Positions 1-64,000 of a stretch of 64,000 bases of DNA are shown here, in pieces. A program made the position numbers and the translations under genes. Position 1 is the stretch's first letter. Every line of letters begins with the position of its first letter. The notes beneath the pieces are model-generated. The model was given only the letters and a program-made list of their open reading frames with translations, was not told the origin of the DNA and ran no database searches. Source of the stretch: Flectonema sp. DT1601 (taxonomy: Eukaryota); contig OZ025791.1 in the NCBI GenBank assembly GCA_964019425.1, positions 744,001 to 808,000 of the forward strand. Direction: 5' to 3'.

Positions 1-1597
1 AAAAAAAAAAAGAATAAACAATGTTATCATTGTTTTTTTTTTATCGTTCGACTTTGTCGACTAATTTCTATTTTCCGTTTCTTTTCTTTAAAGAATAAAT
101 AAAAAGAATTTAAAATAAAAAAAAAGAATAAACAATGTTATCATTGTTTTTTTTTTATCGATCGACTATGTCGATCACTTTCTATTTTCCGTCCTGGTCA
201 AGACGCTAAACTGATTGTTTTTTTTTTTTTCAAAATTAATAAAAAAGAATATAAAAAAATACAAAAAAAAGAATAAACAATGTTATCATTGTTTTTTTTA
301 TCGTTCGACTTTGTTGACTAATTTCTATTTTCCGTTTTTTTTCTTTAAAAAATAAATAAAAAGAATTTAAAAAAAAAAAAAAAAAAAAAGAATAAACAAT
401 GTTATCATTGTTTTTTTTATCGATCGACTATGTCGATTACTTTCTATTTTCCGTCCTGGTCAAGACGCTAAACTGATTGTTTTTTTTTCAAAATAAAAAA
501 AAAAATATTAAAAAAAAAAAATAAAAAAAAAGAATAAACAATGTTATCATTGTTTTTTTTTATCGTTCGACTTTGTTGACTAATTTCTATTTTCCGTTTT
601 TTTTCTTTAAAAAATTAATAAAAAGAATTTAAAAAAAAAAAAAAAAAAAAAGAATAAACAATGTTATCATTGTTTTTTTTATCGATCGACTATGTCGATT
701 ACTTTCTATTTTCCGTCCTGGTCAAGACGCTAAACTGATTGTTTTTTTTTCAAAATTAATAAAAAAGAATATAAAAAAATACAAAAAAAAAGAATAAACA
801 ATGTTATCATTGTTTTTTTTTATCGTTCGACTTTGTCGACTAATTTCTATTTTCCGTTTTTTTTCTTTAAAAAATAAATAAAAAGAATTTAAAATAAAAA
901 AAAAAAAGAATAAACAATGTTATCATTGTTTTTTTTATCGATCGACTATGTCGATTACTTTCTATTTTCCGTCCTGGTCAAGACGCTAAACTGATTGTTT
1001 TTTTTTTTCAAAATTAATAAAAAAGAATATAAAAAAATAAAAAAAAAAAGAATAAACAATGTTATCATTGTGTTTTTTTTATCGTTCGACTTTGTTGACT
1101 AATTTCTATTTTCCATTTTTTTTCTTTTTAAAAAATAAATAAAAAGAATTAAAATAAAAAAAAAAAAAAGAATATACAATGTTATCATTGTTTTTTTTTA
1201 TCGATCGACTATGTCGATTACTTTCTATTTTCCGTCCTGGTCAGGACGCTAAACTGATTGTTTTTTCTTTAAAAATAAATAAAAAGAATAAAAAAAAAAA
1301 AAAAAGGAATAAACAATGTTATCATTGTTTTTTTTTTATCGATCGACTATGTCGATTACTTACTATTTTCCGTCCTGGTCAAGACGCTAAACTGATTGTT
1401 TTTTCTTTAAAATAATTAAAAAGATTTAAAAAAAAAAAAAAAAAAAAAAAATGAATAAACAATGTTATCATTGTTTTTTTTTCTATCGATCAACTATGTC
1501 GATTAATTTCTATTTTCCGTCCTGATCGAGACGCTAAACTGATTGTTTCCTTTTTTTAAATAATAAATAAGAAAAAAAAAAAAAAAAAAAAAAAAGA
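1..1597. repeat. Tandem array of ~12 AT-rich 115-145 bp units in two alternating variants (A/B), runs off the window start
   Basis: Unit head gaataaacaatgttatcattg recurs at ~12,126,271,390,532,652,792,908,1050,1170,1307,1453. B units carry the extra segment cctggtcaagacgctaaactgattg. Order is ABABABABABBB. Confidence 0.95.
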
Positions 1598-2000
1598 GCA
1601 TCTCCCTGCTATCCCTCATATCCCCACAATAATATTATACCTTTTCATTTTCTCTTTCCTTTTCTGGTCTTTTTTTTTTCTTTTTTTTCCTTTTTCATAC
1701 AACGTTTTTTATTTATATATATATTTTTTTTTTTTTTTTTTTCATGTTTGATTATTTCCTCTTCATTTTTTTTTTTTCTTTTCTTTTCTTTCTTTTTTTT
1801 TTTTTTTTCTCTGCCTCTCTCTCAATTCTGTTCGTTTCTTTGAAACGAAAATTCATTTGAATATTATTCCTTGGTCAGCAACCATCATTGTCGCCCTTTG
1901 GGCCTGTTAAAAAAAAATAAAAATAAAAAGAAAGTTTACATCGGGAATAGGGCAGGAGCCAAAAGCTCCCAGTCCGTTACTTCCCACTTTATCGAAATTC

Positions 2001-4737
2001 TTTAAAAAACAGCCAGCTCAACAAAGTTTTAAAAAACAGCCAGCTTCACACACAAAGTTTCAAAAAACAGCCTGCTCCACAAAGTTTCAAAAAACAGCCT
2101 GCTCCACAAAGTTTCAAAAACAGCCATCTCAACAAAGTTTCAAAAAACAGCCTGCTCTACAAAGTTTTAAAAAACAGCCTGCTCCACAAAGTTTTAAAAA
2201 ACAGCCAGCTCCACACATAAAGTTTCAAAAGACAACCAGCTCAACAAAGTTTTAAAAAACAGCCAGCTTCACACACAAAGTTTCAAAAAACAGCCTGCTC
2301 CACAAAGTTTTAAAAAACAGCCAGCTTCACACACAAAGTTTCAAAAAACAGCCTGCTCCACAAAGTTTCAAAAAACAGCCTGCTCCACAAAGTTTCAAAA
2401 ACAGCCATCTCAACAAAGTTTCAAAAAACAGCCTGCTCTACAAAGTTTTAAAAAACAGCCAGCTCCACACATAAAGTTTCAAAAGACAACCAGCTCTACA
2501 CACAAAGTTTCAAAAAACAGCCTGCTCCACAAAGTTTCGAAAAACATCCAGCTCCACACACAAAGTTTCAAAAAACAGCCATCTCAACAAAGTTTTAAAA
2601 AACGGCCAGCTCCACACACATTTTTTTAAAAAACAGCCAACTCCACACATAAAGTTTCAAAAAACAGCCAGATCCACATGCAAAGTTTCAAAAAACAGCC
2701 TGCTCCACAAAGTTTCGAAAAACATCCAGCTCCACACACAAAGTTTCAAAAAACAGCCATCTCAACAAAGTTTTAAAAAACGGCCAGCTCCACACACAAA
2801 GTTTCAAAAAACAGCCAGCTCCACACACATTTTTTTAAAAAACAGCCAACTCCACACATAAAGTTTCAAAAAACAGCCAGATCCACATGCAAAGTTTCAA
2901 AAAACAGCCTGCTCCACACACAAAGTTTCAAAAAACAGCCATCTCAACAAAGTTTCAAAAAACAGCCTGCTCTACAAAGTTTCAAAAAACAGCCTGCTCC
3001 ACAAAGTTTCGAAAAACAGCCAGCTCCACACACAAAGTTTCAAAAAACAGCCATCTCAACAAAGTTTCAAAAAACAGCCTGCTCTACAAAGTTTTAAAAA
3101 ACAGCCAGCTTCACACGCAAAGTTTCAAAAAACAGCCTGCTCCACAAAGTTTCAAAAAACAGCCATCTCAACAAAGTTTCAAAAAACAGCCTGCTCCACA
3201 CACAAAGTTTCAAAAAACAGCCTGCTCTACAAAGTTTTAAAAAACAGCCAGCTCAACAAAGTTTTAAAAAACAGCCAGCTTCACACACAAAGTTTCAAAA
3301 AACAGCCTGCTCCACAAAGTTTCAAAAAACAGCCTGCTCCACAAAGTTTCAAAAACAGCCATCTCAACAAAGTTTCAAAAAACAGCCTGCTCTACAAAGT
3401 TTTAAAAAACAGCCTGCTCCACAAAGTTTTAAAAAACAGCCAGCTCCACACATAAAGTTTCAAAAGACAACCAGCTCTACACACAAAGTTTCAAAAAACA
3501 GCCTGCTCCACAAAGTTTCGAAAAACATCCAGCTCCACACACAAAGTTTCAAAAAACAGCCATCTCAACAAAGTTTTAAAAAACGGCCAGCTCCACACAC
3601 AAAGTTTCAAAAAACAGCCAGCTCCACACACATTTTTTTAAAAAACAGCCAACTCCACACATAAAGTTTCAAAAAACAGCCAGATCCACATGCAAAGTTT
3701 CAAAAAACAGCCTGCTCCACACACAAAGTTTCAAAAAACAGCCATCTCAACAAAGTTTCAAAAAACAGCCTGCTCTACAAAGTTTCAAAAAACAGCCTGC
3801 TCCACAAAGTTTCGAAAAACAGCCAGCTCCACACACAAAGTTTCAAAAAACAGCCATCTCAACAAAGTTTCAAAAAACAGCCTGCTCTACAAAGTTTTAA
3901 AAAACAGCCAGCTTCACACGCAAAGTTTCAAAAAACAGCCTGCTCCACAAAGTTTCAAAAAACAGCCTGCTCCACAAAGTTTCAAAAAACAGCCATCTCA
4001 ACAAAGTTTCAAAAAACAGCCTGCTCCACACACAAAGTTTCAAAAAACAGCCTGCTCTACAAAGTTTTAAAAAACAGCCAGCTCTACAAAGTTTTAAAAA
4101 ACAGCCAGCTTCACACGCGAAGTTTCAAAAAACAGCCTGCTCCACAAAGTTTCAAAAAACAGCCTGCTCCACAAAGTTTCAAAAAACAGCCATCTCAACA
4201 AAGTTTTAAAAAACAGGCCAGCTCCACACACAAAGTTTCAAAAAACAGCCTGCTCTACAAAGTTTTAAAAAACAGCCAGCTTCACACGCAAAGTTTCAAA
4301 AAACAGGCAACTCAACAAAGTTTTAAAAAACAGCCAGCTCCACACATAAAGTTTCAAAAGACAGCCAGCTCTACACACAAAGTTTCAAAAAACAGCCTGC
4401 TCTACAAAGTTTTAAAAAACAGCCAGCTCTTGTTTCTTCTTGAGGTTCGTTTATTGTATACCTGTTGTTTTTGGCTTGTTGCACCGCTCTTACCTCGGTG
4501 CTTTTCAAAGTCTTGGGTTTCTGACCTCTTGAAGATGCAACATTACCCCGACGTCAGTAGTTTATGTTTTATTTCATTGATTCACTATAATTTTATTATC
4601 CCTTTGTTTATTCAGTCTTAATTACACAATATGGACGATGATGATTATTCCACACATAAAGTTTCAAAAAACAGCCTGCTCTACAAAGTTTTGAAAAACA
4701 GCCAGCTCCACATGCAAAGTTTCAAAAAAAAAAAAAC
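2001..4737. repeat. 27-31 bp minisatellite (caaagtttcaaaaaacagcctgctccac variants) with ~803 bp higher-order duplication and a ~220 bp unique interruption (4430-4648)
   Basis: Directly visible. Identical pseudo-ORFs begin at 2887 and 3690 (offset 803). Confidence 0.95.
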
Positions 4738-4748
4738 GAAGGGTTTTA

Positions 4749-5632
4749 AACTTGCACGATTACCTCTGCGCTCAGTGATTGGGGTGGATCAGAATACAGG
4801 GGGTTTAAATTATTTGACCAAGATGGCAATATCTGCCTCATCCCGGAGCCTACACACCGAGTTCATTGCATTGCCTCCTGGATTGCGAAGTACTTTGGCC
4901 TCAGTGACTTCCTCCGTTCAATAGCAACGCTGTGCTTCTTCATACGTGAGAATCGGTCGTTTGCTTACTCATTGAGAGGGGGGTTGATTTTACAGGTGCC
5001 TTGGCAGGGGCGTTGTCTTGGTTAGAGGACACACATTCAACTGCTTCATTGTGTTTTCTTGTTGAGGGTAACACAACAGAACATTTCAAAAAGATTAACC
5101 GGCAGAAAGTTCAGGACAGCCAGGCCAGAAGATCAGTCCACTGTCACCTCGATTATTGGGAAAAGATTTTTGCATTGCTCGATACCGAGCTTCCAGGTAG
5201 ATGGTTCTACATGCTGGAACCCTTGGGGGGAAAGGGCATTTTTCGTTGCTGTTATTGCGGTGACACAGTCTCCCCTCACCACGCCCGCCTGCTGGAAGTC
5301 AATAGGCAGGTCAACCACGCCCTCTCCCATGTGAACCACATTCAGGTCTCTAAGCTGAAGAGCGATGTCCCCGATGACCCCATGCTCACCAAGCCTGATG
5401 CCAGCATCATCCCGGTGGACGCACCATCCCTACCTAACCCCCCAACCAAGTCCCAGCGCAGGGCATTCATTTTCTCTGTTGTTGAATGCTTTGCGCTGGA
5501 GCTCCCCACAAAGCTAAAGTTGCGTGACCCCCTCTCCCTCCCGGTGCACCCCAAGCGAAAGCAGCGAAAGCAGCAGAAAATGCTGCTGCCAGGAAAGTTG
5601 CACAAGAAAAAACTGCTCAGCGAAAAGAGGAG
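4749..5632 (+). mobile_element. Internally deleted partial copy of the adjacent transposon
   Basis: 4749-4969 matches 6685-6905 and 4970-5632 matches 7229-7910, with a further ~20 bp deletion near 5545. The copy stops exactly at the left TIR of the full copy. Confidence 0.9.
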
Positions 5633-8618
5633 TGAGGCGATCGGCAGGGGTGGAGGTTTCACGAATTTTCACGATCCTTCACGGTTTGTCACGAGTTGTC
5701 ACTACCTATCACGAAAATTCACGAAAATTCACTGCCAAAAAGCATGGTGAAAAATCGTGAATTTTCGTGAATTTTGATATTGAGATTTGTGGTTTGGTAA
5801 AAAAAACTACTCAGGGGGGGCCTGAACTGCACTGCTTCGTAGTTGTCATCGGTGCTTGTTAATCCTATCGTTCTCTACAGTTTATTGTTAATACTACTTC
5901 TCTTTAATCCAGCTCTTGTTACAGTTTCATGTGGTTGCTGAACTATTCTAGCACAGGTGGGTTGATAGGCATGTGTGGTGATCGTTGAAGTGGTGGTGCT
6001 TGTTAATCCTATCGTTCTCTAAAGTTTATTGTGGTAAGGCATTCACATGGCTCTCGTAAGAGTAACAGTGCAACTTCGCGATTCCTTGCCAGCAGAGATC
6101 TTGCTGTATGTGACTAGCAGATCAAAGCTGTTAGATGTATTGGGTGGTATGGGACTAGAAGTTGAAGATGACTTGGAGGTTAGGGCTCGTGTTGCTGGCA
6201 CGGATAGCATGCTGATCTGGTGCGATGAGAAGATTGGTGAGGTTGACGGTGTATCGCAATACACTGTTGCTGGGACCCTGCATCACCGACCACAGCCACC
6301 AAGTACAGTTGTCCCGATCCTCTTGCAGCACATCGCCATGCACCGCATTCCGCAGTTTACCCGCCAGCTTCATGGTCTTGACTCCGTCAGTTATTGGGCT
6401 GCACGAAGAGAGATGATCCGGTGGTTGTATGTGCAGGATTGTGTGTTTCTCATTCGCAACCGGGAGAGTACCTTCTGCCTAGTAAGTGACGCAACATCTG
6501 TGACAGAAAACTCGTCAGCGCTACACATCACTGCTGCTACAGCTACGACTGCATGCTATAGTCTTGCATGCAGACTGACACAGAGCCACCAAGCTCAATC
6601 ATTCTGTGACACACTACGACGTGCGCTGCACCACTTCCAGCAGCTCGGAATCTTAATCACTGATCCGGCACCACCACCTCTGTCAACCTGCACGATTACC
6701 TCTGCGCTCAGTGATCGGGGTGGATCAGAATACAGGGGGTTTAAATTATTTGACCAAGATGGCAATATCTGCCTCATCCCGGAGCCTACACACCGAGTTC
6801 ATTGCATTGCCTCCTGGATTGCGAAGTACTTTGGCCTCAGTGACTTCCTCCGTTCAATAGTAACGCTGTGCTTCTTCATACGTGGGAATCGGTCGTTTGC
6901 TTACTGGCTTCGCAAGAAGCACCGCATCTCTTTTAGGGCGTGCCCATTTAAAGAGAAGGTTACGAATGGGCGCTTCTGAACCTTAGCATTTGCATGCCAC
7001 GGACGGCACTGGAGTTCACGACAGACGCAGCCGAGTTGCTTGACTAGGTGTCGGTCATTGTATCTCGGTAGTATGTGTTTCTCTTTTTTACATAGTAATG
7101 ATGAATCTGAACAAGCAGCTATTTTATTATCACTACTAAACATAAACCAGCATGAAGAAGAGGAATGTCGTCAGTATCACTGAAGTAGAGGTGACACGCA
7201 AACCGGACAATGAGACACAGATGTGTCTCATTGAGAGGGGAGTTGATTTTACAGGTGCCTTGGCAGGGGCGTTGTCTTGGTTAGAGGACACACGTTCAAC
7301 TGCTTCATTGTGTTTTCTTGTTGAGGGTAACACAACAGAACATTTCAAAAAGATTAACCGGCAGAAAGTTCAGGACAGCCAGGCCAGAAGATCAGGCCAC
7401 TGTCACCTCGATTATTGGGAAAAGATTTTTGCATTGCTCGATACCGAGCTTCCAGGTAGATGGTTCTACATGCTGGAACCCTTGGGGGGAAAGGGCATTT
7501 TTCGTTGCTGTTATTGCGGTGACACAGTCTCCCCTCACCACGCCCGCCTGCTGGAAGTCAATAGGCAGGTCAACCACGCCCTCTCCCATGTGAACCACAT
7601 TCAGGTCTCTAAGCTGAAGAGCGATGTCCCCGATGACCCCATGCTCACCAAGCCTGATGCCAGCATCATCCCGGTGGACGCACCATCCCTACCTAACCCC
7701 CCAACCAAGTCCCAGCGCAGGGCATTCATTTTCTCTGTTGTTGAATGCTTTGCGCTGGAGCTCCCCACAAAGCTAAAGTTGCGTGACCCCCTCTCCCTCC
7801 CGGTACCCCAGCAGTCCGCCACACTGACCCAAGCGAAAGCAGCGAAAGCAGCAGAAAATGCTGCTGCCAGGAAAGTTGCACAAGAAAAAACTGCTCAGCG
7901 AAAAGAGGAGGCAAGAAAGGAGAAGGCGGCTGCCAAGAAGGCGAAGGAGGAAGCAAGGGATGCAGCCAGGAAGAAGGCTGCAGAGGCGAAGAAAAAGAAG
8001 GCTGCAGAACCGGCACGCAAGAATCCCAAGGTTGAGCAATGACAACAGTTGCTCTTTGGATTTTTTATTTATTTAACCAAAAAAATTATCATCAGCTTGG
8101 AACCCAATGATTACACTCACTTGTTTCTACCCCAATGAATTACCTCTCATTGTCTCTCAAGCAATATCAATATGGGTTGTCAGGCTGTCTCCTGGCAGAG
8201 ATGGGAGGAGTAATGGAAAGACACCACAGAACAGAACAGTGTGAACGAGAATGAGCCCCCTCAGTGATTAAACCCACCGCACACGCGATGCGCCGGTCCA
8301 AAGTCCGGAACCTCACCACAAGCGATGGTCAGGAAGGGTGATGGGTCACTGGGCACAAGCGATGCCCATTTAGTTGTCAAAGTGACATGACGTATGGCAA
8401 ACTGAACAGGTTTGACATCGCACAGCACACCAGCACCAACGGTACCATCTGGATATCACTCACTTTTTTCACTAGAATTCACACATTTTCACACATTTTC
8501 ACAGGATTTCACTACCAAAAAGCAGCAAAAAATTAAGTGAAAAATCGTGAATTTTCGTGTAGCAAAGTGAAAAATCGTGAACACCTCCACCCTGCCGATC
8601 GCCCTGCCGATCGCCTCA
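5633..8618 (+). mobile_element. ~3 kb TIR DNA transposon (DDE type, hAT/P-like), probably non-functional
   Basis: Left end tgaggcgatcggcaggggtggaggtttcacgaattttcac (5633-5672) is the near reverse complement of the right end gtgaaaaatcgtgaacacctccaccctgccgatcg(ccctgccgatcg)cctca (8567-8618). 10-bp-period subterminal tcac/gtga repeats lie at 5659-5772 and 8456-8580. Confidence 0.85.
6047..8042 (+). pseudogene. Degenerate transposase: ORF 6047-6979 joined to ORF 7152-8042 by a frameshift, one in-frame TAG and a putative intron (~7072-7150)
   Basis: Motifs resemble a DDE RNase-H core: CLVSDATS, ALSDRGGSE, EPTHRVH (CxxH-position His), LCFFIRGN, NGRF. The downstream part has STASLCFLVE, a CxxC..H..H Zn-finger-like motif (CCYCG...HALSH) and a K/A-rich tail. 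Intron-like gtatgt...ctaaac...ccag. Lies between TIRs. Confidence 0.65.
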
Positions 8619-9106
8619 ACATACCAAAATTTCAAAAAAAAGCTAAAAAAAGCTAAATAGCTCCACAAAGTTTAGCTTTAGCGTTTAGCTTTTTGCACAA
8701 GTATGGTTGAACCTGGGGGTAAAAGCAAACAATTAACACAGTGTAGACGAACATCTGCCGGACATCTGCAGAACAGCGATCGATGTCGATGTCTTCGTTG
8801 TTGGACTTCCTGGCGTTTTTGTTTTTGTTTTAAACAACAACACAACACCAACTAACAGGTTTGTCTCTTTGCCCGTTCTTTCTTGTTTCCCTTTGCCGCC
8901 GGAAGAACGAAGGTCGACGGAGGTCCGAAGCAATGCTTGCGATGATGTTCCGGTATGTGTTGCGTCTCTGTTATCTGTTTGTCTCAACTCAATTGGTTCA
9001 TCTTAGGTTTTAGAAGTCTTCGTCCTGTCCGATGGGTAGGGCCTGAATCAAAAGTTCACTGCCCATATTCCTCTCCCAACTTCCTCAATACATTCACAAC
9101 TGTTGC

Positions 9107-10420
9107 ATGGAGGAGAAGCTGGCTCACAATAGTTACATTCTGGAAGTGGGTTCCGCTATCACACCAGACATAGACAGGCTTGGTGCTGTCTTTTATGATA
9201 TCCATCTCCCAGAACTTCTTGAACACAAGGTGCGTTACTGCTGCATCTTGTGTGGCATCAAAAAATCGACAAAGCGTGCCTCTACTTTGTCACTGTTACT
9301 TGCTTCATCGGATCCTCTCGAAAACGCCTCGCAACATGCATATGCGTATCAGGAGGGGTTCCTGCTAAACCTGAATACAGTTGGAGTCTTTAACAGATCC
9401 AGACATGTATATGTACTTCGAACGGCAGAAGCGGGGTTGACGATGTCGGTACAGGGCATGTGAAGGCTAACATTCTGAATACACCCTCCTACGACAGCGA
9501 TAAGAACAATCAATACTTGTGGTACACAGATGCAAACAGAAGCTCCATCGGAGTTTAAGTGGTTGGATGATATTACATATTACGAAGTTATCCAAAACTT
9601 TGACTGTAACTGTGATGATGGTTATGCAATTGAAGTTGACCTTGAGTATGCTGAGAAACTACACAACAATCACTGGACTTTGACTTTCCGCTTGCACCAT
9701 ATAATGGGGCAGTCGGATACGACGAGCTATCAGAGTACCAGTAGAACATCATCAATAGGAAGCAACAGGGTAATCACAACAAATTGATATGTGACTTCAA
9801 CGATCGTATCAAGCAGGAAAACAACATCGAGTACCTCAAGTTCCTTCTCGATCGTGGGTTGGTATTGAAGAAGGTTCACAGGGCTGTCAGCTACAAGCAA
9901 AGCGCTTGGATGAAAAGTTATATTGAATTGAACAGCGACGCCAGAAGGCTGCAAACAAACTTGACAAGGATCTCTACAAACTGCTGAACAATTCAGTTTA
10001 TGGAAAGACTCTGGAGAATGTCATGGAAGGACGCATTGCAAATTGGTTGATAACAACGAAGATGATTTAATCAAAGCTCATGTGTAGGTTGGATATGACT
10101 GTTAAGTTAGATAAGCCAGTTTACGCCCATATTATGATGGAGAAGGTTTCCCTGGTTTACACAGACACCGCCTATCAATCAAACCTGGGAATGAACAATC
10201 ACTGCACGAGTCGTTTGAAGGATTGAAGGGGAAATTAGATACTAGCCCCTACACAGAAGATCGTAAGGAGGTTCCAGGTTACTTAAAGGATGAAACGGAT
10301 GGCAAACTCATCACCGAAGTCCTTGCATTGAAGGCTAAAACATATGCATCCACAACAGCTGAGCATATGGAGATAAAGGCAAAAAGTGGCGTTGATAGCA
10401 AATACAATACATTTGAGTAA
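9107..10420 (+). pseudogene. polB: Fragmented protein-primed family B DNA polymerase (Polinton/Maverick or related virus type)
   Basis: Colinear motifs across frames: QLESLTDPDMYMYFERQKRG, VKAN..YDSDK..YLWYTDAN, GYAIEVDLEY..LH, DFPLAP, GLVLKKVHRAVSYKQSAWMKSYIELN, KDLYKLLNNSVYGKTLENV, KLDKPVY, LVYTDT, PGYLKDETDGKLITEVLALKAKTY. Many frameshifts and deletions. Confidence 0.9.
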
Positions 10421-10881
10421 TACTCGTGTCGTACATCCAATGTGAATGGAAGGGAGTAAGTGTTGACAACTCAGAAACAAGGATGCTGAATTACCAGCCA
10501 CCCTGCAAAGTTGGGCTGTGTCAGGTTCTGCTGCTCCTCACTCAGACCTGTACCCTGCATTGCCCTTAATATCTTAAGGGTATCAAAACTGAAATTAGAC
10601 GCGATGCGGGTGTCCTGGGACTGCTTACCAATTTCGATTCGGTTTTGTGCCAGCCACAGTAGAGAGGCAGAAGAAGCCCATCAGAAGAAGGATGCAAATC
10701 TGTTTTTGTGTATGTCTCTTTTTCTGGTAAAAGTCGAACAGTTGTCTTGTTATTGTTATCATTACATGTCATTCACCTCACAGCCATATTAATAGACTTA
10801 TCACATACACTACGGGAGGAATTGCCTTTGTTTAGTTCTGTGCCTAGCAGTGTAATTATTATTTACAGTCACGTCCACCAA

Positions 10882-11957
10882 ATGTCTTTGTTTATATACA
10901 ACAATCGACACCCGCGGAGGACATATGGAGAAACATATATGAAGATTGTTTATTTGGTACTGGCCATGGCTTTGGGTGCCGCGTGGTTGGTTTCAGTTGC
11001 ACTGTGGATGGAAGGAATCAACGACACAATTGATGGATACTGGAGTGGAAGTGATTTTAAGTTGAAAACCACAGTTGATAACATACTAAAAGAATGTACT
11101 CACACTGCGAAAATTAAAATTGGTGAACATGATTTTCAGACAACCGTAAATTACAGCAGTCACAAGTATTTTATGGCAACTGCTGTGGAGACACAAACTG
11201 AATCGTTTGCAGTATCATTGATTGCAGTTTTACTATCAGTTATTAATAAAGTGTTTCTGTACAGATCAAACAGGTGGTTTTACAGGTTCAAAGGAATGAT
11301 AATAAGAACAAACGTAATCCTACCTTCTGCTGAAGTTGTTTTCCACATCTGGTCAATCGTAGCGATTGCTAGAACCTTTGAGCCTTGTTCATTCGTCACT
11401 AACTACATCGATGCCTGTGCTGGTGTTATAGAAATCGATCATAATTTCAATCAACCACTTTATGGTCTGCTTATCGTTCTGTGTGTAAACTTGGTTGTTA
11501 TGTTTATTGCTTTATTGTGTATTATTAGAGATGCCTACAAGAGTGAGAATAAGCGGTATGTTTTTTTTTAAAAAAAGAATTATACAGAATGATTAACTCT
11601 TATAGAAAACTAAATTAAAACAACAGCTGGGTTAGAGTTTGGTACAAAGGTTCACATACTAAGGCACGTAAGGGGATTATGAAGGGAGATCCAGACCCAA
11701 ATGATGACATACTCCCACCAGTCAAATCTATTTACCGAGTTCTTGATGAATATCCAGATATTTTTGAGGGATACATCCATAGGCGTGAAGAAGCATCACG
11801 ACATGTAAAGTCTGAAGTAGCCGGTCCTATTTATAACGGTCATGAACTTGAACCACAGACTATGTTCGGAAACCATGGAGGTTTATATAGTCAACCTGAT
11901 AACATGCACGAAGTTGAATTCTCTCCTGCCAGTAACGTTCAGGCGTCTGAACTTTAG
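10882..11957 (+). CDS. Multi-pass (~4 TM) membrane protein, 2 exons (10882-11555, 11627-11957)
   Basis: Four hydrophobic segments. A 71-nt gtatgt...caacag intron joins ORF 10708-11571 in frame to ORF 11679-11957. Confidence 0.8.
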
Positions 11958-14443
11958 ATTTTTTGACTCAAATTCATGTGCCCACTTTCAACATACACCA
12001 CACGGTAATGCATCTCAGGGTTACTAATAATTACTCCCCTGACAGGCCCGTTGCGGAAGTTTTCAGCGGTAAGTGCCGTTTTCTCCGTTACTGTTGTAAG
12101 CTGTCTACTTCCTCATTTATGACAGTTTCCTTTTGTGCCCCTCATTCATCCTGATGAATGCTGGTGGAGATTTACAGTTTTTCCTCCAAAGAAAAAAACG
12201 TATCATTCATATTGAAAAAGAGAATGCTGACGACAAACTCTTTGGCTCTCTCACTTTGAAAGCAAGGAAGCAGTTCGTTTGTAGATGATTATTTCCCCCC
12301 CCCTTTCGTTATATTTGTCAATACCTGTCCTCTTTAAGTAATCTTTTCTTCCCCCCCCACTATTATATTTAATTACAGTATCAAGTTATCCCCGCCTTTT
12401 TCCCCCTTTTTTTTTCCCGCTTTTCACAAGCAGATCGGCTTTGCCTATTGAATAAAGATAACCCCGTAAATATGGAGATCGCATGGTGTCGTCTTGAAAT
12501 AACACTTCCATGAAGGGTTTTATATCAGTCAGCCAAGGCTTCTTCCTTGACAGCTACCTCCTGTTTCTGAGGTTGGGTAGTCTATTCATGAGTGTTTCTT
12601 CAACAGATGTCAAAGTATTATTTTGGATTGTAGGCTTTAAGCTTTTTATTTTATTAACATCTTAAGTAGTCTGTGCACCTTGAGCCAATGAAGCAGCTGA
12701 AAGGATGGACAGTCGTTAGACAAATACCTCCTTAGTTGTTTTATCGAAAGGAAATCGCGGGCTAAATTATAATCTTACCAGCGAAGTTGTCCTCGAGGTA
12801 TTTTTTTTTTTCGGCTTTTTGGCAGTTGCGGAAATCCGCGAAAATCTTTTTTTTACCCTCATTGTCAACAAAACATAAATAATTATGTAAGGCGTGTTTT
12901 TTTTTTTCCCCTTATCCCCTCTTCTTTCTTTTCCTCCTTCAAGTAAGGGGAATTTTTGTTTAAAGTTTCCCACTTAATTAGGTCTTAAAATCAAAAGAAT
13001 AGAGTCCACAATGAACAGGATAAGTTAGGCAATCGATGACACTGATGAGAGTCATAACTGTGCGATCCTATCATAGCTCTTTTCTCTGATGTGTAATTAT
13101 TTTCTTATTATTTTTTTTTTATTTAAAAAATGAAAGTATTGAAGGCTTTTGAAACAATGGAGCAGCTCTCTGTCTGCGTTTTTCAAGCTCCTTTCTTGTT
13201 CGAACTGTATTATCTGTTATGTCCTTTTTTTTTAATTTTATTTTTTTTTGTTTTCTTTTTTCCTGACCCATTTATTTACAAAAATAGATGTTAGTTAACT
13301 TACTGTAGAAATGTTCTTTTATAGAGCACTTGTCCTTTTTTTTTCCCTTTTACGTAGAAGTGTTGTGCAAAACAATAAAACACATAAAGCGATCCGTTAT
13401 AGATCTACCACTGCATTATTGGCGATCCTTGAAGAGCTACCCAGTTCTCTTTGAGCGTCTTAACTGTATTCAGTAGCTCATTGATTCACTAACTATTTCG
13501 TGCTAATAACTAACTTGTGCTCTTGATAATGTAGCATTCATTGACATTTATATACGGTGACTGTAAATGGTTGACGTAGTTCCTTTGCTGAGAAGCGCAA
13601 CCGCAGTGAAGTAGGACCACGACACCGCAGTGTCGCCCTTTTTTTCTTCGCTGAAGAAGGCTGGATTTTTTAATTTTTAGCCCGAAAACCAAAAAAATCA
13701 TTATTATCTGTTTGATGTCCTTACGAATTTAGATCAAACTGCTGAACTGGTAAGCAGAAATGAGAGCTTCTCTGTGTTTCCTTACATTGTTATGTATGTG
13801 TTAGTTTGTCTTTACTGTTAGTTATGTCTAACCTTAATTAAAAGAAGGGAAAACACCAAGAAACATAATCAATTCAAGTTAGTAATAATTTGTATTTTTT
13901 TTTTTTTTTTTTTTTAAAAAGGGAAAACCATAAATAAAAGAAAGAGGAATTGATATCACTATCGCAGTGCTTTTGAGTGAGTTGAGTTGTTACTTCAAAG
14001 GTCCTTTTTGGGTAAATACTGCAATGAAAATATCGCAGAGGAACTTCAACATTTGTTTGTTCTTTTCGTTGTCTTCAATTGAAAAAAAAAAATGTCTCTG
14101 TAGTTTTTCCCTTTTCCCTTTTTTTTTTTAAGTTTATGTTATGTTATTCCTGTTATTATTATTTTCTTTCTTCCTCATTTTTTCCCCCCTTCTTTTTTTT
14201 TATATAAAAAAAACAACAACTAGAAATACGAATGGAACCTTTAACAATAAAAATAATAGATAACTTCACTTTGGTAAGTATATCGATTTGGATGTTTTTG
14301 TTGTTGTTCTTTTTCAGATTCAGTTAAATTAGTTCTTCATTCAGGATTCACATTAGTGTAAATAATATAAATATAAAAATAGAAAAGGTATATAAAGTAA
14401 AGTAACTCATCGATTTATTATAGAGAAATTTAAACAAACAAAA

Positions 14444-15511
14444 ATGTCAAAAATACGTTTTGGATTTTGTGGTGCAGGTATGATAGCGACCAAGAACGTG
14501 AAAGCCATGCAGTCAGTCGAAGAAATTGAAATTGTATTCGTCGGATCAAGAGACGTTAGTAAATCAAAGGAGTTTGCGGAGACCTACTCTATACCTCGAT
14601 TCGGAAGTCTAGAAGAAGTATGTGACGATAAAGAGGTGGATGCAATATACTTCTGTGTTCCAACCTCCGTTCGAAAAGATTGGGTAATGAGAGCCATCGC
14701 AAATGGAAAGCATTGTTTAGTTGAAAAGCCTAATAATAATGCAGCTGAAACAATTGAAATGTTCGCAGCAGCACCACCCGGACTTATCGTAATGGACGGA
14801 ACCATGTGGTTACAGGCAACTAGAACTGAACATTTAAGAAAAGTCCTCCATGAAGATAAAAAGATTGGTTGCATTAAACACATAAACGCTGCATTTACGG
14901 CATTCTTCCCAAGAGAAGCAGTAGCTGAAGGAATCCGTGGAGACCCTTCACTAGAACCAGGTGGTGGTCTTGCTGACATGGGTTGGTACACAGTCGGTGC
15001 TATTTTATTTGGATTTGATTACGAACTCCCAGCGCGAGTTAGAGCAACTGCAGAACTGCTTCCATCAGGTGCTTCTTATCAGGTCTTTGGAACACTGGAG
15101 TTCACAGACGGAAGAATTGCACAATTCGATGCTGGTTACGCACTTCCACTCAGACAGTATTACGAAATAAATGGAACTGAAGGCATGTTGCGTGTCAACG
15201 ACTTTGTAAACCCGCCAGCTATGAGTCCGTCGAGTTTTGTTGGAGCGTCTACAGAGAAGCCTGAAAAGTATTGGATTATGAGTGACACTTCAGGAGTGTG
15301 GGTTACAAACGACGGGGAACATAAAACTATTTCTGGTGTTGAAGATGTCCACGAAGTTGAAATGTTCAAAAATTTCATCCAGGCTATTAAATCTAAAACT
15401 CCAAACAAAAGATGGCAACTCAGCAGTACCAAAACTCAAACTGTCATCGACGCTCTTCTCAAGTCAGTCAAAGAAGACGGTGCCTACGTTGCCATTACTC
15501 CCTCTGTTTAG
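14444..15511 (+). CDS. Gfo/Idh/MocA family NAD(P)-dependent oxidoreductase
   Basis: N-terminal RFGFCGAGMIA Rossmann motif, GKHCLVEKP, GGGLADMGWY. Confidence 0.95.
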   Translation: MSKIRFGFCGAGMIATKNVKAMQSVEEIEIVFVGSRDVSKSKEFAETYSIPRFGSLEEVCDDKEVDAIYFCVPTSVRKDWVMRAIANGKHCLVEKPNNNAAETIEMFAAAPPGLIVMDGTMWLQATRTEHLRKVLHEDKKIGCIKHINAAFTAFFPREAVAEGIRGDPSLEPGGGLADMGWYTVGAILFGFDYELPARVRATAELLPSGASYQVFGTLEFTDGRIAQFDAGYALPLRQYYEINGTEGMLRVNDFVNPPAMSPSSFVGASTEKPEKYWIMSDTSGVWVTNDGEHKTISGVEDVHEVEMFKNFIQAIKSKTPNKRWQLSSTKTQTVIDALLKSVKEDGAYVAITPSV

Positions 15512-15958
15512 GGAAATGAAGAAGGGAAAACCTTATTCCAAAACTAAAGAAACTTCCAACTTCATACAAAACGTGTGTTGTCGTACTGGCCTGTTGAAAA
15601 AACAAATAACAAATAAAGAATAAGTGTCTTTGCGCACAACATATCCAATGAGTCATCTATTGAGCCTTTTTTTCTCTTTTCTTCTCTTTCTTCTTTGCAG
15701 CTATGCGAAACTTCAGCTTTGTTCTGGTTTACGATTAACGTAGGATACATTTTCAACGTGCTCATAGAAACAAACGAATAACAAGAACAACCAAACATCC
15801 TTCTTAAATTGAAAACCTTTTTACCTAATTATTCATCAGGTTCAAACTACTACTTCTACAGTACCCAAATGACTTCCGCTATAATCACTTGTTGTTATAT
15901 TAATAAAGTCAAGTCATCATATTTTATACTTAACCAGGTATTATACCTTTGTGTGGTG

Positions 15959-16789
15959 ATGTTAAATATTTTCCGATTAGTTGTATTGTTAGTAGTGTTG
16001 TCTGATGTCTTTAGTCAGAGGGTTGTTGATAGTGACGCTCCAGAGGATTTCGATGTAACAGCAATACCGGGGACAGCTTCACCTGTAATCTTTCCAACAG
16101 GTGTTCCTGTTGGATCTGAGAAGCTTGCTATTCTTGATGTTATCCTTGAAATCTTACGGTCCGGCAACATATCAGAAGAAACGAGAGCTGCTCTCACAAA
16201 ATCCATCAATGGAACAACTGAAGATCAAATAGCTGCTTTGACTAATGCACTCTCTGAACCAAATATCAGTGCTTATCACAAAGAGATTATAAACAATGCA
16301 CTTACTGCTGCTCGTAATACTCCACAGCCTATCTCTTCAGATGATGATGATGATGATGGTTTCCCTTGGCTGTTGTTAGCTATCTTAATAGGAAGTATAT
16401 TATTGTGTTGTACTGTAATTGGATTTCTGTGGAACAGGTACAGAAACAAAGAAAAGATCTCTGAATTCGACTTTGAATCTCAACCCAATATCAAGACCCC
16501 TCCATCTCCAACAACATCTCATTCATCGGATCGAAGTGTTGGAATGCCAATTTGTGAAGTCCTAAAAGTTGAAGAGTCGAAGCTTAAAATACAGGCAGCC
16601 CCACTTCCGATACAGGCACTTTCTTTTTCAGCAGGAAGAGGTTCTAGTTATCAATTTCGTACTCCTTCAGTGTCTGAATCTCAATCAAGACTTCGTCCCC
16701 TTCCAGAAGACGATTCCACTACTTCATCAATCCTTGGTGTAGGTGGAAGTGGAAGCAACCAGAAATATTATGATAAGATAGAAATATAA
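15959..16789 (+). CDS. Type I single-pass membrane protein (signal peptide, helical ectodomain, TM, S/P-rich tail)
   Basis: Signal-like MLNIFRLVVLLVVLSDVFS, then TM FPWLLLAILIGSILLCCTVIGFLW followed by basic residues. Confidence 0.8.
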   Translation: MLNIFRLVVLLVVLSDVFSQRVVDSDAPEDFDVTAIPGTASPVIFPTGVPVGSEKLAILDVILEILRSGNISEETRAALTKSINGTTEDQIAALTNALSEPNISAYHKEIINNALTAARNTPQPISSDDDDDDGFPWLLLAILIGSILLCCTVIGFLWNRYRNKEKISEFDFESQPNIKTPPSPTTSHSSDRSVGMPICEVLKVEESKLKIQAAPLPIQALSFSAGRGSSYQFRTPSVSESQSRLRPLPEDDSTTSSILGVGGSGSNQKYYDKIEI

Positions 16790-19631
16790 ATTACTGCAAT
16801 CGTCAGCAACTAACGTCAGAGTTCGCCTTCCAGTTGGATTCAAAAATTGATTTAATGCAAACCAGAGAGCCGCCCACAAGTGAAAATCTGATTTTGCATT
16901 AAATCTGTAATTTTAGGAGGCTTCTTAGTAAAATTTACACCTGCAGTGAAGGTGCAGTTCCCTCCTGGCTGTGCATGAAATTTTCTTTACCGGTACATGG
17001 GCTTACACTCGAAGCAGTTCCTGATCCTAACTTAAAAGACCAGGTAATGTACAGGTTGCATGCCATTCAAAGAAGAGACTGTATCAACAGACAGCATGCA
17101 AGGCTTTCTTGCATTGGCAGTTGTGTATTCTAAACTTGGCTGAATGATGACAGGTATCTCTGGTGTTGGATTGCGGCGGCAGCGTCTAGGAATTAGTATC
17201 TCTATGGTGTACCAGTGCATGCGGAAGACTTTTGTAATAAAAAATATTAACACACTTGTTTTGTACCTTGTTTTGTATCTTACTATTCTGAACCTTACGG
17301 AGACTGACTTGGGGAACAAAAAGAAAAGATGTCACTTCTCTCTCTCTTTTTCATTTTTATTTCTTTTTATTTCTTGAATTGAATAACCTCTTACTCCGAA
17401 CCTGCTTCAGTGTTGTTGTGAACTGGTAGCTCATTTTTGTAACTCAAGTTCTCTCTTAGACGGTTGTTGCTTTTCAACAATATTGACTTAGCGAAGTGTA
17501 CAAAGAGAATAAATGTAGTGACTGTTACAAGTTTCTGATGTAAAAACAGCAGAACATTTTGTTTTCATTTAGGTCTGTCCATGATAATACACAAAAGTGT
17601 TTGACGTTCCAATTTCTGCTTGGCCATTGTTTATTCAACATGCTGACTCAAGCGTCTCGTTGTTAGTGGTGTTATTGTTGCCAGACCCAAAAAAAATTTA
17701 TTTTTTTTTTTTGCAACAAAAGTCGGAGAAGAAAGAAACCATTCGGATTAAGGGCCGTTTATTTAGTTAAATAATATCCATTCCGTTACGCTCAGTACTA
17801 CTGTTTGTGATCAACAGGAGGATATAAGGCTTTATCTGAATGGTTTTCTGCTTTACAGTTCGTGAAACATTTTTTTTTGTTTATCAACTTTCTGTTTCCG
17901 TCTGTCGTTCCTCTCTTATTTCTGTTGTTTGAATTGTTGAGAATTGGTTTTATTTGTCTGCTGCCTTTTTGTTTTTATTTTTTTCAAATCTCTACACACT
18001 TACTAACTGACAGGATGTCCTAGTCACGACATAAGTGTGTCGGTATGAGTTCTGGGTCTCAGATTACGATTTTTCAAAAGGAACAAACGATTCGTTGTCA
18101 AACATCTGATGGAAGAAAAAGTAGTATAAATTAGTGCATTGTCTTGTAATAAGCTTATGACATAACTCATTCCCTTCTTCTCGGTTCATGCTTTGTGAGA
18201 AAAAAGAAGAATTTGGCAGCATACATAAATCTCTTTTAGCTTTTCTCAGTTGGTTTTTCTATTTTATTTATTTGAGATGACTGATACTCTCATCTGATTC
18301 ACAGTAATCAGAGTTGAGTTGAAGTTCGTCGAGTTAATTACCTTTTTTGCTTGTCGAAAAAAAAAAAAAATAATAAAAATAAAATTCAGAACACATTCCT
18401 TTCTGTTAAATTCCCTTTTAAGGAGAATTAAGGATATTCAATAGAAATTTATAAAGAAAAAAAAAAAAAATGCTATTAACCTTTACTTGTTAATAAGTTT
18501 TTTTTTTCACTTCTCAAAAAAAAAAACAACAAAAAACGTTGAATTGAACAAAATGTACGGAACAGTGAAGACCTAAAACTGTCTTTTTTAAACTTCCTTT
18601 TGTAAATAGATTAGTATGGTCATTCATACATACAAACTTTTTGTTGTATTTTTTTTTTTTAATAACCTTCAGTAAGTCGAATGTGCAGAAATGTCTTTTG
18701 CATGGAGTACCAACATAATTGTCCCTTCAGTTCAACGCGTTGCTCTATATCTTCACATCTTTTTTTGTAATTTAATTTTTTTCCAAAATGTAAAGAAAAA
18801 TGTGTTTCTGTTTTATTCTCCGAAAATAAATATAAATATGAAACATTTGGTTTTTTTTTTTTAATTCTACTGGCATCCTACCTGAAATATTTATTCTCTA
18901 ATTTTTTTGATTGACTGATTATCAATAATACTCCCTTGTTCTGCAACACCATTGTCACCAGGTATATTGTTAACAGTTGTGTGTTACCGAAAGGATAATA
19001 TACTTAATTGTTACATAGTATAATATCCTGTGACCAATATTCTCACGCTCTCTCTTCAGTGTTGTTGATTATCCCAACAGTGACTTGTGAGTGTTAACAT
19101 TCCTCTTCCTTTTCTTCTTCTTTTTTCTTACTTCCATCTTTTCTGTTGTCGTTGAGGTGTTGTTCTTCACACACAACGATCGGAATTCGGACATTTAGTT
19201 TTTTTTTATTCTTGTGGAAAGCAATCATATTCTAACTACACCACAATAATCCTAAACAAGATTGGGTCCTTACTTAAGTTATTGTTGCCTCGTAGCTCTA
19301 TTGAGTTAACCCGATTAGCTTACTATATCAGTGATGTACTATATTACCTCATGTTCTATTTATCTTCTCAAGACAGTGAGCAATAACTAATGTGTGTAGC
19401 TAGTGAAGGTCAATGATGGCAGCTGTGAGACTCATAATTGGTGGACTGCACAAGAGGCTGGCTTGCCGAATGCTTTAGCGTGCCTCCTCGATGACGTTTT
19501 TTTTTAGTACTTCAAATGGTCATTTGAGCACCTCTATTACCAAAATACTAAAGGATAAAAATATTATTTTTTATTTCCCCTTCCAGAACGATGAACTGTT
19601 TGCAAATATTACAAAACACAATTTCAATAAA

Positions 19632-20949
19632 ATGTTAAATCCAATGAGATTGTTGTTGAATTTGATGTTCATAGTGGCGGTGTCATCATTTGCAGCTCCG
19701 TTAGATATCGAAGATACAAATGCTCCAAATGTTGGCCGGTCTAAGACACAAACGATAACAATAACGATTGATTTGCCAACAGAGACTATAACACGTAAAC
19801 CTACTATCACATCAACTATCGAATCAACTATCACATCTACTCTCGCATCGACCATCACATCAACTATGATTCCTGTGAGTGTCTCTCAGTCTGTGTTGGA
19901 AAGTTCAATAACAAAAGAGAGAACTAAAACAATTATCGATTCACTTCCTTCTAACACATCAAATCCAGACATCACACCAGTACCACCAGGTGAAGAGTTT
20001 ATTGCGATGGTTGAAGTAGTCGCTGAGCTTCTATCTGATCCTAGTCTTCCTTCTACAACCAGAGTAATTCTCTCAACTGTCTCTGGTGGAAATGCAACAA
20101 GCGCTGAATTACGGAGCGCTTTAACACTTGCTTTGATGGATGAAGACCTGTCTGCTTATCAAAGAGCTTTGATTCAAAATGTTCTAGCTGCAGGTCCAAC
20201 ACTTGTCCCTGCAACACCTGTCCCTGCAAGTAGCGGAATCCCATCATGGGTGTTCATACTTATAGGTGCTGGTGCGTTCTGTCTTTGTGCATTATTATGC
20301 GTACTAAATAACATTCGGAAATCGTTTAAGACAAAACCAGACAAAAACCCGCTCAGAGGTGATGTCACTATAATAGTTGATGATGTTGACACAGTAGGTA
20401 GTCGTACAAGGAATAATTCTGGAGGGTACTCTGATGAATCTGATGAAAGGTATCGTTCGTTTGCTCCAACTTCACCACTAAGTCATCATGGCGATAGGTA
20501 TGCTGGGAGTACGAGAAGTGGAAGGGGTGTTGGTTCTCCACAACATCATTATGGTGTTGGCGCACTTGATTCTGCTACTGGTTCTCCGCTCTCTGGATTC
20601 TCACCAATGACAGGTAATCATACACCAGAACAAGGTGTTCTCGGTCCTCTTGATTCTGCAAAACTTTCTCACGGTCGTGGTGAATCTCGTCACTTCCCCA
20701 ACCTTCAGCCTCTCCCTGAGGAGCACATACCCCACAGACATGTTTTGAACACTTCTATTCGGAATCCTCTACCTCCTAATCCTGCTTCCCTCAGCTTCTC
20801 ACGGTCAAGGCACAGTGTTCCTCAGAAGTATGTGGTGGTTTTCTTTTAATTTCTTTAATTGCAAGTGCACTGAATTTGTTTCTGGAATGAAGCCACCAAC
20901 AACAACCACACCAAACAGCATTATACTTCGCGATGGAGTTCATTTGTAG
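19632..20949 (+). CDS. Type I membrane protein with Thr-rich mucin-like stalk, paralog of 15959-16789; 2 exons (intron 20828-20918)
   Basis: Signal peptide, TITST repeats and TM IPSWVFILIGAGAFCLCALLCVL. A gtatgt...aaacag intron gives the C-terminus NIILRDGVHL*. Confidence 0.8.
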
Positions 20950-22718
20950 TTAATTTTAACAGAGACGTCAATTAGGAACAAATATCGTGAGAAAGATTTC
21001 TAAAAGCCCTACCTGCAGCTGCTTGTCAGCTGAACAGGTGCATTAGAACTTAAAACGAAGTTTGAACTAAAGTGATATCTCCCCCAGTTGCATACAAAAA
21101 GTAACTAACTATAGAGCAGTGACACCTAACACAGATAGATAGATGAGGATCTGTCTTCACAAATTGGTCAGTGTTCTGTGACACAGTGTCTCTTAACGCT
21201 TACTTACGAAAATTATTTGGAGACTGACATTCATTTGTTGATTGTTTCCATTTCGGTTGATAATTTTTTTATACATCTTAATTTGGTTGGACTGTTATCC
21301 TTTTTGGTTAAGGTTTTTTCTAACAAAAAACAAACAAATATCATGATAATTATGCTGTTTAAAAATAAATAGCAACTAATTGTTGAAGTTAATTCGGTGA
21401 CTTCCCCATTGCATACTTCTCAGTTTAACTTTATTACTTATCTTAGGTATTTTAATGTTTATAACTGTTTCCATTCGAACTATCTCTTCCCCATCGCGGT
21501 CGATTTTTGTGTTTTTACAGAAAAATAATCAGCCGTAGTTTTTTTATGTTCTGTCTTATAATCCGATCTGTTTAATGACTTTATCATCATTCCTTATTGT
21601 GAAAATTTCTAATTGACAACAACTGAATGCTGTTTTGCTTATGGATTGTAACTGCAGCTCACAACTGTTTTCCTTTCAGATTATTCTTAGGTAACTACAT
21701 GCTTTCCACCTTTTTTTTAGACACATTGTAAGGCTTACAAAGCTACCTTTATTGGTAGGGATGCTGGCTGAAAACAGAAAACAGTGGTGATCAAATATGA
21801 TCAATGCAGCCGCTGTCAATCTCTTAGTAGTTAGATTTGTAGTTTCTTATTTTTGGTTTTTTGTTGCTCTTTTTTTCCCCCTTTGTTTGTTCTTTTTTTT
21901 TTTGGCTTTCATAGTTACTGTTTTTTGTGTGCATCCTGCAGCTAAGAACAAAAAAGCTATTTCGACCACAACTTATTTAATTAAGACAGCTAATCTATCA
22001 AACCTTGTAAATCCAAAGTCTGTTGTGGACACAAATGAATATGCAGCAGACTTCGGATCAGATGCATAATACTCACTATGTAATTGTCCTTTTCTAAGAA
22101 AAGTTCTATCTGTTTTAACAGACTCTTGGTACTCTTTGAGTAGATTTGTGTGCAATGTCGTTCCTTCCCTTGTTCTGTTTGTAATTCTTTTTTATTTCCT
22201 GCTTCGGAAAAGGCAAGCCCTGGCTATTAGCGCAGATCGTCTCACAGACGAGGCTTGTGACTCAGAATCCTCTTATTTTTGTCTTTGGTCCTTTGGGTTC
22301 ATCAATTGCTTCAGCAACCTTGGTGGCATGATATCTATGAAAAAATACCCAACACTGATTGTTTTTTATTGAACAAACAAAGTCTTCTTTTATTTTGATA
22401 GTGCTAATGCTGTGTGAGGAAAATTTGTAAGTCACAGCAATTCTGTAGATGACCCTCACAGAAGACTATAAACAATACTCTTCACTTCACTGACACAGCG
22501 GTTCTACAGGACTGACACTGGCCCAACATTCAGATTCTTGGCATCGCTGTGTGCCCTTCAAGAGTAATGCAGTTGTCTTATTCGCTTACCAATTACTATT
22601 GTTACAGCACAACAACATGTCAGCATGACGAAGTAAATAACGTATCGATGCATTATGTATGCCTTAGGTAATATTTTGATTCCACCTTTCTCTTAAAAAT
22701 ACCCAAAAAAAAAAAAAC

Positions 22719-22790
22719 TGCGCTCACCGGGAGTCGAACCCGGGCCGCTCGCTTGGAAGGCGAGAATACTAACCGTTATACCATGAGCGC
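22719..22790 (-). tRNA. trnG-UCC: tRNA-Gly (anticodon TCC)
   Basis: Reverse complement GCGCTCA...CTCGCC-TTCCA-AGCGAG...GGTTCGACTCCC-GGTGAGCGCA forms a cloverleaf. It is followed by a poly-T Pol III terminator. Confidence 0.97.
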
Positions 22791-22959
22791 TCATAACCAA
22801 ATTCCGTTTTTCGTTTTGATTGTAACAGTCCATATGAGACTGTCGGACCTTTTCCCCTTTTTTGCTTCGTGGTCGACCTGGGTTCAAGCCCGTCCCTCCC
22901 TCATTTTCTAGTACTTCAAATCCATTACTATTTCCTCTTTACAGCCGGGTTACACCAAT

Positions 22960-23640
22960 ATGGATTACCAAAGATTCACTGGGTCCATGTCGGCCTTCGG
23001 GTGGCCGAAGAAGCCAACCAATTTGATGAGTGGTTCAGGAATATACCCGAATGTAAACACCTGCAACTGGCTCAGTCAGCCACAGTCATCCCCTCCAGGT
23101 GAGTTCATCCCAAGAAACGCAATTTTGAACGTGTGTATTTATTATGGTCGTGGTATTGTGTAGCGTCATAAATCAAAAAAATCACAAACCCATAACAGGC
23201 ATTCAAGAACAAGAACACCTGCTTCGAGTACTACAGAAGACTGTACGCACTGGGTTGGACCACCTCTCCTATGGGAGAGGGTCAACGTATGCCTAGAAAC
23301 TACAACTACAAGCAGGTATGTAGATATTTACTTTCCTCTCATGTGGAGATCGTTGTTATTGTGGCATCACTTTGTACTTATAGATGACTGCGGAAATAAA
23401 ACACCAACCACACAGGCTGCATGTTACTCGTCCATAGTTGGTTTCTGCTTTCTTGTAACTCAATTTTGGTACTCAACGGGTCTCCATTACCCAAAGTCAT
23501 ACACTCACGATTGGGCAGAAGCAGAGGTCCTTCACCCTAGACTGTCCAGATCCCACTTGCAGAGACAGGACTACCAGCCAGTTGCTGTATTGAGTCACTT
23601 CGACGTTCGCTACCCAAGATGGGCCAAGCTTGATAACTAG
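22960..23640 (+). CDS. ~170-aa single-TM protein, 3 exons (22960-23130, 23199-23315, 23416-23640), possibly cytochrome c oxidase subunit IV-like
   Basis: Two phase-0 GT-AG introns (68 and 100 nt) give a continuous ORF. The TM is followed by YPKSYTHDWAEAE, resembling the COX4 PxT/SxxxEW motif. The product call is tentative. Confidence 0.7.
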
Positions 23641-24128
23641 GCTTTTGGCTAAAGAGTTGCTGCGAGGTGTGACGCATCACCGATAGTCGTGGTGAAAAAA
23701 AAAGCGGGGGATTTTTTTCTTTTTTCTTATTCTTTGATATTCGGAATTTTGTGTAACTTTTTTTTTTTTTTCTTCTTCACGTCAATCAGAATACTACCTC
23801 GTTGTGAAGAGATAATAAGGTGGTTTTTTTTTCTTTCTCCTCTTTTCTTCTTTTCAAGTGTTACATAGTTTAGTTTGTTGCGTTTGGGAGTGTCCATTTT
23901 CAGTTCAGGGTGCGGTTTTTCCCGGAGTACTGAACCGCAATTATGGTAACGTCACATTGCAGTCTTGGTATTACATAATAGTATATTTTCCATTCTTTTT
24001 AACAGCATGATACAACCATTTATACGAGAATTATCTTGGAAGGCGTGTGTTGCGAATATGTATTCGGAGACAGACACATGGTTGAGAGTTTCTTATTGTT
24101 TATTATTTTATTGCAGGAGCATAAAACC

Positions 24129-25454
24129 ATGCCCAACGATTGTTTAAGTTTAGATAGGAAAGATGAATCTGTAAATGTTGCTACTGAACGGGAATGTGTG
24201 ATTCCGGCACAGCCATCTATTTCTATTGCTGCTGCTGATGGAGGAAATATAATTGACGTTCAGCCAACTGGTGATATGTCTGAGCTGTTGGATGCTCTTG
24301 ATGGCCTTATTGATGTTCCTATCGTTGGAGGAAGTGATGGTCACCTTAATAAGGAAATAAGTAAGTTGTTCCCTGACAGTATCTCTGTTGCTGCTTCAAG
24401 CAATCAAACGTGTCATGTTGATAATAACAGCCTGGGTTGTCATGAAAACTCAAAGCTAACACAACCGACTAAAGATGTTAATAAAACGACATCTAATTCT
24501 ATTGCTGCTACTAATGGAGGGAATATAATAGACGTCCACCCAACTGTGGATATGTCTGAGCTGTTGGATGCTCTTGATGGCCTTGTTGATGTACCTCCTA
24601 GTCATCAGTCGTGTCATTCTGATGTTGACACTCCCGCCTGTTCAGCAAAAGTAGATGAAATAACAGCGAAGGTCTGCACATCAGAAACTGGTAAAGTTGA
24701 GGGAATGTGTACCAGCCTTCTCTCTGCTCTTAATAGACAAAAATCAGAAACTGGAAGCGACCCTTGGAACCCAAGCTCGGACTTGAATGAAATAAAATCT
24801 TGTGAAGAATACGACTCCCTGGGACTGTCTGAAATTCTGGATAAGTTTGACGATTTTATTTGCGAAGCTGCGGGCTCCTCAAGTTCACAGCAGGTTGCGA
24901 GAGACGAGCCGATAAAAGAAAGTTCCTTAACTACAATGTGTAGAAGTTTAATGAAAGACCTTAAAGTTCATAAAGAAAGGACCGGAACTGATCCGTGGTC
25001 TGGACCAACAAGTCCTAACAATAACCAAACGAGTGTAAACAACAATAAAGTTACAGTTATTGATGTAATGCCTTCTGATGATATGACAAAACTACTCGAC
25101 GCCTTTGATATTATTTCTGAAGACCCGCAGGAGGGTGAAAATTTCTCAAAGCAAAGTGACAAATCAACTTCTGAAGTTGAAAGTTCCTTAACTACAATGT
25201 GTAGAAGTTTAATGAAAGACCTTAAAGTTCATAAAGAAATGACTGGAACTGATCCGTGGTCTGAACCAACAAGTCCTAACAATGGCAGTAATCCCGTTAA
25301 TGAAGTAATTGACACTTCACAGTATTCATCACAGAGTAAATTAGTTACACAGCACATCGACTGTGACGAGTCTCTTGAGTCACTCGTAAAGAACATCAGT
25401 CGTGATATCCAAAATAATGGAGTTCCTTCGGAGTTGTTTCAAAAGGTGATGTAA
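24129..25454 (+). CDS. Hypothetical acidic protein with two internal repeat types
   Basis: Long ORF with an AG acceptor just upstream of the ATG. Repeats are GGNIIDVxPTxDMSELLDALDGL and ESSLTTMCRSLMKDLKVHKExTGTDPWS. Confidence 0.8.
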   Translation: MPNDCLSLDRKDESVNVATERECVIPAQPSISIAAADGGNIIDVQPTGDMSELLDALDGLIDVPIVGGSDGHLNKEISKLFPDSISVAASSNQTCHVDNNSLGCHENSKLTQPTKDVNKTTSNSIAATNGGNIIDVHPTVDMSELLDALDGLVDVPPSHQSCHSDVDTPACSAKVDEITAKVCTSETGKVEGMCTSLLSALNRQKSETGSDPWNPSSDLNEIKSCEEYDSLGLSEILDKFDDFICEAAGSSSSQQVARDEPIKESSLTTMCRSLMKDLKVHKERTGTDPWSGPTSPNNNQTSVNNNKVTVIDVMPSDDMTKLLDAFDIISEDPQEGENFSKQSDKSTSEVESSLTTMCRSLMKDLKVHKEMTGTDPWSEPTSPNNGSNPVNEVIDTSQYSSQSKLVTQHIDCDESLESLVKNISRDIQNNGVPSELFQKVM

Positions 25455-25624
25455 TTAAAAAGTATTTTCTTAATATTAGTTATTGGCAAAAAAAACCCAG
25501 CTGAATTTTTTTCTTTCTTTTTTATATTCAGTGAAGTCTCATTTAATACCTCTCGCGTGTCATCTGTGATCACTTTGTTTTTTTTAATTATTTAGATTTC
25601 TTCAGGGAAAAAAGAAAAAAAAAA

Positions 25625-27526
25625 ATGATTAATCGATTTCGTCCATTTGCAATTGGACGGCAATTTGGGAGGTGGTGCACTGAAGAAGCAAGTGCATCAA
25701 ACCGTGGATCCGGCTTATATCACTCGTCCATTATCGATCAAACTCTAATCTCAAATGAATACTATAATAAAGGTGCTGAACTAATGAAGACAGGTTTATT
25801 TGAAAAAGCATCCAAAGAATTGGAATTAGCCAGATACGGTGAATACAAATACAACGCTTCCGTACTAATGTTATTATCAAGGTGTTTGATGGAACGAAAA
25901 CAGTTTGAAGAAGCTAAACGTTTACTCCAATTATGTGATGCCAGACACTCTGGTAGGGTCGGACTGGCAGACATGATAGAAGAAGCAAACTGGGGAATTG
26001 AGCTTTGGGGTGAACATGAAAGAAATGCAAAAGCAAAAAAAGACTTATACGATGAGCAAATGAAAAAGGGTGTTCAAATCACAAAGCACCAAATTCTCGA
26101 AAACCACATCAAAGGTCAAGAAATCCAATGCAACTTACCCATGGAGAATCACCAACGTGATTATTTTAGGACCTACCTCGGCGATGCAATCGAAAAAATT
26201 GGAATGTTTTACACTCCAGGAAAGGGTCGTTGCATAGCAGCGAAAAAACCTATCAAAGCTGGAGAGGTTTTATTTGAAGAAAAAACAGTTTTGTTTGCTC
26301 CGGAATACCTCTCAACAGAGTACAAAGAAGAAGGAAAAATGGATCCTGCTGGCTACCGTTTTCAAGAAAAAGGAAAACAACGTCCTCACAAATGCTCGCA
26401 CTGCCAAGCTAAGCTAACAGAGACGCATAAATGTTCTGATTGTGGGCTTCACTACTGTTCTGATAAGTGTCAAACAGATGCCGCACTTAGTTATCACAAT
26501 TTTGAATGCAAGATTCTTAGAAGCGATGCTGTAAAAGCATTACGCGATCGACTCATTAGCAAAGGTCACGGAAAAATGTTTCAACGATGGCTTGCCATGG
26601 TGAGATGTACATCTGTAGCTCTCTCAGAGAATGGTAAATATGCCAACGAACAGCCGTGGTTCGATCACTTATCATACTATGAAGGTGAACATAAACTTGT
26701 TAATGTAGAATCTGTAGCTTCTGAAGATCATGTCATGCAACCAACAATCTCTGGTGTTTTAGCCATGATCTACGCAAAGCTAGTACTAGTAGCTAAACAT
26801 GGAAATGGTGTAGGACAACTACCAAAAGATCAACTCAAGGCATACACGAAAGCAATCGATGATGACTACTACATCCTTTTTGATAGAGTAAAATCAAACT
26901 TAGATAATAGCGGTGTGATATATCCATTCTTAACAATGGTAAATCACTCTTGTATGCCTAATGCGGAATTCAAAGCTCCTGGACGCCTGGTAGCAACCCA
27001 GGCAATTCGAAAGAATGAAGAAATTTGTATTTCTTATTCCCCAGCTAATATTCCCTTGGATTTGAGATTCAACTGGCTTGAAAAACATAAAGGATTTTCA
27101 TGTACTTGTATGTATTGTGTTTTCGCAGTTAACGAGCAGCAGGTTGCACTTCGAGAAAAGAACGATTCTTTTTTCGCTGGTCTTACTGATAAAAGTCGAG
27201 AACAAAGAAAAGAATTCAACGAGTCGGAAGAATTAGTTATGCCAGACGGCAGGTATACTAAAAAGGGTATCGAGGCGTTCGAATCTAATTCAGAGAACTT
27301 TTTACAAAAATATCCATCAGAGTTCAGAGAGTCCCTTCTCCAAATGCAAGAAAAGGTGTCTGACGACTTAAAAACCAAAACTGTTGATGAAGTTCGCATG
27401 GATCTCACTCAACGAAAAAATCATCTCTCCAAACTTAAAGCTTTAGGACTCGCATCTGTATCAACCGAAGAAGAAGCTGCTTATGATTTGGTCTTAGATG
27501 CTGTTGATGGTGAGAATGCGAATTAG
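25625..27526 (+). CDS. TPR + SET-MYND (SMYD-like) lysine methyltransferase
   Basis: GKGRCIAAKKPIKAGEVLFEE, MYND CSHC..CSDC..YCSDKCQ..H..EC, NHSCMPNA, EEICISY, post-SET FSCTCMYC. Confidence 0.92.
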   Translation: MINRFRPFAIGRQFGRWCTEEASASNRGSGLYHSSIIDQTLISNEYYNKGAELMKTGLFEKASKELELARYGEYKYNASVLMLLSRCLMERKQFEEAKRLLQLCDARHSGRVGLADMIEEANWGIELWGEHERNAKAKKDLYDEQMKKGVQITKHQILENHIKGQEIQCNLPMENHQRDYFRTYLGDAIEKIGMFYTPGKGRCIAAKKPIKAGEVLFEEKTVLFAPEYLSTEYKEEGKMDPAGYRFQEKGKQRPHKCSHCQAKLTETHKCSDCGLHYCSDKCQTDAALSYHNFECKILRSDAVKALRDRLISKGHGKMFQRWLAMVRCTSVALSENGKYANEQPWFDHLSYYEGEHKLVNVESVASEDHVMQPTISGVLAMIYAKLVLVAKHGNGVGQLPKDQLKAYTKAIDDDYYILFDRVKSNLDNSGVIYPFLTMVNHSCMPNAEFKAPGRLVATQAIRKNEEICISYSPANIPLDLRFNWLEKHKGFSCTCMYCVFAVNEQQVALREKNDSFFAGLTDKSREQRKEFNESEELVMPDGRYTKKGIEAFESNSENFLQKYPSEFRESLLQMQEKVSDDLKTKTVDEVRMDLTQRKNHLSKLKALGLASVSTEEEAAYDLVLDAVDGENAN

Positions 27527-27953
27527 TTTAAAAAAAAGAAAGTATCGTTGGGTTGTAGCTTCCATAAAAAAAAATATGGGTGTGCCCTTTTTTTTTTTTT
27601 TTTCCCCCTCTTTTTTTTGAGAAGCCCAAAAAACTCTTTTTTTATTAAGTCCAACGAGAGCACACAATATGATGTAAATCCCGTACGCAGTAATGACAAG
27701 ATGGGAAAAAAAGTAGAGCGACTACCAAAAGAGATATTTGGCGACAGCTCAAATCTCCCTTCAATTTCAGCCGCAATATAGATCAATTGGTGTTTATAAT
27801 GTGACCAACGAAACGTTGTAATAACTCACTGGTTCATCATTACGAAAATCTATTTTTTTTATTTTCACAGGTACTCGTTATGTGAGAGTTTTTGATGAGA
27901 CAATATTTTATTATTATAATTATTATTACAGTATTTTCTTCAGTCCCTGTATC

Positions 27954-29786
27954 ATGCCACGGTCTTATGCAGAATATGAGGAGCTAAATGTAACAGATGT
28001 CGATGACAGTCTAGATTGTTGTAGTGATCCCACCAATGAAAGCAGCAGTGAGAGTCCAGATGAGATGGCAGAGGTTGTGTTTCCTAACTTGGAATTCAGA
28101 GTTACGAAATGGCATCATAGAAGAAGATGGCTAAGACAAGAAAGATTACTGAGACTAACTCAAAGAGGAATAGAAAATGTAAACTTAGGTACAGGAATTA
28201 CATCAAAATCAAACAAATATCGAGATATTACTGATGTTAAGTTAGTTAATCACAGGTACTTGATTTTGTCATTTAAAAAAGACCACAGCTACCACTACAA
28301 AACTGAATGTGCTATTCGAGTTTGTTGGGAAATAAATGAAAGACTTAAAGTTCTACGAGCAAAAGAACGATTTCGAGATTTTGTTAACTCTCGAATGCAA
28401 GAGTTTCCACCTCACGCTGGCATAAGTAGAATCGCTGTCGTTAATAATATGTCAAGAGCATTTCGTACCAATAAAATCCCACTGCCAATAGACAGAGCTT
28501 GTACCCTTATGTGTAATCGACAGGAATCAATTACTGAATACAACGTAACAGAGATACTTTTAAATAAGAAATCACCAGAAGGAAAACTACTCATTACGAT
28601 TCAATCAAAAATCGACGGGTTACTTAAGAATAAGCAATGTACAGGATTACAACTTCTACATGAGGTAAGACGTTGGATACAAGACTTAAAGGTTGAAGTG
28701 TTGGATTTAGTTCTCGGAACTGATCAGATGTCTACTAACAGCAGTTTTAGATTCACTCCTCCAAGTAACTTATCATTCGGAGGTGATGTCGTTCACACAA
28801 GTCACAGTGATTCAGGAACTCCTTATAATCAACGGTTGTGTAATCGAAGCATTAGAATAGATACCACACCAAAAGGATACAAATCTAAATTTATTGAAGT
28901 CGAGCATTGGAGAATCAACAAGTCTTGGGCTGAAGGCGGGTGCGGTACTGAAGATGAAATTTCTGCCACCGTTGAAAACGTTCTTCAGTCATTGATACTA
29001 ACTAAGCACACTCAGAGATTATTTGAAGAAATAATGTCTGATCCGACTCTTGCGAAAAAGCGTCAGACTCTCGCAGAAAAGGTAAAACTCATTCGTAATA
29101 AACCACTTTCATTCTTTGGTGTCACTGATACGGAATTGGAAAAATGCAACTGGACAATCGCTATAAAGGAATTAGAAAAAATAGGTGAAGGAGAACTCCC
29201 CTCACACAAAATAGATGCATTAATGCTAATGGTGCGTAAGATATGTCTTATTCATTCAATAGATACTCATGCGCAGCCTACAGAGATGTCTCTTGATGAC
29301 ATTCTTCCGTTGTTTTTATTTTGCATTTCGAGATGTCAGTTGCCTGAGATTCTGGCGGAGGCAGAGTTTATGGCGACTCTCAGTGACACCACGTCATCGA
29401 ATGAGGGAGCTTATTTTATAACTGTCTTGTTCTCAGCTCTTGAGTACATTATTATGATGGAGATGTCGGAATTACAACCAGCGATACCTGACAGTAACAA
29501 CAACAGTAACAACAGTTCTTTAGCAATGATGTCGGGTCAACCGACTGCTATTGAACGTCTCCACCACAGACGTGCTATGTCAGCACCACCAAAGGAACAA
29601 ATGATTGATGAAGACTTAGTTAAGATTCCAAGTAGAATCCCAAGACTGGGTGGGAGTACTCAGTGCCTTCAGCCAGATTCCGATACTGATGGTTATGCCG
29701 AAGAACCGTTATTCTCACCTCGGAATGGTGCAACAACTCCGCCTTTAGTGTGGAGTGACTTTGCTGATGTTGAACACGTCTGGTAG
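27954..29786 (+). CDS. VPS9-domain (Rab5-family GEF) protein with an N-terminal PH-like region
   Basis: P.HKIDAL, MSLDDILPLFLFCI, EGAYFITVLFSALEYI. The N-terminal FRVTK..R.LRLT segment resembles the RME-8 N-terminus. Confidence 0.85.
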   Translation: MPRSYAEYEELNVTDVDDSLDCCSDPTNESSSESPDEMAEVVFPNLEFRVTKWHHRRRWLRQERLLRLTQRGIENVNLGTGITSKSNKYRDITDVKLVNHRYLILSFKKDHSYHYKTECAIRVCWEINERLKVLRAKERFRDFVNSRMQEFPPHAGISRIAVVNNMSRAFRTNKIPLPIDRACTLMCNRQESITEYNVTEILLNKKSPEGKLLITIQSKIDGLLKNKQCTGLQLLHEVRRWIQDLKVEVLDLVLGTDQMSTNSSFRFTPPSNLSFGGDVVHTSHSDSGTPYNQRLCNRSIRIDTTPKGYKSKFIEVEHWRINKSWAEGGCGTEDEISATVENVLQSLILTKHTQRLFEEIMSDPTLAKKRQTLAEKVKLIRNKPLSFFGVTDTELEKCNWTIAIKELEKIGEGELPSHKIDALMLMVRKICLIHSIDTHAQPTEMSLDDILPLFLFCISRCQLPEILAEAEFMATLSDTTSSNEGAYFITVLFSALEYIIMMEMSELQPAIPDSNNNSNNSSLAMMSGQPTAIERLHHRRAMSAPPKEQMIDEDLVKIPSRIPRLGGSTQCLQPDSDTDGYAEEPLFSPRNGATTPPLVWSDFADVEHVW

Positions 29787-30078
29787 GTTGTGGTGAGATT
29801 CGAATTACATTTTCTAAGAAAATAAAATATAAAAAAACAGAAAATAACAACCGTAGATATCGATGAGGTTTTTCTATTGTTTGTTCTGTTGAAATTTTGA
29901 AAAAAAAAAAAAAAAAAAAAAGTGGTTCTGTATTATGTATTTTATTTTCTTACGTTTTTTTTTGTATTATTTATTTCCCTTTTATGTGTATTGTTCTGTT
30001 TTTTTTGTTCTCATTCTTTCTTCCTGTTTTCTCTGTTTTTTGGAAATGGTTGTTCAAAAATAATAATAAAAAGAGTTA

Positions 30079-30354
30079 TGGCCCAAAATACACGAATTGA
30101 CCCAAAATGCACCGAACCTGTGGGACTCGGGCTCCGGCCTGACTGCACCCGGTTTAATGTTCTCAAGTTTGAGATCACCTCACTGAGCCACACAGTGTTG
30201 TCCTTTCGGAGTTTCTGTGAAGTAGCCGAAATCTAAGACTTAGTCACTGTATTCGGAATTGCAACTTGACAGACTTCTGTACACAGATTGATTTACGAGT
30301 TCCCAAAGTCCCAGGTTCGGTGTATCTTGAGCTATTTTGGTGTATTTTGGGCCA
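30079..30354. mobile_element. MITE-like element (~276 bp) with ~50 bp imperfect TIRs
   Basis: tggcccaaaatacac...caccgaacctgtgggact on the left versus agtcccaggttcggtg...gtgtattttgggcca on the right. No coding capacity. Confidence 0.75.
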
Positions 30355-31667
30355 CTGCCCTAAAGAAGAACGGACTTTTCAATGATGTTACGCTTCACAC
30401 CACAACACTTTTCTAGCCTAGAATTGTAATTCGACTGTGGTTTGCGTATTTGGTGTCATCATGTGATTTCTTTTTTTCCCCCTTCCCTCTATCTGGTTGT
30501 AGTGTCAGAGAGACTAATTAAATCAATAATAAGATTATAATTTTTTTTCCATTCGAGATGTGTGCTGTTCAACCAGTTTGAGGTTTCTTTTTTGTTGGTA
30601 TTTATCCAACGCACACTTTGGATACAGCGCACCAAAATTATTGTTACTTGGTATTGGTTGGTGTGTGTAGACTCAGCGAAATGTTGTATTTTTTTTTCCT
30701 TTTTTTTCTGATCAAACTCCTCACAGGTGATTATCGCACTTTTCAGTGGGGCATAACCACAGTGGGCGAAATCTTGTTTTCGCTGGCGGTACATTTCACT
30801 GGAAGCTAGTTTTGGTTTCTTTAGCTTCGGGCTGAAAAAAAAGTAAAAGAGTTCCGCTTAAAAACCTTTGCAGATTTTTTCCTTCTTTTCTTTTTTTTTT
30901 TTTTCCCTTCCCCGGACAAAAAGAATTGCCTTTATCTTAAACTATACAGAAAATAGTAATATAACACTTTTGTTGATGTTTTGTTTGTGTCATGAAATCG
31001 GACGAAACCGGATTAAAGAAAAAAAACCTTTTTACCTTTTACTTTCAATTACCCAATTTATTTCAAAAAAAAAAAAAATTCATGTTTTACTACATTTGAT
31101 CGATTTACTGATTTCTTTCTTTCATGAAAATAGTACCGAATTTCGTTTATTTTTTCTGATATTCTGATTTTCTTTTTCTTCTTCTTTTTTTTTTTTTTTT
31201 TTTTTTTTGGTCTGATTTTGTTGGGGAAAAAAAAAAAAGAAAGTGCAAGTGATTAAGAAAAGTCAGATGTGTGTGTTGGGAAGATGGAAAATCTCTGATC
31301 CGAGGGAAATATTTCTTTTGTGGAATAGTTGTTGTCAGTTTAGCTTTATTAAAGTAAGGTTTGAAGAGGAAATCAAAAAAAAAAAAAAAAAAAAACAGAC
31401 TCTGTGAATCCAAAAAAAGAAAAAAAACATGAATCGGTACCTCACTACAGAATTCTCATACGTTGTTTTGATTGTATGTTACTGGATTGCCGTGATTATC
31501 TTTTGTAACACGTGTATTCGAGAAGGGAATCTATTACCCGAATAGGAACTATTGAATAGCAGAAACTACCCTCCGAATCTTTTGGTGTACTTCAATTTAA
31601 CACTTTAAAATTAAAAAAAACCGAAACAAGTTTTTTTTTTTTTATATTTTACTAATTTTAAATTTCG

Positions 31668-31698
<31 letters not shown>

Positions 31699-34130
31699 AC
31701 CAACTGAACCCGAGTCTCAATATTTGAGAAATTTATGACAGTATATCACTTTACCCAAACTATCAATATTGAATATCTCTCCCTGATTTTCTTGAAATTC
31801 ATAGTCCTTTAGTAAGGTATACCCACAGCACTTGCAAACTTCAAGGATTAAAAAAAAACGAAAAAGAACAAAAAAACGAAAAAAAAAAAAAAGTTTGCTT
31901 ACTTTAATTATTAAGGCAGAGTCAATTTATTTAATGTTTTTTTTATTTTTTTATTTTTTTTTTTGTTCAATGGGTGAGAAATCGTCGGTCAGCAAAAAAA
32001 ATTTTTTTTTTTTTTTTTATTTTTATTTGGCTTGTCATTTCCGATTATTTTAATACACAGATTGCACACGAAACAATTGCCTAACAAAAATTATAATTTT
32101 TTTTTTTTTTTTTTCCACCGAAATACTGTCAGCCACATCAATGCAATCTTATCATTTCGCAATTGAGATAGAGACAGGTCCTGTGGAAAAAAAAAAGTTA
32201 GCTATTCTTCTGTATACTAATTCTGCTTTCTTTAATTATTAAAGCAGTACTAGTGGGGTTATGCTAACAATGTGTGTTGATTATGTAACCAGAGTTGGTT
32301 AAGAATGCTAATCGATAGGTCGTTGGCTAGTCATTCTGTTCTTATTATGTGCTGTAGATGGAGATGCGGTGAAGTGGAGGCTGCTACCTCTTCAACTGTG
32401 GGAGTCACGCCGTCGTGTTTTTCATTTATACGAATAAAGAAAAAAAAAAAAAAAAAAAAAAAGGTGAAAGGACACTCTTTCACCACCAGCTGCATTCTCG
32501 AAGTGATTTAACTGAACCCCTGTTTTAGTTTTGACTAGTTTCAACTTGCTTTAATTACGGCATCAAAGTTACTTCCTGTTTAGAGAATGAAATGGAACTT
32601 AAGTACAGATTCCAATAATTAGCTTAATTCCTTCCCCCCGAATCAATATTTTTTCAGTCAAGAACTTGCTATTAATTTTGTTTTTACATTGTCGAAGTCT
32701 CACCCCGAATCAGTATGGATTACTCTCGAAATCTAATATTTCGCCATGATTCTGTATTCTTGACGGAAGTTAAGTTGTTTTATTTATAAAAATCAAAACG
32801 ACTGATGACTGAAACATATATAATATTTTGTTGTCTTTCTTCTGTTACAGTGCAATTTATGGCCCCTGTTAAATCTCTTCCTCTTTTATTTTTTCAACGT
32901 CTGCTTTATTTCTAAGTCAGAGGGTGTCCCAGTACCGGATTGGGTGTTAGGCCCAGGATAGCCTGGCGTGTCTTTCATTTTCTTCTTTTTGAATGATCTA
33001 ACAACCATTTGTGTTACATTTCGGCCAGTCCCGTTTTCATCTTTTTTTTCTTCTTTTCCCCCGATAAAGTTTCGGCTTTTCAAGGTGACCAAATTAACCC
33101 TCTGATTCTGCGTGCGTGTTGAATCAGCGTTCTTTTGTTTTTCTTTTTCCTTCTGTTTCTTCTCATATAGATTCTTCCTTGTTCTTTTTGGGGAAAAAAA
33201 GAAAAAAAAAAGGAGAACAAACACAAACACAAACACGGGTGTGGGAGTTTCACAGTTTTATACATACAACTCCTACAACCTTTGCACACGTGTTGGATTA
33301 TTTGATTTTTGTTTTTAAGATGTACGTATTTAATATGAGGCAAGCTGGGGGGGTATCCGAAATACCTAGACACTGTTTAAAACAAAAAAAAAAAAACAAA
33401 CAAAAAAAACAACAGCTTCTGTCCCACGAGTGTGTAAAAATCTTATTACCTTTTAATGTAAATTCTTTTTTTTTAATTTTTTTTATTTTTTTTTTTAAAT
33501 TTCTTCGTTCTGTTCTCCCATTATTTTTCCCCTGCTGTCTTCCTTCTTGACGAGAATTACCACTGTGGGACACGGGGTAAGGTTGAGAGTTATTAATAGT
33601 TACCTTGTTCATTGACAAGGTAAGAAAATATTTTTTCCTTCTTCAACCTTTTTTTCTCATCGTCAAAAGAGGGAAAAATAAAAATAAAAAAAGAAATGGA
33701 GAAAGTTTTAATGTGACAGGGAATAGCATAACTTACAACAAGAAACTGAGTATTGGATTATAAGTAGTTTTAAAGTCACGTCAAGAGGTGCTCTGTTCTG
33801 CGAGCCACCATGCCGCAGAATTGTGAGCATTTTTAATTATTATGTTACTTTGTTACTTTCATTTTCGTTGGCTGAGACGATTTTTTTTGCGGCTGTTTTT
33901 TTTTTCTTATTCGTTTTCTTTTATGGTTTCTGTGAGCCATCATTTTTCTTGCCGCAGATTAAGGAATTGTTAGAATATGTTTTTACTAAAAATGTGAACC
34001 AAAAAAGTTTGTAAATCTTCATTCTACACTCAAGATAATAACCATGAGAAGCTGTATGGTCAGGTTGTTCATTTTTAATTTAAAAAAAACAAACAGAATA
34101 ATGCTCAATACAAAAGAATATTAAAAACAT

Positions 34131-36350
34131 ATGAGCGATCTGGACACTGAACACATGGATGATGATCTTATGCCTGAAATCGATAATAAAGGAGAAGAGA
34201 CTTGGTTACTATCGAGAGATGAATCTGTAGGTAGAGTCAGAAGATCAGCAACCCCACCACCAAGAATACGATCGATGAGCACATCGAGTACTACTTCAAC
34301 ACAACGACGATGGAAAGAGGCTGCCACACCAGCAGAGTGGGATAGAGAGAGAGAAATGTTATCCAGACAAGTAGATGAAGCGAAGGTTGCTAGACTTGAT
34401 GCTTTACGAAGGGAACGTTCAACAAAATCATCGCTAAACTTAGAACAAAGAGTTCATAGTGAAGACAACAACGCTCTTCAATCAAAACTTCAATCGCTAC
34501 AAGGAAAAGTTATGAATCTCCAGAAAATGATGAACGTCAAGGAGCGAACTCTCGACGATGCCAAACTCCGCAGCAAAGCTGCTGAGTCAGAACTTCTCGA
34601 ACTCCGTCTTGAGTACTACGACTGGAAGGATACAGTTGAGGTCGCTAAAATAGATAACCATGATAATAAAGAACTCCTCGCAGTCTTACAATCCGAACTC
34701 AGCAAGGGCGGTAAAAATCGCTGGCCGAGTCTCGAAGGATCACCCGGAAGCGCACTAACACCACAGCTACCAAGTCGAGGATCTGATGTCAATCACACAA
34801 AGAGTGAAGCTTTTACTCTTTCTGAATCAGATATAACAACTTACAGACACAAGTGTTTAAATACTCCTGAAGTCTTTCCTGGCGATGAATCAATATATCC
34901 ATCTCCTGTTGGCAGCTTATCAGAGAGGAGAAGAAGAAGTAGTGCAGCTGATCCTATCCATCCAACAACAGACTGTGCGACATCACCAATACAAACTAAT
35001 GAAGTAAATAATTGGGATTGGGAAGGTACTGGAACAGCTCCACCATCACCTGATAGGAATCAACATGTTCCCATTTCATTTAGAGAGGAAAGAGAGACTG
35101 TCAGACAAGTAACAATTCCTCAAGAGAATAGTTCATCTGAAGTAGTAGGTGAAACAATTCGATCAAAGGAACAGAAGGTTATCAATTCCGATGTCAGAAG
35201 GTCACTTAACATGGATACAGAGACATCAGATGTGAGACATCCTCTCTCAGCAACAGATCCACATACTACTTCACTTGTTGACGTCTCGTCTCCATCTGAT
35301 ATTACTGCTGTACACCAGCCCTCATCTCATACAGTTCCTGGTCCTAGGCAGCGTTTGCACGATACGTCGTCTCGTAAGGAAACGATGGCCTCTGCTGTCT
35401 CCACTCGGGATTCCCCAGTTCGAAAAAAAACTACTTCCGAGAATCGAACTTCAATGTCGCAGCGTTCTAACGGTGGTAATATCTATTTGACACGCTCTCA
35501 AAATGCGGCTTCTGAAGCGGCTACGAGAAATAGTGTTGCCCAGGAGAGGTATGCTCAGAGGCAAGAGCGAGTGAGGAGCAGATCGAGATCAGGTGGGGGA
35601 GAACAAAGAGAGCAATTCTTTGAGGAAAGGGAAGTCCCGCAACTATCATCAGCGTATCCTGGACAGCTGTACGGTGATTTGAGAAGAACTGATTTATCAC
35701 CTGTTCAAAGAGAATCATCTGTCAGGAGGACTAATACATCACCAGTCCCTCCAGATAGACCAACTAATATAACAACCAGAGACTATAGCATAGCATCTTT
35801 GGGTTGGGATGTTGACGCTTCCCCAGTGAGGCACCTGACAGGTATCGAAAAACACCGCTCTCGTGAACGAAAAAAGCATCGCCAGCAAAAGCAACGTTCA
35901 CCCACAAAGCATCCTACTCCTACTTCAATTGTGAAGACGGTTTATAATAACAATCCTTCTCCTGAGAGAGTCACCCCTCCACAGCCGAAGGTCGCAAAGG
36001 TACAAAGACCACGTTGGCCAGTTCTTGTTGATGTTCAGAGGGGAGGCTCAACGTATTTAACGGCGTCTTTGAGACCCCCTCCGGAACTTTCGCAGGGGAG
36101 ATATGCGGAAGCTGCTGCTAACTTTCTTGATTATCAATATCCGAATAAAATAATTTCAGGAAGTACAATGCATCCTGAATACTCTGTAGAGACACGTCCT
36201 TGGGAACCAAATCGATCAGCAGGGGGGACTTCAGCTCTCACAACACCACAGCACACACCGAAATTAAACATGGTGATAGACCCGTCTTATCTTGGTACTC
36301 CTATGCCACTTCCACAAACTGATGCGGGGAAATTTACTCCTCATCGGTAA
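34131..36350 (+). CDS. Hypothetical protein, N-terminal coiled coil and long S/T/R/P-rich disordered region
   Basis: 739-codon ORF with higher GC than its flanks. Confidence 0.85.
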   Translation: MSDLDTEHMDDDLMPEIDNKGEETWLLSRDESVGRVRRSATPPPRIRSMSTSSTTSTQRRWKEAATPAEWDREREMLSRQVDEAKVARLDALRRERSTKSSLNLEQRVHSEDNNALQSKLQSLQGKVMNLQKMMNVKERTLDDAKLRSKAAESELLELRLEYYDWKDTVEVAKIDNHDNKELLAVLQSELSKGGKNRWPSLEGSPGSALTPQLPSRGSDVNHTKSEAFTLSESDITTYRHKCLNTPEVFPGDESIYPSPVGSLSERRRRSSAADPIHPTTDCATSPIQTNEVNNWDWEGTGTAPPSPDRNQHVPISFREERETVRQVTIPQENSSSEVVGETIRSKEQKVINSDVRRSLNMDTETSDVRHPLSATDPHTTSLVDVSSPSDITAVHQPSSHTVPGPRQRLHDTSSRKETMASAVSTRDSPVRKKTTSENRTSMSQRSNGGNIYLTRSQNAASEAATRNSVAQERYAQRQERVRSRSRSGGGEQREQFFEEREVPQLSSAYPGQLYGDLRRTDLSPVQRESSVRRTNTSPVPPDRPTNITTRDYSIASLGWDVDASPVRHLTGIEKHRSRERKKHRQQKQRSPTKHPTPTSIVKTVYNNNPSPERVTPPQPKVAKVQRPRWPVLVDVQRGGSTYLTASLRPPPELSQGRYAEAAANFLDYQYPNKIISGSTMHPEYSVETRPWEPNRSAGGTSALTTPQHTPKLNMVIDPSYLGTPMPLPQTDAGKFTPHR

Positions 36351-36549
36351 GACTTGATTAAGGAGTTTTCTTTTTAATAGAATTTATTTGTTTTGTCTAA
36401 CTCCCCTTCCACTTCCTCTGTATTCGTAGAGCTTGATTGGTTCCGTTGCTTCGTTTGTTGTATTCTGTATTAATAAAAAACGAAATAGAGATATTTCACT
36501 CAAAACAGGAATGTATTTCATTCTTTCAGCTGTTTAATTATAATAAATT

Positions 36550-37347
36550 ATGACAGAAACTGGTTACTGGGGACCGATCACAGCCAGCGTTGATTGGTGT
36601 GAAGATAATTACGTCTATTCGTATTATGTTGCGGAGTTCTTTAATACCTTATCAAGCTTACCGGTAGCTTTAATGGGATTGTATGCTTATAGAAGGAGTA
36701 AAGGAAGATATGGTCTTCAATACAACCTTGCTTGTATTGGTATGATCATGATAGGTTTGGGAAGCGCTGCTTTTCATGGAACTCTTCTCAGAGGAAGTCA
36801 AATGTTAGATGAAATACCCATGTTGTGGGGAATCTGTGGATTCTGTCTTCTTACCGCGTCTGCCAGGTGTGATGATGCAACGCGAAACAAATGGTTTGTT
36901 GCGGTTTTGTTGTGGGCCGTATTTTGCACGGTTATGTACTTCGCAGCAGGTTTTGTGATGTTCATTGTGTTGTATTCAATAACAGTAGCGACGACTATCT
37001 TGGCATCTTATTATCAATGTGCGAGTTGTACATCCCAACACGCAGTTGTATTAAAAAGATACGCCTTTCTAGCTGCTGGAATTTACTGCTTCGGATTCCT
37101 TTTTTTGTGGATTCCTGAACAGGTTCTCTGTGGTAATAGATTACACACATCTGAGCCAACCATATTACAATCTCTTCATTTTCACGCATTTTTTCACTTG
37201 TGTTCTGCTATTGGTCCATATCTGTTTTTGTGTTTTGCTGCTGTGCTTCATCTCGATCATTTACAACATCGAGTTGAAATCTCTTGGAAGAGGGGACTTG
37301 AAACTCTTTACATTTCATGTCCGGGAGTTGATCCTGCCACTGTGTAG
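36550..37347 (+). CDS. ACER3: Alkaline ceramidase (ACER3/YPC1 family)
   Basis: GYWGPITASVDWCEDNY, AEFFNTLSS, GSAAFHGTL, QMLDEIPM, HAFFH. Confidence 0.95.
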   Translation: MTETGYWGPITASVDWCEDNYVYSYYVAEFFNTLSSLPVALMGLYAYRRSKGRYGLQYNLACIGMIMIGLGSAAFHGTLLRGSQMLDEIPMLWGICGFCLLTASARCDDATRNKWFVAVLLWAVFCTVMYFAAGFVMFIVLYSITVATTILASYYQCASCTSQHAVVLKRYAFLAAGIYCFGFLFLWIPEQVLCGNRLHTSEPTILQSLHFHAFFHLCSAIGPYLFLCFAAVLHLDHLQHRVEISWKRGLETLYISCPGVDPATV

Positions 37348-37925
37348 GTTTAAGAGTAGATTATGTTTTGAACGAACAGAGATCCTCAAATTTGTATTCT
37401 CAAATGGTCTGTCTTGTTAGGAACCACTCGTCTTTAGAATCGTATATTCATGTAGAAAAGAAAAAGGGGGATTGGTGTTGCTTAGCGAGTGGTGTTTATT
37501 TCTTTTATTGTTTTTCTCCCCTTTTCTTGCATAAAATTGTAAGCAGTCTTGTCTGCTTTCTATTCCTGTAATGAGATCATTTCATTTCTTTTAGCTGGTT
37601 GGGATACCTTAGAAAGGTTCATTCAGACTGCTGTGAAAGTGATTAAATTCATCATTGACAAGCAGCTTCAGATTTGTTACAACTTATTATTATTATTATT
37701 AAGTAGAACGACTATTCGCATCCAATCGTTAGTCAGTACTAGTTATTTCTGAGTTTTGGGGACTTGCCCGGAATTTATTTATTTTTCTTTAATTTTTTTT
37801 TTTTTATTAAATCTTATTATTTATTACATGTAAGGTTTCGTCACACAGAGAGGATGTATTTTGAAATAACATTCTTATTTAATATCAGAAAAATGTTAAC
37901 GTTGACACCGACACAATAACAAAAA

Positions 37926-38699
37926 ATGAAATTCAGGCGATCAAAACCAAAGAAGTCTCCCAGCAATGGTATCCTCAACTCAGTAGTTGATATCTACGTC
38001 AGCAAACAGGAGTACAGTTCGCTGGTTGAGTTTGCTTCAAAAACTGCAAAAGCAAAGAGGGAAATGGAAAAACGACTTCAAGAAGAAGGAAGACTTCGGT
38101 TAGAATATAGAAAGGAAGCTTACACATCGGACAGAAGAGCTACAGAGATAGCAATTCGAGAGGTCCGACTACAGCAGTCGTTATTTGATCTTCAGCAAAA
38201 CAGAAAAAAGAAAGAACAACTATTCGTACAAACACTCGACGTTCTTCGAAGCAACTGTAATATAATAACAAATAAAAAGAACGACGAAGAAATCCTACTC
38301 GACGAGCAATACGAAGCCCTGCGGCGTTACAAAGCTGTTCGAAAGTATTTGTCTGGTCTGGGACATCTCAACAAACGTGAAAATCGCCTTCGCTGGGAAA
38401 TAGAAGGAGAGCAGGTAGCTGTTTTTCATATTATTTTAGAACAGTTTGACGCATTAAAAAAGAAACTTACACACAATCAAAGACTTCCAAAGAAAAGATT
38501 AAAAACTCTCTCGTCATCACTAGCAGCATCACAACGACAACAGCTGTTTACCGAAGAGAAGATGGCTCGAAAGCATCTTTTAAAAAGATACGCAATCGAT
38601 AATGATATTCACACAGCTCGTTTACAAGACTTATGTCTAATTGCATCCACAACTCTTCCTGTCTTGCGATACATCACCAAGAGGATTATTATTGATTAG
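37926..38699 (+). CDS. Hypothetical basic coiled-coil protein
   Basis: 257-codon ORF with helical, charged composition. Confidence 0.75.
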   Translation: MKFRRSKPKKSPSNGILNSVVDIYVSKQEYSSLVEFASKTAKAKREMEKRLQEEGRLRLEYRKEAYTSDRRATEIAIREVRLQQSLFDLQQNRKKKEQLFVQTLDVLRSNCNIITNKKNDEEILLDEQYEALRRYKAVRKYLSGLGHLNKRENRLRWEIEGEQVAVFHIILEQFDALKKKLTHNQRLPKKRLKTLSSSLAASQRQQLFTEEKMARKHLLKRYAIDNDIHTARLQDLCLIASTTLPVLRYITKRIIID

Positions 38700-38978
38700 T
38701 AGTAATTGATGTGGAAAGCCCTACAGAGAGATGGCATTTCCATGCTCTCTCTTACTTTTGTTAGATATATTCAACTACACTCAATATGGTTTATTCGTTG
38801 TGAATAGAGGTGGAATTTTTTTTTTTTTAATCAGGTTGGGAAGGTTCTTTAGTACTTTGAGATTGAGCATTTTTTTTAAATCATTTTTTTTTGTTTTTTT
38901 ATACACAAAATCACAAAATAAGTAATTATTTTATCAGGACTTTCCGTTTTCTTTCAAAAAAAAAAAAAACATATCACA

Positions 38979-39166
38979 ATGGGAGGAGCTGATGTAGTCG
39001 CGTTGTTGATTGGATTGATGTTGATCTTTGTCATATTTTTTGCTACCCTCGGATGGTATGTTTTCTACTGTACAGTCTGTGATTAATAGAATATGATTGT
39101 TTTTTTTATTATCTTGAAAATTTTTTTTTAAAAAAATTAAACAGGTACTCTCGTCGTCAAGGATAA
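38979..39166 (+). CDS. 32-aa spliced transmembrane microprotein, SMIM30-like
   Basis: Exon 38979-39055, gtatgt...aaacag intron 39056-39144 and exon 39145-39166 give MGGADVVALLIGLMLIFVIFFATLGWYSRRQG. Confidence 0.75.
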
Positions 39167-39216
39167 TTTGTGTTAGGAAAAATATTGGAGTTGGAGGATT
39201 TATTATTTCTTCAACC

Positions 39217-39251
<35 letters not shown>

Positions 39252-40277
39252 AAGGAAGAATGAGGGAACAATCAAATGGAAGTATCAACCTTTACTACGA
39301 TGCTCTTATCGCCTAAACCCTTTAGGTCTGCCAATGTGGAGCTTGTGAGATTGTGTTTGAGGCTTCTGTTTTTTTTTTTCGTTTTTTTGTTTTTCCTTCT
39401 TTTTTCTTTTTTTTTCCCCGTGTGGCATAAAAATAAAAGTTATTTTTTTTTTCTTTTTTTTTTTCTTTCTTTCTTTCACTTGCTATTGTTGTTGTTTTTT
39501 TTTTTTTTTTTTCCCCCTTCCATTTCCCGTTTTTCTTACCGTTCTAAAATATTTTTTCTATAATGTTAGTGGACAGGAATAAATAAGAAGACCTGTTGAT
39601 AAAGAATTAATAAAGACATTTGTATCCGGGTTGAGTTCCATATCACTGTTGGGAAAAAAACACTTACGACTAAGTCAACGTGTGGTATCAAAAAAATCAG
39701 TCGTTTGTCCTCCTCAAGTAATTCTCCACCTTCACGACCTTATTGCTCTGTTGTTTCGTCCATGATTCTTTTTTTTTTTTTTTTTTTCATATAATTATTA
39801 TTGTTGTTCTTGTTTCCGTGTGGCAAAAAAAAAAAAAAACAAAAAAAACAAAAAAAAAACACAACGAATGTCATAAGTAAGTGTTGTGTTATTTCTTTCT
39901 CAACTCCCACTGATTAAAAGAAACAAAGAAAGAGAAAACGAAGAGCCCCGAGTACTGAAGCTCAATTGGAGAAAAAGAGGAGGATGCGGCTGAAAAAGGA
40001 AAAAAAAAAAAAAAAAGGAAAGATTTTCACACCTTCTCACACTGATCCTCGCAATCTCCACAATTGAGGTAGTGTTGAGAAGGAATTCCTTACTAATAGT
40101 TGACTCCAGTGAGTTATGTCTTTGTGATGTTTATGTAATTTAAATATTATTATGTTTTCTTATTAGTTGTAAGCCACCCGATGTTTGTTCCATTTAAAGA
40201 GTGCCCGAAAACCAAAACTATTGAATATTTATTGGTAGTCCATCATCTCCCCTTAACCTTCTCTCATACAGGATTAA

Positions 40278-41003
40278 ATGTCCAGCGATTATGATGAATT
40301 CCAATCTGTTGTTGGATCAACATCGGGAGTCTTTCACACTGTGAGCAGTTCTTCAACAGATGCTGCAGTCTGTTTATTCACGTCTAATAAAGAAAGAGGG
40401 ATAATGACTTTATGCTACACTGATATGAATAAAGAATATTACGCATTGGAACTTGGTTATGAAAAACTTAGAAAGAAGAGAGACAGACAAAGGGACCGAA
40501 GCAAACAACCTGATGGCAATGAGAAATACTGGCAGTGGAAAGAATGGATTCCAATGTTGGGATCTTTTATTACAAATGATGAATACACAACAGTTTGGAG
40601 GGGTGCAGGTGAAGATGGTGTTGAGAAGATATCACTAACGATGAATGTTAATTCTAACTCTTCTCTTACGTTTGAATTATCGCAGTTTGAAGACAACATG
40701 TTATGTTCGTTACGAGCGGCTATTAATTTTTCGATGCTTCGTCAGATGGAACAGTCTAAATCAAAACTTTTGTCTACTACGAAAACTTGTACACAACTGT
40801 CTCGTGAATTAGAATCACAACGATCAATGGTAACATCACTGAGACAGTCATTAGAAACTTTCACATCTGGTGGAATTGGAATTGAAGCACATCAACGTGA
40901 TGATGATAATCAAAGAAGAACTTCAGCAAAGAGAAAACCTCAATCTCTTGTCAACCCCTCTGAGAAAGTTAGAAAACCACGAGGAACCAGAATTCGTAGC
41001 TAA
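40278..41003 (+). CDS. PAXX: PAXX/XRCC4-superfamily NHEJ accessory factor-like protein
   Basis: Head domain with LCYTD motif, a short coiled coil, and C-terminal KRKPQSLVNPSEKVRKPRG resembling the PAXX Ku-binding motif (SLINPGFKSKKPAGG). Confidence 0.65.
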   Translation: MSSDYDEFQSVVGSTSGVFHTVSSSSTDAAVCLFTSNKERGIMTLCYTDMNKEYYALELGYEKLRKKRDRQRDRSKQPDGNEKYWQWKEWIPMLGSFITNDEYTTVWRGAGEDGVEKISLTMNVNSNSSLTFELSQFEDNMLCSLRAAINFSMLRQMEQSKSKLLSTTKTCTQLSRELESQRSMVTSLRQSLETFTSGGIGIEAHQRDDDNQRRTSAKRKPQSLVNPSEKVRKPRGTRIRS

Positions 41004-41266
41004 CCAACTCTACGCTACTTCTGAACTGTTGTTGTATTTATGATAATGATTTGTAAGGGTTTATTAACCTCTCTACAGACTTTATAGGTTGTTGGGTATT
41101 ATTTATTGTGTATTCTTATTTCAGGTATCTCATAAAGTATGTGTCTGTGTCACTATGAGTTGAACCACGGAATACACTTCTTGTACTGTGTACGGCATTA
41201 AGACTGGTGGGTTATTGTTCTCTTTCAATGCTGGTTTTATAAATAACTATTTTCTGTACTGCAGGT

Positions 41267-41893
41267 ATGAGTTATCTGCCACAAGTTGGAATCCGACAAG
41301 AGGAACATGCATGGAGGAGATGCGGTGCTGCCCTGACCGCCTATTGTGAAGTAAAGTCAGTTCCCGTATCAATGCCAACTGAACAACAAGTAAAGATTAC
41401 TCCTTGTGAAGGCCTGCTTCCATCTATTTTGAGAGACGGCGTGTACTGGGAAACAGTTTGTCAGCTAAAAAGAAAAACAGCCAACAAAAGGAAGAATAAA
41501 AAACGAGTAGGGAACTCTCACTATCGAATTGACCAACAACTAAAGAAGTTGTGGACTATCAGATCAGAACAAAAAAGAGACAACCACTTTTCTATAAATG
41601 ATCCAGTGGCAGAAATAGTTGGAAAAGGCGGAAATCCGACATACCAAAGTAGCATAAAAAGACTTGTGCATACGACCCGTGATAAGAGTCCTCCACGACA
41701 ACCGAAATCATTACTACGAGCGCCTTCGGGGGTCAATGGTCGTGTTTGCCCTTTGATCCGAAACAGGAAACTAATGTCGATGGAGTTTTCTTCCTTGAGA
41801 TACAGTAAACAAAATGCTCTATTTCCCACAGATGAGTCAGCACTTGTTGATGAGAGTGAACAACACCCACACGTAAAGGTTCGAGTAGCTTAG
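41267..41893 (+). CDS. Hypothetical basic protein
   Basis: 208-codon ORF preceded by a gcag acceptor. Confidence 0.65.
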   Translation: MSYLPQVGIRQEEHAWRRCGAALTAYCEVKSVPVSMPTEQQVKITPCEGLLPSILRDGVYWETVCQLKRKTANKRKNKKRVGNSHYRIDQQLKKLWTIRSEQKRDNHFSINDPVAEIVGKGGNPTYQSSIKRLVHTTRDKSPPRQPKSLLRAPSGVNGRVCPLIRNRKLMSMEFSSLRYSKQNALFPTDESALVDESEQHPHVKVRVA

Positions 41894-42127
41894 AACAATT
41901 TCTTTACAGGGATTGTTATTATATCTTTCCCCTCTTCCGATAATTATCCAACAGGTTACTTCGATGCGGCCATTGTTTTTGTTCCTTACAAATTGAATTG
42001 TCTGTTTTGTGGAAAACTCTTTATTAATTATTCAGCGTTATGCAGTCATATGTAGTGTGATTGGGTTAGCATGAATTTCCCTTTTTGTTTTTTTTATAAA
42101 AATAAATTATACTCTTTCTATAGAACA

Positions 42128-44617
42128 ATGACTGATAATATGCGAATCCTCCTCACGTTGCCAGCAACTTTGCTGGGAATGGTCCCCATTGTGTTGTATG
42201 TTCGAGTGTCTAATGTATTACTTCAAAGAGTTTTTTACTTTTTGTTATTCGTCGTACCGTTGTGGTATTGTCACGGTGCTATAAAAATTGAACGAGTTTC
42301 ACCTGCTAAGTTATGTCAACTGGCTTTTAAATTACCATTGATACCGTTGACTATGGCGTTGTGTTTTGCAGTGTCTGTAAATGTATTTCACTTTACAACT
42401 GAACCAATGCTGAGGGAGATTAGAATGTCTGAATACGTTGGCGCAACAGAATTGTGTCAATTAGGAGCAAAGTTCTTGACTCTTATGTTCGCAACGATGC
42501 CGATCCTTTATGTCTTGGATGTGATGCATAAAGTTATTAGAGATTCTATACATGAGTTCGACTGGAGTAGTCCAGAAGATCACAATAATGCTCAAGAAGA
42601 ACGAATTGAAGTTTATTCACAACACTTACTAAGACAATTATTAGGAGGTAAGAATAGGTATTTGAGGGCAACAGTTATTTTCGCTGTTGCTCTGGTATCG
42701 TCGTTACCGATGATTGCATTTTTAGAATTCAGCGGTGATTTCTATGAGCGAACCCTAGCTGTGAGCAGCTGTATTAACAGCGCACTGCGAGCAGCTATTC
42801 TAACTTGGTACACATGTACACCAACTGCCAGTGACGAAAACGATGATGAACTTACTAAATCGATCACTACGGCGATGTACTCGAGGAGGAGTTCAACAAT
42901 ATTCTTAACATTATTGACAGCAGTTTTAGTGACTTGGAGGACTGGTTTGGAACTCGGATTCGAAAGTGGTAAAGTATTTGTTGCAGACTTTCTAGGTGGT
43001 GGATCCTTACTCTGTTTTACTGAACTAGTTGAGTTCACGTTATTGTATTCGATACCTCATACAATGATTCAAAGAAATCAACATACCTTCGTTGAAAAAA
43101 CAAGCATTGACTGGATGAAGTATTTAGTTCTGGTTACGATTACGTCTTTTTTGATGGTTTTTTCTTCTACAACTCGTTTTGGACCGTTGATAGCTGTAGT
43201 GATATGTAGCATTGCATGCATGTTATTATTGACATTTAATGTAAAAAACAGTTCTTTGAAGGCACTTTTATTAGTCATCCCATTAGTGCTGGTCGAGGAG
43301 TCGTCGTTATTCACCAGATTATTACTCGCCGTTGTAATCATATCATCAACTTATATATTTAGACTTTATATTGGTATTCGAAGCGTAGATCACCTAGAAC
43401 CCTGTGGAAGACGTCATTACGGTCCTCTTAATGATATGTTGCTTGCAGTCAGGGGACCCATGGCATTAGTGATGTTGTGTTTCTTTTTATTCGCTCTGAT
43501 CGCTTGTCTTCAAGAAACAGGAATGTTTGGTGGATTTGGAAAGGCACAGGCGTATTTTGATCAAGACACTTTCACTGATATGTTTGATGAAGAAGTAGCA
43601 TCTGCTCCTGTAAGTCGACTTGCTTTCTGTGGTCCTAAACAGAAGATTCAATACGCTCTAGCTGAAGGTGAAGACTGCTATGCTGTTTGTGATCGAAGAT
43701 GGTTTGGTCTCGACATTATGGATTTAACACTCGCTGCTTCAATGGCATATGTGAATGTTTCTAATGGTGATAAAGTAACGGATATCTTAACCGATCAAAG
43801 TAGTAGAAATCCTCACACAGATGGAATCGCTGACTGGGTAATACGACACAATAATGTGAACACAGCTGATTGGGTTGCTTTTCTTGATATTTACAGTCCA
43901 AGTAGGAATCTTTCAATTATTGCAGTCAGAGGATCAGCTCCTCGTGCTATTGATTGGCTTGAAGACCTTTCACTGTTTGGTGAGATTACAATATTCTCAA
44001 TGATTTCTGGACTGGTTCCGGGATTGTCTTTCTGGCCAGTTGGATTCTTCGAATCATTCTTTAATGCTTTCCAAACATTCTTTGCTAAAGTATTTGGAAA
44101 CAAACCGATGTTCTACACACCAGTAGTGAAGTACACATATGAGACTCAGGATTCAAAACCTAGAAACATGGTCTTTACTGGTCACAGTCTTGGAGGTGCA
44201 GTTGCAAAGATTGCAGGTACTCTGACTGGTTATCAGAGTGTTGGAATCTCATCACCTGGTGTGTACTCATCAAGAAAGAAGTTTATGTATGGAAAGAATT
44301 CTCTTCGGTCTTATGATCTTAGGAGATTAGTAACAAACATCGTAAGCGAGGGTGACTATGTTCCAGCAGTTGGTAAACTGGGAGGAACAACAACAGAATT
44401 ATACTGCGGACAGGGTCCTCAATGCCATTCTATTTGGATAACAATCTGTGAACTTTATAACAAATGTCCTAATGGAGCATCTGGTAATCAACTTGTTGGA
44501 AGTTTTCGTAGCATTGCATGCGATCTGACTGTTGAGGCTGAGGCGTTCACTGAGTTTAAACCGACATTTAAAAAGACCTGTAAGAAAGTAAAAAATATTG
44601 TAAGTGCTACGAGGTGA
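42128..44617 (+). CDS. Multi-pass membrane protein with C-terminal class 3 lipase domain
   Basis: Many TM segments, then IIAVRGS, DWLED, VFTGHSLGGAVA (GxSxG), GDYVP and CHS. Confidence 0.92.
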   Translation: MTDNMRILLTLPATLLGMVPIVLYVRVSNVLLQRVFYFLLFVVPLWYCHGAIKIERVSPAKLCQLAFKLPLIPLTMALCFAVSVNVFHFTTEPMLREIRMSEYVGATELCQLGAKFLTLMFATMPILYVLDVMHKVIRDSIHEFDWSSPEDHNNAQEERIEVYSQHLLRQLLGGKNRYLRATVIFAVALVSSLPMIAFLEFSGDFYERTLAVSSCINSALRAAILTWYTCTPTASDENDDELTKSITTAMYSRRSSTIFLTLLTAVLVTWRTGLELGFESGKVFVADFLGGGSLLCFTELVEFTLLYSIPHTMIQRNQHTFVEKTSIDWMKYLVLVTITSFLMVFSSTTRFGPLIAVVICSIACMLLLTFNVKNSSLKALLLVIPLVLVEESSLFTRLLLAVVIISSTYIFRLYIGIRSVDHLEPCGRRHYGPLNDMLLAVRGPMALVMLCFFLFALIACLQETGMFGGFGKAQAYFDQDTFTDMFDEEVASAPVSRLAFCGPKQKIQYALAEGEDCYAVCDRRWFGLDIMDLTLAASMAYVNVSNGDKVTDILTDQSSRNPHTDGIADWVIRHNNVNTADWVAFLDIYSPSRNLSIIAVRGSAPRAIDWLEDLSLFGEITIFSMISGLVPGLSFWPVGFFESFFNAFQTFFAKVFGNKPMFYTPVVKYTYETQDSKPRNMVFTGHSLGGAVAKIAGTLTGYQSVGISSPGVYSSRKKFMYGKNSLRSYDLRRLVTNIVSEGDYVPAVGKLGGTTTELYCGQGPQCHSIWITICELYNKCPNGASGNQLVGSFRSIACDLTVEAEAFTEFKPTFKKTCKKVKNIVSATR

Positions 44618-45402
44618 GGGAAAGAAAAAAAAAAAAGCAACCCACTCGCCCTTCCCTACCCAGCCCTCTCCCATTCGTTGGGGAAATCACAAAAGCTTAA
44701 GCGAGTGTCGTAGTCGTCTGTGAAAACCAGCTTCGAGGAGGATTTCTGTGGCTTCGTCTCATTCAATAAACGAAGTGAGCTCCGCCACAACTTACTAACG
44801 AATGGATGTACCCACAACGAGACAAGGCCAGAGTTGTGGAACACTGAGGGAACAAAAAGCAAAGCCCATCACCCAAGAAGGTATTGATTATACCTTACTT
44901 GACGTTAGGCTTGACCAGCCCCCGTTTTTATTATTTTATTTTTTATATAATATATTCTAACTCAGCGAACGATGTTTGGGACATGCAAAAAAAAAAAAAA
45001 AAAAAAAAAGGTCAGTCAAGGGGACCGGAACCAAAGGAAAAAAAAGAAAAGAAAAAAAAAATCGCTATTTATTTGTCTTCTTTACACGAAGTTCTCCGTG
45101 TCGAAAGCAGACAAAAAAATATAACAAACTTTTGATCAGGACAACCTGATTTTCGTGATGATGATTAGTTAGCATTGCGTTGCTTTTTATTTATTGTTTT
45201 CCAGATTCTCTCGGATAACTTTCTGCACAGGAGTCCTGTTGATTACCGCGTGAGTTGTAGTTATGATGGAGCAAGTGGCGTAAGGGGGATTATTTTCGGT
45301 AACTAAGAAAAACCATGTTAGTTGACCCTTTTCTTATTGTTATTTCTTATTGTTGTTATTTCTTTTGAACTAAGACAGCCAAAAAAAAAAAAAAAAATTA
45401 AG

Positions 45403-47040
45403 ATGAATGGTTTCAGTACTTTTGGCATGTTGTGTGACTATGGAGCTGTTGGAGAGAATGAGAGTCAGGGAACACAATCTGATTCGGACACAGATCCTCC
45501 GAATTCGAATGAAGTCGGAGCGGATCCGTCAGCACTGCTAGCGATCTCACCACCAGGGCTGAGGAGATGTTCACTCAGCAGTAATGCTATTGGAACTGGA
45601 CATAAAGAAGAACCTTCAGATCCAAAACCAGCTGATCCACATCTTCGACCACTACGATCATGGCCAGTTATACTTCTGAGTAGACGTGATGAGGAGGCAA
45701 AGGAAGATTCTGCACTAGTCAGCCCACATGAGTCAGAGACTAAAGTCCCTTCAGTCTCTGTAACATCTGAAGTAACACCATCAGAAGAAACACTCTTATA
45801 CATTGATAGAATACCAGCTGATGCTTCAGGTGGTATGTTAATCGAAGCAATTAAAGCAACTGTTGGAGATATCGTTACCGGAAGTTTAGATGTAATTAGA
45901 AAACACAAAACACGGCACTGCCATGCCTTCGCAGTTCTCAAAGGAAGTTGGAACCTCGATGCTAAAGCATCAGTTCCTCTTCAGTTGTCCGACGGTGAAG
46001 AAGCCAGATTGTCAGTTTCTGACTTGACGATCCGATCAAAGGCACCCACAGAAACAGTAGTCCCAAGGACTACTCTTCGTCTTAGAGTTTATGCTCAACG
46101 AAGGGAGTGGCTCGAACCAGCTTCTAGATTAACCTGGGCTGGTGTATTGTGTATCTTAAAGGATATAACTCCACACTGGGTTAACATTAAAATGCTTGCA
46201 GACGATATGAAAAAGAAGAAACCAGGTGCTTGGGCTCATCAATCGGTTCTACTTGGCGCTTATTTCATCGACTGTGGATCTGCAGAAGCAGCTCAACTCG
46301 TAAAGGAAGCAGTTCATGATAAGAGAGCTTGTCTATCTGGAGTGTATTTCTTAGTAGAAGCTCAATACACTGTAGAAGATAAGCATCTTCATGAGAAGGG
46401 AAAGCAGACAGCTGCGGAGAGGAAATTGGCAGCGGCGACTCAGAGGGCAAATGATGGAGGGGCTGTTGATGATTTAGTAATAAAAAAGAAAAAGAATAGA
46501 TCTCGATCACCTTCCTTAGAACCACCTTTAACACCTGGAACACCAGCTACTGGTGTTAGTTTAGATACAAATACACCGAGAAGTCCAAGTAGTACTTTAC
46601 TCTCTTCGTTGGGTGTAACAAATTCTTCAAGTAGACTTCAAGTGACGAATACTTGTTCATCAGGTCATCTAGTTGGGAGTCAAAGTTCGCAGCAGCAAAG
46701 TCCGACACAGCAGCAATTGCAATCTCCTCAACTTCAGCCACAGCAACCCGTCTCTCCTTTGTTACAACCTCAGTCTCAATTACCGCCCCAGCAGTCTCAG
46801 CAATCCCAACACATTCAGCCTCAACAGCAGAATACTTCCCACTACGTTGTTCGTACTATCCTTTCTGTGTCGTTGGAAGAAACGTTACAGAAGTATCCTT
46901 ATTTTAGGTCTTTGTTCTTGTCGGAGTTTTCTGATGATGCTCGAAAGCGGTATCAGGAGGCCTGGTCTCCTCACATTACAACTCTTTATGAAAGAGTGAC
47001 CATGCTTTTTGCTGGAGGGTTCTTCTCTATTCCTGACCAA

Positions 47041-47138
<98 letters not shown>

Positions 47139-47352
47139 ACTTCAACAGCAACAGCAGCAACAACTTCAGCAGCAGCAACTTCATCAATCACATTCTCACG
47201 TGTTGCCTCTTCAGCAGCAACAGCAGCAACTTTCACACGCTCAGAGTGTGTCGTCATCTCCTTACACGATTGTGACCACTGATCCGGCTAATCAGTGGGT
47301 CTTTCCGTTATCTGGATCAGTTCCTAATCTGCACAACAATCGCTCAAACTAA
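45403..47352 (+). CDS. Hypothetical protein with RRM-like segments and a polyglutamine tract
   Basis: LLYIDRIP...HAFAVL is RNP2/RNP1-like. CAG/CAA tract at ~47038-47178. Confidence 0.8.
47038..47178 (+). repeat. Coding (CAA/CAG)n polyQ microsatellite
   Basis: Directly visible, more than 30 consecutive Gln codons. Confidence 0.95.
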
Positions 47353-50303
47353 TCTGCAAAAAGTGATTGTTGTGTCAACGAGTCCCCGATGATAATAAAA
47401 ATGAACGTTACGAAATGGTGAGAATGTCTTGTTTTATACTTATACCAAATGAGCCTTAGGCAATCTCATGGAAGTTCACTTCTAGTTGATCGTATTGTAT
47501 AATTTACTTCTTCTTCTTCCTTTTTTCTTTTTTTCAGATGCAGTTACGCAGTCTGGGCTCTGTGTTCTATGTAGAAGAAGAAGAAGGGGAAAGAAAAAGC
47601 AAAAAAGTGTTGAAAAGGTCGGGTCGCTGTAGCGAGTGGTCGACATTTAAAAAAAACAAAAAAAAACAAAAAAAACAAAAACAAAAAACCGTTGAAGTGG
47701 GATTATTTTCCTTTACTTCTTCTTCTTTCCCTACTTTGATTTTTTTTTTAATATATTTTTGTTTTTAATTTATTTATTATTTTTTCGTTCCCCCCAGAAG
47801 AATGCTTGAGTACGTGGGAGGACTACCTCACAGGCTCTTTGCTCAGTAAGGCATTCCAGAACGACGTCCACATTCTTCTATCTTGCAATGAGTTGGTCGC
47901 TGGTCACGCCACATAAGATCTAAAACCTAGTCTCGCGTTTATTCGATTCTCACCGTAGCTCGGGTTTATTATCCATCTTTGGAAAAGGATGTATTCGAAC
48001 TCCCCAATCATATTTATTTAAAAATTGATAATCTGCGATAATTCCTCTATTGAAAAGGTGGCAATATCTACGCTAGGAAATCTTTGTTGTAAATAGAAGC
48101 GACTCAGTCGTCTTATTATTTGTTGTTTTTCCCTCTCAACCCAGCACCTGCAGTGGGTCCAGATGAGTGTTTATTTATTGGGGGGAAACAAAAAAAAAAA
48201 AAAAAAAAAAAAAAAGCAATAAAAAAAAGAACAAATACACAAGCAAACGAAAACAAGCTTTGGACATTATCTGAAAACGAAAGTGGGAAGTTTCTCTCTC
48301 TCTTCTTCTTTTTTTTTTTTTGTTTCCCCCTTTCGTTCTTCTATTAATGTTGAAAAGAAATTTTTTTGATAAAATAAAAAAAAAAAACTGAAAAAAAAAT
48401 AAAAATAAACTATTCATTGAAGTTAACAAATGCATGCATGCGTTCAAGTGAGCATACTATTTTTACTGCTGAGTGTGATTTTCTTTGTGTTGCCTACGAG
48501 GCAGATAAAATGAAGTATGAGCCTGACACTTGCATACATTTAATCTCAATACGTTGGTTTTATTTACAATAAGTATTGTCAATTGAAGAAGAGAGACACA
48601 CGTGGTGTTAGGAAAACACTTTCTTTGTTTTTTGAGAAAATTCCGAACAAATGTCAGCCTTTTCCTATCTTCTTCACGAGATGCTTATTACCTGTAGAAT
48701 TCTCGAAGACGTCGTTATTTTTTAATATTTTTAATTTTTAATTTTTTATTTTTCATCCTTTTTTTTTTTTTTTTGCTAAATTGTTGTTGCGGTATTGAAC
48801 AGACGGACTCCCCGTATGACTCCACAGATAAATAAATAATAAATAAGTGTGAGATAAACTGTCAAATACATGTTTTTTACGTTTTAACATTCTTGCAGTC
48901 ATGCGATACGTTTGTTTACAACCAGTACTACCTGAGTGAGCTGCCTGTTGGCTTGCTCACATAAAAAAGAAAAAAAAAAAAGAAAAAAGAAAAACGTTTT
49001 GTGTCTTCTTCGGGAGTTTTGTTCGTGCGTCACCTTCACGTTAAAATAATTTTTTTTCTTTTCTTTTCCAATTTTTTTCCCACACAATTGTTTGAAAAAT
49101 GAGAGAATAGAGGTAAAGAGGTATATGGATTACTTTAAAGGGCTAAGTTAAGCATCACCATAGTCACGGTACCCTTAACAGATTGTTGGATTGTTGTTTT
49201 ACAGTTGTACATTCAACATCCCTAACTCACACGATGGTTTAATAATTGCAGTTCCTACAAGCCTCTTATGATCCCTGTTTTCTACGATATAATTATTCAT
49301 TTTACTTTATCAAAAAAAAAAATAATAAAAACCTCACTCTCGTAGACAAACCATGGATTTAATACTAGATGTGTATTGCCTACATTCGATCCTTACTTTG
49401 TTTTTCCTTTGTTTTTCCCCTACGAAGGCAATCAAATCAGGGCGACCAAATTTAGCAATAAGGAACTAGAGAAGAAACGAGTTTTCAATCGGAAGATTAC
49501 AAAAGAAAGAAACCTAAAAAAAAAAAAACAAAAAAAAACAAAAAAAAGGAGCAGCTCCTGTTTCTGGTTATTAGAACGCCGGCAACGTTCTCTTTTCTGT
49601 ACCTTTTTTTCTTTCACAGTTTCGTTTTTTTTTTCTTCTCTTTTTCTTAAATTTTTTTTTTTTTTTTAAAAAAGTTTTATAAGGTTTGGTTCTCGAGCGC
49701 ACAAATTATAACAATAACGATAATTAATAAACAAAAAACAAAAAAAAAAACAAAAAAAATTGATCAAAAAATCTCATGCTTTGTTGTATTGAACGTCCCT
49801 GTGTAGGGACAGCACCGCACTGTAATTCTTTTCTAGCTCTAACAGTTTGCCAGAATGATGTCAAATTTTTGTGTATGAAACGAAGAATGATTAAAAAAAA
49901 AATTTTGATCTGTTTTTTGCGTTGAAAAGCAACGGAAAAAAAAAAAAAAAAAAAAAAGAGGGCTTTGCGTGAGTACTTTCTCCCTTTCTGCTGTTTACTT
50001 TAGGCCCTATTAAATATTAGTTGTTTTTTTTTTTTTTTTTTTTTGCGTTTTCCCTCCCCGGATGGTGATTTCTCCCTGAGGGAAGCGGTTCCTTATGTTG
50101 ATGACCAAGTTTTATTTTAGCACCTCATCCCACTTCTGTTGTTTTGGAATTTATTTTTAGGAGCGAGTTGAAAGTTTTTTTGTATCTGAAAACTGAATGA
50201 AGTCAGCAGATCCAACAGTTGAACGAAATAGTTAACTGCTGCAGGTTAAATTTACTACTTTTCTTAAACCAGCGACAACCACATGGAGGCAAACGACCGT
50301 AAT

Positions 50304-53178
50304 TTGATGAGTTACTTTGGCAAGCATTCTTCTGATAGTATAGTTTGTCACGCGCTCATCATAGACTTATCCCGAGTACATTCATATTTGATGGAAGTGA
50401 GTCTCTCGAATTAGTTTTACGTACGGAGAACAAGTAGTACAAAGCCTCAAGCTCGAAATCTGTAGTCGATGAGCCTTCTCTCTTCATTTGAAACTGTCTG
50501 AAGTTGGTTCCTCTTTATCATATTGATGAGTTACTTTGGCAAGCATTCTTCTGATAGTATAGTTTGTCACGCGCTCATCATAGACTTATCCAAGTACATT
50601 CATATTTGATGGAAGTGAGTCTCTCGAATTAGTTTTACGTACGGAGAACAAGTAGTACAAAGCCTCAAGCTCGAAATCTGTAGTCGATGAGCCTTCTCTC
50701 TTCATTTGAAACTGTCTGAAGTTGGTTCCTCTTTATCATATTGATGAGTTACTTTGGCAAGCATTCTTCTGATAGTATAGTTTGTCACGCGCTCATCATA
50801 GACTTATCCCGAGTACATTCATATTTGATGGAAGTGAGTCTCTCGAATTAGTTTTACGTACGGAGAACAAGTAGTACAAAGCCTCAAGCTCGAAATCTGT
50901 AGTCGATGAGCCTTCTCTCTTCATTTGAAACTGTCTGAAGTTGGTTCCTCTTTATCATATTGATGAGTTACTTTGGCAAGCATTCTTCTGATAGTATAGT
51001 TTGTCACGCGCTCATCATAGACTTATCCCGAGTACATTCATATTTGATGGAAGTGAGTCTCCATGACGATGCCTGAATCTGAGACTTTGGTGGAAATACT
51101 TTGACTGCTTTCTTCTTTCTAAGGACCTTCAAATACCTCCGTTGACTATCTTTTGTAGTCTCTGTGAGGGCCGCTTTGTGTTCGAGATTACCCATTTCTT
51201 GTTATCTGTTTTCTTGTAATAATGCGACTCTTGTGTTTAACATGAGCTACCTAATAAGTTATATTTGCACGCTGTTCTCGTTTTGTTTGAAAGTTCTTTT
51301 GATGAGTTACTTTGGCAAGCATTCTTCTGATAGTATAGTTTGTCACGCGCTCATCATAGACTTATCCAAGTACATTCATATTTGATGGAAGTGAGTCTCC
51401 ATGACGATGCCTGAATCTGAGACTTTGGTGGAAATACTTTGACTGCTTTCTTCTTTCTAAGGACCTTCAAATACCTCCGTTGACTATCTTTTGTAGTCTC
51501 TGTGAGGGCCGCTTTGTGTTCGAGATTACCCATTTCTTGTTATCTGTTTTCTTGTAATAATGCGACTCTTGTGTTTAACATGAGCTTCCTAATAAGTTAT
51601 ATTTGCACGCTGTTCTCGTTTTGTTTGAAAGTTCTTTTGATGAGTTACTTTGGCAAGCATTCTTCTGATAGTATAGTTTGTCACGCGCTCATCATAGACT
51701 TATCCAAGTACATTCATATTTGATGGAAGTGAGTCTCTCGAATTAGTTTTACGTACGGAGAACAAGTGCTCACAGTGGTACAAAGCCTCAAGCTCGAAAT
51801 CTGTAGTCGATGAGCCTTCTCTCTTCATTTGAAACTGTCTGAAGTTGGTTCCTCTTTATCATATTGATGAGTTACTTTAAGCATTCTTCTGATAGTATAG
51901 TTTGTCACGCGCTCATCATAGACTTATCCAAGTACATTCATATTTGATGGAAGTGAGTCTCCATGACGATGCCTGAATCTGAGACTTTGATGGAAATACT
52001 TTGACTGCTTTCTTCTTTCTAAGGACCTTCAAATACCTCCGTTGACTATCTTTTGTAGTCTCTGTGAGGGCCGCTTTGTGTTCGAGATTACCCATTTCTT
52101 GTTATCTGTTTTCTTATAATAATGCGACTCTGTGTTTAACATGAGCTAATAAGTTATATTTGCACGCTGTTCTCGTTTTGTTTGAAAGTTCTTTTGATGA
52201 GTTACTTTGGCAAGCATTCTTCTGATAGTATAGTTTGTCACGCGCTCATCATAGACTTATCCAAGTACATTCATATTTGATGGAAGTGAGTCTCCATGAC
52301 GATGCCTGAATCTGAGACTTTGGTGGAAATACTTTGACTGCTTTCTTCTTTCTAAGGACCTTCAAATACCTCCGTTGACTATCTTTTGTAGTCTCTGTGA
52401 GGGCCGCTTTGTGTTCGAGATTACCCATTTCTTGTTATCTGTTTTCTTGTAATAATGCGACTCTTGTGTTTAACATGAGCTTCCTAATAAGTTATATTTG
52501 CACGCTGTTCTCGTTTTGTTTGAAAGTTCTTTTGATGAGTTACTTTGGCAAGCATTCTTCTGATAGTATAGTTTGTCACGCGCTCATCATAGACTTATCC
52601 AAGTACATTCATATTTGATGGAAGTGAGTCTCCATGACGATGCCTGAATCTGAGACTTTGATGGAAATACTTTGACTGCTTTCTTCTTTCTAAGGACCTT
52701 CAAATACCTCCGTTGACTATCTTTTGTAGTCTCTGTGAGGGCCGCTTTGTGTTCGAGATTACCCATTTCTTGTTATCTGTTTTCTTATAATAATGCGACT
52801 CTGTGTTTAACATGAGCTAATAAGTTATATTTGCACGCTGTTCTCGTTTTGTTTGAAAGTTCTTTTGATGAGTTACTTTGGCAAGCATTCTTCTGATAGT
52901 ATAGTTTGTCACGCGCTCATCATAGACTTATCCCGAGTACATTCATATTTGATGGAAGTGAGTCTCTCGAATTAGTTTTACGTACGGAGAACAAGTAGTA
53001 CAAAGCCTCAAGCTCGAAATCTGTAGTCGATGAGCCTTCTCTCTTCATTTGAAACTGTCTGAAGTTGGTTCCTCTTTATCATATTGATGAGTTACTTTGG
53101 CAAGCATTCTTCTGATAGTATAGTTTGTCACGCGCTCATCATAGACTTATCCAAGTACATTCATATTTGATTGAAGTG
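50304..53178 (+). repeat. Composite array: 11 copies of a ~100-nt constant unit R separated by spacer X (~118 nt) or Y (~235 nt)
   Basis: R (tgatgagttactttggc...gaagtgagtctc) starts at 50305, 50524, 50742, 50961, 51300, 51638, 51865, 52195, 52533, 52866, 53085. Spacer order is X,X,X,Y,Y,X,Y,Y,Y,X. Confidence 0.95.
50305..50368 (+). ncRNA. Candidate single-hairpin H/ACA-like (AGA-box) guide RNA, first of 11 copies
   Basis: Lower stem tgatgagt/gctcatca, internal loop, upper stem tggcaagc/gtttgtca, then t-AGA-ctt. Size and AGA ending match euglenozoan H/ACA RNAs. Confidence 0.55.
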
Positions 53179-53217
53179 CTTTCTTCTTTGACAAGGTCAC
53201 GGTGATAGACAGGAGGA

Positions 53218-53286
53218 GGTCGGAGGGGCCGTTTCTCTTGGGATGACTTTCCTAATCAGGTTGACGTGGGCGGTTCGATCAGACAA
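53218..53286 (+). ncRNA. Candidate single-hairpin AGA-box RNA (unique copy) after the array
   Basis: ggtcgga/ttcgatc stem closes a 63-nt hairpin immediately followed by AGA. GC-rich island in an AT-rich context. Confidence 0.35.
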
Positions 53287-53428
53287 TACAAACTTTATTT
53301 TAGTTAGACAGACTGTTTCATGTTTAACCTTCCCTCCTGTTAGTTTTATGATTTAGTTGGGGTTTGTTATTATTTTTCCCACCTATTTTTAACCAGTTTC
53401 CATCTTTAAAAAAAAAAAAAAAAAAAAA

Positions 53429-54601
53429 ATGGCAACGTTCAGACTCAACCCGAACGCTCGTCCATTTGAGGTAAAGCACTACACAGGTGAGGTACCATGG
53501 ATTGTAGATGAATTACAAGTTGACTTATCGTTATCAGAGGAGATGATATTATTTAGTGAGTTTATTGGTCTATCAACCACAGAAAGATTATCGAGAGACA
53601 AAGCAATAGCGATGATTGAAAAGTCTATTGAGGAAACTCTTCCTAATGAAAGTAAGTTAACTCTGTACGGTTCTTATGCTTCAAACACGTCAGTAAGAAC
53701 TTCATTTATTGATGTTATGATTGAATGCTATAGTGATGATGGTGCTCATGAGTATCAACAACAGCAGTTTTTAGAATCACTTTCTAGGTATTCAGTTATT
53801 GAATCCACAGTTCAATCGGACGATGAACTCTTCACTCAAATCAAGTTCAAGTCCGTCACAGTCAATATTTCCCTCCGACGAGACATATCATCAGCAATGC
53901 AAGTCATTCGATCAAATCAAATTACCAGCAGTTATTTAAAAGCCTGTCCTGCTGTTAGACATGTTCAAGCTGTTGTCCGTCATGTGCTAACTCAAGCTTG
54001 TTCATCAAGCCTTGATGTTTTAAAGGGAGGATTATCCCCAACTGCTTTATTAACAATGGTTATCCATATTTATAATGTTTATAAAATTGAGGATCCTGGT
54101 GAGCTTTTAACGACATTTTTACACTACTTTTCATCACCGAAGTTTGACTATGTTCGTAGCAGTGTTGCGATTGCTGGATGTAAACCAAAATTAACATCGG
54201 ATCAGATTTTTGTTGAAGATCCTGTTAATTTTGATAACAACCTCGCATCTGAATGTATAATGCTTCGAGAAATCAAAGCTCATTTTGCAAGCATGTGTAT
54301 TGCTCTTCGTCAACATAGAGGAACCCATACTAAGTTGTCAACCATTATAAGCCATAGGCCACTGTGGTCTCGCAGGGCTGAGTTGGCGGATATAAAGGCG
54401 CAGGAAGAACAGATGAGGTCTCAAAAATATCAGTTTGAGTGGTCTCTTCCTGTTCCTGAGGATTTGAATAATTTTAGTTTTAATAGCATTTTGAATTCAT
54501 CAACACCAAGAACTAGGACTGATTCTCATACCAGGTCCAGCTCTCCTTGGTCTGATACCGACATGTTAGCATCCATTGTGTTGACAGCTACAGAATTGTG
54601 A
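53429..54601 (+). CDS. Trf4/PAPD5-like non-canonical poly(A) polymerase homolog with N-terminal PAM2 motif; catalytic Asp residues degenerate
   Basis: RLNPNARPF (PAM2), LYGSYASNTSVRTSFIDV, GGLSPTALLTMV, GELLTTFLHYF, IFVEDPVNFDNNLA (PAP-associated domain). Confidence 0.88.
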   Translation: MATFRLNPNARPFEVKHYTGEVPWIVDELQVDLSLSEEMILFSEFIGLSTTERLSRDKAIAMIEKSIEETLPNESKLTLYGSYASNTSVRTSFIDVMIECYSDDGAHEYQQQQFLESLSRYSVIESTVQSDDELFTQIKFKSVTVNISLRRDISSAMQVIRSNQITSSYLKACPAVRHVQAVVRHVLTQACSSSLDVLKGGLSPTALLTMVIHIYNVYKIEDPGELLTTFLHYFSSPKFDYVRSSVAIAGCKPKLTSDQIFVEDPVNFDNNLASECIMLREIKAHFASMCIALRQHRGTHTKLSTIISHRPLWSRRAELADIKAQEEQMRSQKYQFEWSLPVPEDLNNFSFNSILNSSTPRTRTDSHTRSSSPWSDTDMLASIVLTATEL

Positions 54602-55268
54602 TTTTTAAATTTTCTTTTTTCTATCTAAAGAAGGAGCAGCGCATCTACTGAAACTGTTTTGATAGCGCCGGCCCTCGTTTTTTCATAGTATTATTATTTT
54701 TTTTATTGCTTTCAGCACTTTTCCCGCCTTTTTTTTCTCTATTTTTATTCTATATGGCGAAAGAATTGTTGAATATTATATAGAAAGTGAATCCCAAAGA
54801 TATCGATCTCAGTCGCTAATCTAGAGGCTTAAGCGCGAAATTGACGTTGGATTTTCACCTTTAATAATTTTTAATTTAAGTTTTTTTTTTTTTTTTTTTT
54901 GTTCCCCCTTTTTTCAAGTTACTTTATATTAAATCATAGTATTAAGTTGCCCCCTCCATTCTTTTGTTGTGATTTATCTGTTGGTCTCATGGAGACTGAA
55001 AAACGCCCTAATAGAGCAGGTTTTAAATTACAAAAAAAAAAAAAAAAAAAGTTAAGCCTGTGTTTTGCTATCTACACGTATTTCCTACTTAATCCTTCAG
55101 TTTTTTTTTTATTTTTTTCCACAATGACTTCAAGGTATGCAAGGCACAAGCTGTCTATCCCTCAGTTTATGACAGCAACAAAAGTGTCCACAGATTGAGA
55201 AGTTCTTTGTAGTTAGTCTCCCCTTGGTACTCCCTTAGTATGCAAAAAGCTTTTAAATTTCAATGAAG

Positions 55269-55306
<38 letters not shown>

Positions 55307-57246
55307 GTGTTCTTGTTTTTAGTTTACAATTCGTAGCCAGCTATTTGTGTATTAGTAACGAAGGTTTTGAATTTTTGAAAAAAAAAAAAAAAAAAAAAAA
55401 GATGAAATTGGTCTTTGTTATTTCGATTTTGTCATCTTATCACCGAAGTACTTGTAAAATATAAAACGTTTCAATTACTGAGAGAAGGGATTTTGCATGC
55501 TCCCTGGGACGTTGTCGGATATGAAGAAATTGAGAGAAAAAAAAAAAAAAAAAAACGTTTGGTTTTTCCTTCTTATTTTTTCTTTTTTTCTGAGGGTCGT
55601 CAAAATTCATAGCTTCGTCACAAAACTGTTTTCTTCTTTCTTATGATCGATTTCTCTTAACAAAAAAATCAACTGAAATACTAGAATGGTGATAACAGTT
55701 TGACAACTTTCATAAAGAAAATATCTTTTTTTATTCGACCCAATATCGGAACATGTGAAATAATTTTTTTTATATTTTTGTTTTTATTTTTATAATCTGC
55801 TTCCCCAATTAGCTCTTTTTGATATGCCGTGAAGCATGTTTGTGTCTCCTTCCCTTTTTTATTTTAAAAACTTATTATTATTTCCTTCAAATAACATTTT
55901 TTAATAGTATTGTGTGCAACAAGAAAAGGAGGGGGTGATAAGGTGTGCAGGGTGCTGTGTTGCAATCCTGTTACGGTTAGATTGTGAGTACAATAATTAA
56001 AAAAAAAAAAAAAAAAAAGGGAAAGAAAAAAAAAAAAAAAAAAAAAAAACGATTCAAGAAAAACGTATTCTTATTCTTATTCTTTTCCCTTTCATCTTTT
56101 CTTTACTTTTTCCCTCTCTATAACGTCGTAAGTCAATTATTATTTTCGTTGAGCGTGTGCCTGTGATTTATTTTAGATTTTTACTGACCGGGTTTTTTAA
56201 ATTTTCTTTTTTTAAATGCCTCTCATTTTCGTCTTGTTATGTTATAAGTTGTTTTCAACAAGAACAAAACAAACATTTACAAGAGAGAAAATGTGAGGGA
56301 AAGGCTTTTTCTTACCAGCTTGTTTTTCAGCCAGCTGTGGTGACTAAGTTAGAGGTCGGTGTAATCTGTGTGTTTTCTCCTTTCTCCTTTTTTCTTTTTT
56401 CTTTTTTTTTTTTTTTTTTTTTGAGGATCAAAATGAAGGAATTGTTTAACTCGTGTGAACAGCTCAAGGAGGGTTATTCTGGCTTGCTTGATGAGCTGGT
56501 CAATCTTCTTCGGTGAGTGAAACTCTGTTTCATGTCGCTGTCAGGGTACATTTCCTTTTTTTTTGTTTTTTTATCGGAAGGTGTTCCGAAGACTTGCGAA
56601 GGGAACATCCTTCGTCACGTCTATCGCTCTTGCGTGTGGTTTCTTGTTATCCTTCCTTCATAACTTTCTTATTTATTTCTTAAATAATACCTCTCTGTGT
56701 TTTCTGAGATGCGGTAGTTTTATAGTCAGAGATGCTCTTTGCTTCGTGTATCGCTCCCTTTTATCCTTTGCGTTGCCTTTTTTTGGGCTTTGTGATAGGG
56801 ATGGGGCTTTTTATTTTTCCTCTCCACCTTTTCCTTTGCAGGGACTCAAGTGACTTCTCCACGGAATCGATATTGTATTAGTGTGTGAATCGGGAAACTA
56901 AATGTTGTTTGTTTTTAAAAAAATTCTTTTTTCCCCTCCCGTGTTGTTACTTTGTTCATACCAATCCATAACAACTCAATCACATCAACTTTCCCGACTA
57001 ATATATTTAATGCAGATCGCCTGTTTGGAGAATATTTTGAGTTCCCGCACTGTAATGAAAGTAAAAAAAACAAAACAAAGGTGCTTAGGATTTTATGCAT
57101 TTTTGGACTACCGTTCTGAAATGTTTTTCTGCTCTTTTGGGTCGATATTTCTTGACTTTGTTTCTTCTACTTTTTTTTTTTGTAAAGGTCAAATTTGTTA
57201 AAAATACAAATCGGAATTTGATGGTTCTGCCAACTTCATCGGATCG

Positions 57247-57280
<34 letters not shown>

Positions 57281-58892
57281 AGCCAATCAAACTCATCCAG
57301 TAATTCTATAAGTGCAGCACCTTCATTTGTTTACTTCTGATCCGATATTTGAATGGAAACTTTTTTTCCCCCGTTCATCTTGTCAAATGTTATCTTCTTT
57401 CGCAGTACCTGAAACTACTACTTTATTTTAGTTCTAATTGTTTTCTTTATTCATATTTAGATAAAAAACTTTTCAGGGTACGGATCCAGAGTTTACCAAC
57501 ACTCATAATATACAGCAATATCGAGCTCGATAACTGACAACAAGGTAAAGAGGACTGGGTGATGGCAGTTTGGTTATTTTTTAACCCAAAAAAAACCAAA
57601 ATCATTATTTGTTTGCTGTCATTACGGGTTGCTATATTAATTTGGTTACTGCTACATTGAGGACTTCTGTTGTTGTCGTGTATGTTGATGAGATAGCTTG
57701 GCGTCTTTTCTCTAAAAAAAATGCATCAAGAGGAGATCGTTTTTTGTGTATCACTTTCTTCTTATTCTTCGTTGCTATTTTTATCTTTCGATTGTTTCAT
57801 TTGAAGATAATGAGAAAACCGGATGTCTGTTTTTGTCTTTCATTTGTTCTGCGAGTGGTCTTTGCTTTATTTTTTTTTTCCACAAAAGTCTTTTTTATAG
57901 ACATTTTTCTTATTCCGTATCAAAATAAAAAAATAAAATAAAAATTAAAAAAAAATCATCTTGAGCGAGTGAACTTCTCTTCCTGTTTTTTTTGTGTACT
58001 TTAATTCCTTCGGAGCATCGCGACTGCGTGCTCATTTATTTTCTGTATCGACTTTTTCCTTCCACTCTTTAGGTCTTCAATCCTGTTATCTGTTTGTGTT
58101 CAGGTGTCTTCAAACATTTGTTTGTTTCAGAGTACAATTTCGTACTGTTGAACTGTTTTGCTAATTCTTTATTCTCCGTATCGATTTATTTTCTTTGATT
58201 CTTAATAGGCTGACTGAAATTAATTGGTCTGAGCTTATCTGTTTCTTTAGTATTAATGCTCTTCAATCGTCATGGTTGTGTGAGGTGGACGAAAGTCTAA
58301 AGGCAGTTTTTTTTTCCTTTTTTTTTTTTCATTCTTACTCTTTCGTCGATTATCATTAGGTTCTTTTTCTTTATTACCATAACTATATTTGCGTGTGCAT
58401 TGACGCTCGTAAAAAAAAAAAAAAACAAAAAAAAAAAACTGGGTGCCACTTACCCGCATCTCGTTCTCGTCTTTATATCCTGTTCTTTCGTTAAGAACTA
58501 TTTATTATTGTGTCACTGTGCTCATCTAGCTGGTTTGTCTCACATGTTTGTGGTTTTCTCTCCATCAGCTGTATCATACCCGGTCGGTCCCGAAAAAAAA
58601 AAGCAAAAAAAAAAAAAAAATCGTGTGTTTTTTTTAATAAAAAACGAGGAATTAAATAAAATCAATTCCTTCCTTGAAGGAATTCCTACCTGTCCTCTCT
58701 CCGCCCAATGTTGGCTGCAAAAAAAAAAAAAAAAAAAAAAAACGTTTAATCCAAATAGGTGATTAGGAGTGTGGAGGTGGGGAAAGAAAAAAGAAAAACA
58801 AAAAACTTTAAACAAACGTCTGCCTGTCAATTGATTCGTTGCTTGTTATTTTCTCTTAAACACTCAAGGAAGGATAGCTGGAATACTATCCC

Positions 58893-59025
58893 AAAACCAA
58901 CCTGTCTCTCGACGGTCTAAACCCAGCTCACGTTCCCTGTTAGTGGGTGAACAATCCAACCCTTAGACAATTCTACTTGTCTAAGTTAGGAAGAGCCGAC
59001 ATCTTGGCTGCCACAGGCCAGTTAT
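58893..59025 (-). pseudogene. Inserted LSU rRNA fragment (domain V / peptidyl-transferase region) with an internal deletion
   Basis: Reverse complement reads ATAACTGGCCTGTGGCAGCCAA|GATGTCGGCTCTTCCTAAC...GGATTGTTCACCCAC...GGGAACGTGAGCTGGGTTTAGACCGTCG.GAGACAGGTTGGTTTT. Confidence 0.93.
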
Positions 59026-59872
59026 ATCTTTCTCTTTTTTGTTTATGAAAAAAAAAACGTCAATTTCTCATCCCCATTTCTTTTTTTTTGCTTTTTTTTT
59101 TTTGCAACAATCGATTTTGTGCGTGTTTCCCGAGTACTATTTCCCCTTCCCAAGTTTAGCCAGCATTTCTACTGCATTAATATTATGAACAACTGATTGC
59201 GTAGGACAGTTAATTTCCCCTTCTCAACTACTATAGTCCCAAGTAAATGTTACCAGATGAGATTAAATAGAAAGGGGCTCCTAATTTATTCTCCAGCCAA
59301 TTTTATGCGACTTCGCTGGTTTTCTTTTTATTGGATGTGTGAGAAGACTTTTAGTTCTTGCGGAAAAAAAAAAAAAAAAAAAAAAAAAAATGAAAAAAAA
59401 GGAATCTACTAACCTGTTGTTAGTTCCCATGACACACATTTTGTCACACATTTTGTTCATTAGTTGCCTTGCCTGTTGAGGACTCCAGTTGGTATTGTTT
59501 TAGGCAGCAGGTAGTCCTCCCCCCAACCCCTCTCATTATAACGTTTTTTTGATTAAATAATAATTTTTTTTATTGTCCGCATTCTGTTCTTCCTTCGCTT
59601 TTCGACATTGGATGACTTGTTTTCTTTGTCTTAATTGTACCTCAAGGTAGTTGCTTCACAAAGCTATCTTTCCTGTGTGAATTATTTGAGTGTACTGTTG
59701 ACAACTTAACAAGATGTTACTAGTGAAGGTAAAACAACAATACCAATGGTTTAATTCTACCTTCTCTTTGTCAGGATATACGTTAACAAAGCGATGGTGA
59801 TGTTGCTACTTGTGAAGGTAACACAACAATAACAAATAATCTTACATCTCTCTCTCATCAGTATTGAATAAT

Positions 59873-60571
59873 ATGGAACCTGAATGGATGACCGCAGCAA
59901 TGGGACGAAAGAAAGATGTCAGCTACTCATTTGATCAAACAAATGGGTTACAGATTCACGCACCCGATACGATGGAAAAAGAAGAAAAAGACTTCCTTAA
60001 GAATAAAGATTACATGTTTACGGAACCTGATCCATTATATGATGAAGAGGCTGATGATGAAGACGAAAAATGGATGGAAAAAAAAAGAATGAAAATAAAA
60101 CTTGGAACTGGATTTGAAACAAGTTGTAATTTAGTATGCCCGTGTTGTTTTAATTGTTTATCGTGTGAGAATAGACTTGTCGGTAGAATACAAGACAATG
60201 TATGGGAACTGCTATCAGGTCCAACTGAGGAACTCAACATACTAAATAATACATTATCAACATGTCCAGTTTCTACATCATTAAAACCTCAGCGGTCTGT
60301 TCAGATGTCTGAATCAGAGATGAAAGCAGATCTTCGTTCCCTACGATGGTGGTCCCCAGAAGATGAAGTTGACGCACCTCCACCAACGCTATTCACACTT
60401 GATGATGATCCAGTAACTAGAAATAGAAGTTCTGGTCGTAGAAATAATAATAATAATAATATAAAATCATACTCAACAATCCAATGTGCTGTCTGTCACA
60501 TTGATATTGGTTTCCTTGAGAAGGAATCTGATCGATATTATATAAGTGGAGCCTTGCCATCGGAAGTATAA
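59873..60571 (+). CDS. EAPP: E2F-associated phosphoprotein (EAPP)-like protein
   Basis: LYDEEADDEDEKW, LVCPCCFNCLS and C-terminal CAVCHIDIG...Y.I..ALPS match the Eapp_C pattern. Confidence 0.8.
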   Translation: MEPEWMTAAMGRKKDVSYSFDQTNGLQIHAPDTMEKEEKDFLKNKDYMFTEPDPLYDEEADDEDEKWMEKKRMKIKLGTGFETSCNLVCPCCFNCLSCENRLVGRIQDNVWELLSGPTEELNILNNTLSTCPVSTSLKPQRSVQMSESEMKADLRSLRWWSPEDEVDAPPPTLFTLDDDPVTRNRSSGRRNNNNNNIKSYSTIQCAVCHIDIGFLEKESDRYYISGALPSEV

Positions 60572-60744
60572 GTAATTATGTTACTGTCTTTTATAGTCAT
60601 GTGTTCATTTTGCGGCTTTAGCTGTTGAAGAATATCAAAAAAAAAAAAGAAAAGAAAAAACCCTCAGTTCAGTTGTTGTCACAATTTGTTGTCTTCCGTT
60701 AACGGATTTCAGGGACTATGAATAGTTGTTTTTTGATGAAGTAG

Positions 60745-60781
<37 letters not shown>

Positions 60782-60818
60782 ACAGTCACCTCCTCCACAC
60801 CCCACACCAATAATCAAA

Positions 60819-61397
60819 ATGTCTTCTCTCGTTATTATGGATTCTTTAATGTTAAGCGAACCAGCGGTACCTCTGGTTGCTAAAAGTTTTCCATGTAGAG
60901 CCTTAGATTCAGGTGTGCTGAGTGATGATGACGAGAGCCCAGGTCCGAGTAACGCTACCAGTCCTGGCAGCTGTGTGAGTGACTCTCCGGCAACGGTAAC
61001 AAGAGCGGGTTTCTACACCAGGAGAAGTCCCTTAAGCAGATTGAAAAAACCAGTTCTTGCTAACCTAATTAGCAGAAAAGAACAAGAGCAACCAACCTGC
61101 AACCCATTCGAGTCAACGAAGGACAAGAAAACAAAAATGTGCAACAGTTTCCTACTTCAACAAGATGGTGACTGCCTCTACTCAGATGAGGAAGTACTCA
61201 GCGTTAGCAGTGGTAGTTGTACCGCTTTGCCTTCTATTTTGAAGTCTGCGAGTCACAAGTCTTCATCGCACAAGCAGCTCTCATTCAACCTTCCGCCAAC
61301 CGATGAGGTTCAAGAAAAGCCATTTCGTCACATAACTTGCCCAACCTTCACTACAGGCTCATGGGAGTCGCTTTGTGACCTGGACAATGTGGCGTAG
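60819..61397 (+). CDS. Hypothetical Ser-rich disordered protein
   Basis: ORF follows an aaacag acceptor and has higher GC. Contains SILKS...QLSF. Confidence 0.7.
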   Translation: MSSLVIMDSLMLSEPAVPLVAKSFPCRALDSGVLSDDDESPGPSNATSPGSCVSDSPATVTRAGFYTRRSPLSRLKKPVLANLISRKEQEQPTCNPFESTKDKKTKMCNSFLLQQDGDCLYSDEEVLSVSSGSCTALPSILKSASHKSSSHKQLSFNLPPTDEVQEKPFRHITCPTFTTGSWESLCDLDNVA

Positions 61398-62172
61398 GAC
61401 TTAGATTGGTTTTATGTCTTTTTTGAAAAAAAAAAAAAAAAAAAAAAAAAACAACCCACCCATAAAAACTATAGATAAAAAAAATGAACCAAACATGAAA
61501 ATGATACGAAAAAAAGCAAAACACTGGATTGTGTGTTTAGGGTGAAAAAATACAACAACAAAAAAATAAAAAAACAGCTAATTTATAGCTTTCTTAGTTC
61601 AACACCTGTGGGGAGAAGGTTGTTGACTACGCTTGGAACCACTTTCCTATGCGTATTAAAAAGGAAGTAGGAACTGAGAAACTGAACGTACCAACTGGTG
61701 CTTCAGTTTTACGGCTCAATTCTTCTTTCGAACCCTTCTCGCTATATCAAAGTTAATGCACGTGATGATTTCCTGCGGGTCGAGTTTGTGGGTGGTGGGT
61801 GTCCACCTACCTACTAGATACTTGACCAGATTTCTTTTTTAATTTCTTTTTTTATTTTTTTATTATTACTTTTATTATTTCTGTCTTATAGCCCGCTCGG
61901 TTGTACCTTGCGGGTAAATGATCACCTGTTTGATTTATTTGTTGCTATTTCCCTTACACAGGATTGCCGTTTTTTAAAAAAAAATTTTTTCCCTTCCCCT
62001 CCTTTTTTTTTTACGGCATTTCCTAATTCCCAATCCTGTTCTCAAATTCTTGTTTTATTAGTTCTGTTTTTCCGTTTTTTTTTTTTTTTTTGCTCCCTAA
62101 TAGTTCCCTTACGAAACACCAAAATGACTCCCCACCCCTCTTTTTAATACGTTACAAGCTTTTGCCACTCCG

Positions 62173-62203
<31 letters not shown>

Positions 62204-63667
62204 GTGTTTTTAATTTTTTTTATATTTTTAAATCTCTGAGATAATAATGCAGGGAGACGCACGTATCTGAAAGAAAATTGGCAGTTAGTCTATGTTCCTT
62301 AGCTGTTTTTAGTTGTTTCCTGCTGGATGTGAGGGGAAAAACTTTAAAAAAAAAACAGAAAAAAAAAAAACAAAAACGAAAAAGAGAAATGAGAGTTGCC
62401 TACGGGATAAACTGACAGCCCTGATGCTGCTATGGACCTGTTTTGCTTCCGTTGGGAAGTATTTTTTTATTTTTATTATTATTATTTTTTTTTCAATTGA
62501 TGTTCGTTTGTTTCAAGCGCTAACATTATTAAGTGTGCAGTACCCAAAAAAAAAACTATTTTTATTTTTATTTTTATTTTCTCCCCTCTCCCCATTTCTT
62601 TTTTCTTTTTAGTACAATTTCCTTCTTGAAGTAGGGTTTGGAGAAGAAATATAAAAAACGAAAAAAAAAAAAAAAAAAACTTTGGAATTACAAATTACAA
62701 GAAAACTAAAATTGTTAATTTTCTCTTCTTCTTCTCTCTTTTTTATTTCTTCGTCTCTGATGACCTCTGGTGCCTTTTCACTTACTAATAGACTAAAAAA
62801 AAAAAAATAATAGTGTTAAAATATGATTGTGTAGGGTGTACATAACTCACTTTACTGAGAAAATTAAGCATGGGCAACAAGCAAAATTCAAAAAAAAAAA
62901 AAAAAAGATAAAACATCGAAATTCTTGATTCTCAATAAGAGACGGCTATTCGATATTAAGGATTAATATTTTTTTTTTGTTCTCCCCTTTTCTCCCTCCG
63001 TGATAGCTACTACGGTATGTCTGTCCGCTACTTTTTTTTTTGTTTATTAAAATGAGAGGTGTGACACGCGCAGTCTCTTAGAGAGAAAAAAAAGTGCCGT
63101 GGATAACTGTGTACCCTGTGCCAGAGAGAAAAAACAAACAAACAAAAACAACTGTCTCTTTGTGAAAGGGTAACGCTCTCAGGAATATCCGTAAGTTAGT
63201 TTTTCTTCAGGTCTGTTTACTGTTTAACAAGTCTTGCGATGAGTGTTGGCCGTTCTCTAATTAAGAACACCACCGCTATAAGATCACGAGTTAGCCTTTT
63301 GTTATTTCCATTTTATTAATATTTAAATAATTGTGATTAACGTCACGGAGTTTTGTCAGATATATATGTCCTCCATCAATGCAGCCTTCTAGGCATAAAA
63401 ACAAATAAACATCAAAGTAAGTTAGTGAAGAATCAACCTTAAGTAAATAAGAAGGAAACGTACTCACTCTCTTTAACAATCCGAGTGGTGGGTCTCACAG
63501 AGTCGGGCCCCACATCTGTGGGGCCTTTAATGATCTTCGGCTCCAGACTTGGAAAAGTAATGATTTCGTGATGGTTTGTTGGAGGAAGGACTCTTGATCT
63601 GAAAAGTTGGCTCCGCTCTTTTTTATCCATTTGTATCCGCGATATATTTTTTTTTTTTTAAACACAA

Positions 63668-63700
<33 letters not shown>

Positions 63701-64000
63701 TATCAATTCTCCATATGCATTCGTGTGCAATATAGAGTTTCTCTTAGAGAGAATTTTTATTCACTTTTTTTTTATTATAAAATACCGAAAGCGCTTTGAT
63801 GCTATTTCTCATTCAAAATTCCTCACTCAACGAGTGCCTTTGGAATTGTCGTGTTGTTAGCATCGTGCCTTTTATTCTTCTTTACTTTTTCGCACCTTCT
63901 TCTAATTGTTGCAGGCAACCAGATTATCAGCTGAATTGAACGTTCACTATAGTTCACTGTCATCAAGTAGCTGTCAAAAAAAAATATCGTTAAATTTGAT

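Follow-up and report, generated by a model that had tools for sequence, protein, structure and literature searches.

Pseudouridylation guides of trypanosomatids are single hairpins of 57-91 nt with an AGA box 3 nt from the end and 13-16 nt from the pocket; in the sections of PMC2613932 on which we draw, the consensus consists of a stem I of 5-8 bp, 1-3 nt before the AGA, a pocket of 5-11 nt and a stem II of 3-7 bp, with A or C before stem I as the usual, not strict, rule and U as a rarity. The same sections describe snoRNA clusters that are repeated, partial repeats included, and clusters made up of H/ACA RNAs only. In T. brucei, the members of cluster TB8Cs2 are present 1, 5, 3 and 3 times, if the column concerned in table S-4 of PMC3273796 is read as copy number. 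Single-hairpin pseudouridylation guides with clustered genes are also attributed to Euglena gracilis (as cited in PMC2613932 and PMC2784804), and in yeast 18S rRNA, Psi766 is guided by snR161 and Psi1181 by snR85 according to the part of PMC5699541 used here. For diplonemids, no modification-guide snoRNA was found in the titles and abstracts of the literature searched, and the term 'snoRNA' is absent from the searched portions of the D. papillatum genome paper (PMC10161547) and its seven supplements.

We analysed a 64-kb window of DNA from Flectonema sp. DT1601 in which 11 copies of a repeat, R, bracket ten spacers, five of type X and five of type Y, in the order XXXYYXYYYX (Table 1). Judging from hairpin anatomy and predicted target pairing, we consider it quite probable that this array, built of R-X and R-Y units in tandem, encodes two single-hairpin AGA-box guides, the 11-copy R guide and the 5-copy Y guide, both of them candidates for pseudouridylation of a conserved uridine in SSU rRNA. 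The array is likely of a known kind, in which single-hairpin AGA guides for pseudouridylation are clustered as in other euglenozoans. An earlier note on this DNA had also read it as a guide-RNA array; that reading stands as to kind, with the single-hairpin AGA anatomy and the tandem cluster, and gives way as to target, which is predicted in SSU and not in LSU rRNA.

The host is likely a diplonemid. An oxidoreductase encoded in the window gave three matches at E<=1e-40 among 2348 candidates, which are the protein itself, one from Flectonema neradi (75%) and one from Acrasis (31%), and Flectonema is a diplonemid genus. Of the 23 ORFs of at least 120 aa, 21 lie on the + strand and the two on the - strand lie within + ORFs, a strand bias like that of the gene arrays of D. 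papillatum, which are unidirectional and probably polycistronic in the part of PMC10161547 consulted. A single tRNA-Gly(TCC) at 22719-22790 (-) lies on the strand opposite to the protein genes. The ORFs at 5211-5750 and 7152-8042 have a long identical protein stretch, the first diverging at its end as if frameshifted; Pfam gave no match for 7152-8042 nor for the ORF at 6047-6979 between the two, and the pair is possibly a duplicated mobile-element remnant. Directly after the cluster and on the strand of the guides follows an ORF resembling a non-canonical poly(A) polymerase (Table 1), with an N-terminal motif similar to PAM2; it is given as context only, and its presence is probably incidental.

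Table 1. Features of the R/X/Y array and its 3' neighbour, in positions of the 64-kb window
Feature	Position	Strand	Remarks
Whole array	50304..53178	+	11 R, 5 X, 5 Y
R starts	50304, 50523, 50741, 50960, 51299, 51637, 51864, 52194, 52532, 52865, 53084		
R guide, copy 1	50304..50368	+	predicted single-hairpin AGA guide; AGA at 50363
R trailer	50369..50405	+	holds the two-haplotype site and an ACA
X spacer, copy 1	50406..50522	+	
Other X copies	50624-50740, 50843-50959, 51738-51863, 52967-53083		51738-51863 with insertion
Y spacer, unit 5	51400..51636	+	
Other Y copies	51062-51298, 51962-52193, 52295-52531, 52633-52864		
Y guide	51460..51528	+	predicted single-hairpin AGA guide; AGA at 51523
Other Y guide copies	51122-51190, 52022-52090, 52355-52423, 52693-52761		sequence identical in all five
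Nested long guide, candidate	50504..50601	+	R hairpin as upper stem; at 5/5 X-R junctions
Parts of the nested candidate	50504-50507, 50513-50522, 50582-50585, 50596		lower stem, outer pocket strand, second strand, ACA, in this order
Downstream ORF	53429..54601	+	weak PF22600 (poly(A) polymerase palm domain), E 1.6e-4, below cutoff

The layout as first described, with R at both ends, agrees with the R starts and with the R-to-R periods of 219, 218, 219, 339, 338, 227, 330, 338, 333 and 219 nt. R measures 101-102 nt, apart from copy 7 with 98 nt, and the match of copy 11 ends at 53178. X is 117 nt long (126 in unit 6) and Y 232-237 nt, and local alignment against shuffles found X, Y and R mutually unrelated (p 0.10-0.97), which upholds the description of two unrelated spacers with Y about twice the length of X. 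No further copy of R, X or Y occurs within the window (best outside match, E=0.012). A search of a genome-contig collection with an R motif gave no match, nor did a search of genome-contig and viral-contig collections with a diplonemid-like SSU motif. The last R is followed by a pyrimidine tract of 13 nt (53177-53189) that is identical to Y offset 45-57, directly before the Y guide (E=0.54), and is possibly a breakpoint or a processing signal. The 3' flank was also considered as a decayed Y and dropped as such (p=0.12).

Target rRNA was collected with an LSU fragment of the window as bait, which led to 25 rDNA loci; the best full-length matches were L020, L006 and L023 (108/111 nt). L020, with complete SSU, 5.8S and LSU, served as proxy rDNA from a relative, and the targets below are positions in this proxy, not in the host's own rRNA. 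The fragment itself (58893-59025, -) is isolated and intergenic, has no other rDNA beside it, and is built of abutting pieces of 23 and 111 nt that are 96-97% identical to L020 6170-6192 and 6224-6334, with a 31-nt internal deletion between them; it is likely a pseudogenic insertion.

The guide element is the first 65 nt of every R. On the + strand, the first 65-66 nt form a bulged hairpin followed by AGA (z -2.83, equalled by 1 of 200 shuffles), whereas z is -0.18 on the - strand, the G-U pairs being present on + only; the claim of the earlier note that about the first 64 nt fold in this way is thus borne out. Stem I has 8 bp, the pocket is 7x5 and stem II has 6 bp, with 1 nt separating stem I from the AGA and 14 nt between the AGA and the pocket. 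Compared with the trypanosomatid AGA-guide consensus, length, stem I, spacing, pocket and distance all fall within the range, and the nucleotide before stem I is U in all copies, not the usual A or C. The pocket strands CTTTG and CACGC form 5+5 Watson-Crick pairs, with no mismatch, around U1628 of the L020 SSU, so that the bipartite complementarity to rRNA which the earlier note had suggested looking for is present. In a strict Watson-Crick test over three registers, the ten pairs were equalled in 3 of 400 shuffled rRNAs (9 of 400 with one gap allowed). Copy 7 (51864) lacks 3 nt at the border of pocket and stem II, and its guide is probably dead, a pseudogene.

U1628 falls in Rfam SSU column 774, seven columns past a conserved U at 767. 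We presume that it is about Psi766 in yeast numbering, an anchoring that combines yeast sequence context with the Rfam columns, and SSU U1628, equivalent to about yeast Psi766, is the predicted target of the R guide. The spacing of columns 767 and 774 and the offset of 8 fit yeast Psi759 and Psi766 as listed in the part of PMC5699541 consulted. The LSU motif first proposed as target, from a pocket 15 nt from the AGA, is absent from all 25 rDNA loci, and the homologous LSU stretch differs in all five loci of the closest group; the register that pairs with a target lies at 14 nt, and the best site for R is U1628 of the SSU. A further site, L020 LSU 3408, was rejected: the pairing depends on G-U pairs and includes a mismatch, and L006, which alone among the other loci of the group covers this site, does not conserve it.

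Y was taken at first, like X, for an interchangeable cassette, but it carries a second AGA guide that had been overlooked. Its stem I has 4 perfect base pairs, against 5-8 bp in the trypanosomatid consensus, and a fifth pair past a bulge; the pocket is 9x10 and the AGA lies 15 nt from it. The pocket forms 6+5 Watson-Crick pairs around U2121 of the L020 SSU, with one A.A mismatch adjoining the pocket, and the score of 10 in the strict test (three registers) was equalled in 6 of 400 shuffles. The fold of the Y hairpin is unremarkable (z -1.19, 28 of 200 shuffles as good). U2121 falls in Rfam SSU column 1190, ten before the hypermodified U at column 1200, which by sequence context is presumably yeast 1191; hence, the predicted target of the Y guide corresponds to yeast Psi1181. 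X holds no significant guide of its own. AGA hairpins straddling the tail of R and the head of X or Y had no good rRNA target (for X, 26 of 60 shuffles were as good), and a scan for contiguous antisense matches of at least 11 nt to rRNA gave many matches, on the + and the - strand alike, none of them associated with a box.

How much can such pairing tell by itself? When 78 registers were generously enumerated over the array, the R and Y sites were the top two on the real rRNA, but a score of 10 was reached in 57 of 150 shuffles, and at two boxes in 10 of 150. Pairing alone is therefore weak, since this score is common in shuffles, and the case leans on the known Psi sites: Rfam columns 774 and 1190 translate to yeast 766 and 1181, both of them listed as Psi sites. 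The L020 rRNAs hold 1354 U in total, and yeast rRNA has about 45 Psi sites. The frequency of chance scores also speaks for a neutral satellite or segmental repeat in which hairpins and rRNA matches arose fortuitously. No Rfam family covers the array at gathering score, matches up to E 10 being at chance level, and the window has other two-unit tandem repeats, as would suit a satellite. We nevertheless hold this explanation to be improbable, because the two best registers both fall on columns of known yeast Psi sites, the R fold is specific to the + strand with its G-U pairs, and both AGA distances are canonical. Sequence variants tend to fall outside the guides, with one of about eight events in them against a share of 29% of the sequence, but the difference is not significant.

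Two repeats lie at the start of the window. Positions 1-1597 hold an AT-rich tandem repeat whose units alternate between two types (~119 and ~142 nt) with a common head, that is, a second array with a shared block and two variants, and 2004-4429 is a minisatellite in which a unit of 27 nt is present ~85 times, with pronounced strand skew.

If the array is a guide cluster, it would be transcribed by read-through on the + strand inside a polycistronic unit and trimmed to RNAs of 65-70 nt. H/ACA guides assemble with Cbf5, Nop10, Nhp2 and Gar1, and the R and Y guides would do the same; the R RNA would then direct pseudouridylation at the equivalent of SSU U1628 and the Y RNA at the equivalent of U2121.

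The functional RNAs might instead be box C/D methylation guides, with a TGATGA C box opening R and X parsed as C-D'-C'-D with two antisense elements. In RNAs of this class, an antisense stretch of 10-21 nt directly precedes D or D'. TGATGA is found in 11 of 11 R copies and ATGACGA, a form also used in T. brucei C/D RNAs (PMC3273796, in the part seen), at the start of all five Y copies, and the tails of both X and Y end antisense to rRNA directly before the TTGA of R. These guide matches are, however, common in shuffles (X tail 35, Y tail 20 and X D' 11 of 100), and the best one, at 50372 (3 of 100), has its box in only 4 of 11 R copies and a target that is unconserved in the four other loci of the closest group. 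Furthermore, the 8-bp stem buries the C box of R, and a TTGA overlapping the R guide would have to serve as the terminal D box. All told, we hold this proposal to be quite unlikely. A weak C/D parse of X has C-like 50466, D'-like 50488 and D-like 50523 boxes, and a C/D RNA in X could be compatible with AGA guides in the array. A possible box C/D RNA of ~95 nt (50095-50192, +) lies upstream of the array, bounded by TGATGA at 50099 and CTGA at 50186; its guide match does not exceed chance (78 of 100 shuffles).

A still smaller chance goes to an SLA1-like RNA that guides pseudouridylation of the spliced leader. X has AGTACA and, 48 nt on, GAAACTGT, which are jointly antisense to the conserved leader core (PMC7859406, in the part consulted), and T. 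brucei SLA1 has GAAACTG 14 nt before its AGA in the portion of PMC3273796 seen. In X, by contrast, the triplet 14 nt past GAAACTG is TTG and not AGA, there is no lower stem, and the spacer folds worse than shuffles (z +1.24). A canonical double-hairpin H/ACA RNA was also considered and rejected: R can adopt a two-hairpin fold, yet its hinge lacks an ANANNA and the second hairpin is not followed by an ACA.

Beyond the guides themselves, the order of the units asks for an explanation. R occurs in two haplotypes, CCCGA in copies 1, 3, 4 and 10 and CCAA in the other seven, which differ solely past the predicted end of the guide, and Y likewise has two, with units 7 and 9 carrying type b. Every pairing of R haplotype with spacer type, four in all, occurs on both sides of R. 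Because each R haplotype both precedes and succeeds X as well as Y, exchange within R is required, and the R trailer is likely the crossover zone. Unequal crossover or gene conversion among misaligned R copies would have amplified and shuffled X and Y; a misaligned R-R crossover can give any X/Y order, always with R at both ends. Shuffled by such exchange, the X/Y order would carry no information, and the ratio R:X:Y of 11:5:5 needs no dosage mechanism, since R is the homology block common to all units. The irregular order likely results from ordinary unequal recombination, with nothing CRISPR-like about it. The double dosage of R pointed out earlier would come down to R being in every unit, and members of T. 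brucei clusters are also unequal in number.

The earlier note had further pointed to a CRISPR-like layout, and R at both ends with a non-periodic order would indeed suit a programmed cassette system with a functional role for spacer order or dosage. CRISPR arrays have short repeats and mostly unique spacers of similar length. Here the repeat has 102 nt and the spacers 117 and 237 nt, no more than two spacer sequences occur, five times each, and the host is eukaryotic. In addition, no Cas Pfam family was seen in the 12 of 23 ORFs scanned, both nearest long ORFs among them, and the recombinant haplotypes account for the order; the likeness is superficial, and we give such a system virtually no credence. 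It could also be asked whether a simpler repeat was mis-ordered in assembly. No reads span the array, and the contigs of run X1 do not cover X, R or Y (one copy of each checked). Yet the variants recur as linked haplotypes (the two R types in 4 and 7 copies, and Y type b shared by units 7 and 9) and not as scattered errors, and the contig measures 761 kb; an artefact, which we judge very improbable, would alter the order and not the guides.

The X-R junctions offer a second, more tentative reading, in which they encode a two-storey guide of ~98 nt with the R hairpin nested inside it, a candidate for SSU U1648; on the sequence features below we consider it possible, but doubtful. The lower stem has 4 bp and survives in either R haplotype, with U-A replaced by U-G in one pair. 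The outer pocket is formed by the final 10 nt of X together with AGAC, that is, the inner AGA box plus C, with the ACA 14 or 15 nt away. U1648 lies 20 nt from R's own target U1628, and 2 of 14 pocket positions are mismatched around it in L020. Run X1 contains 9% of the region's sampled words and is presumably mostly bacterial, as judged by motifs in its rRNA loose ends. One 18S contig of this run, of low depth (4.7) and only assumed to come from the host, aligned to L020 1577-1707 with nine differences, of which four are listed (1642, 1643, 1645 and 1650), none of these in R's target. The changes at 1645 and 1650 mend both mismatches and give 14/14 pairs (10+4, counted by hand), which counts only if this low-depth contig is the host's. 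A score of 14 was reached by none of 150 shuffles across the 78 registers (maximum 13).

Several points weigh against the nested guide. The match emerged after several target sets had been tried, U-rich spacers readily match purine-rich rRNA, the free fold at the X-R junction favours other pairings by ~5 kcal/mol, and the Y-R junctions gave no matching rRNA target. Its box is ACA, compared with AGA in trypanosomatid guides, and its 5' pocket strand has 15 nt, compared with 5-11 nt in their consensus, although one known trypanosomatid guide has a strand of 15 nt (PMC2613932, in the sections used). No nested two-pocket architecture was found in the literature searched. The closest known parallel is provided by dual-target guides of T. 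brucei such as TB11Cs6H1, a single hairpin RNA with two targets (PMC6698659, in the part consulted); there one pocket and one box serve both, whereas the nested candidate would stack two pockets, each with its own box, and its targets would be neighbours in the same rRNA. Should this guide exist, a single molecule could clamp the two adjacent sites, or trimming could yield either a long or a short guide; recombination within R would then determine the proportion of nested (X-R) and plain (Y-R) forms, and the locus would illustrate how an existing guide can give rise to a new one around itself.

Returning to the two single-hairpin guides, the locus resembles the trypanosomatid clusters TB8Cs2, TB11Cs5 and TB6Cs1 in its clustered and repeated predicted single-hairpin AGA guides and in the unequal numbers of its members. 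It differs from them in its likely diplonemid host, in having two unit types with one common guide in irregular order, and in the lack of a confident C/D member. Yeast snR161 and snR85 are canonical double-hairpin H/ACA RNAs, whereas the R and Y guides are single hairpins with AGA; the latter are predicted for the homologous uridines and would be functional counterparts, with no claim of orthology. The likeness to the Euglena gracilis guides lies in the single hairpin and the clustering, as described in the citing papers. Compared by eye with part of the T. brucei guide list (PMC3273796), the guides had no evident sequence ortholog there.

The R and Y guides would be concrete candidates for modification-guide snoRNAs in diplonemids and would bring the single-hairpin AGA design, known from kinetoplastids and euglenids, to the third branch of the Euglenozoa. 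The array yields two exact Psi predictions, and it would record the turnover of a snoRNA cluster by unequal crossover in unusual detail. AGA hairpins with weak rRNA matches also occur in its flanks, at 49790-49855, 50141-50211 and 53218-53284 (all +), where 3, 16 and 18 of 60 shuffles, respectively, were as good; they are possible single-copy members of the cluster, and the last one has partial complementarity to the conserved 3' region of the SSU, close to L020 2638.
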